Assembly (NCBI GenBank): GCA_964016885.1
Contig: OZ024765.1
Span: forward strand, 12,586,001 to 12,650,000
DNA: 64,000 nucleotides
Reading direction: 5' to 3'
DNA from: Eledone cirrhosa
Lineage: Eukaryota
Below are positions 1 to 64,000 of the stretch, one piece after another. Positions within the stretch are counted from its first letter, which is position 1. Each line of letters starts with the position of its first letter. Made by a program: the position numbers and the translations under genes. The notes beneath the pieces are model-generated. The model was not told the DNA's origin. It worked only from the letters and a program-made list of their open reading frames with translations, and ran no database searches.

Positions 1-63
1 TATATATATTTGGAAGAAACGGGGAGCTGTGTAGTTAATTGATAAAGTGTATTTAAAAATAAT

Positions 64-250
64 TGTTTCTACTTTAGGCACAAGGCCAGCAATTACCCAG
101 TGCATTACTGGTACTTTATTTTATCGACCCCGTAAGGATGAAAGGCAAAGTCAACCTCGGCGGGATTTGAACTCAGATCGTAAAGGGACATAACTATGCT
201 GGAAAGCATGGCGTCCGACCCTCTACCAATACTGCCAATCCACCGCCCTT
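64..250 (-). mobile_element. tRNA-derived SINE, family A
   Basis: Reverse complement of the unit at 23601-23790. A-box-like TGGCAGTATTGG, B-box GAGTTCAAATCC, central GCCTTTCATCCTTACGGGGTCGATAAAATAAAGTACCAG and tail AATTGCTGGCCTTGTGCCTAAAGTAGAAAC. About 15 copies or fragments in the window. Confidence 0.8.
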
Positions 251-487
251 GGATACACGGTATAAATATGGTAATAAGAGATAAACGGTTTATTGGCAAG
301 AGAATCATTACAATATTAGACATGTTTTGTAGCATTTAGTTAAGGACCTTGAAGTTCAAAGTTCAAATCTCTAAACTCCTGCTCAATGGGAAAGTTTTAA
401 TTATATTACTAAATACCTCCAAAATCTTGGTCAACTTTCCCTTCCATCCATCGTAGAAGTAAATTATTAAAGTATTCACCTCTTTAA

Positions 488-705
488 CCCTTTAGCATTT
501 ACATTACTTTATATATATACTATTGTATTTTTGTGGTAAAGACTTTATCTTACATAATTATCTCATAATATCGAGTCTACGAGATTTTGATATTTATTTT
601 GGAAGCAACACCATAACATAAGTACCAGTGATCAATTACGACTAGTTTGAACAGAAGGAGGTGAGAGGATTCTGGCCGGATGTAGCCAGTTTAAATGCTA
701 AAGGG
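488..705. mobile_element. piggyBac-type MITE
   Basis: TTAA-CCCTTTAGCATTTA ... TAAATGCTAAAGGG-TTAA: 14-bp terminal inverted repeats and TTAA target duplication. Same interior as 3755-3954 in the opposite orientation. Confidence 0.8.
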
Positions 706-2914
706 TTAATAACTTCCATGTGTCAGTAATCTATTGGGTTTCTCTTATGCAAATGATCAATTTATCAAAATCACACATTTCCCAGTTTGTTGTATGATTG
801 ATCTTATATCCTGGTTTAACACTACTGGCATTATTATTGACAGCACTGGTTCACTTGTGATATATAAACTGTCAAATGTATAATATACATGCTGACATTG
901 TAACCTGAGAGACAGTCAATGATGTATGTTTTACAGTAAGTGAAAAAAAAAACAAAAAAATAAAGTGAGTGTAAAACCAATGTTGACATATGCGATGATG
1001 TGTAAATAACAAAAACACCAAGAACCAACAGAAGTAGTGTGGTGTAACAATCATAAAAACTAAGTTTTCTGGAGTGAAAAACATTGTTGGAAAGATAAAA
1101 TCTATGTTTTACAGCTGTTCATATAGATGTATATATCTTAGTATTATTTAAAATAACTCTTTTCTGTATGGACTTCCTTCCGTACAGCACAGATGCAGAA
1201 GATCAAATGGCACAACTCAAGGAACTAAACTAATTCACCAATCAAATCCCTTGCTATACATGTACTGTATAAGTTCCAACAACATTTTAACAAATCACAA
1301 GCATCGTATTTGTTCTTAGGACATTTACACTTGATAGAAACAGCAGCCAGCTCTCACCCAAATGTCATATAGTAAAATCAATATGGAGGACAGCTACACC
1401 AATATATACAAATTCTCTACACACAATCTTGACAAACATGCTAGCAAATTTCCATTAAATCACAGTCTTAAAAATGGAAGAATACATCAGACAATGTAAT
1501 CTATGACATAGAAAAAGATAGGATGTTCATGGTGAGAAAACCTTTTTATACATCTGCTCAATCAAAACGAGAGAGAGGGAGAATCAATCGACAAGGTCCC
1601 AGACCTCATTCACTTACAAATTGGGGTGGAACTCGTCAAATCAAACCAAGGAAACGATGTTTCCCATGGTCTTTACCATTGCTGATTCTAACTACTGGTT
1701 GCAATGTGAAATAAAGTGTCTTGCTCAAGGACATAATGCATTGCCCAGTCCAAAAATCAAACTCACAACCTCATGATTGCAAATCCAATTCTCTAACCAC
1801 TTGGCAGTCGCATTCGAGGCCTCAGGTGTCCTCAGGCCCCGGACAGCTGGCCTTCTCCGTAAAATCGGATCAATAGCAGCCTGTCTGAAGAAGGAGCCCT
1901 GTGATGTAGAGGTGGCTGTTGCAGCAGGTGTCACTGGCCATTATCCGCAGAAATACCTTTGCCATTTTATCAGCAGGGCACAGCTGAAACACTGCTCTGA
2001 CCTAGGTGTAGAGTATCACCATCCTCTCTTCCCCCTTTCTTCCTTTGTCTAATAGTCCTTGCTCTTCCGCTCCTTTTCCTATCATATATGGCACTTATAG
2101 TCCTTTCCAATGCTGCTTTCTTTTTCTGTATGTTTGACCTTGGGTTAAACAACATCTAAAGTATATTGGCCATCCCTTACATAATTTGCTTTCTATTTAA
2201 ACTTCCTTCAAGTTGTTCCGCCATGCATGTGCAAGAGTGAATATAAGGAAAAAGAAAGCCTAAAATATTGAGGTCACAAAATTTACATTAATGGCCATCT
2301 TCCACACTAGCATGGGTTAGACGGTTTAGTTCCATTTGATGCGGGATTGGTCGGGAGACCGTGTCTCGCTCGTATGGAAGTGTCTCTCGCAGATTTTCTA
2401 CGGCTGGATGCCCTTCCTAACACCAACCACTTTTACAGTGTGAACATAACAGACAAATGTGGAGAACTAGAAGCAAGAATCAAAGAATCAATTTTATTGG
2501 GATGATGCAAAGTTAACCAATTTCATTAATTAATTTTAATTAACAACTGCTGTAGTTTGACATCATAAAATCAATAAAAACAGTTAATTTTGCATCAACT
2601 TATGACTTTTGTTAAGTCATGCTCCAAATACCAGCTTAATAATGTGAAAGTTATATTACTAAATCCCTATAAATGTATTTCATGAGGCATGGTAATGCAA
2701 GGATTAAAGAGTTTATATTTATCTAAAAACCCTTCCATCATAATTCTATATAAAAATGTTTGTTCTGTTATGTTCCTAACACTGATTCTAGGATATATAA
2801 CAGTTTATTTTAAAGTGATTATATAAACACAAATCTTATATAAAAATTTTTTAAGTTATGCTCCAAACACCAGCTTAATTTATATTAAAACCCTGCAAAT
2901 TTATCATTGTTTTA

Positions 2915-3125
2915 AGGATGGTGGATTGGCAGAATCATTAGTGTCAGACATGTTTTGCAGCATAGAGTTACGGCCTTTTACATTCTAATTTCAAATCCAG
3001 ATGAGGTAAGCTTTGCCTTTCATCCTTATGAGGGGTCGATAAAATACCAGTAATGCACTGGATCGATTTAATTGACTTTCCCTCCCCCAAAATTGTTGGC
3101 CTTGTGTCTAAAAATCAGAAACCTT
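2915..3125 (+). mobile_element. tRNA-derived SINE, family A (diverged)
   Basis: GGTGGATTGGCAGAATC head, GCCTTTCATCCTTATGAGGGGTCGATAAAA core, TTGGCCTTGTGTC tail. Confidence 0.7.
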
Positions 3126-3194
3126 TATTTTATAAAGTATTTGAAATACAATATTTCTAATAAAAGACACTGGCTGTGTAAGGCAGGAGTTTAA

Positions 3195-3348
3195 CCCTTT
3201 CAGTTCAAACCGGCTGTAACTGTCTCCCTCATACCTACATTAAGGTATTCTCAAAATAAATAACATCAAAATCTCAGATTCAATATTATGTGAGGTAAAG
3301 CCTTTAAATATAATAGTATATATAGAATAATGTAAATGCTAAAAAGGA
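3195..3348. mobile_element. piggyBac-type MITE, internally deleted
   Basis: TTAACCCTTT start, TAAATGCTAAAAAGGATTAA end, interior matches 3755-3954. Confidence 0.6.
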
Positions 3349-3396
3349 TTAAAACAAAGTTTTGTAGAACTAACTGGTGGTGATGTCAAGCTGGGT

Positions 3397-3441
<45 letters not shown>

Positions 3442-3754
3442 AAAATACGTGACCAAGAGTGATGACAAACAAGAAAAAGTAGTAAAAGGGAAAAGAAATG
3501 TTAAAATCTACTTGCAGACCATCAGTGAAACCTTCACTTCCTGTCTGACTTCACTGATAAGAGGCGGAAGTTTCGATGTAGTAATGTGCTATTTATTTTA
3601 ACAAGTGGCCAGTGTTCAGAGAGACAAAACAAGCATAGTATAGTAGAGATTGTTGTTTAGCAGCAAATCAGGTCTGATTAACCTTTTTTTTTTAATACAT
3701 ACCCGCCCAAAACACTGCCCCCCTGGTTCAATGAAATAAAACCACCCATTTTAA

Positions 3755-3954
3755 CCCTTTAGCATTTAAACCAACCGCATCCGGCCAGAATTCTCACCTC
3801 TTTCTGTTCAAACCGGCCATAACTGTCTCCTCATACAGACTTTAAGGTATTGTTCTCAAAATAAATATCAAAATCTCATAGATTCGATATTTTAGGTAGA
3901 GACTTTACCATGTAAATACAATAGTAAATATAGAATAATGTAAATGCTAAAGGG
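3755..3954. mobile_element. piggyBac-type MITE
   Basis: TTAA CCCTTTAGCATTTA ... TAAATGCTAAAGGG TTAA. Confidence 0.8.
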
Positions 3955-4803
3955 TTAAAGGTTTCCTCCACTTCATCTTTTCCATGCTGGCATGGGTCGG
4001 ACAATGTTTTAAGGCAATGTTTTACAGCCAGATACCCTTCCTAACACCAACCCTTTTAGTTATCTCTTACCAATTTTAGGAAAACCCTCCAAATTCTCCA
4101 TTAAAGAATTTTAATACATAATTATCATCATTTAACTTGAATGGGCGAGAGGGGTTGTTGCATGCACATGCTTGCTGAAGTTAGAGTGGTCAGGTGACCC
4201 TGACCTGCTCGTATGCTGTTTTCGCTTGGTTTCTATAGTTGGGTGCCCTTATGGAAGATTTCTTTAACAATAAGGGCTCCAGTCATATCGTGAAAAGCAA
4301 CCTGAAACGAGTCTTGCTCAAGAACATAATGCAAACATCCACCCCCATAATGAAAAGCAATGTAAAATGAAATTACTAAAAAAAATGTGCCACCCAGCCT
4401 AGGAATCAAACTTATGACCTTATGGTTGTGTGTGTCAAGTGCGTTAACCACTAGGCTAGGCCAGGCCAATAAATATGAAGTACCAACCAAGTACAGTTGA
4501 TTAAATTGGCCCTATACTGCACCCACCATGAAATTTTGCTGACGGTTTTCTAGGGTTTATATTAGGATTATGTTGATGGAATTAAAAATAAAACAATACT
4601 TTCATTAGTGTGCATGTGCGTCATCATCATCATCATCATTTAAGTCCAAGTTATGAGGCAAGTTTGGCCAGTTGGCCACTCCGTATCTTGCTCAATATAT
4701 ATATAATATGTAGGGTCTTGATGTAAAGTATATTCATTTTATTATAGAAATGACTTTTACAGGGCTAGAACTGTAACATCAGGATGATTTCATACAAATG
4801 AAA

Positions 4804-4845
<42 letters not shown>

Positions 4846-5349
4846 TTTGTTAATGCTCGCTTTCATTTACAATATACAATCTGTATTTACAGTAAGCGAA
4901 ATGTATATTCAGACAGACTCATTTCTAAATGAATTGCTCCAATTGTGTCCAAACTGTCGATTTTTTTCACCCAATGGTAGGTGGTGGATGGGATTTGAAA
5001 GTGATTTTGCTGCCATTTCTATCTATTAAGTCAACCGACACCCGAGAAGCTTTCATTTGACTCATATAGACAAACATTTCTTTTGTTGAATGGGAGAAAG
5101 GGGAGAAGAAACTTAAATAAATATGGGAAAAAAATATATGCAGAAGCTGGCAGAGAGGGAAGGAAAGACATCAGGCCAGGGATAGTGAGAGAGACAGGGA
5201 AGTAGAGAGGAGGGTGAATGGCCTAGAGAAGACATCAGACTGATGTAATAATACACCTAACAGAATAGGGTAGAGATGATCGGGAGGGGGATGGCAAGGA
5301 TGCAGAGAGCGGGAAGCGATGAAAAAAAGACAAAGAACTATAGTTGTTA

Positions 5350-5806
5350 ATATTGAAGCTATGATGTGTTTTCACCCCAAATAAACCAGATCTCACAGTA
5401 TGAAGCTGGGATGTGTTTAGCCCCAAGTAAACCAGATCAGTATTAAAACTGGGATGTGTTTGGCCCTGAGTAAACCAGATCTCTTATTAAAACTGGGATG
5501 TGTTTGGTCCTGAGTAAACCAGATCTCTTATTAAAACTGGGATGTGTTTTAGCCCCGAATAAACCAGATCAGTATTGAAGCCGGGATGTGTTTAATCCTG
5601 AGTAAAACAGATTGCTTAGTTTTAAAACTGGGATGTGTTTTAGCCCCGAGATATCCAGATCTATTAGTATTAAAACTGGGATGCATTTAGCCCCGAGATC
5701 TCCAGATCTATTAGTATTAAAACTGATGTGTTTAGCCTCGAGATATCCAGATCTATTAGTTTTAAAACTGGGATATTATGTTTTAGCTCCGAGTTAAACA
5801 GATCTA
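5350..5806. repeat. Minisatellite, about 41-44 bp unit, about 10 copies
   Basis: Repeated ATTAAAACTGGGATGTGTTTAGCCCCGAG...CCAGATCT(ATTAGT). Confidence 0.85.
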
Positions 5807-6126
5807 TAATTTATGTCGAATACTTACACTTGAAAGTGATTGAGAATTAAAATTATATTTTAATAGTATATTTCTAGGATATAATTACACAATGTACAGA
5901 ATATATATATATAACTTACAGGATTAAATGTATGAGTAACTTAGGAGAAATAACTATTTACGGGCCCAAATGTAGGGTTAAAACCCAGGACCACGTGATT
6001 GGAAAGCAATTTGTAACAAAAGGAGTGATTCAGGGAATGCATTGTGTATATGTATATATGGGTGGCTGCATGAGAATTACAGACAGATATATATATATAA
6101 ATATACAAATACACAATGTATTATTC

Positions 6127-6565
6127 AGGGCGGTGGATTGACAGTATCGGTAGTGTGTTGGACACTGTTTTGCGGCATAGAGTTACAACACTTTACGTTC
6201 TGAGTTCAAATCCCACCGAGGTTAGCTTTGCCTTTCATCCTTACGGGGGTTGATAAAATAAAGTACCAGTAAAATACTGGAGTCGATTTAATCGACTTTC
6301 CCCTCTCCTAAGATTGCTGGCCTTGTGCCTATATCAGAAATCCTTATTATTATGGTTGATACTGTCAAAGGGCGGGGTGGTTTGGCAGTATAGGGAGAGC
6401 GTCAGACACCATGCTTTGCAACATAGAGCTATGGCCCTTTACGTTCCGAGTTCAAATCCCGCCGAGGTTAACTTTGCCTTTCATTCTTACGTGGTCGATA
6501 AAATAAAGCACCAGTAATGTAATGGGAGTAATTGCCGGCCTTGTGCCAAAGGTCGAAACAATTAT
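6127..6565 (+). mobile_element. Two head-to-tail SINE family A copies
   Basis: Two successive units with B-box GAGTTCAAATCCC (about 6203 and 6449), each followed by the GCCTTTCAT core and GGCCTTGTGCC tail. Confidence 0.75.
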
Positions 6566-6991
6566 TACGGCTTACAACGAAACAAATTGTAACCATCACG
6601 CAAAGCGCATCCACATCGATCGTTTAGCTTGCGGCCTTCTTAAGAAACGAAAGGCCTCGATGAAGAAAGAGGAAAAGGAAGATTGTGACACTTTAGTAAC
6701 TTTCTCACGACACAAATCTAACGACGGGGGCGAAGTCGAGTCGAGATTAAATAGATACAACCGGAAATTTGCTCTCGTTTTTTTTTGTGTGTGTGTGTGT
6801 GTGTGTCTTTAGTCCCGGGGTCAAATTTGAACAAACAAATCTACAATAATCAAAAAGGCATTCATGCCAGGGAAAATAAAAATATGTACAGCTTTCATCT
6901 ATGTAGGTTGTAGCTGGCCTCCTACAAAATAGTATTTTATACAAAATCACGCATTCGTATACATATATATACATCATAGTGTGTGTGTATG

Positions 6992-7036
<45 letters not shown>

Positions 7037-7039
<3 letters not shown>

Positions 7040-7229
7040 TTAATATAGATGAGATTCTACAGGACTAGAACTGTTTCATTCTTTAGAAATCATCAGGGAT
7101 TCCTGATGATTTCTAAAGAATGAAACAGTTCTAGTCCTGTAGAATCTCATCTATATTAAAACCTTTATACTCTGCTATGTATTGAGTACCTTACTTACTG
7201 TGGTTACCTCCGATTCAACCCGGAATAAC

Positions 7230-7230
<1 letters not shown>
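7037..7230 (+). mobile_element. Fold-back hammerhead element, family H1 (Penelope pseudo-LTR-like), in (TA)n
   Basis: About 60-bp inverted arms centred near 7099, then a unique tail with TATTGAGTAC. (TA)n on both sides. Near-identical copy at 21330-21520. Confidence 0.7.
7096..7148 (+). ncRNA. Type I hammerhead ribozyme (H1)
   Basis: GGGATTC-CTGATGA-TTTCTAAAGAAT-GAAA-CAG(TTCTAGTC)CTG-TA-GAATCTC. Stem I 7 bp, minimal stem II, stem III ACAG/CTGT, GUA triplet. Confidence 0.7.
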
Positions 7231-7265
<35 letters not shown>

Positions 7266-7289
7266 GTACCCAGTTCCACCCTGTTAGGC

Positions 7290-7478
7290 GGTCGTTCCGG
7301 TGCCACGTTAAAAAGCATTCAGTCCACGCTGTAATGTGGTCGGTATTAGAAAGGGCATCCAGTCGTAGAAACCAAACTAATACAGACCCATATGAAAGTC
7401 ACCTGTCCTGACCAGGCTAGTCTCTCAACGTGACAACGTAACTAACCTATGCAGGCATGGAAAATAGACGGTAATGAA
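7290..7478 (+). mobile_element. SINE family B 3' half
   Basis: GGTGCCACGTTAAAAAGCA...CTGTAATGTGG...AAGGGCATCCAGTCGTAGAAA...GCATGGAAAATAGACG, as in 50235-50625. Confidence 0.6.
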
Positions 7479-7729
7479 GGTTTATATATATATATATACA
7501 TACATACATACATACATACACACCTGTTCCTTTAAAACCTCATGTTAGAATTTGAAACATTGGCTACTATTTCTAGCAGGTCAAACGAAACGACCTCACC
7601 ATAGCGGCCTTCCTCCATCGTGCGCAGTTATGATTACGGTATAGACGAAAGGAGAGGCTTGTACCGATTATATCGACCTTTCAGCGAGATCGATAAGTTT
7701 ATATAACTGTGCACACACACACACACACG

Positions 7730-7796
<67 letters not shown>

Positions 7797-7898
7797 TGGT
7801 AGAAGTCTCCTGAAGTTGCCACTGTCTCATCCGTGTCAAGGAGTTCACTACTACTACTAGACTCAACTGACCTTAGTCCACGTAGCAGTAAATAAGTG

Positions 7899-7954
<56 letters not shown>

Positions 7955-8329
7955 GTACACGAGTGTAAAATGTTCTGTAAAAAAAGATCGGTTCTAAGTA
8001 CTAGTTCCGAGAGATCTAAATGGAGTCTGCTGTAGTGTTATTATAAACTTAGAGGGATGGTTCATTTAGATTGGCTGGCAGCATTGCTTGAACACCACAC
8101 ATATATATACACATATATATATATATATGTGTGTGTACATATATACATACAGGCGTAAAGAGATTCTCTCTACTCTAGAATAAATAAATAAATATATGTA
8201 GGTTGTTTAAATTCTCTAACAAAGAAACAGGCTGGGTTTATAAAAAAAGAAAAAAGCATTAGATTCTTTCCACCAATACGTGGTCGTAGAGGGGGTGCAG
8301 AGATAATGAGAATAGTGAGAGAGGGTATA

Positions 8330-8558
8330 AGTTATTTAGGCACAAGGCAAGCAAACCTTATGGGACGGGAAGGGCAAAGTTGATGAAAATCAACCTCAGT
8401 ACTTGATTGGAACATTATTTTATCGACCTGATGAGGATAGATTAAAAATGTAAATTTAACTTCGGCGGGATCTGAACTGAGAATTTGTAAAGAGCTAGAA
8501 CGAATACCGCAATGGCATCTTATCAGAAGCTCTAGCAATTCTGACAGTCCACCGCCCT
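8330..8558 (-). mobile_element. tRNA-derived SINE, family A (diverged)
   Basis: TAGGCACAAGGC, TTTTATCGACC, GGCGGGATCTGAACT and CCACCGCCCT match the reverse complement of family A. Confidence 0.65.
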
Positions 8559-9237
8559 TAATTCAGTGTGTATAACGCCGACAAGAGGGTGGGTGTGTCG
8601 ATGATGAATCGGGGTGGAAGGTCAAAGGGTAAATCGAGTTATGCTTGGCGTGAAGGTGGGTGGTAAAATTAAGTGAAAAAAAACAACAAAAAAAACTGCC
8701 AGTTTAAATCTTACGTGTCTGAGCAAGTTTATACCGGGACAGATTTTGTTTTTTTAAAACCATATCTATCTGGCCTTCAGCTACACACACACAAACTTTA
8801 CAAATACAGAAACGCATACTGCTGTGCACTAAATATTTACAACTAAAATAATATAGATTAACACGCAAAATTACATCTATACAAACAGGCTTACACACAT
8901 ACACACTAATGCGTGTAATACTAAATTCTTACAAATATAAATTCACTCATACATACAAACATTAACACGCAAATTGTCTGCAAACAGCTTACGCATACAT
9001 ATATATATATATATATACATACATACATACACACACACAAACCTCAATATATATAATAGGGGTTGACATATTCAGACACACAACCAAAGCTCTCCACTCA
9101 GGTCAACAGGCTAATAGATTTAACAGTAACCCATCTCCATCCATTAAAACAATGAAGCAATTATGAAATACCATAACGTCGCCGTTAGGTTTGCATACTG
9201 ACACTGCTGTCAGTACAAGATATACATTAGCTCTCTC

Positions 9238-9481
9238 TATATATATATGTATGACACATATATATATATATATATATATATATGTGAGTATGTATACATG
9301 TATACACACATATATATACACATATATATATATACACACATATATATACATATATATACATATATATACATATATGTGAGTATGTATACATGTATACACA
9401 CATATATATACACATATATATATATACACACATATATATACATATATATACATATATATACATATACATACATATATATAC

Positions 9482-9528
<47 letters not shown>

Positions 9529-9873
9529 CATATACATACATATATATACATATACATACATATATATACATATACATACATATACATACATATATATACA
9601 TATACATACATATACATACATATATATACATATATATACATATACATACATACACATACATATATATACATATATATATACATATATATATATACATATA
9701 TACATATACATACATACATATATATATATATACATATATATATATACATATATACATATATATATATACATATATATATATACATATATATATACATATA
9801 TATATACATATATATATATACATATATATATATACATATATATATATACATATATATACATATATATATATAC

Positions 9874-9904
<31 letters not shown>

Positions 9905-9945
9905 CATATATATATACATATATATATACATATATATACATATAC

Positions 9946-9976
<31 letters not shown>

Positions 9977-10329
9977 CATACATATATATATATACATATA
10001 CATATACATATATACATATACATATACATACATATACATATATATACATATACATATATATACATATATATACATATACATACATATACATACATATACA
10101 TATATATACATATATATACATATACATATATATACATATACATATATATACATATACATATATATACATATACATATATATACATATACATATATATACA
10201 TATACATATATATACATATACATATATATACATATACATATATATACATATACATATATATACATATATATACATATACATATATATACATATACATATA
10301 TATACATATATATACATATACATATATAT

Positions 10330-10368
<39 letters not shown>

Positions 10369-11369
10369 CATACATACACATATACATATACACATACACA
10401 TACATATACACATACATATACACATATATACATATATACATATATACATATACATCCATACACACATACATCCATACATCCATACATCCATACATCCATA
10501 CATCCATACATCCATACATCCATACATCCATACATACATACATCCATATATACATACATCCATATATACATACATCCATATATACATACATCCATATATA
10601 CATACATCCATATATACATACATCCATATATACATACATCCATATATACATACATCCATATATACATACATCCATATATACATACATCCATATATACATA
10701 CATCCATATATACATACATCCATATATACATACATCCATATATACATACATCCATATATACATACATCCATATATACATACATCCATATATACATACATC
10801 CATATATACATACATCCATATATACATACATCCATATATACATACATCCATATATACATACATATATATATACATACATCCATATATACATACATATATA
10901 TATACATACATCCATATATACATACATCCATATATATATACATACATCCATATATACATACATCCATATATATATACATACATCCATATATACATACATC
11001 CATATATACATACATCCATATATATATACATACATCTATACACATACATATATATATATATACATACATCTATACACATACATATATATATATATACATA
11101 CATATATACACATACATATATATATATATATACATACATATATACACATACATATATATATATATACATACATATATATATACATACATATATATATACA
11201 TACATATATACACATACATATATATATATATACATACATATATACACATACATATATATATATATACATACACATATATATATATATACATACATACATA
11301 TATATACATACATACATATACACATACATATACATACACACATACATACACACATACATATACATACAC

Positions 11370-11400
<31 letters not shown>

Positions 11401-13997
11401 CATACACATACATATACATACATATATATATACACATACATATACATACATATATATATACACATACATATATATATACACATACATATACATACATATA
11501 TATATACACATACATATACATACATATATATATACACATACATATACATACACATATATATACACATACATATACATACACATATATATACATACATACA
11601 TATATACATACATACATATATACATACACATATATATACATACATACATATATACATACATACATACATACATACACATATATATACACACATACATATA
11701 TACACATATATATATACACACATATATATATACACACATATATACACACATATATATACACACATATATATACACACATATATATACACACATATATATA
11801 CACACATATATATACACACATATATATACACACATATATACACACATATATATATACACATATATATATACACATATATATATACACATATACATATACA
11901 CATATACATATACACATATACATATACACATACACATATACACATACACATACACACATATATATACACATATATACACATATATATATACACATATATA
12001 CACATATACACATATATATACACACATACACATACATATATACACATACACATATATATATACACATACACATATATATATACACATACACATATATATA
12101 TACACATACACATATATATATACACATACACATATATATATACACATACACATATATATACACATACACATATATATATACACATACACATATATATATA
12201 CACATACACATATATATATACACATACACATATATATATACACATACACATATATATATACACATACACATATATATATACACATACACATATATATATA
12301 CACATACACATATATATATATACACATACACATATATATATACACATACACATATATATATACACATACACATATACACATACACATACACATATACACA
12401 TACACATATATATATACACATACACATATATATATACACATACACATATATATATACACATACACATATATATATACACATACACATATATATATACACA
12501 TACACATATATATATACACATACACATATATATATACACATACACATATATATATACACACACATATATATATATACACATACACATATATATATATACA
12601 CATACACATATATATACACATATATATATACACATACACATATATATATACACATACACATATATATATACACATACACATATATATATACACATACACA
12701 TATATATATACACATACACATATATATATACACATACACATATATATATACACATACACATATATATATACACATACACATATATATACACATACACATA
12801 TATATATACACATACACATATATATATACACATACACATATATATATACACATACACATATATATATACACATACACATATATATATACACATACACATA
12901 TATATATACACATACACATATATATATACACATACACATATATATATACACATACACATATATATATACACATACACATATATATATACACATACACATA
13001 TATATATACACATACACATATATATATACACATACACATATATATATACACATACACATATATATATACACATACACATATACATATACACATACACATA
13101 CACATATACACATACACATACACATATACATACACATACACATATACATACACATACACATATACATACACATATACATATACATACACATATATATATA
13201 CATACACATATATATATATACATACACATATATATATATACATACACATATATATATATACATACACATATATATATATACATACACATATATATATATA
13301 CATACACATATATATATATACATACACATATATATATATACATACACATATATATATATACATACACATATATATATATACATACACATATATATATATA
13401 CATACACATATATATATATACATACACATATATATATATACATACACATATATATATATACATACACATATATATATATACATACACATATATATATATA
13501 CATACACATATATATATATACATACACATATATATATATACATACACATATATATATATACATACACATATATATATATACATACACATATATATATATA
13601 CATACACATATATATATATACATACACATATATATATATACATACACATATATATATATACATACACATATATATATATACATACACATATATATATATA
13701 CATACACATATATATATATACATACACATATATATATATACATACACATATATATATATACATACACATATATATATATACATACACATATATATATACA
13801 TACACATATATATATACATACACATATATATATACATACACATATATATATACATACACATACATACACATACACATACATATATATATATATATATACA
13901 TATGTATATGTATATATGTATATGTATATATGTATATATACATATGTATATATATAAATATTTACGTACATATATTATATATGTATGTGTATATGTG
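9238..13997. repeat. About 4.75-kb compound (TA/CA) microsatellite field with 16- and 20-bp higher-order units
   Basis: Blocks of TACATA, CATCCATATATACATA, CACATACACATATATATATA and CATACACATATATATATATA. All long Y/I/H/T/C/V/M ORFs here are artefacts. Confidence 0.97.
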
Positions 13998-14153
13998 TGA
14001 GAGAGTTGGACCTCCGTCGCTTTCGGCGACGAGTGCTCCAGTTGATTCATTCAACGCAACCGTCTGCTCGTGAAATTAACCCGTAAGTGGCTGAGCATTC
14101 AAGGTGTGCGCGTGCGTGTCCCCTTGCGGACGTAAAATGATGATGATGATGAG

Positions 14154-14193
<40 letters not shown>

Positions 14194-14399
14194 GTGCGTG
14201 CGTGTGTAACGTTTTTCGAAATATTTACTGCGTTCACAGATTGATTTTTTTTAGTTTCAGAAGATCCCGTTAAGGGTGGCAGTAGCGATTCTTTGCTTAA
14301 ACTTTAATCTGTTATTTTAATATCATATAATATATATATAATTATATATTCGTATACAGATATTTTTGCATTCACAATAACAAAATATAAACAAACATT

Positions 14400-14478
14400 T
14401 ATTTCACGAGGTTCGATAAGGATAAATATATATGAACCCTAGAGCAAATCCCGAGCAGCGCCGAGCCATTCTGCTAGT
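14400..14478 (+). mobile_element. Helitron-like 3' end
   Basis: CCCGAGCAGCGCCGAGCCATTCTGCTAGT: a GC-rich imperfect hairpin followed by CTAG-T, the typical Helitron 3' terminus. Confidence 0.45.
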
Positions 14479-15094
14479 ATAATATAAAGCTTTAATATAT
14501 ACATATATAAGTAAATGTATGTATGTGTGCCTGCATGTTCCATGCTATAGGCCACGTTTTTGCGCCAAGGAATATTTTACCTCAGTAACGGTTTTGCCAA
14601 CCCACACAGCCTTAATTTGAACTAGGAATGGAAAGGAACTCAAATGCGTTCAGTCTATCACCATCTCGGTCACCTCCAGCAATCACCGTGTGCGAGCGTT
14701 GTGAAGTTTCAAATGTTAAAGGACGGTTGGTCCCCCTCGGGGGGTCCAGCCGGATCATTTGGAGACGGTTGCTTCTTATGGGACCCTCTGTTTAACAATT
14801 TAATACTTATATGTATATATATGTATATATATGCGTGTGTGTGTATGCGTGTGTATGCGTGCGTGCGTGCAGGATTGCAACCTCCCACCCTACGACCTAC
14901 TCCTTGGAATAAGTGGGAGACAAAGACAGAAAAGGATGGCGAGGTGGGGTTGGAGAGGCAATTCTACCAAGACACCGCCTTCATTTCAACTATCTATCTA
15001 GCTAGCTGCTTCTCTCAACTTCTCTCTCAACATTTCGGTCACCTCCAGCAAACACGATGTCAGTGCGTGTGAGTATTACGAAGTTTTAAAATGA

Positions 15095-15345
15095 AGATGA
15101 TAGTGTGTAGCGGTATAAAGAGGATAGTGCGTATGTGTGTGAGAAGAGGATAGTGTGTGTGTGTGTGTGAAAAGAGTGTGTGTGTGTGTGTGTGAAAAGA
15201 GGATAGTGTGTGTGTGTGTGTGAAAGAGGATAGTGTGTGTGAGAAGAGGATAGTGTGTGTGAGAAGAGGATAGTGTGTGTGAGAAGAGGAGTGTGTATGA
15301 GAAGAGGATAGTGTGTATGAGAAGAGGATAGTGTGTTGTGTGTTT
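15095..15345. repeat. Short tandem repeat (GAGAAGAGGATAGTGTGTGT)n
   Basis: About 20-bp unit with variable GT tract, about 10 copies. Confidence 0.85.
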
Positions 15346-16865
15346 GAATAAGAGGGGCAACGTAAGAAAGAAAAGGCGTGGGCAAGACAACTAAGAGTGC
15401 ATGGCTATTGATGGCGATGATGCGATTAAAGGGGGGGGGGGGCAGAAGGGAACAGTCAGTTACAAGGAGAGACGTGACATTTTCTTTTATAAAATGGTTT
15501 TGGTTTGTGTACGAGGTGGGGGGGGGGGCTGTTCCATTTATTTGTTTTTCCTTTTGTCACGTCGACATTAATCATACCAACAACATATGCACAAGATATA
15601 TATATTTAAAAAAATAATAGTTAACTTTACTAGTAAACATATATGATTTACTATAGCCCTTTATGAACTGAGTTCAAATCCCGCCGTGGTTATCTTTTCC
15701 TTTCATCCTTACAGAGTCGATATAAAATAAAGTACCAGTAATACACTGGTGTAATTGCTGGCCTTGTGCCAAAAGTAGAAACGATTATTAACTCCGCTCA
15801 AACTCGTTGATTGGCCGCTGTCACTTCCAACACCTCCGACGATGAGTGTCCCAGGTTTTTTTAAACAACAGAACAAACAGTCTGCTAATGAAATTAACAT
15901 CCTAGCCCCCGCCCCCTAACGTGGATAAACGTTTTACTATTACACCCGTCAACGAATCGGGTGTAATAGTGACAAGTTACCCTAACATACATGTACTTGC
16001 ACACACACGAGGCAATTAATTTAGTGTATTTCAATTAATTTAGAGTATTTTCGGACGACCCAACGAAAAGTGAACCTCTACGCGGTTGTTCAGTCTGCTA
16101 GAAACAATAGCCAAAATATCCCCCAAATCATAGCCACATTTATAAAAATATATGCGAAAAGGTTTGTATACTATAATTCTATGCTTTACAGAAATATTAA
16201 ATCGACTCCAGAACCTGATCGAGATGGTCATGGCGGGAACACAATTCTACTCCTCCACTAGGACTGACCTGGGGCTAAATAACACTTTATTTGAATTGCT
16301 AAATCAGATTTTTAAATGTCAGTGGTGTGTTGTCTTTTAATGGACGTTTAGAAAATGTTTCTAATTTGATATAACTATACCGTATGTAGGTCGCACCCTT
16401 TCCAACGAAATTAACGTGAAAAAAACCGGCATGCGATTTATCAATTGGACGTACATGACAATTTTAAAATACATGGTATACATTGTAAATGTATGTTAGT
16501 AAAACGGAGGTGCGATTTATACACGTGTGTGTATCTATCTAATAATCTTTTTTTAATAGTTTGTCTGATGTGTGAGCAATGCCGGGTCACCGCCTTTGAG
16601 TGTGTATAATCATATCAATCATACAGCTATAATATTATATCGACATCGGAGGGGCGAAAGAAGAAATAAAAGACGTCTGCTTATAATTTTCCCAAACCAT
16701 TGTTACTCAGCCAAAGAAAATAAAAACCTCGAGTGCGTCGCACAAAATAATTGAGTTCAATCTAGTTACGTCCTCTTTACGAGTTAAATCCTTTTGAGAT
16801 TTTAAACTTGGTCTCTCACCCTTCTGGAGTTTACAAAATTCAAAGAGGAGTTATAAAAATATGTG

Positions 16866-17340
<475 letters not shown>

Positions 17341-17929
17341 CAAGACTAGGGTCATAGAATAAACATAGAAAAAGTGAATCATTAAATGAACATATATACA
17401 TGTGTGTGTGTATTGTTCCACTGACAGATCGGAAAGGAAAATTACTTCCTAAATTTGGAACACAACTAAATAAATATTCTGAAAAACATTTTACCTACCC
17501 TCTTGATACAAAAAAGGAAATAAGCCCTACCCAACCCTTTATTTCGTTGTAATACTGATATGTCAATGAATAAAGCACAAGGGGTCACAGATTATTTTTG
17601 GTTGTGGGAAGAGTGTTGTCTAAAATGTCAAATGAACCCCTTTAGTTCTACTTCACTGGAACTTATTTTATCCACATACCAACGCCGGATGAGGTTAGTG
17701 CAGGGCCTGAAGCATATATATAATAAAAGGGACCCTATTTTTTTTTTATATGACAAAGGTTAAAGGCAGGTGCTGACATACTTCGTAAAAAAAAAAAATA
17801 AAATTAAAAAAAAAAGTCCAGTACTGGATTAAGTAAGGACAAAGCTTGTAACTCTATAAAAGGGACCCTAATATATATCATATATAATATACAATAATAT
17901 ATAATATATATATACATATAAAATATATA

Positions 17930-18146
17930 TACTGTAGCTCAAGTTTTGTAAAAATATCCAAGGGTAAGAGCACTCAGTCCATAGAACGAGTTAAGTATAA
18001 TTAATTACAACAGTGACATATATAGGTGCTTAAGTTTCGTTGGATTATACATCCCAACTCATTCAGCCTGTTTATATATATTTATTAAAATAACAGATTA
18101 AAGTTTAAGCAAAGAATCGCTGCTTTCACCCTTAACAGGATCTTCT
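17930..18146 (-). mobile_element. Degenerate hammerhead element, family H8
   Basis: Minus strand AGG-CTGAATGA-GTTGG(GATGTATAAT)CCAAC-GAAA-CTTAAG-CA-CCT at 18024-18069, with an extra core base and U16.1 to C. Downstream CTGAGTGC. The upstream part recurs at about 14260-14325 (+). Confidence 0.45.
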
Positions 18147-18489
18147 ATATATATATTTAATGTGGCAAAGGTTAAAGGCAGTATAGTATTATACAGTTAA
18201 AAAGCAGTTAGAATTTATAGGAGCCCTGAAAATACATTTCTTACTGCGAGGTTAACACCACCACTACCACATCACAGCAGAATTTCAACTCAGAGCCTAA
18301 GGAAAGGACTTTTTAAACTGAACACAGGAAGACAATTTAGTCTGGCACTTCGTTGATTCTGCCAATTAATTAAATAACGAAATAACAGGGGGAAAAGAAA
18401 AAACAACAAACAAAAAGAAAAGTGCAAAGGGAGAGAATTCAGAGAAGATATTTAAGAAAATGTTTTTCTTGTCTTTAATTTAAGTAGAA

Positions 18490-18685
18490 GGTGTGTAATT
18501 TTGAGGGAGGGGTTAAGTTGATGCCAGTTCTTGACAGGTACTTTATTTTATGGATCCCCCGGATGGATGAAAAGCAAAGTTGACCTCGGCAGGATTTGAA
18601 CTCAGGAGGTAGTAGAAGACCGCAATGAAATACTTAGAGACATTTAGTCCGTCGCTCTAAGCGACTGCCGCCAATCCACCACCCT
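18490..18685 (-). mobile_element. tRNA-derived SINE, family A (diverged)
   Basis: GGTACTTTATTTTA...GGATGAAAAGCAAAGTTGACCTCGGCAGGATTTGAACTC...GCCAATCCACC. Confidence 0.65.
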
Positions 18686-20040
18686 CACAATGTGTTCACC
18701 ATTATAAATGAGCAGCGGACGACATTGACAATTATGTTAAGGGTACAGAGAAAGTTAATCGGCGGCAATGATGAGAAAGGGGGAGGGGATTTGGTTCATA
18801 ATGGATGGATCATCTGCATTAGAAGAAGAAAAACAAGTATATACATTGTCGACTTCAGATTTTGAAGTCACCAAATTCATATTTATTCAGTCAAACTTCG
18901 TCTCTAGCTACTCAAAGGGCAATCCAAAGGTGACCATAGGGTTTTGTTTTTGTGTGTTTCCAGATATAATGAAGTCCTCTATCAATGACTGCTTTAATTA
19001 ATGCGTTCCTTTTTAAAAGGGAAATTTAGCTGCTATTTCTAGCAGTTCGAGCGATCATGATCACGGTGAGAAGACCTCGCTCCCTCGGTTCAAAACTAGA
19101 CATTTTTTTAGTAATAGGAGAGGGGGGGGGGGGGCGTGTTAAGTAATCTGAATGCGACATCAGAATATAACTGGTACTTAATTAATCGAAAAGAAAAAAA
19201 AAAAAACATACTCAACCACCAACGACTTGTTTGTCCCGTTATAAACGTAAAAAGAAACCCTTTCCCCAGACAAACAAATCATAGATAAACAAATCGGCGG
19301 GCTTCTGCATTCGAGAGGAGCAGCGAAATTTTAAAATACTATGGAAGTATTGTAGTCGAAATCTGTGAATCATAACTGTCCAACTTGCCGCACTGGATAT
19401 AATTCATATATAAATACATCCATACATATATATATATATATATAGATACACACATATACATCCTGTGTGTATAATATAGATTAGGATTGTATTTAAACTA
19501 TTTATAAATGTCGGACTTGTGATGTGTGAATGTGTACATACATGATGTATATTTGGTGAGAATTTTATCAGAGACTAAGAATTAAATTTATTTATAAATG
19601 TCGGTCTGTGCTGTGTGTTTCAGTGAGTATATACGTGTAGGTGTCTTTATTTCCCCGTTTCTCTCTGATATGTCCGCTTTATTCGTGTCAAGAAATCGCC
19701 ATTCGAGTCAAACAAACCAGCAAGAGAAAGATGGTTTATATATATTACTTTCATTGCTACCAATGATGCTTGTTTTTTTTTTCGTTTTTTTGTTATGTAT
19801 CCATGTCTGTATGGTAGAGATAGGTATCAGAATATAGAAATATGGGTTATTATAATTTTAAAATAACAGTAAATTTTTATTATAACACCCATCTCGGAGA
19901 TGGGGTGTTTATGGAGTTCTTGAGTAGAGGGAATCACAGAAAACGAGTAATTTGAAGGCCATTGTCACTTAAAACACATCAAAAATTATAGAAAAATCAG
20001 ATTTCACATTCAAAATTCTAATCAACCTTTAAAATTATTA

Positions 20041-20073
<33 letters not shown>

Positions 20074-20163
20074 GATAGATATATGTGCATCCAGGGTTCA
20101 ATCGGGGTAACCACAAAGGTACTCAATATATAGTAGAGTGTATACAATATTTAATATAGAAAT

Positions 20164-20215
20164 GGCTTCGACAGGACTAGAACTGTTTCATTCGAAGGAA
20201 ATCATCAGGAAAGCC
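20164..20215 (-). ncRNA. Type I hammerhead ribozyme (H1 variant)
   Basis: Minus strand GGCTTTC-CTGATGA-TTTCCTTCGAAT-GAAA-CAG(TTCTAGTC)CTG-TC-GAAGCC, GUC triplet. Stem I differs from the 7.1-kb copy but still pairs. Host element about 20088-20216. Confidence 0.65.
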
Positions 20216-20292
<77 letters not shown>

Positions 20293-20539
20293 TACCATTA
20301 CACCCGTCTCTGATATAGGGAAGGGTTGATGTGACACGTTTCTCATGTAGATTATAAAACGATACGTAGTAGTAATAATAATAATGACGATAACATTAAT
20401 AATAAGCGGGATTTTAAAAGGGGACAAATAAAGGAGTGGGATCTACTTACTGCAAAAGATGGAGACGAGTAATACCGCCGTCACACTGCTACCAAAGCAG
20501 CAAACTGAATGACTGCCAATTACTTTACACACCCTCACT

Positions 20540-21520
<981 letters not shown>

Positions 21521-21538
21521 ATATATATATATATATAT

Positions 21539-21720
21539 AGCGAGGGAAAAGTGGTAAGGAACCAGGTGGACCATAACGCACCAAAGTACTCAATACTTAG
21601 GGTAGTAGAGTGGGTAATAGGAGTAAGTAAGACCCCGACGGCTGAGCTCAAGCCGTTTCGACGGTACAGAATTAGCCGTCGAAACGGCTTGAGCTCAGCC
21701 GTCGGGGTCTTATTTACTCC

Positions 21721-21721
<1 letters not shown>
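21539..21721 (-). mobile_element. Fold-back element, family H2, in (TA)n
   Basis: Tail in reverse plus palindrome GACCCCGACGGCTGAGCTCAAGCCGTTTCGACGG..CCGTCGAAACGGCTTGAGCTCAGCCGTCGGGGTC. Confidence 0.7.
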
Positions 21722-21751
<30 letters not shown>

Positions 21752-22118
21752 CCTCTTTCTCTCTCCCTTACTGTTTTTCATCATTTCACTCTCTCTCTAT
21801 CTCTAAATCTATCTATTTATTCTATTCCTTGGTCCCTTACTTTTTCTCTCTCACTGCTTCTATTTAATTCCTTCTACTCTTTTCCTCTCTCTCTCTCTCT
21901 CTCTCTATCTCCAAACATGTTTTTTATTTTATTGACTTCTCTTTATCTCTCTAACACACCCAAATACACATTCTAATATATCTTCATACATATCTCTTGC
22001 TGTTACCATCTTACTCTCTCCCCCTCTTTCTCTCTTCCTTGCAATTTTACTATTTACTCCCCTTCAAGCTTTCATTCTCCTTTCCTGACGTTCTCTTACT
22101 CTCCTATATTTTCACCCT

Positions 22119-22167
<49 letters not shown>

Positions 22168-22271
22168 TGTGTCTATGGATATAATCACTCTGTCTTGATG
22201 TAAAAACATTCTACACTTTTTTTATTTTGTCTTTCTGGTTTACTAGCTTGGAATTTTAGCTAAATCTTACC

Positions 22272-22374
<103 letters not shown>

Positions 22375-22834
22375 TGCATGTATGTATGGACCCGGGCATC
22401 AGACTGATATACGGCGTTTCTTGGGCATTTATAACTTGGTGGAAGAGAGAGAGAAAGAGAGGGGCGGGGGTCAGACACATGGGACGGGGTACAAAAATGA
22501 TCAAAATATTGAAATAAAAATAATAAAAATCAACAGACAAACAAACATTTTAGAGCTAAATCATACTATTGATATATATTTCTTTATTTACCATAAAGGC
22601 ATATACTACTATTGATATATAGATATATAAATATACATACGAGACATAATGTTATGCATGAACTTTATTATGGTGTTAGACAGGGGTCGATAAAATTGGT
22701 TTAAATCAGAAGTATAACAGCGAAAACATTCGACAGAATACTCTAGCATCGCTACCCCAATGATACCAGCCAGCACGGATGTTGTGAGAGGAACGCTCTC
22801 TGGCACATAGTGGAGAAAGTGTTACCCAGGAAGA

Positions 22835-23540
22835 TGGCTAGGGGACGTGTTGAAATAATCGTTCTTATTGACAGGGCTCACGCCTGGCCTGCTGGTGGCC
22901 AATTTCATCCCGGTATTTGTGAGTGTTGAGATAATGTGGAGACCCAGAATGCCAGAAGTTTCTACTGGTAACAGTTTGACACGAAAGTCAGTTGACTTCA
23001 TAGGGCTCACTCCTGTGGGTAGCCAACTTTACTCCGATAACAGCGAGTATGGAGGTCGTTCGGGGACCCAGAACGCCAGAAGTTTCCACTGCTATAGGCT
23101 TCACACGAAAGCCAGTTGACTTCATGGGGCTCATTCCTGTGGGTGGCCAACTCCACCCTGATAACAGTGAATGTGGAGGTGGTTCGGGGACCAAGTACAC
23201 CAGAAGTCTCCACTGCTATAAGTTTTACACGAAAGCTAGTTTACTTCATGGAGTTCACTCCAGTGGGCGGTCAACTCTACCCAGATAAAAGCGAGTGTGG
23301 AACCCAGAACACCAGGAGTTTCCACTGCTATAGGCTTCACACGAATGCCAGTTCACTTTTGGGGCTCACTCCTGCAAGTGGCCAAACTCGGACAGAATAA
23401 TGAGAGCGTTGTCCCGGATGATAGCGAGGGAGACGTGTTGAAATAGTCATTCCATGTCGCAGCGGTCATTCTTGTGAGCGACCAGTTTCACCCCCGATAG
23501 CAGTGAGTAAGGAGATAGTCCGGGTACCAAAAATGCTGGT
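22835..23540. repeat. Degenerate tandem repeat, about 124-bp unit, about 5 copies
   Basis: CCAGAAGTTTCCACTGCTATAGGCTTCACACGAAAGCCAGTT-like motif recurs near 22952, 23076, 23200 and 23311. Confidence 0.75.
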
Positions 23541-23600
23541 TCTCCAACGCGTCATGTTCAACGTTTTCTAGTATGTTCTGTCACACCGACTGTTATTATT

Positions 23601-24333
23601 AGTGGATTGGTAGTATCGGTAGAGGGTCGGACGCCATGCTTTCCAGCATAGTTACGTCCCTTTACGATCTGAGTTCAAATCCCGCCGAGGTTGACTTTGC
23701 CTTTCATCCTTACGGGGTCGATAAAATAAAGTACCAGTAATGCACTGAGTAATTGCTGGCCTTGTGCCTAAAGTAGAAACAATTATTACAAGGAGGTGGA
23801 TTGGCAGAATTGCTAGAGCATCGGACACCATGCTTTATAACTTAGAGTTATGCCCCTTTGCGATCTGAGTTCAAATCCCGCCGAGGTTAGCTTTGGTTTT
23901 CATCCTAACAGGGTCGATAAAATAAAGCACCAGTAATGCACTGGGGTCGACTTTCCCATCCCCCCAAATTGCTGGCCTTGTACCTAAATAAGAAACCATC
24001 ATTAAAGGGCGGTGGATTGGCAGTACCGGTAGAGGGTCGGACGCCATGCTTTGCAGCAAAAAGTTATGGCCCTTTAGGATTTGAGTTCAAATCCGCCGAG
24101 GTTAACTTTGCCTTTTGTCCTTACAGAGTCGATAGAATAAAGTACCAGTAATGCACTGGGTCGATTTAATGACCTTGTCGATTACTGACCTTGTGCCTAT
24201 AGTAGAAATAATTATTAAAGTACTATTATTATTAAAGATAAAATAAAGCACCAGTAACGTACTGGGTCGATTTAATCGACTTTCCTCTCCCCAAAAGTTT
24301 GTTGGCCTTATGCCTAAATCTGAAACCATTATT
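23601..24333 (+). mobile_element. Tandem cluster of three SINE family A copies plus a 3' fragment
   Basis: Three successive GTGGATTGG...GAGTTCAAATCC...GCCTTTCATCCT...GGCCTTGTGCCT units, head to tail. Confidence 0.85.
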
Positions 24334-24865
24334 ATTAATATTATATCTGATATTATATCTTATACTTAACTATTTCATATTACCCCTCACCTTTACTAAC
24401 TGACATTATAATATAAACATCGCTGACTGCCCTTTCTCTCTCTCGGTTTCTCAATCTCACCCTGTCTCTCAAACTCTCTCTCTCTCTCTCAATCCCTCTC
24501 TCTCTCTCTCTCTCTCTCTCTCAATCTCACCCTCTCTCGCCTTATATATCTCCTTCACTCTCTCTCTCCCAGTCTCTCCATTTTTGTTTAACTTCTTCTT
24601 TTCTCTCTCTCTCTCTTTGGTCAATCACTTCTATCTCTTTCTCTCAGTCTCTCAATCAATCTCTGCTTCTCTCACACTGTCCCTCTCTCACAGTTTCAAT
24701 CTCTCTGACCCAATCCCTCGGTCAACCTCTCTGCTCCGCTCTTTCTCTCTCTGCTTGTCAATTTCCTTTCTTCCACTCAGCTGTTAATGTTGTCAGCCAG
24801 TCTTTGCTCACACTTACTTCGCCGTGAGTTGCACTCAACTCACAATTCACTACCCTCTCAAGCTT

Positions 24866-25265
<400 letters not shown>

Positions 25266-25544
25266 ACAGCCTCTTCCTCCCTCTCTCACCCTCTCTCTTT
25301 AACGATATTGTATCACTCTCCCTCTCCCCTTCATATTCTACTATGTCACTAAAGCATTTTCTCATCTCTTTTTGACACAATAAACAACGACTCTCTTTTA
25401 ACTATAGTAAATGGACTTTCATCGATTGCGACGAGGAGTGTTCCAGTTGATTCAATTAACAGAGCCACCTACTCGTTTAATTAACGTGAGGGACAATGGC
25501 CAGTTGAGAAAGGAGGAAGCATAGGTCAGTCAGTGGTCTCATTA

Positions 25545-25750
25545 GTCTGGCAGAAGCGGTAGAGCTTCGGGGACCATGCTTCGCAGCATAGAGTTACGGT
25601 CCTTTACATTCTGACTTCAAATCCTGCCAAAGTTAGCTTTGTCTTTCGTCCTTAAGGAGGTTGATAAAATAAAGTACCAGTAATGTAATGGGGGTTGATT
25701 AACTTCCCCCTCCCCCCAAATTGTTGGTCTTGTGCTAAATCAGAAACCAT
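25545..25750 (+). mobile_element. tRNA-derived SINE, family A
   Basis: TGGCAGAAGCGG, GACTTCAAATCC, GATAAAATAAAGTACCAG, TTGGTCTTGTGC. Confidence 0.65.
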
Positions 25751-25914
25751 TTTATATATATAGCTTTTTTTAGTTATTGCTCGCACCAACCTGAGGTATA
25801 TGATTTTTAATGCGATGAAATACTAATGATGGTTGGTAAATCACTGGCGAGGGACTAATTTTATAATATGTAACCCATGTGCAACCACGCAGTATTCCTC
25901 TTTCTTCTCATGTT

Positions 25915-25950
<36 letters not shown>

Positions 25951-25981
25951 TACACACACACACACATATATGTATATATAT

Positions 25982-26673
25982 ATCATCATCATCATCATTT
26001 TACGTCTGCTTTTCCTTGCTTGCAAGGGTGGGATGGGTCCTATTCAGCACAGCATCTCTCCACTTGTCACGGTCCTTTGTCATCTCCTCCGTGAGCTTCA
26101 GTGATCTGAGGTCTGCTCTCACCACCTCCGCCCATGTTTTTCATGATCTTCCTCTACTGCATCTTCTTTCTACTAGGATTTCTTGGCACTTCTTTACCCA
26201 GCGGCCATCCTCCATGCGCATCACATGTCCATACCATCTCAGTCTTCTCTCCTGCACACCACAACTTATACCCAGTTTCTTTCTCAACTCATCCATGCTT
26301 GGTCATTCACGCACATTGACATTGCACATCCAATGGAGCATGCTTGCTTCATTTCTCTCCAACCATTGCATATCTTCTGTAGTTGCTGCCCATGTCTCAC
26401 TACCATGCAGCATTGCACTCCTCACACAGGTATCATATAACCGGCCTTTCATACGCAATGAGAAACCCTTCTTCGTCAACAGAGGAAGCAGCTCCCTAAA
26501 CTTCTTCCAACCTGTCCTTATTCTAGATACTATGGCCTCGGACCCCCCCACCCCACCCACCCACCTCCTATGCTAATCTGATCACCTAGGTACTGGAAGC
26601 TATCAACCACTTCTATAGAAACCACCTGCATTTGAAAGATGTGTCTATCACTGTGATTACTACTGTAAACTTT

Positions 26674-26678
<5 letters not shown>
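25982..26678 (-). mobile_element. RTE-clade LINE 3' fragment
   Basis: Minus-strand peptides VVDSFQYLGDQIS and SRIRTGWKKFRELLPLLTKKGFSLRMKGRLYDTCVRSAMLHGSETWA, typical of the RTE post-RT region. Ends in AGGAAAAGCAGACGTAAAA(TGA)n. Frameshifted. Confidence 0.85.
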
Positions 26679-26715
<37 letters not shown>

Positions 26716-26787
26716 AAAAAAAGATGAAATCGAAAATGCAACTGGGGTCTTATTTTTTAAAAATATATATATCCCAAAATATAACAA

Positions 26788-27465
26788 TATATATATAAAG
26801 TTGTATTCCTGTCTGCTTGTTTGTTCACGAACTACTCCTATGGTTTTGGAGATAGACCCTCATAACCACATATATTCTGAAACTACATTGCCCAGAGTAC
26901 TTGGATAAGTATATTTCATTTTAATCAAAGGGTTCCCTGGGGGCACAAACCCCTGCTGAAAATTTTTTCCCTTCGATTTATATGAAATATAAACCAGGGG
27001 TAAATGACAAGATATGATGCCTATTCACAAAAATTCAGCAAATTTTAATTATATTAAGACACCCTAATGGGGTTAAACCCTCTATTAGGGTTCTCCGGAG
27101 GTACAAACCGCTGCTGAAAACCCCTGCTGAAAACCCCTGCTGAAAACTTTTTCCCTTCGATTTATATGAAATTTAAACCATAGGTAAATGACGAGATATG
27201 ATGCCTATTCACAAAAGTTTTGAATTGATATTTTGAAAAAAATTATTTACAAGAAACAAAATAAGAATAAGATTTAATAATGTAATTTTGATTTGATATA
27301 TTACAAAAAATAATGTTTTCCAATTTTTCATGCATTACATTTTACATTGAGTAATATTGAAATGCAGAGTTTTTCTCCATAATTTATATCACTGATTTAA
27401 AATCAATCATCATTTTCTTACAAAAAAAATGTGAAACGCAGCAAGACGCGGGCAATTCGGCTAGT
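26788..27465 (+). mobile_element. Non-autonomous Helitron-like element
   Basis: 5' TATATATAAAG..GTCTGCTTGTTTGTTCACGAACTACTCC, internal direct repeat of about 110 bp (about 26930 and 27088), 3' CGCAGCAAGACGCGGGCAATTCGGCTAGT hairpin plus CTAG-T. Confidence 0.55.
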
Positions 27466-27599
27466 ATATATATATATTGAATATTATTATTAATGTTAAA
27501 AAAACTCAGATTTACATTACTTGTATTTAGCCATGTAGAGCGATAAAACCATTTGTTAGTTATATATATATATATATATATAGGATAAAGGGTAATGGG

Positions 27600-27920
27600 T
27601 AAAAAACCCCTTCGTTCAAGAATGGCCATGAGATTTGCACTAAAAGGTTGCTCTCTGATGCACAAGTCCAGGCCAGGTTGTTTGTGGCAGACCCCTAGTT
27701 GCCCATGCATAGCAGTCTCTCCTTTCTACACCACCGATGCTGCCCAAAGGAAAGGCAATGGCCAATACAGCTTGGCACCACTGACATCGCAACTCATTTC
27801 TACAGTTGAGTAAATTGGAGCAATGTGAAATAAATCAAGGACACAACACAGTCCTAGAAATGAACTCACAACTTCAAGATTGCAAGCCCAACACTCTAAC
27901 CACTAAGCTATGTACCTTCA
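27600..27920 (-). mobile_element. tRNA-derived SINE sharing the family B head
   Basis: GGAGCAATGTGAAATAAA..CAAGGACACAAC..GAACTCACAAC..CTCTAACCACTAAGC equals the reverse complement of the family B head. The 3' part is different. Confidence 0.55.
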
Positions 27921-28219
27921 CATATATATATTTTTTATTATTAATCTGATGTTTGAATCATTACTTAAATATTAACGTCCATATGAAACCACATTAACAA
28001 AAGATTCTTGAAAAGTAGAAAATAGCACTATGATTGCATCACATTAAAAATTAAATTCTCTATATTAGTTTACTGTAAAATTTCACAATGGCGTCCACAT
28101 CTGAAGATACTATAAGTATTTATATTTACAAACCTGTTTTTACATATTTTCTGCTGAATCATTATAGAATGTTGAGTTAATAGAATTTTTGTATAAATTA
28201 TATAATTATATTTTTTACA

Positions 28220-28590
28220 ATAAAAAGCACCCTGACCACACTGCAAATTGGTCGTGTAGATGTTAGGATAAAAATCACCCAAATTCACACAGTAAAGTGG
28301 GTGGTTGTGTAGGTGTCACAATAAAAAGTGGCTAGTTCACACTGTAAAGTGTTCATGTAGATGTCACGATAAAAAGTATCCTGTCCAAAGTGTAAAGTGG
28401 TTGTGTAGGTGTCACGACAAAAAGCACCCAATCCACGCTGTAAAGTGGTTCTGTAGGTGTCACAACAAAAAGCACCCAATCCACACTGTAAAGTGGTCAT
28501 GTAGGTGTCTCGACAAAAAGCACCCAATCCACACTGTAAAGTGGTCATGCAGGTGTCACAACAAAAAGCATCCAGTCTACACTGTAAACC
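28220..28590. repeat. Degenerate 48-bp minisatellite derived from the SINE B internal unit
   Basis: About 7 units of AAAAAGCACCCAATCCACACTGTAAAGTGGTCNTGTAGGTGTCAC. Confidence 0.8.
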
Positions 28591-28831
28591 AAAGTGATAG
28601 TCAACACTGGCTGACAAAAACTGGGCTAAATTCCTGAAACAATGTCTGAGTCAAGCCAGAGGTGTACAAAGAGTGAAGGGTGTCTCCCCTGCCCCCTTTT
28701 TCTTCCCTGGTAAACTTTGATAACTTTGATAGGTTTTGGCCAGTATTAGCCCAGGCCAGGTCTAACTTAATAGCACCACTTGACAAAGAGAAGGCACTGT
28801 ATTGACATACAGCGTTTCTTGGGCATTTTAA

Positions 28832-29076
28832 CCCTTTAGCATTTAAACTGGCCATATCCGGCCAGAATTATCTCACCTCCTTTTGTTCAAACCAGCTGTA
28901 TCCAACCACTCATACTGATGTTAATGTATTATTCTCAAAATAAATAACAAAATCTCATAGATTCAATATTATGTGAGATAATTATGTGAGATAAAGCCTT
29001 TACTGTGAAAATATATTTGTTTCTACTTTAGGCACAAGGCCAGCAATTACCCAAGAGTAATATAAATGCTAAAGGG
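28832..29076. mobile_element. piggyBac-type MITE with an embedded SINE A tail fragment
   Basis: TTAA CCCTTTAGCATTTA ... TAAATGCTAAAGGG TTAA. The internal TTGTTTCTACTTTAGGCACAAGGCCAGCAATTACCC is the SINE A 3' end. Confidence 0.75.
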
Positions 29077-29754
29077 TTAAGCCTGGTGGAGCTCACCCCT
29101 CTCCAGGCCTGAGTACAGCAGATTTTTCCAGAGAGAGGAAGAATTGACCCCAGTACCAGACTGGTACTTTTTTTTATCAACCTCGAAAGGATGAAAGGCA
29201 AAGTTGACCTCGGCGGGATTTGAACTCAGATAGCAGAGAGCTGGAACAAATACCATAAAGCATTCTATCCAACATTCTAATGACTCTGCCAATTTGCCAG
29301 AAAGGGTGCAAATTTTCCTTTGGTTTACCATCTTCTTGTGACACTAAACTCTGCTAGTTGCAGACTGCACGTGAACATGAGAAATTCTTCTCCACAAAGT
29401 TTGATCACCAACAGCAGAGTTTAAAGAGCAAAGATCAAGTCCTTTTCTGGTTTGTCATACTTATTAATTAAGGTGAGGAGTCAACAAAAATGTCATTTTC
29501 CTCTGTGCTGAGAAGCCTTGTTATGCCCTGGGCCATATTAACTAGGCTTGAACCATTTGAGCCCTGGGAAGCAGGTAACTGTACCTCTGCAGCAACGTGT
29601 TGAGCCTTCAAGTACATGCAAAGAGGGAAGAGGAGCTAGGCATCAGTCTTATCAGACTTATGAATAATATTGTTCTGGCTATGCCACAAACAAAGGGGCG
29701 GGGGAGGAGAGGGGAATGTATGTTATTAGGTCTTTGAGTGAAAGTAAAGATATG

Positions 29755-30340
29755 TTCCTTTATTAGCCACAGGGACACAAAAGTAGGGCACAAATACAAA
29801 GGGGGAAGTTTACATACAATAAAAACGTGTAAAATGTTATCACAGATGGAATTTAAAGGTTAGTCGATTTTCCCCAATAGGGGGAGACATTACATATGGG
29901 TAACACATACCCCCGAAAAAAAATGTGCAACCCTCATCTCCAGGAGTACGAAGAGCTTGTACTCCTTTCCTCTCCTCCTCCTTTTCCTCAACCTACAGGC
30001 TGATATAGAGAGAAGGCCCATTCACTTGGGCCATTCTTGCCACTTTCACCCACCTTTCATAAAACTTGCTGGGGTTCAGCACCTCTCTCTCCATCCTGAC
30101 TCTTCTTCCAAAGTGGTATTTGAAAAAAAGAATCAGTTGTTGGCCGGAGAGAAAGGTGTCTGACCTCAGCCCTTTCAACCTTGTCCACCATACAACCTCT
30201 TTCGCCATAGCTATCGCACGAAGGAAAACCGCCTCTCCTTCGTTTTTGAAGGAGGGTGGCGGCTTGATCATGACAATGGACTCGGTGGTCAACCGGATTG
30301 GTCCCACCCGCGACAATAGTCGTTCTACATAGCCTCACAA
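29755..30340 (-). mobile_element. Tx1/L1-clade LINE 3' fragment
   Basis: Peptide SRVGPIRLTTESIVMIKPPP...AMAKEVVWWTRLKG...FYERWVKV. 3' UTR ends CCCTGTGGCTAATAAAG. (GATA)n at the 5' junction. Confidence 0.8.
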
Positions 30341-30441
30341 ATAGATAGATAGATAGATAGATATGTGATAGATAGATTGATAGATATCTTTCTTTATTTA
30401 CAGATTGATAGATAGACAGATAGATAGACAGATAGATATAT

Positions 30442-31225
30442 TTCTTTATTTACCATAAAGGCATAAAAAGAAGGGACAAATACAAAGGGGGAGTTTACAT
30501 ATAATCGAGTAAAAAGGGTGTAACATGAAAATAATCGAAAATAACCTCAAAAGGGAGGGGACGTGATGGGGGTTGCACACACCCCCGAAAAAGTGTGCAA
30601 TCCTTTGCCCGGGGAGCACATGGAGAAGGTGCTCCCCTCTCCTTTACTTCTTTACCTACAGGATGGTATACAGAGAAGGCCCTTTTACACGAGCCATTCT
30701 CGCCACTATCACCCACCTTTCATAAAACTGCCTGTGGCCAAGCACCTCTCTCTCCATTCTTATCCTTCTTCCGAAGTGATATCGGAAGAAGTAGACCAGA
30801 CTATGGCCAGAGAGGAAGTTGCCTGACCTCAGACCTTTCAATCGTGTCCACCAAACAACCTCTTTCAACATGGCTATTACGCACAGAAAAACCGCCTTTG
30901 CTTCCTTTGTGAAGAGGGGAGGCGGTTTGATTGTCATCACGGACTCGGCGGTCAATTTAATCGGCGCCACCCGCGACAGCAGTCGTTCGGCATAGCCCCA
31001 CAGTTCAGCCACGCCTGGACATTGCACCAATGCGTGCGCAACGGTTTCTTCGTGACGCACGCATCTAGGGCAAATCTTTTTTGAGGGATCCCTGCCCGGG
31101 CGCCCGTGTCTGTAGAGCCTCTCTCGAACGGGTAGAGCCCCCCCGGTAGCACTGCCAGGCCAGTGACTTCTGGAAGTTGTCCATTGGTCCTGGGCCGAAA
31201 GTCCTACCGAACAGGCTGGCCAGTT
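30442..31225 (-). mobile_element. Tx1/L1-clade LINE 3' fragment with CCHC zinc knuckle
   Basis: ALPVRERLYRHG...CPRCVRHEETVAHALVQCPGVAELW, a CX2CX7HX4C motif typical of the L1/Tx1 ORF2 C-terminus. (GATA)n on both sides. Confidence 0.85.
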
Positions 31226-31252
31226 CGATAGATAGACAGATAGATAGATAGA

Positions 31253-31626
31253 TTTCTTTATTAGCCACAAGGGCACAACAAGAAAGGGGACAATACAAAG
31301 ACATGCCGGGGATTTTACATACAGTCGTGTAAAAAATATAAAAACAAACAATTTCAACAATCGAAATCCCCAATAGGGGGGAGGCGCCACAAATGGGTTG
31401 TTTAATACCCCGTCGATAGAACAACCCTCAACTCAAGGAGCGTGTTGTGCAAGTGCTCCTTTCTTCCTTTTGCTCTCTTCCTCAACCTACAGGCTTATAA
31501 ACAGAGAAGGCCCAATCACTCGGGCCATTTTCGCTTCATTCACCCACCTTTCAGTAAATTTACTGGGGTGCAGTGCCTCTCTCTCCACCCTGATTCTCCT
31601 TCTAAAGTGATACTTAAAGAATGGAA
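31253..31626 (-). mobile_element. Tx1/L1-clade LINE short 3' fragment
   Basis: FFKYHFRRRIRVEREALHPSKFTERWVNEAKMARVIGPSLFISL, with 3' end CCTTGTGGCTAATAAAGAAA into (TATC)n. Confidence 0.8.
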
Positions 31627-31759
31627 TAGATAGATAGACAGATAGATATCTTTCGTCATTTGCTACAAGGGCGTACAAGAATTGGGACATTACAAGACGT
31701 GACGGCAGGGGGGTTTACATGAAAATCATATAACTTTAACATTAATAAATAACAATAAA

Positions 31760-32535
31760 CTATAGATAGACAGAGAGACAGATAAATATAGATAGATAGA
31801 TAGAGACAGAGAGAAGAGAGAGAGAGAGTGAAAGAGAGAGGGGGAGGGGGGAGGGAGAGAGAGAGTGTGAGAAACAGAAAGACAGGTAGCCAGATAGAAG
31901 GAGATAGATGTTGGGGGAAGGGAGCGGAGCAAGGGAATGTGAGGGCTGGAAGGAAGGAAGGTAGGAAGCAAAGAAGGAAGGAAAGAAAGAAGCAAGGAAG
32001 CAAAGAAGGAAGGAAGGCTTTATAAGAATAGCAAGGTTTTTGATGATGACTAACAGACACATACACACACAGACACACACAGGCACACACAGACACACAG
32101 AGGCACACAGACACACACAGACACACACAGACACACACAGACACACAGAGGCACACACACAGACACACACACAGGCACACACATACCCACAAACACACAC
32201 ACACACAGGCACACACAGGCACGCCGACACACACAGACACACAGGCACACACATACACACAAACACACACATACACACAAACACACACACACACACACAG
32301 ACACACACAGGTATGCCCTTGAGGAGAGGGAGGGGGAGAATAGTAGAAGGTGAAAATAAGTAAAAGGAAGGATGGAGGGAGGGGGGGGGGGTTGCAGGTG
32401 AGAAGGAGGGTGAATCTGGAAGACAAAGAAGAGGGTGAGGAAAGAGAGGAAGACGAGGAAGAAGAAGACGGGGGAGGAGGAGGAGAAGGAAGAAGGAGGA
32501 AGAAGGAGGAAGAAGGAGGAAGAAGGAGGAGAACT
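31760..32535. repeat. Low-complexity GA-rich and CA-rich tracts
   Basis: (GA)n, (GGAA)n, (CACACAGA)n and (GGA)n runs. Confidence 0.9.
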
Positions 32536-32734
32536 ACCCCCCCCCTCCAATATAAAGTATTTGTGACCTGATTCAGATGATAATGTTACATAAGAATAAG
32601 TAAGACAAGAGAGAAGGTGGTTTCAGGGGCTGGCTTCACAACCCACTCATGGTTCTGGGGGTTCAATCCTATTGCATGGCACCTTGGGCAAGAAGTGTCT
32701 TCTGCTATAGACACGGGTTGACCTATAACTTTTT

Positions 32735-33180
32735 GTGGCATAGAGTTACTTCCTTTTACATATTGAGTTCAAATCCCACCAAAGTTTCATTTTCATTTTT
32801 TGCTTTTCATCTTTACAAGGTCCATAAAATAAAGTACCAGTAACATACAGGAGTTAATTTAATCAACTTTCCCTTCCCCCCAAATTGCTGGCCTTGTGCC
32901 TATATAAGAAATCATTATAATGGTGAACTTGAAGGCGGTAGATTGGCAGGTTAACTTTGCCTTTCATCCTTACGGGGGTCAATAAAATAAAGAACCAGTC
33001 ATGCACTGGGATCGATTTAATTGCCCCCCCCTCTCCCCCCCAAATTACTGGCTTTATACCTGTACTAGAAATCATTATTATGGTGAACTTTGCCTTTCAT
33101 CCTTACGAGGTCGATAAAATAAATTACCAGTAATACACTGGGATAATTGCTGGCCTTGTGCCAAAAGTAGAAACAAATAT
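32735..33180 (+). mobile_element. Cluster of three partial SINE family A copies
   Basis: Three repeats of TTTCATC(C)TT..ATAAAATAAA..ACCAGT..GCTGGC(C)TT. Confidence 0.7.
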
Positions 33181-33666
33181 TAATGTGTTTTATGACTAGG
33201 CTATCTCATAACTACCCTTTGTAGAAGTGTCAAACTTATTGCTCACGCTAAAAATATAGATTGCTTGCCTGGTGTGAGAATATTTGGTAACAATTGGTCA
33301 CAGCTATACAACTATGTGGTAACAGGAACAAAGTTTAAAGAACATGAGGCACAATATAACCAGTGACTGATAAATCATGCTAGATGGTGAATGACTGAAA
33401 GCTATGAGAATTTCAGACTGACTGACTCTTAACATCCTGTAAAAGTTCTCAAACTTTTTTGGTCACTGCTCCACTTATGGTCACGTACACCCTCAGCCCA
33501 CCCTATTTCCAGAAAGATCTGCCTACATGCAAATTGTAAATAATATATGATAAATAAAATTGTAAATTTAAATTTAAATAAATATTATATTCTTTTTATT
33601 TTATTATATTTATATATATATAATATGTATCATTTGATATTTAATACACTATTTTATATCATCATA

Positions 33667-33920
33667 AAGCAAGACACTTTATTTCACACTGCTCCAGTTT
33701 ACTCAGCTGTAGAAATGAGATGATAGGAACTGGGGGTCCATGTCATTCCACTGCAAAGTGGTCGCGGAGGTGCCACGGCAAAAAAGCACCCAGCACTCAC
33801 TGTAAATGAGGTTGGTGTTAGGAAGGGCATCCAGTTGTAGAAATCAAGCCAGAATCAGTTCCCGTCCCACCCTTGCAAGCAGGGAAAAGCGGACGTAAAA
33901 TGATGATGATGATGATGATA
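33667..33920 (+). mobile_element. SINE family B, 5'-truncated
   Basis: GCAAGACACTTTATTTCAC...GGTGTTAGGAAGGGCATCCAG...CCCACCCTTGCAAGCAGGGAAAAGCGGACGTAAAA(TGA)n. Confidence 0.8.
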
Positions 33921-34050
33921 ATGATATCCAATCATCATCGGTTAGACGGTTTTGTTCCATTTGATGTAGGATTGGTCGGGAGACCGAGTCTCGCTCGTAC
34001 GGAAGTGTCAGTGGCAGTTTTTCTACGGCTGGATGCCCTTCCTAACACCA

Positions 34051-36010
34051 ACCACCTTACAGTGTGGACTGGGAGCCTTTTTACCGTGTCTCCTACACAA
34101 CCACCTTACAGTGTGGACTGGAAGCCTTTTTACCGTGTCTCCTACACGACGACCATACAGTGTGAACTGGAAGCCTTTTTACCGTGTCTCCTACACGACC
34201 ACCTTACAGCGTGGACTGGGAGCCTTTTTACCGTGTCTCCTACACAACCACCTTACAGTGTGGACAGGGAGCCTTTTTACCGTGTCTCCTACACGACCAC
34301 CTTACAGTGTGGACTGGGAGCCTTTTTACTGTGTCTCCTACACGACCACCTTACAGTGTGGACTGGGAGCCTTTTTACCGTGTCTCCTACACGACCACCT
34401 TACAGTGTGGACAGGGAGCCTTTTTACCGTGTCTCCTACACGACCACCTTACAGTGTGGACTGGGAGCCTTTTTACCGTGTCTCCTACACGAACACCTTA
34501 CAGTGTGGACTGGGAGCCTTTTTACCATGTCTCCTACACGACCACCTTACAGTGTGGACTGGGAGCCTTTTTACCGTGTCTCCTACACGACCACTTTACA
34601 GTGTGGACTGGGAGCCTTTTTACCATGTCTCCTACACGACCACCTTACAGTGTAGACTGGGAGCCTTTTTACCATGTCTCCTACACGACCACCTTACAGT
34701 GTGGACTGGGAGCCTTTTTACCGTGTCTCCTACACGACCACCTTACAGTGTGGACTGGGAGCCTGTTTACCGTGTCTCCTACACGACCACCTTACAGTGT
34801 GGACTGGGAGCCTTTTTGCCGTGTCTCCTACACGACCACCTTACAGTGTGGACTGGGAGCCTTTTTACTGTGTCTCCTACATGACCACCTTACAGTGTGG
34901 ACTGGGAGCCTTTTTACCGTGTCTCCTACACGACCACCTTACAGTGTGGACTGGGAGCCTTTTTACCGTGTCTCCTACACGACCACCTTACAGTGTGGAC
35001 TGGGAGCCTTTTTACTGTGTCTCTTACACGACAACCTTACAGTGTGGACTGGGAGCCTTTTTACCGTGTCTCTTACACGACCTCTTTACAGTGTAGACTG
35101 GGAGCCTTTTTACCATGTCTCCTACACGACCACCTTACAGTGCGGACTGGAAGCCTTTTTACCATGTCTCCTACACGACTACTTTACAGTGTGGACTGGG
35201 AGCCTTTTTGCCGTGTCTCCTACACGACTACTCTACAGTGTGGACTGGGAGCCTTTTTGCCGTGTCTCCTACACGACTACCTTACAGTGTGGACTGGGAG
35301 CCTTTTTGCCGTGTCTCCTACACGACTACCTTACAGTGTGGACTGGGAGCCTTTTTACCATGTCTCCTACACGACCACCTTACAGTATGGACTGGGAGCC
35401 TTTTTACCGTGTCTCCTACACGACCACCTTACAGTGTGGACTGGGAGCCTTTTTACCATGTCTCCTACACGACCACCTTACAGTGTAGACTGGGAGCCTT
35501 TTTACCATGTCTCCTACACGACCACCTTACAGTGTGGACTGGGAGCCTTTTTACCGTGTCTCCTACACGACCACCTTACAGTGTGGACTGGGAGCCTGTT
35601 TACCGTGTCTCCTACACGACCACCTTACAGTGTGGACTGGGAGCCTTTTTGCCGTGTCTCCTACACGACCACCTTACAGTGTGGACTGGGAGCCTTTTTA
35701 CTGTGTCTCCTACATGACCACCTTACAGTGTGGACTGGGAGCCTTTTTACCGTGTCTCCTACACGACCACCTTACAGTGTGGACTGGGAGCCTTTTTACC
35801 GTGTCTCCTACACGACCACCTTACAGTGTGGACTGGGAGCCTTTTTACTGTGTCTCTTACACGACAACCTTACAGTGTGGACTGGGAGCCTTTTTACCGT
35901 GTCTCCTACACGACCACTTTACAGTGTGGACTGGGAGCCTTTTTACCGTGTCTCTTACACGACCACCTTACAGTGTGGACTGGGAGCCTTTTTACCGTGT
36001 CTCCTACACA
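34051..36010. repeat. 49-bp minisatellite, about 40 copies, expanded inside a SINE B-type element
   Basis: Unit ACCACCTTACAGTGTGGACTGGGAGCCTTTTTACCGTGTCTCCTACACG, directly continuing the SINE segment 33932-34050 (GGCTGGATGCCCTTCCTAACACCA). Confidence 0.95.
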
Positions 36011-36334
36011 GTAGACGGAAATGGGAGGATGGGGTAGGGTGCGTGAGGTGTATATTGGGTTAAGAGGTGCCTACTGACTGTAAGTTTTCTTACAATTCGA
36101 CCAATTTGCCACTATCTATCAAGGCATACTCAATTTCTAATAACGGCTATAGTAGAAAGCCTTAGAGTATATGTCCACAGTTGGTTTGATTTAATGTCTT
36201 ACCATTCTCTACAACCTTGGTCTTCTCTACTTCTCACCTATTTGCGTGTGGCGCGCATTTTATTTTCAATGTCTGTGAGTGACATACTTAAATGTTATTT
36301 TTACTCTTGTCACTAGTTGGGTCATTAAATATAA

Positions 36335-37600
<1,266 letters not shown>

Positions 37601-37849
37601 AGTAAGTAAGTAAGTAAGTAAGACCTACAGAAGCAAAGCTGTGAATTCTAAACATGGCCCCCCTTGTGTAATTATGGAATCACAACTACAGCTTGAATTA
37701 TGCGAGAAACAACAACAACAAGAAAAACATCTGAAATGTCAAAACTTTCCTGATCTGTGGAAGATAGCTACATTTTGACAGATACACCATCCACTATCAA
37801 CACCTTCCACATAGACATTATAACCATCACTATTTAACACCCTCTCTAA

Positions 37850-38040
37850 GGGTGGTGGATTGGCAGTATCGGTAGAGGCTCAGACGCCATGCTTTCCAGC
37901 ATAGTTACGTCCCTTTACGATTTGAGTTCAAATCCCGCCAAGGTTGACTTTGCCTTTCATCCTTACGGGGTCGATATAAAATAAAGTACCAGTAATGCAC
38001 TGGGGTAATTGCTGGCCTTGTGCCTAAAAGTAGAAACAAC
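37850..38040 (+). mobile_element. tRNA-derived SINE, family A
   Basis: Full unit nearly identical to 23601-23790. Confidence 0.8.
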
Positions 38041-38100
38041 TATTTAACACCTTCTCCCCACATCAGTTCCTCCATCACCGCCCTCATGGCTGTCAGCTAT

Positions 38101-38143
<43 letters not shown>

Positions 38144-38209
38144 CACACACCAATCACACCAATCACAAGGACAATAAGAGCAACAGCAACAGCAGCTACA
38201 ACAATCACT

Positions 38210-38915
38210 ACTGCCGCCATCACCACCACCACCACCACCATCACTACCATCGCTACCATCATCAACCGCCATCACCATTGCCACCACTTCTCCCCCCCCT
38301 CCTCTCCTCACCCACTATCATCACCACCACCACCAATACCACCACCACCATCAAACCCATCACCATTGCCATCACCGTCACCACCACCATCACCACCACA
38401 ACCCCATCATCAACCCTATCACCACCACCACCACCAAATCCATCACCATTGCCACCACCAATACCACCACCACCATCAAACCCATCACCATTGCCATCAC
38501 CATCAGCACCACCACCACCGCCAACATCACCATCAACACCACCACCATCACTACCACAGCCACAATCACCAGCACTACCACCGCCACCACCACTACTACC
38601 ACCACCACCAGCACTACCACTACCACTACCACCACCACCACCACCACTACCACTACCACCACCACAACCACCACCACCACCGCCAATACCACCACAACCA
38701 CAACAACCACCATTGTCAACACCTTCAGCGCCGCCATCCCCACCACTGCTGCCTGCCAGTCAGGGACACAGGCTACAATAACAACTACAACAACAGTAGC
38801 AACAACAATAGCCAAGGCCACACTGACTACCACCACCACCACCACCACCACACCACCACACCACCACCACCATCATTGTCATTGCAACTGTCAACACCAC
38901 TACTACCAATACTAA
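38210..38915. repeat. (CAC/CCA)n low-complexity trinucleotide tract
   Basis: Poly-Pro, poly-His and poly-Thr readings in all frames indicate a simple repeat. Confidence 0.9.
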
Positions 38916-38919
38916 CATA

Positions 38920-39012
<93 letters not shown>

Positions 39013-39013
<1 letters not shown>

Positions 39014-39421
39014 GTAGGAGGTGAGTTTTATTGTAGTACAATAAAGCAATGCAGATATCGGATAAGAAGCACTCTACAGTTTGTAGGACTGGAGTATATA
39101 TAATATATAAGAACAAAAGATGGTTAAAGGAGTTCCATGTATTTTATTATGCGCATTTCAAAAACAAACATCATCATGCAATAATATTTGTGTTTTCATC
39201 AGATAAAACAGGAGAACATGATATGAAGGCTAAAAAACACTTGTGGATAGTGCAGTTTTATATGTTGATTTAAAACTGCACTATCCACAAGTGTTTTTTA
39301 GCCTTCATATCATGTTCTCCTATTTTATCTGATGAAAACACAAATATTATTGCATGATGATGTTTGTTTTTGAAATGCGCATAATAAAATACATGGAACT
39401 CCTTTAACCATCTTTTGATCT

Positions 39422-39428
<7 letters not shown>
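39013..39428 (-). mobile_element. Fold-back hammerhead element, family H3, in (TA)n
   Basis: About 160-bp inverted arms centred near 39265, one hammerhead per arm (39140-39210 minus, 39321-39391 plus). Related copy at 46624-47003. Confidence 0.75.
39321..39391 (+). ncRNA. Type I hammerhead ribozyme (H3)
   Basis: TATTTTAT-CTGATGA-[AAAC ACAAATATTATT GCAT GATGATGTTTGT TTTT]-GAAA-TGCGCA-TA-ATAAAATA. 8-bp stem I, long stem II, palindromic stem III ATGCGCAT. Confidence 0.8.
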
Positions 39429-39488
<60 letters not shown>

Positions 39489-39494
<6 letters not shown>

Positions 39495-39892
39495 ATATTA
39501 ATAAATGGAAACTATATTTATAAAACCATAATTATTTTATTATACATATTTCAAGGGCAACTAAGGCAAATTTTGGTGCGCTTTCATCAGATAAAATACA
39601 AATTTGTTTTATAAATATTGACATACCCGCATAAAGACAACCTTAACGGTTGAGGTTGTCTTTATGCGGGTATGTCAATATTTATAAAACAAATTTGTAT
39701 TTTATCTGATGAAAGCGCACCAAAATTTGCCTTGGTTGCCCTTGAAATATGTATAATAAAATAATTATGGTTTTATAAATATAGTTTCCATTTATTAATA
39801 TATTGAATATTTACTCCACTAAGCTGTTGAGTGCTTTATATCAGTTATAAAAAATGTTAAGCTTGTTGAATCCCAACAAATTAAATATAACG

Positions 39893-39897
<5 letters not shown>
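39489..39897 (+). mobile_element. Fold-back hammerhead element, family H4, in (TA)n
   Basis: Near-perfect palindrome 39489-39808 centred at 39648, then tail with CTGTTGAGTGC. Hammerheads at 39533-39598 (minus) and 39698-39763 (plus). Confidence 0.75.
39698..39763 (+). ncRNA. Type I hammerhead ribozyme (H4)
   Basis: TATTTTAT-CTGATGA-[AAG C GCA CCAA aatttgcc TTGG T TGC C CTT]-GAAA-TATGTA-TA-ATAAAATA. Stem I extends past an internal loop as TATTTATAAAAC/GTTTTATAAATA. Confidence 0.8.
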
Positions 39898-39940
<43 letters not shown>

Positions 39941-39942
<2 letters not shown>

Positions 39943-40266
39943 AAAAAGTATGACCCCGACGGCAGAGCTCAAGCCGTTTCGACGGCTATTTCTGGATTAA
40001 ATTAGAATTTTTAGCCTGGTAAATAAATAGTCGAACTTGTCAAGGGGTACTTGACAATTACAATCTTCCCATATAAGGAAGTACCCCTTGACAAGTTATT
40101 TATTTAGCAGGCTAAAAAGTCTAATTTAGTCTAGAAATAGCCGTCGAAACGGCTTGAGCTCTGCCGTCGGGGTCATACTTTTTCCTATTGCCCACTCTAC
40201 TCCCCTAAGTATTGAGTACTCTGGTGCGTTATGGTCCATCTGGTTCCTTACCACATTTCCTTTGTT
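39941..40266 (+). mobile_element. Fold-back hammerhead element, family H2 (most complete copy), in (TA)n
   Basis: Inverted arms, both reaching the ribozyme core, then tail TATTGAGTACTCTGGTGCGTTATGGTCCATCTGGTTCCTTACCAC. Confidence 0.75.
39953..40048 (-). ncRNA. Type I hammerhead ribozyme, U3-A8 core variant (H2)
   Basis: Minus strand ACCCC-TTGACAA-G TT CGACTATTT...AAATAGCCG T C-GAAA-CGGC(TTGAGCTCT)GCCG-TC-GGGGT, GUC triplet. The plus-strand twin at 40083-40173 has a 5-nt deletion in stem II. Confidence 0.7.
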
Positions 40267-40307
40267 ATATATATATATATATATATATGTTGATACAAAT
40301 GGCTTAA

Positions 40308-43300
40308 CCACCATCACCACCACAACCATCACCATCACCACCACAACTACCGCCACAACCATCACCATCACCACCACAACTACCGCCACAACCATCACCA
40401 TCACCACCACAACTACCGCTACAACCATCACCATCACCACCACAACCATCACCATCACCACCACAACTACCGCCACAATCATCACCATCACCACCACAAC
40501 TACCGCCACAACCATCACCATCACCACCACAACTACCGCCACAACCATCACCATCACCACCACAACTACCGCCACAACCATCACCATCACCACCACAACT
40601 ACCGCCACAACCATCACCATCACCACCACAACTACCGCCACAACCATCACCATCACCACCACAACTACCGCCACAACCATCACCATCACCACCACAACTA
40701 CCGCCACAACCATCACCATCACCACCACAACTACCGCCACAACCATCACCATCACCACCACAACTACCGCCACAACCATCACCATCACCACCACAACTAC
40801 CGCCACAACCATCACCATCACCACCACAACTACCGCCACAACCATCACCACCACAACTACCGCCACAACCATCACCCTCACCACCACAACTACCGCCACA
40901 ACCATCACCATCACCACCACAACTACCGCCACAACCATCACCATCACCATCACCACCACAACTACCGCCACAACCATCACCATCACCACCACAACTACCG
41001 CCACAACCATCACCATCACCACCACAACTACCGCCACAACCATCACCATCACCACCACAACTACCGCCACAACCATCACCATCACCACCACAACTACCGC
41101 CACAACCATCACCATCACCACCACAACTACCGCCACAACCATCACCCTCACCACCACAACTACCGCCACAACCATCACCATCACCACCACAACTACCGCC
41201 ACAACCATCACCATCACCACCACAACTACCGCCACAACCATCACCATCACCACCACAACTACCGCCACAACCATCACCATCACCACCACAACTACCGCCA
41301 CAACCATCACCATCACCACCACAACTACCGCCACAACCATCACCATCACCACCACAACTACCGCCACAACCATCACCATCACCACCACAACTACCGCCAC
41401 AACCATCACCATCACCACCACAACTACCGCCACAACCATCACCATCACCACCACAACTACCGCCACAACCATCACCATCACCACCACAACTACCGCCACA
41501 ACCATCACCATCACCACCACAACTACCGCCACAACCATCACCATCACCACCACAACTACCACCACAACCATCACCATCACCACCACAACTACCGCCACAA
41601 CCATCACCATCACCACCACAACTACCGCCACAACCATCACCATCACCACCACAACTACCGCCACAACCATCACCATCACCACCACAACTACCGCCACAAC
41701 CATCACCATCACCACCACAACTACCGCCACAACCATCACCATCACCACCACAACTACCGCCACAACCATCACCATCACCACCACAACTACCGCCACAACC
41801 ATCACCATCACCACCACAACTACCGCCACAACCATCACCATCACCACCACAACTACCGCCACAACCATCACCATCACCACCACAACTACCGCCACAACCA
41901 TCACCATCACCACCACAACTACCGCCACAACCATCACCACCACAACTACCGCCACAACCATCACCCTCACCACCACAACTACCGCCACAACCATCACCAT
42001 CACCACCACAACTACCGCCACAACCATCACCATCACCACCACAACTACCGCCACAACCATCACCATCACCACCACAACTACCGCCACAACCATCACCATC
42101 ACCACCACAACTACCGCCACAACCATCACCATCACCACCACAACTACCGCCACAACCATCACCATCACCACCACAACTACCGCCACAACCATCACCATCA
42201 CCACCACAACTACCGCCACAACCATCACCATCACCACCACAACTACCGCTACAACCATCACCACCACAACTACCGCCATAACCATCACCATCACCACCAC
42301 AACTACCGCTACAACCATCACCACCACAACTACCGCCACAACCATCACCATCACCACCACAACTACCGCCACAACCATCACCATCACCACCACAACTACC
42401 GCCACAACCATCACCATCACCACCAAAACTACCGCCACAACCATCACCATCACCACCACAACTACCGCCACAACCATCACCATCACCACCACAACTACCG
42501 CCACAACCATCACCATCACCACCACAACTACCACCACAACCATCACCATCACCACCACAACTACCGCCACAACCATCACCATCACCACCACAACTACCGC
42601 CACAACCATCACCATCACCACCACAACTACCGCCACAACCATCACCATCACCACCACAACTACCACCACAACCATCACCATCACCACCACAACTACCGCC
42701 ACAACCATCACCATCACCACCACAACTACCGCCACAACCATCACCATCACCACCACAACTACCGCCACAACCATCACCATCACCACCACAACTACCGCCA
42801 CAACCATCACCATCACCACCACAACTACCGCCACAACCATCACCATCACCACCACAACTACCACCACAACCATCACCATCACCACCACAACTACCGCCAC
42901 AACGATCACCATCACCACCACAACTACCGCCACAACCATCACCATCACCACCACAACTACCGCCACAACCATCACCATCACCACCACAACTACCGCCACA
43001 ACCATCACCATCACCACCACAACTACCGCCACAACCATCACCATCACCACCACAACTACCGCCACAACCATCACCATCACCACCACAACTACCGCCACAA
43101 CCATCACCATCACCACCACAACTACCGCCACAACCATCACCATCACCACCACAACTACCGCCACAACCATCACCATCACCACCACAACTACCACCACAAC
43201 CATCACCATCACCACCACAACTACCGCCACAACCATCACCATCACCACCACAACTACCGCCACAACCATCACCATCACCACCACAACTACCACCACAACC

Positions 43301-44236
43301 ATCACCATCACCACCACAACTACCGCCACAACCATCACCATCACCACCACAACTACCGCCACAACCATCACCATCACCACCACAACTACCGCCACAACCA
43401 TCACCATCACCACCACAACTACCGCCACAACCATCACCATCACCACCACAACTACCGCCACAACCATCACCATCACCACCACAACTACCGCCACAACCAT
43501 CACCATCACCACCACAACTACCGCCACAACCATCACCATCACCACCACAACTACCGCCACAACCATCACCATCACCACCACAACTACCGCCACAACCATC
43601 ACCATCACCACCACAACTACCGCCACAACCATCACCATCACCACCACAACTACCGCCACAACCATCACCATCACCACCACAACTACCGCCACAACCATCA
43701 CCATCACCACCACAACTACCGCCACAACCATCACCATCACCACCACAACTACCGCCACAACCATCACCATCACCACCACAACTACCGCCACAACCATCAC
43801 CATCACCACCACAACTACCACCACAACCATCACCATCACCACCACAACTACAGCCACAACCATCACCATCACCACCACAACTACCGCCACAACCATCACC
43901 ATCACCACCACAACTACCGCCACAACCATCACCATCACCACCACAACTACCGCCACAACCATCACCATCACCACCACAACTACCGCCACAACCATCACCA
44001 TCACCACCACAACTACCGCCACAACCATCACCATCACCACCACAACTACCGCCACAACCATCACCATCACCACCACAACTACCGCCACAACCATCACCAT
44101 CACCACCACAACTACCGCCACAACCATCACCATCACCACCACAACTACCGCCACAACCATCACCATCACCACCACAACTACCGCCACAACCATCACCATC
44201 ACCACCACAACTACCGCCACAACCATCACCATCACA
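40308..44236. repeat. 33-bp minisatellite, about 119 copies
   Basis: Unit ACCACCACAACTACCGCCACAACCATCACCATC, highly homogeneous, with occasional 27-bp units. Confidence 0.97.
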
Positions 44237-44451
44237 CATGACCTCAGCAACCTCTGCCCCACAAGGCCAGAAAGAGACAGACCACCCACCATTACCTCAA
44301 TGGCCAAGAAGACTCACACAGAAATGTGGAGCCTTATGGACTCCCGAAAACCATGATGAATTAAAGACAATGATCGTACATGTGGTGGGGGCCAGTATAA
44401 AACTAACCCTTAAGGAATATATATATATATTTTTGACATAAACAATTATAT

Positions 44452-44705
44452 CATCATCATCATCATCATCATCGTTTAATGTCTATCTTTCACGCTAGCA
44501 TGGGTTTAGACGAGAATTGTCCCACTTGAGGCAAGATTGGTTGTCTCGTTTGTATAGGACTGTCTGGCAGGTTTTCTACGGCTGGATGCCCTTCCTAACA
44601 CCAATCACGTTTACAGTGTGAACTGGGAGGTTTTTACCGTGTTACCTACACGGCCACATTACAGCGTCGACTGTGTGTTTTCTTTTTGTCGTGACACCTA
44701 CACGA
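44452..44705 (-). mobile_element. SINE B-type 3' half; unexpanded relative of the 112-bp array
   Basis: CCCACTTGAGGCAAGA..TAGGACTGTCTGGCAGGTTTTCTACGGCTGGATGCCCTTCC..GGGAGGTTTTTACCGTGTT..GGCCACATTACAGCG is the reverse complement of 59580-62070 with a single unit. Confidence 0.8.
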
Positions 44706-45019
44706 GCGTATTTATTTAGGACTGAATGTTGTGGCCATAATACAAATTGATTCTATAACTATTTAGTTATATAGTTATATAGCTATATAAATACTCAACT
44801 ACAGATATTATATATCTATTGTATATGCCACACCTAACTCCGAAAGACTAGTAATATTTTATGATCTGTCTCTTTGCTAATCTGTGTCGGGTTTCTTAAT
44901 ATCTTCAAGTGGGTGGACATGGCAAAATGTTTTCTTTAGATTAGAGCAGCTAATTGCCATGCCTCTTCTCACCCTATGCACACAATCCTATACCCCCCCC
45001 CCCTCCATATATATATATA

Positions 45020-45386
45020 TTTGAGGGCGGCTGGCTGTGAAGCTAGTTGGTCAGCCGCCCTTTCTGTCTCTGGTTTCCCGGACCCATGGTTTTTCGGACC
45101 CATGGCTTTTTACATATTCCTTTGTTATATTCCAATACCTGATGATATCACCGGATTCATATGGAACCCGGTCATTGAAATGATCATAGTATAATAAACC
45201 TTTCAAGGATTTACACCAGTCCAGCCTCCTGTTATTTCATTTATAATTAACTCCGTGTTGGCACCACCAACTACACAAATGAAGATGGGTGAACTGCACT
45301 GCGTTGAGTACTCTTCACAATATTACACCAGGATTGACCATACGGAATGACCAGTTCTATCCAGTGGTGAACCAACAAACCTTAAG

Positions 45387-45388
<2 letters not shown>
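45020..45388 (+). mobile_element. Hammerhead element, family H7, in (TA)n
   Basis: Hammerhead followed by AATAAA and CGTTGAGTAC (45302). (TA)n on both sides. Confidence 0.55.
45135..45192 (+). ncRNA. Type I hammerhead ribozyme (H7)
   Basis: ATAC-CTGATGA-[TATC ACCGG attcatatggaac CCGGT CATT]-GAAA-TGATCA-TA-GTAT, with palindromic stem III ATGATCAT. Confidence 0.7.
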
Positions 45389-45420
<32 letters not shown>

Positions 45421-45537
45421 TATATTATTATACTTGGGGAGGGTCATATTGTTATAATATTGCCAGAAATAATAACAGAACACACTCACTGTTTGGTTTG
45501 GGTTGGTTTTCGCTTCTGTATCTTTTATATCTCCATA

Positions 45538-46554
45538 CTGATTCTGCTATAAGAACCAGATCGTCAGCATAGAGAAGTTCCCATGGAAGCCAGTCTTAAA
45601 CTCCTCTGTTATGGCTTGGAGGACTATAATGAACAAGAGCGGGCTGAGGACCGAACCTAGTTGTTCTCCTACTTGTATCTGGAATTCCTCACTAAACTCC
45701 ATTCCTACCCTGACTTTACTGACAGTACCTCTGTACAAAGTTTGCACTGTCCTCACAAGCCATTCCTCAACACCTAGTTTCCTTAGGGACCACCAGATGA
45801 CAGATCGGGGTACCCTATTAAAGGCCTTCTTTAGGTCAACAAAGGCTAAGTATAGTGGCTTATTTTTCTCTAAGAACCTCTCTTGCAATTGTCTCACTAA
45901 GAAGAGGGCATCTGTTGTACTCTTCCCAGGCACAAAACCAAACTGCATCTCATCTAGTTTGAACCTTTCTCTAATTAGTTGTGCTAATATCCTTTCTGCC
46001 ACTTTCATAACCTGATCCATCAGTTTTATACCCCTATAGTTGCTCCTCTCCAGAGCAACCCCTTTACCTTTGTAGCAATTTATGAGAATACTGCTGCACC
46101 AGTCTTTGGGTATGACACCACCATATATAGCCTGATTGATGATGCGTGCAACCAGTTTAGTGCCTACGTCCCCTGATGCCTTCAGCATCTCAGCAACTAT
46201 CACCGATGGTCCAGCAGCCTTACCATTTTTCATTTCCTTAATCGCCTCTTGGACCCTATATTCGTCAATCTCAATAGTTGGTCCCTCTGTCGGATCAACT
46301 GAGGGTAATTTCTCTCTCTCCCATTCATTCTCCACATTCATCAGTCTCTCATAATGACATTTCCAGGCCTCCTTTTTCTGATCATTCATGACACTAAGTA
46401 CACCGGCATCATCCCGGACACATTTATCTCCAACAACATCCTGATTTGCATTGACACACTGCCTTGCAATGTGGAACACCGCACACCTCTGATCTTCCTG
46501 TCGCAGAACATTGGCAAACCTCCTACTCTCAGCCTCCCTGCGTGCTAAGTACAC
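45538..46554 (-). pseudogene. RTE-clade LINE reverse transcriptase fragment
   Basis: 335-aa ORF with RT motifs MKNGKAAGPS, YKGKG..NYRGIKLM, QFGFVPGKSTTDA, AFVDLKKAFNRVP and QLGSVLSPLLF. PWELLYADDLVL follows after a frameshift near 45590. Truncated at both ends. Confidence 0.92.
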
Positions 46555-46623
46555 CTATATATATATGTATATAATATATATATATGTATATAAATATATA
46601 TATGTATGTATGTATATATATAT

Positions 46624-47003
46624 GTAGGAGGTGAGTTTTATTGTAGCACAATAAAGCAATGCAAATATCGGATAAGTAGCACTCAACAGTTTATAGGACT
46701 GGAGTATAAATAATATAAGATCAAAAGATGGTTAAAAGAGTTCCATATTATGCGCATTTCAAAAACAAATATCATCATGGGATGATATTTACGTTCTCAT
46801 CAGATAAAATAGGGAGACATGATATGAAGCTTAAAAATGTTGATTTAACACTTCACTGCTCGCAAGTGTTTTTTAAGCTTCATATCATGTCTCCCTATTT
46901 TATCTGATGAGAACGTAAATATCATCCCATGATGATATTTGTTTTTGAAATGCGTATAATAAAATACATGGAACTCTTTTAACCATCTTTTGATCTTATA
47001 TTA
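46624..47003 (-). mobile_element. Fold-back hammerhead element, family H3, in (TA)n
   Basis: Homologous to 39013-39428. Inverted arms centred near 46850. GCACTCAACAG motif at 46679. Confidence 0.75.
46896..46966 (+). ncRNA. Type I hammerhead ribozyme (H3 variant)
   Basis: TATTTTAT-CTGATGA-[GAAC GTAAATATCATC CCAT GATGATATTTGT TTTT]-GAAA-TGCGTA-TA-ATAAAATA. Stem II substitutions relative to the 39.3-kb copy retain pairing. Confidence 0.78.
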
Positions 47004-47005
47004 TG

Positions 47006-47037
<32 letters not shown>

Positions 47038-47175
47038 AATATATATATGTATATAAATATATATATATATGTATATAAATATATATATGTATATAAATAT
47101 ATATATGTATATACAGATCATATATATATATATGTATATAATATATGTATATGTATATAAATATATATATGTATG

Positions 47176-47221
<46 letters not shown>

Positions 47222-47397
47222 TATGTATATAATATATATATATGTATATAAATATATATATGTATATACAGATCATATATATATATGTATATAATATATA
47301 TATATGTATATAAATATATATATGTATGTATGTATATATATATATATATATATATACATATATATGTATATAATATATATATATGTATATAAATATA

Positions 47398-47446
<49 letters not shown>

Positions 47447-47693
47447 CTCTCCACTCCTGTTATTTTAGACCCTTAACTCCCACTGCTCCTCTTTAACCCC
47501 CTCTTATTATCCAATATCTTCTCTACATTTTATTCTGCCAAAGCTTCAACAGATTATCTTCGGATTAGCCTGTCTTCATCTTAATTGGCTCACAATCCAC
47601 TATCTATCTATCTAACTGGTTCTCTCTTTCTTTTCCTCCTTCTCTAAGTGTCTATCTACCTACATATCCATCTGTTTGTCTGCCAGTCCGTTA

Positions 47694-47755
<62 letters not shown>

Positions 47756-48400
47756 GCGTGCGAGACGAAGAAACCGTCGCGCACGCATTCATACACTGCC
47801 CGGGCGTCACTGACCTGTGGGGCTATGTAGAACGACTATTGTCGCGGGTGGGACCAATCCAGTTGACCACCGAGTCCATTGTCATGATCAAACCGCCACC
47901 CTCCTTCAAAAACGAAGGAGAGGCGGTTTTCCTTTGTGTGATAGCTATGGCGAAAGAGGTTGTATGGTGGACAAGGTTGAAAGGGCTGAGGTCAGACACC
48001 TTTCTCTCCGGCCAACAACTGATTCTTTTTTTCAAATACCACTTTGGAAGAAGAATCAGGATGGAGAGAGAGGTGCTGTACCCCAGCAAGTTTTATGAAA
48101 AGTGGGTGAAAGTGGCGAGAATGGCCCGAGTGAATGGGCCTTCTCTCTATATCAGCCTGTAGGTTGAGGAAAAGGAGGAGGAGAGGAAAGGAGTACAAGC
48201 TCTTCGTACTCCTGGAGATGAGGGTTGCACATTTTTTTCGGGGGTCTGTGTTACCCATATAAACTGTCTCCCTCTATTGGGGAAAATCGACTAACTTTTA
48301 AATTCCATCTGTGATAACATTTTACACGTTTTTATTGTATGTAAACTTCCCCCCTTTGTATTTGTCCCCTTCTTTTGTGCCCCTGTGGCTAATAAAGAAA
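47756..48400 (+). mobile_element. Tx1/L1-clade LINE 3' fragment (copy 1 of tandem pair)
   Basis: CVRDEETVAHAFIHCPGVTDLWGYV...KEVVWWTRLKG. Starts in (TATC)n and ends GGCTAATAAAGAAA into (TATC)n. Confidence 0.85.
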
Positions 48401-48402
48401 TA

Positions 48403-48437
<35 letters not shown>

Positions 48438-49082
48438 GCGTGCGAGACGAAGAAACCGTCGCGCACGCATTCATACACTGCCCGGGCGTCACTGACCTGT
48501 GGGGCTATGTAGAACGACTATTGTCGCGGGTGGGACCAATCCAGTTGACCACCGAGTCCATTGTCATGATCAAACCGCCACCCTCCTTCAAAAACGAAGG
48601 AGAGGCGGTTTTCCTTTGTGTGATAGCTATGGCGAAAGAGGTTGTATGGTGGACAAGGTTGAAAGGGCTGAGGTCAGACACCTTTCTCTCCGGCCAACAA
48701 CTGATTCTTTTTTTCAAATACCACTTTGGAAGAAGAATCAGGATGGAGAGAGAGGTGCTGTACCCCAGCAAGTTTTATGAAAAGTGGGTGAAAGTGGCGA
48801 GAATGGCCCGAGTGAATGGGCCTTCTCTCTATATCAGCCTGTAGGTTGAGGAAAAGGAGGAGGAGAGGAAAGGAGTACAAGCTCTTCGTACTCCTGGAGA
48901 TGAGGGTTGCACATTTTTTTCGGGGGTATGTGTTACCCATATAAACTGTCTCCCTCTATTGGGGAAAATCGACTAACTTTTAAATTCCATCTGTGATAAC
49001 ATTTTACACGTTTTTATTGTATGTAAACTTCCCCCTTTGTATTTGTCCCCTTCTTTTGTGCCCCTGTGGCTAATAAAGAAAT
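48438..49082 (+). mobile_element. Tx1/L1-clade LINE 3' fragment (copy 2 of tandem pair)
   Basis: Almost identical to 47756-48400, 682-bp period, same 5' truncation point. Confidence 0.85.
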
Positions 49083-49195
49083 ATATCTATCTGTCTGTCT
49101 GTATATGGATATGTATGGAAATGACTTCTACAGGAGTAGAATTGTTTCATTTGTAAGAAATCATCATATATATACATATGTATGATGTATGTATG

Positions 49196-49242
<47 letters not shown>

Positions 49243-49248
<6 letters not shown>

Positions 49249-49390
49249 TCTACTTTTGGCACAAGGCCAGCAAATACCCAGTACATTACTGGTACTTTAT
49301 TTTATCGACCCCGTAAGGATGAAAGGCAAAGTTAACCTCGACGGGATTTGAACTCAGACAGTAAAGGGACGTAACTATGCTAGAAAGCAT
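49243..49390 (-). mobile_element. SINE family A, 5'-truncated
   Basis: Matches positions 64-208. Confidence 0.75.
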
Positions 49391-49535
49391 ATATATATAT
49401 ATATATATATATGAAAAACAAGGGGAGAGGAATACTGCGGGGTTGCACATGGATTACATATTATAAAATTAGTCCCTCATCAGTGATTTGCCAACCATCA
49501 TTGGTATTTCATCGCATATATATATATATATCTGT

Positions 49536-49940
49536 GAGAGATGACCCCTTAGCCTTTGTCAAGGCAGAATTCTAGGAGAAGGAAAACACTGATATAACAC
49601 CTGCAACCCTGATGGTATCCAATGATGTTGACTTGTTCTTCTTTTTGGTAAATATCATCTTGGTTAAGAGAGTGGGACTGGCTTTGTGCAGTTCCTTTGC
49701 TCACTATAAAAGCTTCACGGCACAGGCATTGCTTTATATCTGGAGATCTCTCTGCACTTGTCGTCACATGGTACCATGGGCCCAGCACTGTGTCAATAAT
49801 TGTCACAAGTGTAGTGTTTGTACCAGAGTTTTCAAGTCGCTGGCTGGACTAAAAAGTCACACTTGTTCAGCGCATCAGTAGGAGTTCTCCTACATGGATA
49901 TAAAGTCGTGGCCGTACTCGAAAACGAGTTGGCAGCCACC
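49536..49940 (+). mobile_element. RTE-like LINE 3'-end derived element
   Basis: Encodes ..IWRSLC..CSVCTRVFKSLAGLKSHTCSAH (C2H2-like tail of RTE ORFs). Short 3' UTR with CTCGAAAACGAG hairpin running into (TA)n. Second copy at 63664-64000. Confidence 0.55.
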
Positions 49941-49964
49941 ATATATATATATATATATATATAT

Positions 49965-50218
49965 TAAGTGTTTCCATAGGAAAGGTAATGGAAAGGAGAG
50001 TGCTCTATGTAGACTACAGAGCTATTTAGTTATGTAATAAACAACATAAGATAATTATTTCATTTACCAAAGGTAAATGGAAATTAATTTAAAACATCCG
50101 TCTTAAATAAATTTTTGTTCTCACGAACGATTTCAGACATCTGTGTCAAGCTCGTCTGTCTTCATGAAACCTTTGGTAAATGGAATAATTGTCTTATGTT
50201 GTTTATTACATAACTATT
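49965..50218 (-). mobile_element. Fold-back hammerhead element, family H5, in (TA)n
   Basis: Inverted arms about 50027-50073 and 50168-50215. Plus-strand hammerhead with mutated core TTTTGTT-CTCACGA...GAAA-CCTTTGG-TA-AATGGAA at 50113-50185. Confidence 0.6.
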
Positions 50219-50234
50219 TATATATATATAAAGG

Positions 50235-50625
50235 GGCACATGGCTTAGTGGTTAGAGCATTGGCCTTGCAATTGAAAGGTTGTGAGTTCAATTCTCGGAC
50301 CGGGTGATGTTTTGTTTCCTTGAGCAAGACACTTTATTTCACGTTGCTCCAGTTTACCCAGCTGTAGAATTGAGATGATAGGGACTGGGGTCCCTATCAT
50401 TCCACTGTAAAGTGGTTGTGTAGGTGCCACGGAAAAAAAGCACCCAGCACTCACTGTAAATGAGGTTGGTGTTAGGAAGGGCATCCAGCTGTAGAAATCA
50501 AGCCAGAATCAGTTCCCGTATGAGCAAGACAAGGTCAGTCGACCGGACACTGCCCACAAAAGGACAATCCGACTAACCCACGCTAGCGTGGAAGAACAGA
50601 CGTAAAACAGTGATGATGATGATGA
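50235..50625 (+). mobile_element. tRNA-derived SINE, family B, full length
   Basis: A-box TGGCTTAGTGG, B-box GAGTTCAATTC, CCTTGAGCAAGACACTT central motif, GGTGTTAGGAAGGGCATCCAG, tail AGACGTAAAAC..(TGA)n. Confidence 0.85.
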
Positions 50626-50629
50626 TATA

Positions 50630-50639
50630 TATATGTTTG

Positions 50640-50671
<32 letters not shown>

Positions 50672-51245
50672 TATCTATCTAGGTATCTGAGTAGGTGTCT
50701 GTCCATCTCCTTCTCCCCCCCTCCCCAACCACATATATATATATATGTTTGTATATATATATATATATACATCTATCTATCTAGGTATCTGAGTAGGTGT
50801 CTGTCCATCTCCTTCTCTCCCTCCCCTCCACCACATATATATATATATGTTTGTATATATATATATATATACATCTATCTATCTAGGTATCTGAGTAGGT
50901 GTCTGTCCATCTCCTTCTCCCCCCCTCCCCAACCACATATATATATATATGTTTGTATATATATATATATATATATACATCTATCTATCTAGGTATCTGA
51001 GTAGGTGTCTGTCCATCTCCTTCTCTCCCTCCCCTCCACCACATATATATATATATGTTTGTATATATATATATATATACATCTATCTATCTAGGTATCT
51101 GAGTAGGTGTCTGTCCATCTCCTTCTCCCCCCCCCCCTCCCCAACCACATATATATATATATGTTTGTATATATATATATATACATCTATCTATCTAGGT
51201 ATCTGAGTAGGTGTCTGTCCATCTCCTTCTCCCCCCCCCCCATAT
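50630..51245. repeat. About 103-bp tandem repeat, 6 copies, with internal TA and C runs
   Basis: CTAGGTATCTGAGTAGGTGTCTGTCCATCTCCTTCTC recurs near 50679, 50782, 50883, 50989, 51091 and 51195. Confidence 0.9.
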
Positions 51246-51590
51246 ATATATATATATATATTTATATATGTCTTTATGTCTGTTTATCTACCTATATATC
51301 CACCTATCCACCTACATGTCTGGCTTTCTAGTCACAAAAAAAAAAAAAAAGCAAAAAACAAAAAAAAAAACTGAGGGTCCCAGATTAAATGTCTCCCCAC
51401 CACCCTTACCACCCCGCCACCTCCTCCTCCCCCAACACCACCATCATCAACTCCTACTTACTGACACCCCGCGGCTGCAGCAGCCCAATCAGCTCGATCA
51501 TTAGTATTTAATCCCCAACATATGTAATGAATGACCTTGCTATATGAGAGAAAGAAGAGAAAGAGCATTGGTTGTTACTAAATGCAAATG

Positions 51591-51626
<36 letters not shown>

Positions 51627-51764
51627 ATGTATATGTATACATATATATACCTTGAATTTCGCTCTCCTCTCCTTTTTAGTTTCTTCTCTACTTTGGTTTA
51701 GTTTTTGCTTTCCTTTCCTCTCTCTCTATCCCCGTGTGTGTATATATATATATTTATATATATA

Positions 51765-52042
51765 ATTTAATGTATAATAAACAATACAATATAATTACCT
51801 CATTACCAGAGGTTTCCCGAATAAGACGAATACAAGAAACGTCCGCATTCGTTCGTCAGACAAGGTAAATTTCCTTGTCTGACGAATTCAGACGTTTCTT
51901 GTATTCGTCTTATTCGGGAAACCTCTGGTAATGAGGTAATTATATTGTATTGTTTATTATACATTAAATTTAGCTCTGTAACTTACATAGAGCACTCTTC
52001 ACTCCTATGACTTTTTCAATTTTCAATGGAAACTTTAATACT
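51765..52042 (+). mobile_element. Fold-back hammerhead element, family H5, in (TA)n
   Basis: About 100-bp inverted arms centred near 51869, then tail AGCTCTGTAACTTACATAGAGCACTCT shared with the 49965 and 62816 copies. Confidence 0.7.
51795..51868 (-). ncRNA. Type I hammerhead ribozyme (H5)
   Basis: Minus strand TTACCTTGT-CTGACGA-[A CGAAT GC GGACG tttcttgtatt CGTCT T ATTCG G]-GAAA-CC(TCT)GG-TA-ATGAGGTAA. 9-bp stem I with two G-U pairs. Confidence 0.72.
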
Positions 52043-52494
52043 TATATATATAAATAAATGAAAAATGGTGAGCTGTGTTGTTGCAAGTATGATATATATA
52101 ATAAAATGAAGAATTAGAAATAGATAAAGCGTTAAACTAATATATAACTTCATTATGCTGTACCATTTTCTGTTTATTTTTCGCCTATATATATATATAT
52201 ATATATATTTCGTTTCTGAATTTGTTTAGCACGATTCTTTATCTGAAAACGTGTGTTGAAACCGATGTGTGACGAAAGAACTTTGACAATATATAAACAA
52301 TCGTCTGGTTGTGGAGCCAACCAACCAACCAACCGGAAATTTATAAATTCCTAAATTTATAAATTTATTATAATAAATTGAAGTGAAAGCAACTGGTGCA
52401 TGTGTTTCTTATTGGCAACATGACCCTCCCAAAGTTACCCGACCTCCCATGGGTACATGCTGAAGCATATAGACAATATGCCCCCACTCCCCCC

Positions 52495-52765
52495 ACCGCA
52501 AGGTGGTCGTGGAGGTGCCATGGCAAAAAAGGACCCAGCCCACACTGTAAAGTGGACGTGTAGGCGCCACGAAAAAGCACCCAGCACTCACTGTAAATGA
52601 GGTTGGTGTTAGGAAGGGCATCCAGCTGTAGAAATCAAGCCAGATCAGTTCCTGTATGAGCAAGGCATGGTCAGCCGACCAGACACTGCCCACAACAGGA
52701 CAACCCGTCTAACCCATGCTAGCGTGGAAGAACGGACGTAAAATGGTGATGATGATGATGATGAT
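52495..52765 (+). mobile_element. SINE family B 3' half
   Basis: Matches 50400-50625, with the internal 48-49-bp unit present twice. Confidence 0.75.
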
Positions 52766-52790
52766 ATGTGTGTGTGTGTGTATATATATA

Positions 52791-52836
<46 letters not shown>

Positions 52837-52899
52837 TTTATTCAAGTTGCTATCTCTTGGAATATATATAAATGTATATATATATATATATATATCATT

Positions 52900-53051
52900 A
52901 ACATCATCATCATCATTTTACGTCCGCTTTTCCCTGCTTGCAACTGTGGGATGGGTCTTCTTCAGCACATCATCTCTCCATTTGTCACGGTCCTTCGTTA
53001 TCTCCTCTGTGAACTTCAGCAATCTGTGGTCACCTCTCACCACCTCCGCCC
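52900..53051 (-). mobile_element. RTE LINE extreme 3' fragment
   Basis: Homologous to 25982-26133. Confidence 0.7.
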
Positions 53052-54038
53052 AAACAACAAAAATCCCAATATCTAGCAAACAAACTCATGGTCAGCCATG
53101 ACTAAAGAGACTCTTAAAAAGACAGATTTGTTATAATCAAAGTCACTACCAGATTTAGGACAAATGAGGCACTGTGCTAGTTAAATTATGAGGCCCCTTA
53201 CATGGGTCCTGAAGAAGGTAGGCTCAGTAAAACATTTGAAAAATTCATCATAAAAATTGTTTTAGGCAGGAAGATGGGCTCCCAACAATGACAGTGAAAT
53301 ATTTAGCAGAGAAACTCATGTTCAGCCATGACTAAAGAGGCCCCTAAAAATACAGATTTGTTATGATCAAAGTTCATTTAATAAAAGGACTACTGAAGTA
53401 GAAGGATTTATTTGGGGTTAAACAATGACAACAAAAATCCCAATATTTCCTGGGTGACAATAAAATATTTAGCAGACAAATTCATGCTTAGCCATGACTT
53501 AAGTGATCTTTAAAAAGACAGATTTGTTATAATAAAAAATTGATTTAACCCTTTAGCATTTAAACCGGCTGTATCTGCCCAGAATTCTCTCACCTCTTTC
53601 AGTTCAAACTGGCCATAACCGGTTGCTCATCCAACATTAAGGTATTTTTCTAAAAATAAATAATATAAAAATCTCATAGATTTGATATTATGTGAGATAA
53701 TTATGCGAGGTAAAGCCTTTACCATGAAAATACAATAGTATATATAGAGTAAAGCTAAAGAGTTAATAATAGGTCTGCTGAAGTAGATCAGTTTATATGG
53801 GGTTAAACAACAAACAACAAACAACAAAAATCCCAATATTTCCTGGGAAACAATGAAATATTTAGCAGAGAAACTCATGGTCAGCCATAACAAAGAGGCC
53901 CTTAAAAATACAGATTGGTTATAATCAAAGTTCTTTTAATAATAGGACTACTGAAGTGGAAGGATTTATCTGGGGTTAAACAACAAACAAAAAAAATCCC
54001 AATATTTCCGGGGTGACAATGAAATATTTAGCAGACAA
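53052..54038. repeat. Degenerate tandem repeat (about 165-230 bp) interrupted by a MITE
   Basis: AATATTTAGCAGA(G/C)AAACTCATG..CAGCCATGACTAAAGAG..ACAGATTTGTTATAATCAAAGT recurs about 5 times. Confidence 0.75.
53549..53762. mobile_element. piggyBac-type MITE
   Basis: TTAA CCCTTTAGCATTTA ... AAAGCTAAAGAG TTAA, inserted at a TTAA of the tandem repeat. Confidence 0.7.
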
Positions 54039-54129
54039 TGGTCCAAGCATGTTTTGACTTGAAAGATTTTGGCTATTGTCACATGAACAATAACTTTCTG
54101 TAGTCCTATCTTCATTTTTAATCATTTTT

Positions 54130-54730
54130 TTGTGATGTGGTGTGGTGTTTTGTGTAGTGTGGTGTGGTGTAGGGCTGTGTGGTGTGGTGTGGTGTGGTGT
54201 GGTGTGGTGTAGTGCAGCGCGGGGTGGTGTAGTGTGTTATGGGGTGATGTGGGGTTGTGTGGTTTGGTGTTGTGGACTGGTTTTGTGTGCTGTGGTGTTG
54301 TGTGGTGTGTGTGTGGTGTAGAGTGGTATGGTGTTCTGAGGTATGGTGGAGTGCAATATGGAATGGTGTGGTGTAGTGTGCTGTGGTGTTGTGTGGTGTG
54401 GTGGGGTTCTATTTGGAATGGTGTGATATGGAGTGGTGGGGTGTAGTGTAGTGGGGTGTAGTGTGGTGTGGGGTTGTGTGGTGTGGTGTGGTGGGGTGCG
54501 ATGTAGTATGGTGCGGTATGGAGTGGTGTGGTAAGGTGTGGTATAATGTGGTGTGGTGTAGTGTGGTATGGGGTTGTGTGGTATGATGTAGTGAGGTTTT
54601 GTTTGGTTTTGTGTGATGTACTGGGGTGTAGTATGGTGTAGTGTGGTGTGGTGTAGTGTGATGTGGTGCGATGTGAAGTGGTGTAGTGTGATATAGTACA
54701 GTATGTGTGGTATCATGTGGTGTGTGTCAC
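54130..54730. repeat. (GTGTG/GTGTA)n pentanucleotide microsatellite, degenerate
   Basis: Direct inspection. Confidence 0.9.
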
Positions 54731-54923
54731 CAGTACCAACACCACCACCATCATCATCATCATCATTACCAACATCAACAGCAACAGCAACACTATGATA
54801 ATCACTGCATCCATTCAACACCCCACTGACACCAACAGCAACAACTAACAGAAGGACTAGCGTCCGAAACATTAAGACCCTCTTCCTGCTATTTCAAGTA
54901 TTAAACTTATATATCCTTTATTT

Positions 54924-54979
54924 ACTGCTATATATATTTCGATAATAGCCATTGAATGGCTATGACCTCATCAGGCAGT
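54924..54979 (-). ncRNA. Type I hammerhead ribozyme (H9)
   Basis: Minus strand ACTGC-CTGATGA-[GGT C ATAGCCAT tca ATGGCTAT T ATC]-GAAA-TATATA-TA-GCAGT, then AATAAA. Palindromic stem III ATATATAT. Confidence 0.8.
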
Positions 54980-55427
54980 TAGTCAGTTCTTAGATATGCC
55001 AGCTCTGTGTTTATAGTGTTGATGGTATCAGAGTCTTTGGACATATGAGCTTGTTAGGAATAATTTAATGTTGTCAGCAGGAATAGTCTTGATTCTCATT
55101 GGTCAGTTTGTAGATGGTAGTAGGGTTGGTATTTGACCTCAAAGAGGCAGGTGGTGTTGTAAAGTTCAAACCGTCAGACATGATGACAATAGTTCCATAT
55201 GACTGATTTTCATAAAAGACATTCCTGGTCAGATATATATTCAATTAAGGTTAATAGTGTGAAATGGATACTACAGGTCATTCTTAAATTGAGGAATTCC
55301 TGAAATTTATGGTTGGAGTGGAAAATTTACAAGTAAAAAGACTTATGTAGGTTGGCTTGCACTACACTCACACCCACCATATATATATATATATATATAT
55401 ATACATATGAATGTATCATCATTCATC

Positions 55428-55761
55428 ATCATCATTTCATTTTTACATCCACTTTTCCCTGCTTGCAAGGGTGGGACGGGAACTGATTCTGGCTTGATTT
55501 CTACAGCTGGATGCCCTTCCTAACACCAACCTCATTTACAGTGAGTGCTGGGTGCTTTTTTGCTGTGGCACCTCCACGACCACTTTGCAGTGGAATGACA
55601 TGGACCCCAGTCCCTATCATCTCATTTCTACAGCTGAGTAAACTGGAGCAATGTGAAATAAAGTGTCTTGCTCAAGGAAACAACACATCACCCGGTCTGA
55701 GAATTGAACTCACAACCTTTCAATTGCAAGGCCAATGCTCTAACCACTAAGCCACATGCCT
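55428..55761 (-). mobile_element. tRNA-derived SINE, family B, full length
   Basis: Reverse complement of the 50235 head with the RTE-type tail CCCACCCTTGCAAGCAGGGAAAAGTGGATGTAAAA. Confidence 0.85.
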
Positions 55762-55763
55762 CC

Positions 55764-56065
55764 TATATAGTGTATTTTGCAATACACTGTATGCTTAATT
55801 AAAAGCATTTTGAAGACCATAGGCTATTGTTTTAAATAGTGACAATGTCACTTATTTAAATTTTCAGCAAACAGGGGGAGATAAACTGAGAGAGCTCTGT
55901 TTCGTACTTTTTGGTACTTATCAAAGTTCACCACTCCTCCTGTTTGTTGAAAATTATATGTGTTGGATTCTTATAGAATTCCAGTAATAATCAGGAACTG
56001 ATTATACAGAGGGGTTGCCGGTCCAGCAGAAATTGAAATTTAGAATTGGTGCTCTGAAATAGCGA
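55764..56065 (-). mobile_element. Hammerhead element, family H6
   Basis: Carries the 55859-55955 ribozyme. Its end (AGTGTATTTTGCAATACACT hairpin..GAAGACC) recurs at 56085-56150 and 62700-62790. Confidence 0.55.
55859..55955 (-). ncRNA. Type I hammerhead ribozyme, U3-A8 core variant (H6)
   Basis: Minus strand GGTGAACT-TTGATAA-GTAC(CAAAAA)GTAC-GAAA-C AGAGCTCT C-TC-AGTTTATC. Stem I extends about 20 more bp (AATTTTCAACAAACAGGAGGAG/CTCCCCCTGTTTGCTGAAAATT). One C-C mismatch in stem III. Confidence 0.68.
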
Positions 56066-56149
56066 TATATATATGAATGTATATATAGTGTATTTTGCAA
56101 TACACTGTATGCTTAATTAAAAGTATTTTGAAGACCTTACGCTATTGTT

Positions 56150-56900
56150 TTGTGGTGATGGTGGTGTGGTGGTGGTGCTGGTGATGATAGTGGTTGTGGT
56201 GGTGATGCCAGTAGTGTCTGAGTTGAGGATGGTGATAGTGATGGTAATGGTAATGGTGATGGTGGTGGTGGTGGTGGTAGTGGCTGTGGTGGTGCTGATG
56301 ATAGTGGTGGTGGTGGTGATGGTGGTTGTGATGTTAGTAGTATCTGAGTTGAGGGCGGTGGTGATGGTGGTGGTGGTTGTGGTGGTGATGGTGGTTGTGG
56401 TGGTGATGGTGGTGTGGTGTTGGTGCTGGTGATGATAGTGGTGGTAGTGATGGTGGTGGTTGTGGTTGTGGTGGTGGTATGGTGGTGGTGATGCCAGTAG
56501 TGTCTGAGTTGAGGGTGGTGGTTGTGATGGTAATAGTGATGGTGGTGGTAGTGGTAATGATGGTCGTGGTGGTGGTGGTGGTAGTGGTTGTGGTGGTGAT
56601 GGTGGTAGGGGTTGTGGTGGTGGTGATGATAGTGGTGGTGATGGTGGTTGTGATGATAGTGGTTGACAGTGGTGTTGATGGTAGTGGTTATGGTGGTTGT
56701 GATGATAGTGGTGATGGATGGTTAGTAATATCTGAGTTGAGGGTGGTGGTGGTGGTAGTGGTGGTGGTAGTGGTGATGGTGATGGTGAGGATATCAGTAG
56801 TGTTTTAGTTGAGGATGGTGGTAGTGGTGATGGTATTAATGGTGGTAGTGGTGATGTCAGTGGTGGTAATGGTTGTGATGATGGTGGTGGTGTTGATGGT
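56150..56900. repeat. (GGT/GAT)n low-complexity tract
   Basis: Poly-Val readings, with recurring AGTAGTGTCTGAGTTGAGG spacer. Confidence 0.9.
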
Positions 56901-57291
56901 GTAAACAGATATGTAATGAGATAAAGCTGATGTAATAATCCATTCCCCCCCCCCCCCCCCTTCTCTCACCACATATTACAGCTTAAACTTCATTTTTCAT
57001 TACCAAACACAATTGGCATACCTGCCTGTCCTATATAAACACACACACACACACACACACATACACACACATACATACATAGCACACACACACATACACA
57101 CACATACATACATAGCACACACACACATACACACACATACATACATAGCATACACACCCATACACTAATACACGCACTGACATATTACATACAGACATAC
57201 ACACATATATTCCTACCCACTCTCGGCTCTATCTCTCTTGCATATATACACACACACACACATTTATACACACACTGACACACACACGTGT

Positions 57292-57330
<39 letters not shown>

Positions 57331-57333
<3 letters not shown>

Positions 57334-57533
57334 CGAAGGAATTGTGGTAAGGAACCAGATGGACCATAACGCACCAGAGTACTCAATACTTAGGGTAGTA
57401 GAGTCGGTAATAGGAAAATGTATGACCCCGACGGCAGAGCTCAAGCCGTTTCGACGGCTATATCTGGTCCAGATCTTGGTCCAGAAATAGCCGTCGAAAC
57501 GGCTTGAGCTCTGCCGTCGGGGTCATACATTTT

Positions 57534-57536
<3 letters not shown>
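57331..57536 (-). mobile_element. Fold-back element, family H2, in (TA)n
   Basis: Tail in reverse plus palindrome centred near 57470 with duplicated TGGTCCAGA. Confidence 0.7.
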
Positions 57537-57599
<63 letters not shown>

Positions 57600-57698
57600 T
57601 GTATATATATTTAATTACATAATAAACAACACAATATAACTCTTCCATTACCAAAGGTTTCAGGAAACTAGATGATCCTAACAGAAACGTCCAGTACG

Positions 57699-57756
<58 letters not shown>

Positions 57757-58294
57757 ATCCAAATATTCATATATATAGTATATACATATATATATTTATA
57801 TATATATATATATGTATATGTGTGTGAATGTGTGTGTGTGTGTGTGTATAAATGTTTGTGTGTGTTTGTGTGCACGAATCTGCATGCATGTATGAATGTG
57901 TGCGTGTGTATATGTGTGTGAATGTGTGTGTATGCATGCATGTATGACTGTGTGTGTGCATATGTGTGTGAATGAGTGTGTGTATCATCATCATTTAATG
58001 TCTGTTTTCTCTGCTAGAATGTGTAAGACAGGTTGTCACAGACCAAGTCAATATCTAATTGGAGTACTGACTCCTCAGACATGCTGTCCCCACCCCCACA
58101 CATATCCACATTTCACTTACTGCACACTGCAGAGTGCACCAGGTGCATCATATCGTTGCACCATTACCAGGGTGGTTGTCGTACCCTTGACATAACCGGA
58201 GAGTCCTCACAACACTTCTGGCATGGTTTCTATGGCTTGAAGCCCTTCCCAATGCTCACCACAAGGAAAAGCAAATGTAAAATATAAGGTTGTC

Positions 58295-59366
58295 ATGCTG
58301 GTGCCATGACAAAAGACACCCAGTCCCCCTTGTAAGGTCGTACTGCTGCTCCCATGATAAAAAGTATCCAGTCAACCCTGTAAGGTGTTAATACAGGTGC
58401 CATGACAAAAGGTACCCAGTCCTCTCTGTAAGGTGCTGGTGCCATGACAAAAAGTCCCCAGTCTATCCTGTATAGTGGTCGTACTGGTGCCATGACAAAA
58501 AGTACCCAGTCTATCCTGTATAGTGGTCGTACTGGTGCCATGACAAAAAGTACCCAGTACACCCTGTATAGTGGTCGTACTGGTGCCATGACAAAAAGTA
58601 CCCAGTCTATCCTGTATAGTGGTCGTACTGGTGCCATGACAAAAAGTACCCAGTACACCCTGTATAGTGGTCGTACTGGTGCCATGACAAAAAGTACCCA
58701 GTCTATCCTGTATAGTGGTCGTACTGGTGCCATGACAAAAAGTACCCAGTCTATCCTGTATAGTGGTCGTACTGGTGCCATGACAAAAAGTACCCAGTAC
58801 ACCCTGTATAGTGGTCGTACTGGTGCCATGACAAAAAGTACCCAGTCTATCCTGTATAGTGGTCGTACTGGTGCCATGACAAAAAGTACCCAGTCTATCC
58901 TGTATAGTGGTCGTACTGGTGCCATGACAAAAAGTACCCAGTCTATCCTGTATAGTGGTCGTACTGGTGCCATGACAAAAAGTACCCAGTACACCCTGTA
59001 TAGTGGTCGTACTGGTGCCATGACAAAAAGTACCCAGTCTATCCTGTATAGTGGTCGTACTGGTGCCATGACAAAAAGTCCCCAGTCTATCCTGTATAGT
59101 GGTCGTACTGGTGCCATGACAAAAAGTACCCAGTACACCCTGTATAGTGGTCGTACTGGTGCCATGACAAAAAGTCCCCAGGCTATCCTGTATAGTGGTC
59201 ATACTGGTGCCATGACAAAAAGTACCCAGTCTATCCTGTATAGTGGTCATACTGGTGCCATGACAAAAAGTACCCAGTCTATCCTGTATAGTGGTCGTAC
59301 TGGTGCCATGACAAAAAGTCCCCAGTCTATCCTGTATAGTGGTCATACTGGTGCCATGACAAAAAG
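58295..59366. repeat. 48-bp minisatellite (about 19 homogeneous plus 3 degenerate copies) inside a SINE B-type element
   Basis: Unit TGCCATGACAAAAAGTACCCAGTCTATCCTGTATAGTGGTCGTACTGG, followed by SINE segment AAGGGCATCCAGCCATAAAAA...AAGCATGGAAAA (59440-59570). Confidence 0.95.
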
Positions 59367-59601
59367 GTGATAGTGCCAATGCTAGAACAAAAAGCACCCA
59401 GTCCACTCTGTAAGCTCCCAGTACATACTGTTAAGTGGTTCACATTAGCAAGGGCATCCAGCCATAAAAAACAACAAACCAGAAATGGAAGATATGAGAC
59501 AAGACATGGTCACCTGACCTGTCCAGTCTCACCATGTGACAGTTGATCTCACTCATACAAGCATGGAAAATTGATTTTCAACTGTGATGAAAAAAAACAC
59601 A

Positions 59602-61958
59602 CAGTCCACGGTGTAATGTGGCCGTGTAAGCAACACGGTAAAAACCTCCCAGCCCCACACTGTAAATGTGGTTGGTGTTAGGAAGGGCATCCAGCTGTAG
59701 AAAACACGCCAGACAGTCCACGGTGTAATGTGGCCGTGTAGGCAACACGGTAAAAACCTCCCAGACCCACACTGTAAATGTGGTTGGTGTTAGGAAGGGC
59801 ATCCAGCTGTAGAAAACCCGCCAGACAGTCCACGCTGTAATGTGGCCGTGTAGGCAACACGGTAAAAACCTCCCAGACCCACACTGTAAATGTAGTTGGT
59901 GTTAGGAGGGGCATCCAACTGTAGAAAACCTGCCAGACAGTCCACGCTGTAATGTGGCCGTGTAGGCAACACGGTAAAAACCTCCCAGACCCACACTGTA
60001 AATGTGGTTGGTGTTAGGAAGGGCATCCAGCTGTAGAAAACCTGCCAGACAGTCCACGCTGTAATGTGGCCGTGTAGGCAACACGGTAAAAACCTCCCAG
60101 ACCCACACTGTAAATGTGGTTGGTGTTAGGAAGGGCATCCAGCTGTAGAAAACCCGCCAGACAGTCCACGCTGTAATGTGGCCGTGTAGGCAACACGGTA
60201 AAAACCTCCCAGACCCACACTGTAAATGTGGTTGGTGTTAGGAAGGGCATCCAGCTGTAGAAAACCCGCCACACAGTCCACGGTGTAATGTGGACGTGTA
60301 GGCAACACGGTAAAAACCTCCCAGTCCCACACTGTAAACGTGGTTGGTGTTAGGAAGGGCATCCAGCTGTAGAAAACCCGCCAGACAGTCCACGCTGTAA
60401 TGTGGCCGTGTAGGCAACACGGTAAAAACCTCCCAGTCCCACACTGTAAATGTGGTTGGTGTTAGGAAGGGCATCCAGCTGTAGAAAACCCGCCAGACAG
60501 TCCACGCTGTAATGTGGCCGTGTAGGCAACACGGTAAAAACCTCCCAGCCCCACACTGTAAACGTGGTTGGTGTTAGGAAGGGCATCCAGCTGTAGAAAA
60601 CCCGCCAGACAGTCCACGCTGTAATGTGGCCGTGTAGGCAACACGGTAAAAACCTCCCAGTCCCACACTGTAAATGTGGTTGGTGTTAGGAAGGGCATCC
60701 AGCTGTAGAAAACCCGCCACACAGTCCACGCTGTAATGTGGCCGTGTAGGCAACACGGTAAAAACCTCCCAGTCCCACACTGTAAATGTGGTAGGTGTTA
60801 GGAAGGGCATCCAGCTGTAGAAAACCCGCCAGACAGTCCACGGTGTAATGTGGCCGTGTAGGCAACACGGTAAAAACCTCCCAGACCCACACTGTAAATG
60901 TGGTTGGTGTTAGGAAGGGCATCCAACTGTAGAAAACCTGCCAGACAGTCCACGCTGTAATGTGGCCGTGTAGGCAACACGGTAAAAACCTCCCAGCCCC
61001 ACACTGTAAATGTGGTTGGTGTTAGGAAGGGCATCCAACTGTAGAAAACCTGCCAGACAGTCCACGCTGTAATGTGGCCGTGTAGGCAACACGGTAAAAA
61101 CCTCCCAGCCCCACACTGTAAATGTGGTTGGTGTTAGGAGGGGCATCCAGCTGTAGAAAACCTGCCAGACAGTCCACGCTGTAATGTGGCCGTGTAGGCA
61201 ACATGGTAAAAACCTCCCAGACCCACACTGTAAATGTGGTTGGTGTTAGGAGGGGCATCCAGCTGTAGAAAACCTGCCAGACAGTCCACGCTGTAATGTG
61301 GCCGTGTAGGCAACACGGTAAAAACCTCCCAGACCCACACTGTAAATGTGGTTGGTGTTAGGAAGGGCATCCAACTGTAGAAAACCTGCCAGACAGTCCA
61401 CGCTGTAATGTGGCCGTGTAGGCAACACGGTAAAAACCTCCCAGCCCCACACTGTAAATGTGGTTGGTGTTAGGAGGGGCATCCAGCTGTAGAAAACCTG
61501 CCAGACAGTCCACGCTGTAATGTGGCCGTGTAGGCAACACGGTAAAAACCTCCCAGACCCACACTGTAAATGTGGTTGGTGTTAGGAGGGGCATCCAGCT
61601 GTAGAAAACCTGCCAGACAGTCCACGCTGTAATGTGGCCGTGTAGGCAACACGGTAAAAACCTCCCAGACCCACACTGTAAATGTGGTTGGTGTTAGGAA
61701 GGGCATCCAACTGTAGAAAACCTGCCAGACAGTCCACGCTGTAATGTGGCCGTGTAGGCAACACGGTAAAAACCTCCCAGCCCCACACTGTAAATGTGGT
61801 TGGTGTTAGGAGGGGCATCCAACTGTAGAAAACCTGCCAGACAGTCCACGCTGTAATGTGGCCGTGTAGGCAACACGGTAAAAACCTCCCAGACCCACAC
61901 TGTAAATGTGGTTGGTGTTAGGAAGGGCATCCAACTGTAGAAAACCTGCCAGACAGTC
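59602..61958. repeat. 112-bp satellite, about 21 copies, inside a SINE B-type element
   Basis: Unit ACAGTCCACGCTGTAATGTGGCCGTGTAGGCAACACGGTAAAAACCTCCCAGACCCACACTGTAAATGTGGTTGGTGTTAGGAAGGGCATCCAGCTGTAGAAAACCTGCCAG. SINE tail continues 61959-62070 to (TGA)n. Confidence 0.95.
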
Positions 61959-62082
61959 CTATGCGAGCAAGACAACCACTCTTGCCTCAAGTGGGAAAAC
62001 CCCCGTCCAAACCCATGCAAGCGTGGAACACGGACGTTAAACGTTGATGATGATGATGATGATGATGATGATGTTGTTGTTG

Positions 62083-62114
<32 letters not shown>

Positions 62115-62227
62115 GGTGGTGGTCCTGATATATATATATATATATATATATATGCCTATCAGTTTCACAATTTGTCACATAATATTATAACACTGTTATC
62201 TGATTACACACATCCTTGTTGATACAA

Positions 62228-62280
62228 CCACAACCACCACCAGCACCACCACCACCACCAGCACCACCACCACCACCACC

Positions 62281-62311
<31 letters not shown>

Positions 62312-62325
62312 CCACCACCACCACC

Positions 62326-62356
<31 letters not shown>

Positions 62357-62376
62357 CCAGCACCACCACCACCACC

Positions 62377-62407
<31 letters not shown>

Positions 62408-62493
62408 CCACCACCACCACCACCACCACCACCACCACCATCACTGACACCACCCCCACCACCACCACCACCACCACCACCACCACCACCACT
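62228..62493. repeat. (CCA)n microsatellite
   Basis: Direct inspection. Confidence 0.95.
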
Positions 62494-62815
62494 AAAATAA
62501 AGTACCAGTAATGTACTGGATAATTGCTGGTTGTATCAACAAGGATGTGTGTAATCATTTGTACATTATTCTATGTACTATACATGCACCTTTGATGAGT
62601 TGTAGTGTACCTGAGCACTGTACACAATAATTTCATTATTATTATTATTATAAAGTAGAAACAATTAATATCATTGATATATATATATGAATGTATATAC
62701 AGTGTATTTTGCAATACACTGTATGCTTAATTAAAAGCATTTTGAAGACCTTACGCTATTGTTTTAAAGTAGTGACTAAGTCACTTACTTCTATTTTATA
62801 TATATATATATAAAT

Positions 62816-62966
62816 GAAGTAATTCCATCGGAAAAGTCCAGGAAAAAAGAGTGCTCTATGTATGCAACAGAGCTTAATTATTATTATTATGTAATAAACA
62901 ACATAAGGCAATTATTCCATTTAAATGGAATAATTGCCTTATGTTGTTTATTACATAATAATAATA
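62816..62966 (-). mobile_element. Fold-back element, family H5, lacking the ribozyme core
   Basis: Perfect palindrome of about 85 bp centred at 62922/62923, plus tail GAGTGCTCTATGTA..ACAGAGCT. Confidence 0.65.
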
Positions 62967-63040
62967 TATATATATATATATATGATGATATATGTATATA
63001 TGTATGTATATAGGTATATATATATATGTTTATGTGTATT

Positions 63041-63133
<93 letters not shown>

Positions 63134-63153
63134 ATATATAAAAATATATATGT

Positions 63154-63201
<48 letters not shown>

Positions 63202-63220
63202 GTATATGTATATGTATATA

Positions 63221-63275
<55 letters not shown>

Positions 63276-63279
<4 letters not shown>

Positions 63280-63574
63280 AAGTATGACCCCGATGGCAGA
63301 GCTCAAGCCGTTTCGACGGCTATTTCTGGACTAAATTAATTTTTAGCCTGGTGAATAAATAGCTGAACTTGTAAAGGAGGTACTTCCTTATATGGGAAGA
63401 TTGTAGTTTATTCACCAGGCTAAAAAGTCTAATTTAGTCCAGAAATAGCCGTCAAAACAGCTTGAGCTCTGCCGTCGGGGTCATACTTTTTCCTATTTCC
63501 CACTCTACTACTCTAAGTATTGAGTACTCTGGTGCGTTATGGTCCATCTGGTTCCTTACCACATTTCCTTTGTT
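63276..63574 (+). mobile_element. Fold-back hammerhead element, family H2 (degenerate core)
   Basis: Homologous to 39941-40266. The minus-strand core reads ACCTCC-TTTACAA-GTTCAGCTATTT. Confidence 0.7.
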
Positions 63575-63663
63575 ATATATGTATGTTTGTTATATATGTA
63601 TGTATATACAGAGATGTTATATATGTATGTATATATAGAGATGTTATATATGTATGTATATAC

Positions 63664-64000
63664 AGAGATGACCCCTTAGCCTTTGTCAAGGCAGAATTCT
63701 AGGAGAAGGAAAACTCTGATATAACACCTGCAACCCTGATGGTATCCAATGATGTTGACTTGTTCTTCTTTTTGGTAAATATCATCTTGGTTAAGAGAGT
63801 GGGACTGGCTTTGTGCAGTGCCTTTGCTCACTATAAAAGCTTCACGGCACAGGCATTGCTTTATATCTGGAGATCTCTCTGCACTTGTCGTTACATGGTA
63901 CCATGGGCCCAGCACTGTGTGTCAATAATTGTCACAAGTGTAGTGTTTGTACCAGAGTTTTCAAGTCGCCGGCTGGACTAAAATGTCACACTCGTTCAGC
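63664..64000 (+). mobile_element. RTE-like LINE 3'-end derived element (second copy, runs off the window)
   Basis: Near-identical to 49536-49870, same 5' start. Confidence 0.55.

Follow-up and report, generated by a model that had tools for sequence, protein, structure and literature searches.

Three hammerhead-bearing fold-backs in one TA repeat of Eledone cirrhosa are probably truncated insertions of Penelope-like retrotransposons

The Hydra clade comprises Penelope-like elements with a C-terminal endonuclease, among them Hydra-1_Obim of Octopus bimaculoides, which inserts in (TA)n and for which no pLTR is listed (Craig et al. 2021, PMC8557442). In the layout that this source gives for Penelope-like elements, the pLTRs are partly tandem and have next to them a 5'-truncated copy in inverted orientation; the origin of the inverted repeats, of the tails and of the microsatellite bias is named there as open. 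For the head-to-head palindromes of rotifer Penelopes self-priming has been proposed (PMC3846280). Hammerhead ribozymes of Penelope elements with a palindromic stem III need to dimerize and cleave poorly in vitro, and U3-A8 instead of C3-G8 has been published for those of a Schistosoma Penelope (Cercyon) (Cervera and de la Pena 2014, PMC4209133). Finally, in vitro work on a Penelope protein of the anole showed that it cuts and extends both target strands, with starts at two sites on either side of the tail, and that cleavage by the anole hammerhead depended on its protein (Frangieh et al. 2024, PMC11167929).

The locus compared here with these systems lies in a stretch of 64 kb of Eledone cirrhosa DNA, called the window below. 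An initial annotation had reported three consecutive fold-back elements, H3 (39013-39428), H4 (39489-39897) and H2 (39941-40266), with (TA)n between them, and both the coordinates and the succession are borne out (Table 1). The arms stand head to head in all three, with the element 3' ends pointing outward into TA. Each element, 326-416 nt in size, had been called a palindrome; the inverted repeats (96-98% complementary) agree with this, with the qualification that an unpaired tail of 78-89 nt is added on one side, the left in H3 and the right in H4 and H2. In each family the 3' end falls at one of two fixed points separated by 78-89 nt, referred to as the short end and the tail end. As sequence, the three structures are far beyond chance.

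The second, two-element stack reported for the window is real as well, and a single complete hammerhead was found in it (+21469), its H2 part being without the first core box. A stack within one family was observed at 16903-17305, where a short+short H2 fold-back is followed by 105 nt of TA and a second H2 fold-back. The window also holds minisatellites at 34051-36009, 40436-44235, 58298-59366 and 59601-61959, with periods of 49, 33, 48 and 112 nt, respectively; the units of 48, 49 and 112 nt have words in common.

Table 1. Features of the triple stack and of the second stack (window coordinates)
Feature	Positions	Strand	Remarks
(TA)n left flank	38917-39011		95 nt; two C interruptions
H3 left arm	39013-39263	-	inverted 5'-truncated pLTR, tail end; tail 39013-39094; matches the pLTR+tail before the L091 ORF
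H3 inverted repeat	39095-39263/39268-39436		97% complementary, 169-nt arms
H3 hammerhead	39140-39210	-	type I motif; core CUGAUGA at 39202; palindromic stem III UGCGCA
H3 right arm	39266-39428	+	pLTR, short end; 163 nt 100% identical to 7 other matches
H3 hammerhead	39321-39391	+	type I motif; core 39329; predicted cut after 39383, from hammerhead numbering
(TA)n, H3 short end to H4 short end	39427-39489		63 nt
H4 inverted repeat	39483-39647/39649-39813		98% complementary, 165-nt arms
H4 left arm	39489-39648	-	inverted pLTR, short end
H4 hammerhead	39533-39598	-	type I motif; core 39590; stem III UAUGUA
H4 right arm	39649-39897	+	pLTR + 84-nt tail (39813-39896)
H4 hammerhead	39698-39763	+	type I motif; core 39706; predicted cut after 39755
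(TA)n, H4 tail end to H2 short end	39897-39940		44 nt
H2 inverted repeat	39938-40029/40097-40188		96% complementary, 92-nt arms
H2 left arm	39941-40052	-	inverted pLTR, short end; contains U3-A8 hammerhead motif
H2 hammerhead	39948-40052	-	U3-A8 motif, core 40043; MFE fold of the isolated motif is a three-way junction
H2 right arm	40053-40266	+	pLTR + 78-nt tail (40189-40266)
H2 hammerhead	40079-40180	+	U3-A8 motif, core 40088, GUC site 40166-40168; 5-nt deletion in stem II
(TA)n right flank	40266-40288		23 nt
Second stack	21330-21721		H1-family fold-back (core +21469), TA 21518-21539, H2 fold-back without first core box

The elements had been taken for stand-alone ribozyme elements. Judged from their longer copies, they are instead truncated 3' ends (pLTRs) of three protein-coding Penelope-like families with Hydra-clade motifs. 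The parents were located by tblastn searches of wider stretches; patterns for a tail end without TA gave mostly mutated TA tracts. Two H3 parents, L091 and L092, contain an intact ORF of 820 aa in the order TA, inverted pLTR with tail, pLTR with tail, ORF, a 1.1-kb 3' UTR ending in a short-end pLTR, and TA. In L140 a decayed ORF has H2 around it in the same layout, and in L136 an H4 arm continues into a related, decayed ORF; the decayed H2 and H4 relatives display 33-65% identity. The arrangement in L091, L092 and L140 is the one described for Penelope-like elements (PMC8557442). Directly behind the H3 short end of L091 (3129-3180), where the tail starts, there is a small hairpin (-8 kcal/mol). 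An older H3-like family, with 60-76% protein and 87% pLTR identity, was seen at L145 (G000:C2:124424000-124433500), with the end of an ORF, a hammerhead and a tail.

Read by eye, the 820-aa ORF has a YRDD core and a C-terminal xYxC...YFG/CxxC/CxH region, in line with a reverse transcriptase (RT) that has a GIY-YIG-type endonuclease behind it. The H3 ORF had no hits in sequence searches against Pfam and PDB, and the RT, the endonuclease and the clade assignment are based on motifs recognized by eye. The DKT motif reads HSDKTNN in H3, HSDKTGN in H2 (L140) and KSDKTNN in L137, which was put with H4 by its likeness to L136. The linker (CxCX5C) and the endonuclease motifs CxxC and CxH read CNCRIKNKC, CNLC and CLH in H3, CNCPDRSTC, CNLC and CKH in H2, and CNCRNKSNC, CSLC and CKH in H4. 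The GIY-YIG core has a single Cys in all three proteins, as judged by eye, and no CCHH. At the N-terminal RWK position RLRWT (H3) and RLRWR (H2, H4) are found, with RW kept and the third residue different.

These properties agree with the published Hydra clade in the single ORF of less than 3 kb, the DKT, the CxCX5C linker and the endonuclease CxxC and CxH, and also in the pLTR hammerhead, the (TA)n target, the inverted 5'-truncated copy and the tail on one end only (PMC8557442). Differences from that description are the tails of 78-89 instead of 30-40 nt, RWT/RWR instead of RWK, and the strict pairing of a short with a tail end discussed below, which the available text of the description leaves unstated (PMC8557442). 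Five short probes from H2, H3 and H4 had no match in the text of its supplement, and the three look like families other than Hydra-1_Obim. The Neptune clade was ruled out by the linker, which is CxCX5C and not CX2-5CxxC, and by the absence of CCHH; the Naiad clade was ruled out by the C-terminal position of the endonuclease motifs and the presence of hammerheads.

Six hammerheads had been claimed for the 1.25 kb. Six motifs are present, of which four are canonical, one is a U3-A8 variant and one a U3-A8 variant with a damaged stem II. The canonical ones, located in H3 and H4 by a motif scan (type I, CTGATGA...GAAA), have an 8-bp stem I and a six-base palindromic stem III. H2 has no CTGANGA; its cores read TTGACAA, with stem I ACCCC/GGGGT, stem III CGGC/GCCG and a GUC site. 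A view of H2 as a half hammerhead was dropped, since the family copies carry the U3-A8 core: TTGANAA, with position 7 free, occurs in 99 of the first 100 listed of 592 matches, all of the 5-C subfamily of H2, and CTGANGA in none of those. Among 55 H2 locus rows, 44 have TTGANAA together with GAAA or a one-base variant and TC. Four rows (L130, L163, L047 and L120) show CTGAGAA, either as C3 opposite A8 or as a CUGA-GA one base shorter, which may represent either a transition between C3-G8 and U3-A8 or a lineage without activity. Rfam at gathering score yielded no hit in the 64-kb window.

Type I folding, the long stem II, the palindromic stem III, the occurrence of motif pairs 100-700 bp apart on opposite strands and the U3-A8 variant are all shared with the described Penelope pLTR hammerheads (PMC4209133). 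The present motifs differ from these in the A-U instead of G-C at the base of stem II in H3 and H4, and in the combination, in H2, of U3-A8 with a stem III of 4-5 bp closed by a palindromic GAGCUC loop (PMC4209133); the H2 motif could fold as a monomer or as a dimer.

Loci in which the two arms both extend as far as the core number about 12 of 40 in H3, 6 of 40 in H4 and 2 of 50 in H2. Most H2 fold-backs are joined inside stem II and have no first core box (L113-L132, L149-L178; in the window 21628-21712), and the one at 39941 is unusual among them in keeping both cores. Further hammerhead motifs, of other families or subfamilies, were seen in the window at 7103, 20208, 21469, 45139, 46904, 51859, 51879 and 54974, several of them in fold-backs. 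In the continuation of an H4 arm at L037 (G000:C1:277275844-277279090) a second, different hammerhead lies on the same strand, about 330 nt upstream of the H4 one.

The (TA)n had been proposed to act as a reusable landing pad, and genome-wide all three families do end in it. Exact tail-end matches number 34,574 for H2, 10,770 for H3 and 2,134 for one H4 variant, and 29,898 of those of H2 continue as TATATA. Among loci picked by their tail end, TA follows the tail in 35/40 for H3, 33/40 for H4 and 47/50 for H2, numbers that are biased against TA as 20 H4 and 20 H2 loci were chosen for an atypical next base. The copies thus run into TA as the initial annotation had anticipated, and the TA that remains on either side of an insertion is available to later ones. 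The frequency of stacking given below (8/100) fits simulations both with and without the proposed regeneration of TA. Flanks of at least 16 nt were found in 71 of 90 position-picked loci, where 58% is expected for pure splitting and 100% for full duplication or regeneration; some regrowth of TA is possible, flank length being a hint that slippage would produce as well.

How the arms are paired is informative on the way in which the fold-backs arose. Among 130 loci picked by tail end, 68 are short+tail, 7 tail+tail and 3 other, and 52 have no adjacent inverted arm in the searched range (reference plus 120 nt); the counts include two row pairs that are likely the same or duplicated insertions. 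Short+tail thus makes up 68 of the 75 pairs that are either short+tail or tail+tail. All three window elements conform to it, and the seven tail+tail pairs do not fit a strict rule of one of each. In 18 of the 68 short+tail insertions the two arms have no sequence in common (5/18 in H3, 11/21 in H4 and 2/29 in H2), and non-overlapping arms were also found in L007, L020 and L025. At L136 a tailed arm of 40 nt abuts an inverted arm of about 2.9 kb.

The inner junctions are clustered. In H3 they fall about 69 nt ahead of the core, on the palindrome CATATG, where 13 of 18 short arms start at reference position 398-399 (L219-L238, L259-L278); in H4 they lie about 60-80 nt before the core, near an AACCT/AGGTT repeat, and in H2 inside stem II. 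Such clusters could mark the 5' end of the RNA, palindromic joining sites or a likeness to TA. At 7 of 40 H3 loci both arms start at the same CATATG, which could reflect either a fold-back that spread as a unit or self-priming.

Our preferred explanation, which we hold to be probable, is that the stack consists of three 5'-truncated head-to-head insertions of Penelope-like elements, from three families with Hydra-clade motifs and a hammerhead in the end repeat, that likely landed successively and by chance in one TA repeat, each likely from two RT starts, one per nicked strand. The endonuclease of the element would nick both strands of (TA)n; of the two target 3' ends, one would prime at the end of the RNA tail and one at the short end. 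Synthesis of either cDNA would stop early, and the inner ends of the two would be joined by microhomology, while the TA remaining on both sides would be a fresh target. No empty pre-insertion allele of the stack was seen.

The same Penelope parentage can be combined with another origin of the palindromes, in which the RNA or cDNA folds back and copies itself. Such self-priming is the mechanism published for head-to-head palindromes (PMC3846280), and the positions of the junctions at self-complementary spots (CATATG in H3, stem II in H2, the vicinity of AACCT/AGGTT in H4) are in its favour. It would leave the arms as copies of each other, whereas in the 18 of 68 insertions whose arms share nothing neither arm can have been copied from the other; self-priming cannot make these, and two primings can. 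Nor does self-priming by itself predict a fixed short+tail pairing. The unequal ends and the non-overlapping arms therefore favour two primings per insertion, and we consider self-priming improbable as the general origin of the palindromes.

Two primings on one RNA have a precedent in L1 twin priming, in which two target ends prime on the same RNA and an inversion joined by microhomology results. In L1 one primer sits at the poly(A) tail and the other at a variable internal site, and the two pieces do not overlap. Here, by contrast, both starts are fixed and close to each other, so that the arms usually overlap as a palindrome. Poseidon of Anolis resembles the present families in vitro in its two fixed 3' ends bounding a tail, its AT-rich target, the cutting and extension of both strands and a hammerhead upstream of the ends; it belongs to another clade, and its description does not appear to link the two start sites to the two arms of one inverted insertion (PMC11167929). 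We see an even chance that a fixed form of twin priming operates in Penelope-type elements more generally, with both nicked strands of (TA)n copying one RNA from a short-end and a tail-end start and the same-sense cDNAs joining where the RNA is self-complementary or ends. If so, an antisense arm would precede the hammerhead in every such fold-back, and tens of thousands of insertions would be built-in silenced ribozymes and dsRNA substrates for editing and small-RNA pathways. The short+tail pairing and the non-overlapping arms offer a genomic test of twin priming against self-priming, and the young intact copies of the H3 family are material for an in vitro assay. A literature search, outside most subscription journals, turned up no description of these families, of twin priming in Penelopes or of the short+tail pairing.

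Does a stack of three call for an explanation beyond the single insertions? Forty stretches of 10 kb, chosen regardless of elements, contain 550 TA tracts with a length of 16 nt or more. One H1-H4 end borders 47 of these tracts and two border another 3, so that element ends occupy 4.8% of the tract sides. Another H1-H4 end stands across the flanking tract for 8 of 100 tail ends, after exclusion of the copies in the window, of duplicates and of ends with no tract reaching 16 nt; this frequency exceeds a uniform null of 2.5% (P=0.004) but not 4.8% (P=0.11). An enrichment of stacking had appeared under a uniform Poisson model (12/140 versus 2.6%; 8/100 versus 2.5%) and was gone after weighting by tract length. 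Simulations of length-proportional targeting gave 0.045-0.083 overall, with 0.055-0.070 for splitting at matched density and 0.070-0.083 for full regeneration; at the same insertion rate and with no regeneration, two simulations with different seed length sets gave 0.029 and 0.045. The library of ends was restricted to H1-H4, and a wider one was dropped as its clusters were unconfirmed as Penelope ends.

Scaled to the 3.0-Gb genome, 1.25 tracts/kb correspond to roughly 170,000 H1-H4 insertions, and chains of three would number about 1,000, both figures being accurate to an order of magnitude at best. For H3, H4 and H2 in exactly this combination and with the six cores present, a rough estimate is as low as about 0.2 chains per genome, chiefly owing to the H2 loci, of which only 2 in 50 retain both cores; the trio was chosen after the fact, and other families enlarge the pool. 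The window is richer than average, with 17 of 90 tracts touching an end, 4 of them on both sides. It appears likely that the triple stack needs no special mechanism and piled up by chance through the shared TA target. The stack itself is then the ordinary result of many TA-targeting families with a common target, and its value lies in the geometry of the insertions. Based on the best identity to other copies (100% for H3, 98% for H4 and 96% for H2), H2 was likely inserted before H4, and H4 before H3.

The initial annotation had expected a transcript from either strand to meet three potential self-cleavage sites and to form long dsRNA hairpins. Three long hairpins are indeed predicted by equilibrium folding, which ignores co-transcriptional kinetics and help from proteins. 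In each element the antisense arm is transcribed before the hammerhead on either strand, 87-89% of the bases are paired in the fold of the whole stack, and all six cores are buried. To force the hammerhead fold would cost 94-108 kcal/mol per element relative to the arm-arm duplex, and in the full hairpins the core bases are unpaired with a probability below 0.001. With the antisense arm first and the cores predicted to be paired, and with H3 and H4 motifs that need a dimer, three usable cleavage sites per strand are not supported; a source of dsRNA is likelier. The stack, if transcribed, would thus likely give three long dsRNA hairpins with mostly silenced hammerheads, and the fold-backs are a large predicted source of long dsRNA in the Eledone cirrhosa genome. 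Between the arms at the H3/H4/H2 locus no sign of A-to-G hyper-editing was seen.

The same predictions bear on a functional reading, in which the stack is a selected RNA cassette and a host transcript is cut by the hammerheads, possibly by a hetero-dimer of H3 and H4, or is regulated by dsRNA. The stem I strands of H3 and H4 are identical and lie 377 nt apart on one strand, and the integrity of all six cores, seen in few copies, would suit a selected function. Intact cores are nevertheless expected of young insertions, and the cores are predicted to be more than 99.9% paired in the full hairpins. The hetero-dimer was rejected on the weakness of its stem III heteroduplex (-1.6 kcal/mol versus -10.5 for H3/H3). 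No gene context is evident either, the long ORFs of the window coinciding with tandem repeats, and we regard selection for such a cassette as very unlikely.

Slightly less credible still are non-coding fold-back elements, of a retrozyme- or MITE-like kind, that move as ready-made palindromes. Their similar sizes (326-416 nt) and the use of a single palindrome for the junction at 7 of 40 H3 loci would agree with this, whereas most junctions vary between copies and the arms of longer copies continue into the 3' UTR and the ORF. A MITE or foldback DNA transposon was ruled out by the unequal ends and by parents encoding an RT and an endonuclease. Animal non-LTR retrozymes likewise have type I hammerheads derived from Penelope pLTRs, but they are head-to-tail tandem repeats, in contrast to the head-to-head pairs cut from coding elements in H3, H4 and H2 (bioRxiv 10.64898/2026.07.22.740005). 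With arms that are inverted and no tandem period over the elements, this class was ruled out as well.

Fold-back read chimeras or errors of assembly can practically be dismissed as the source of the palindromes: the exact H2 junction of the window was not seen in the runs X1, X2, X4 and X22, which proves nothing, and the insertion may be polymorphic, whereas the arms differ from each other (3 substitutions and a 2-nt gap in 165 for H3, 2 in 159 for H4, 4 substitutions and a 5-nt gap for H2), the mirroring stops at family-specific ends with unrelated, unmirrored repeats as outer flanks, many other H2 fold-back joints occur in contigs of the public run X1 (which may be the source sample), and the architecture is in print from other animals (PMC8557442, PMC3846280). 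A locus with mirrored outer flanks, as in a chimera or an inverted duplication, was observed elsewhere in the assembly: the tail+tail H2 fold-back L071 (G000:C18:2574010-2577177) is either an inverted duplication or a true assembly fold-back.
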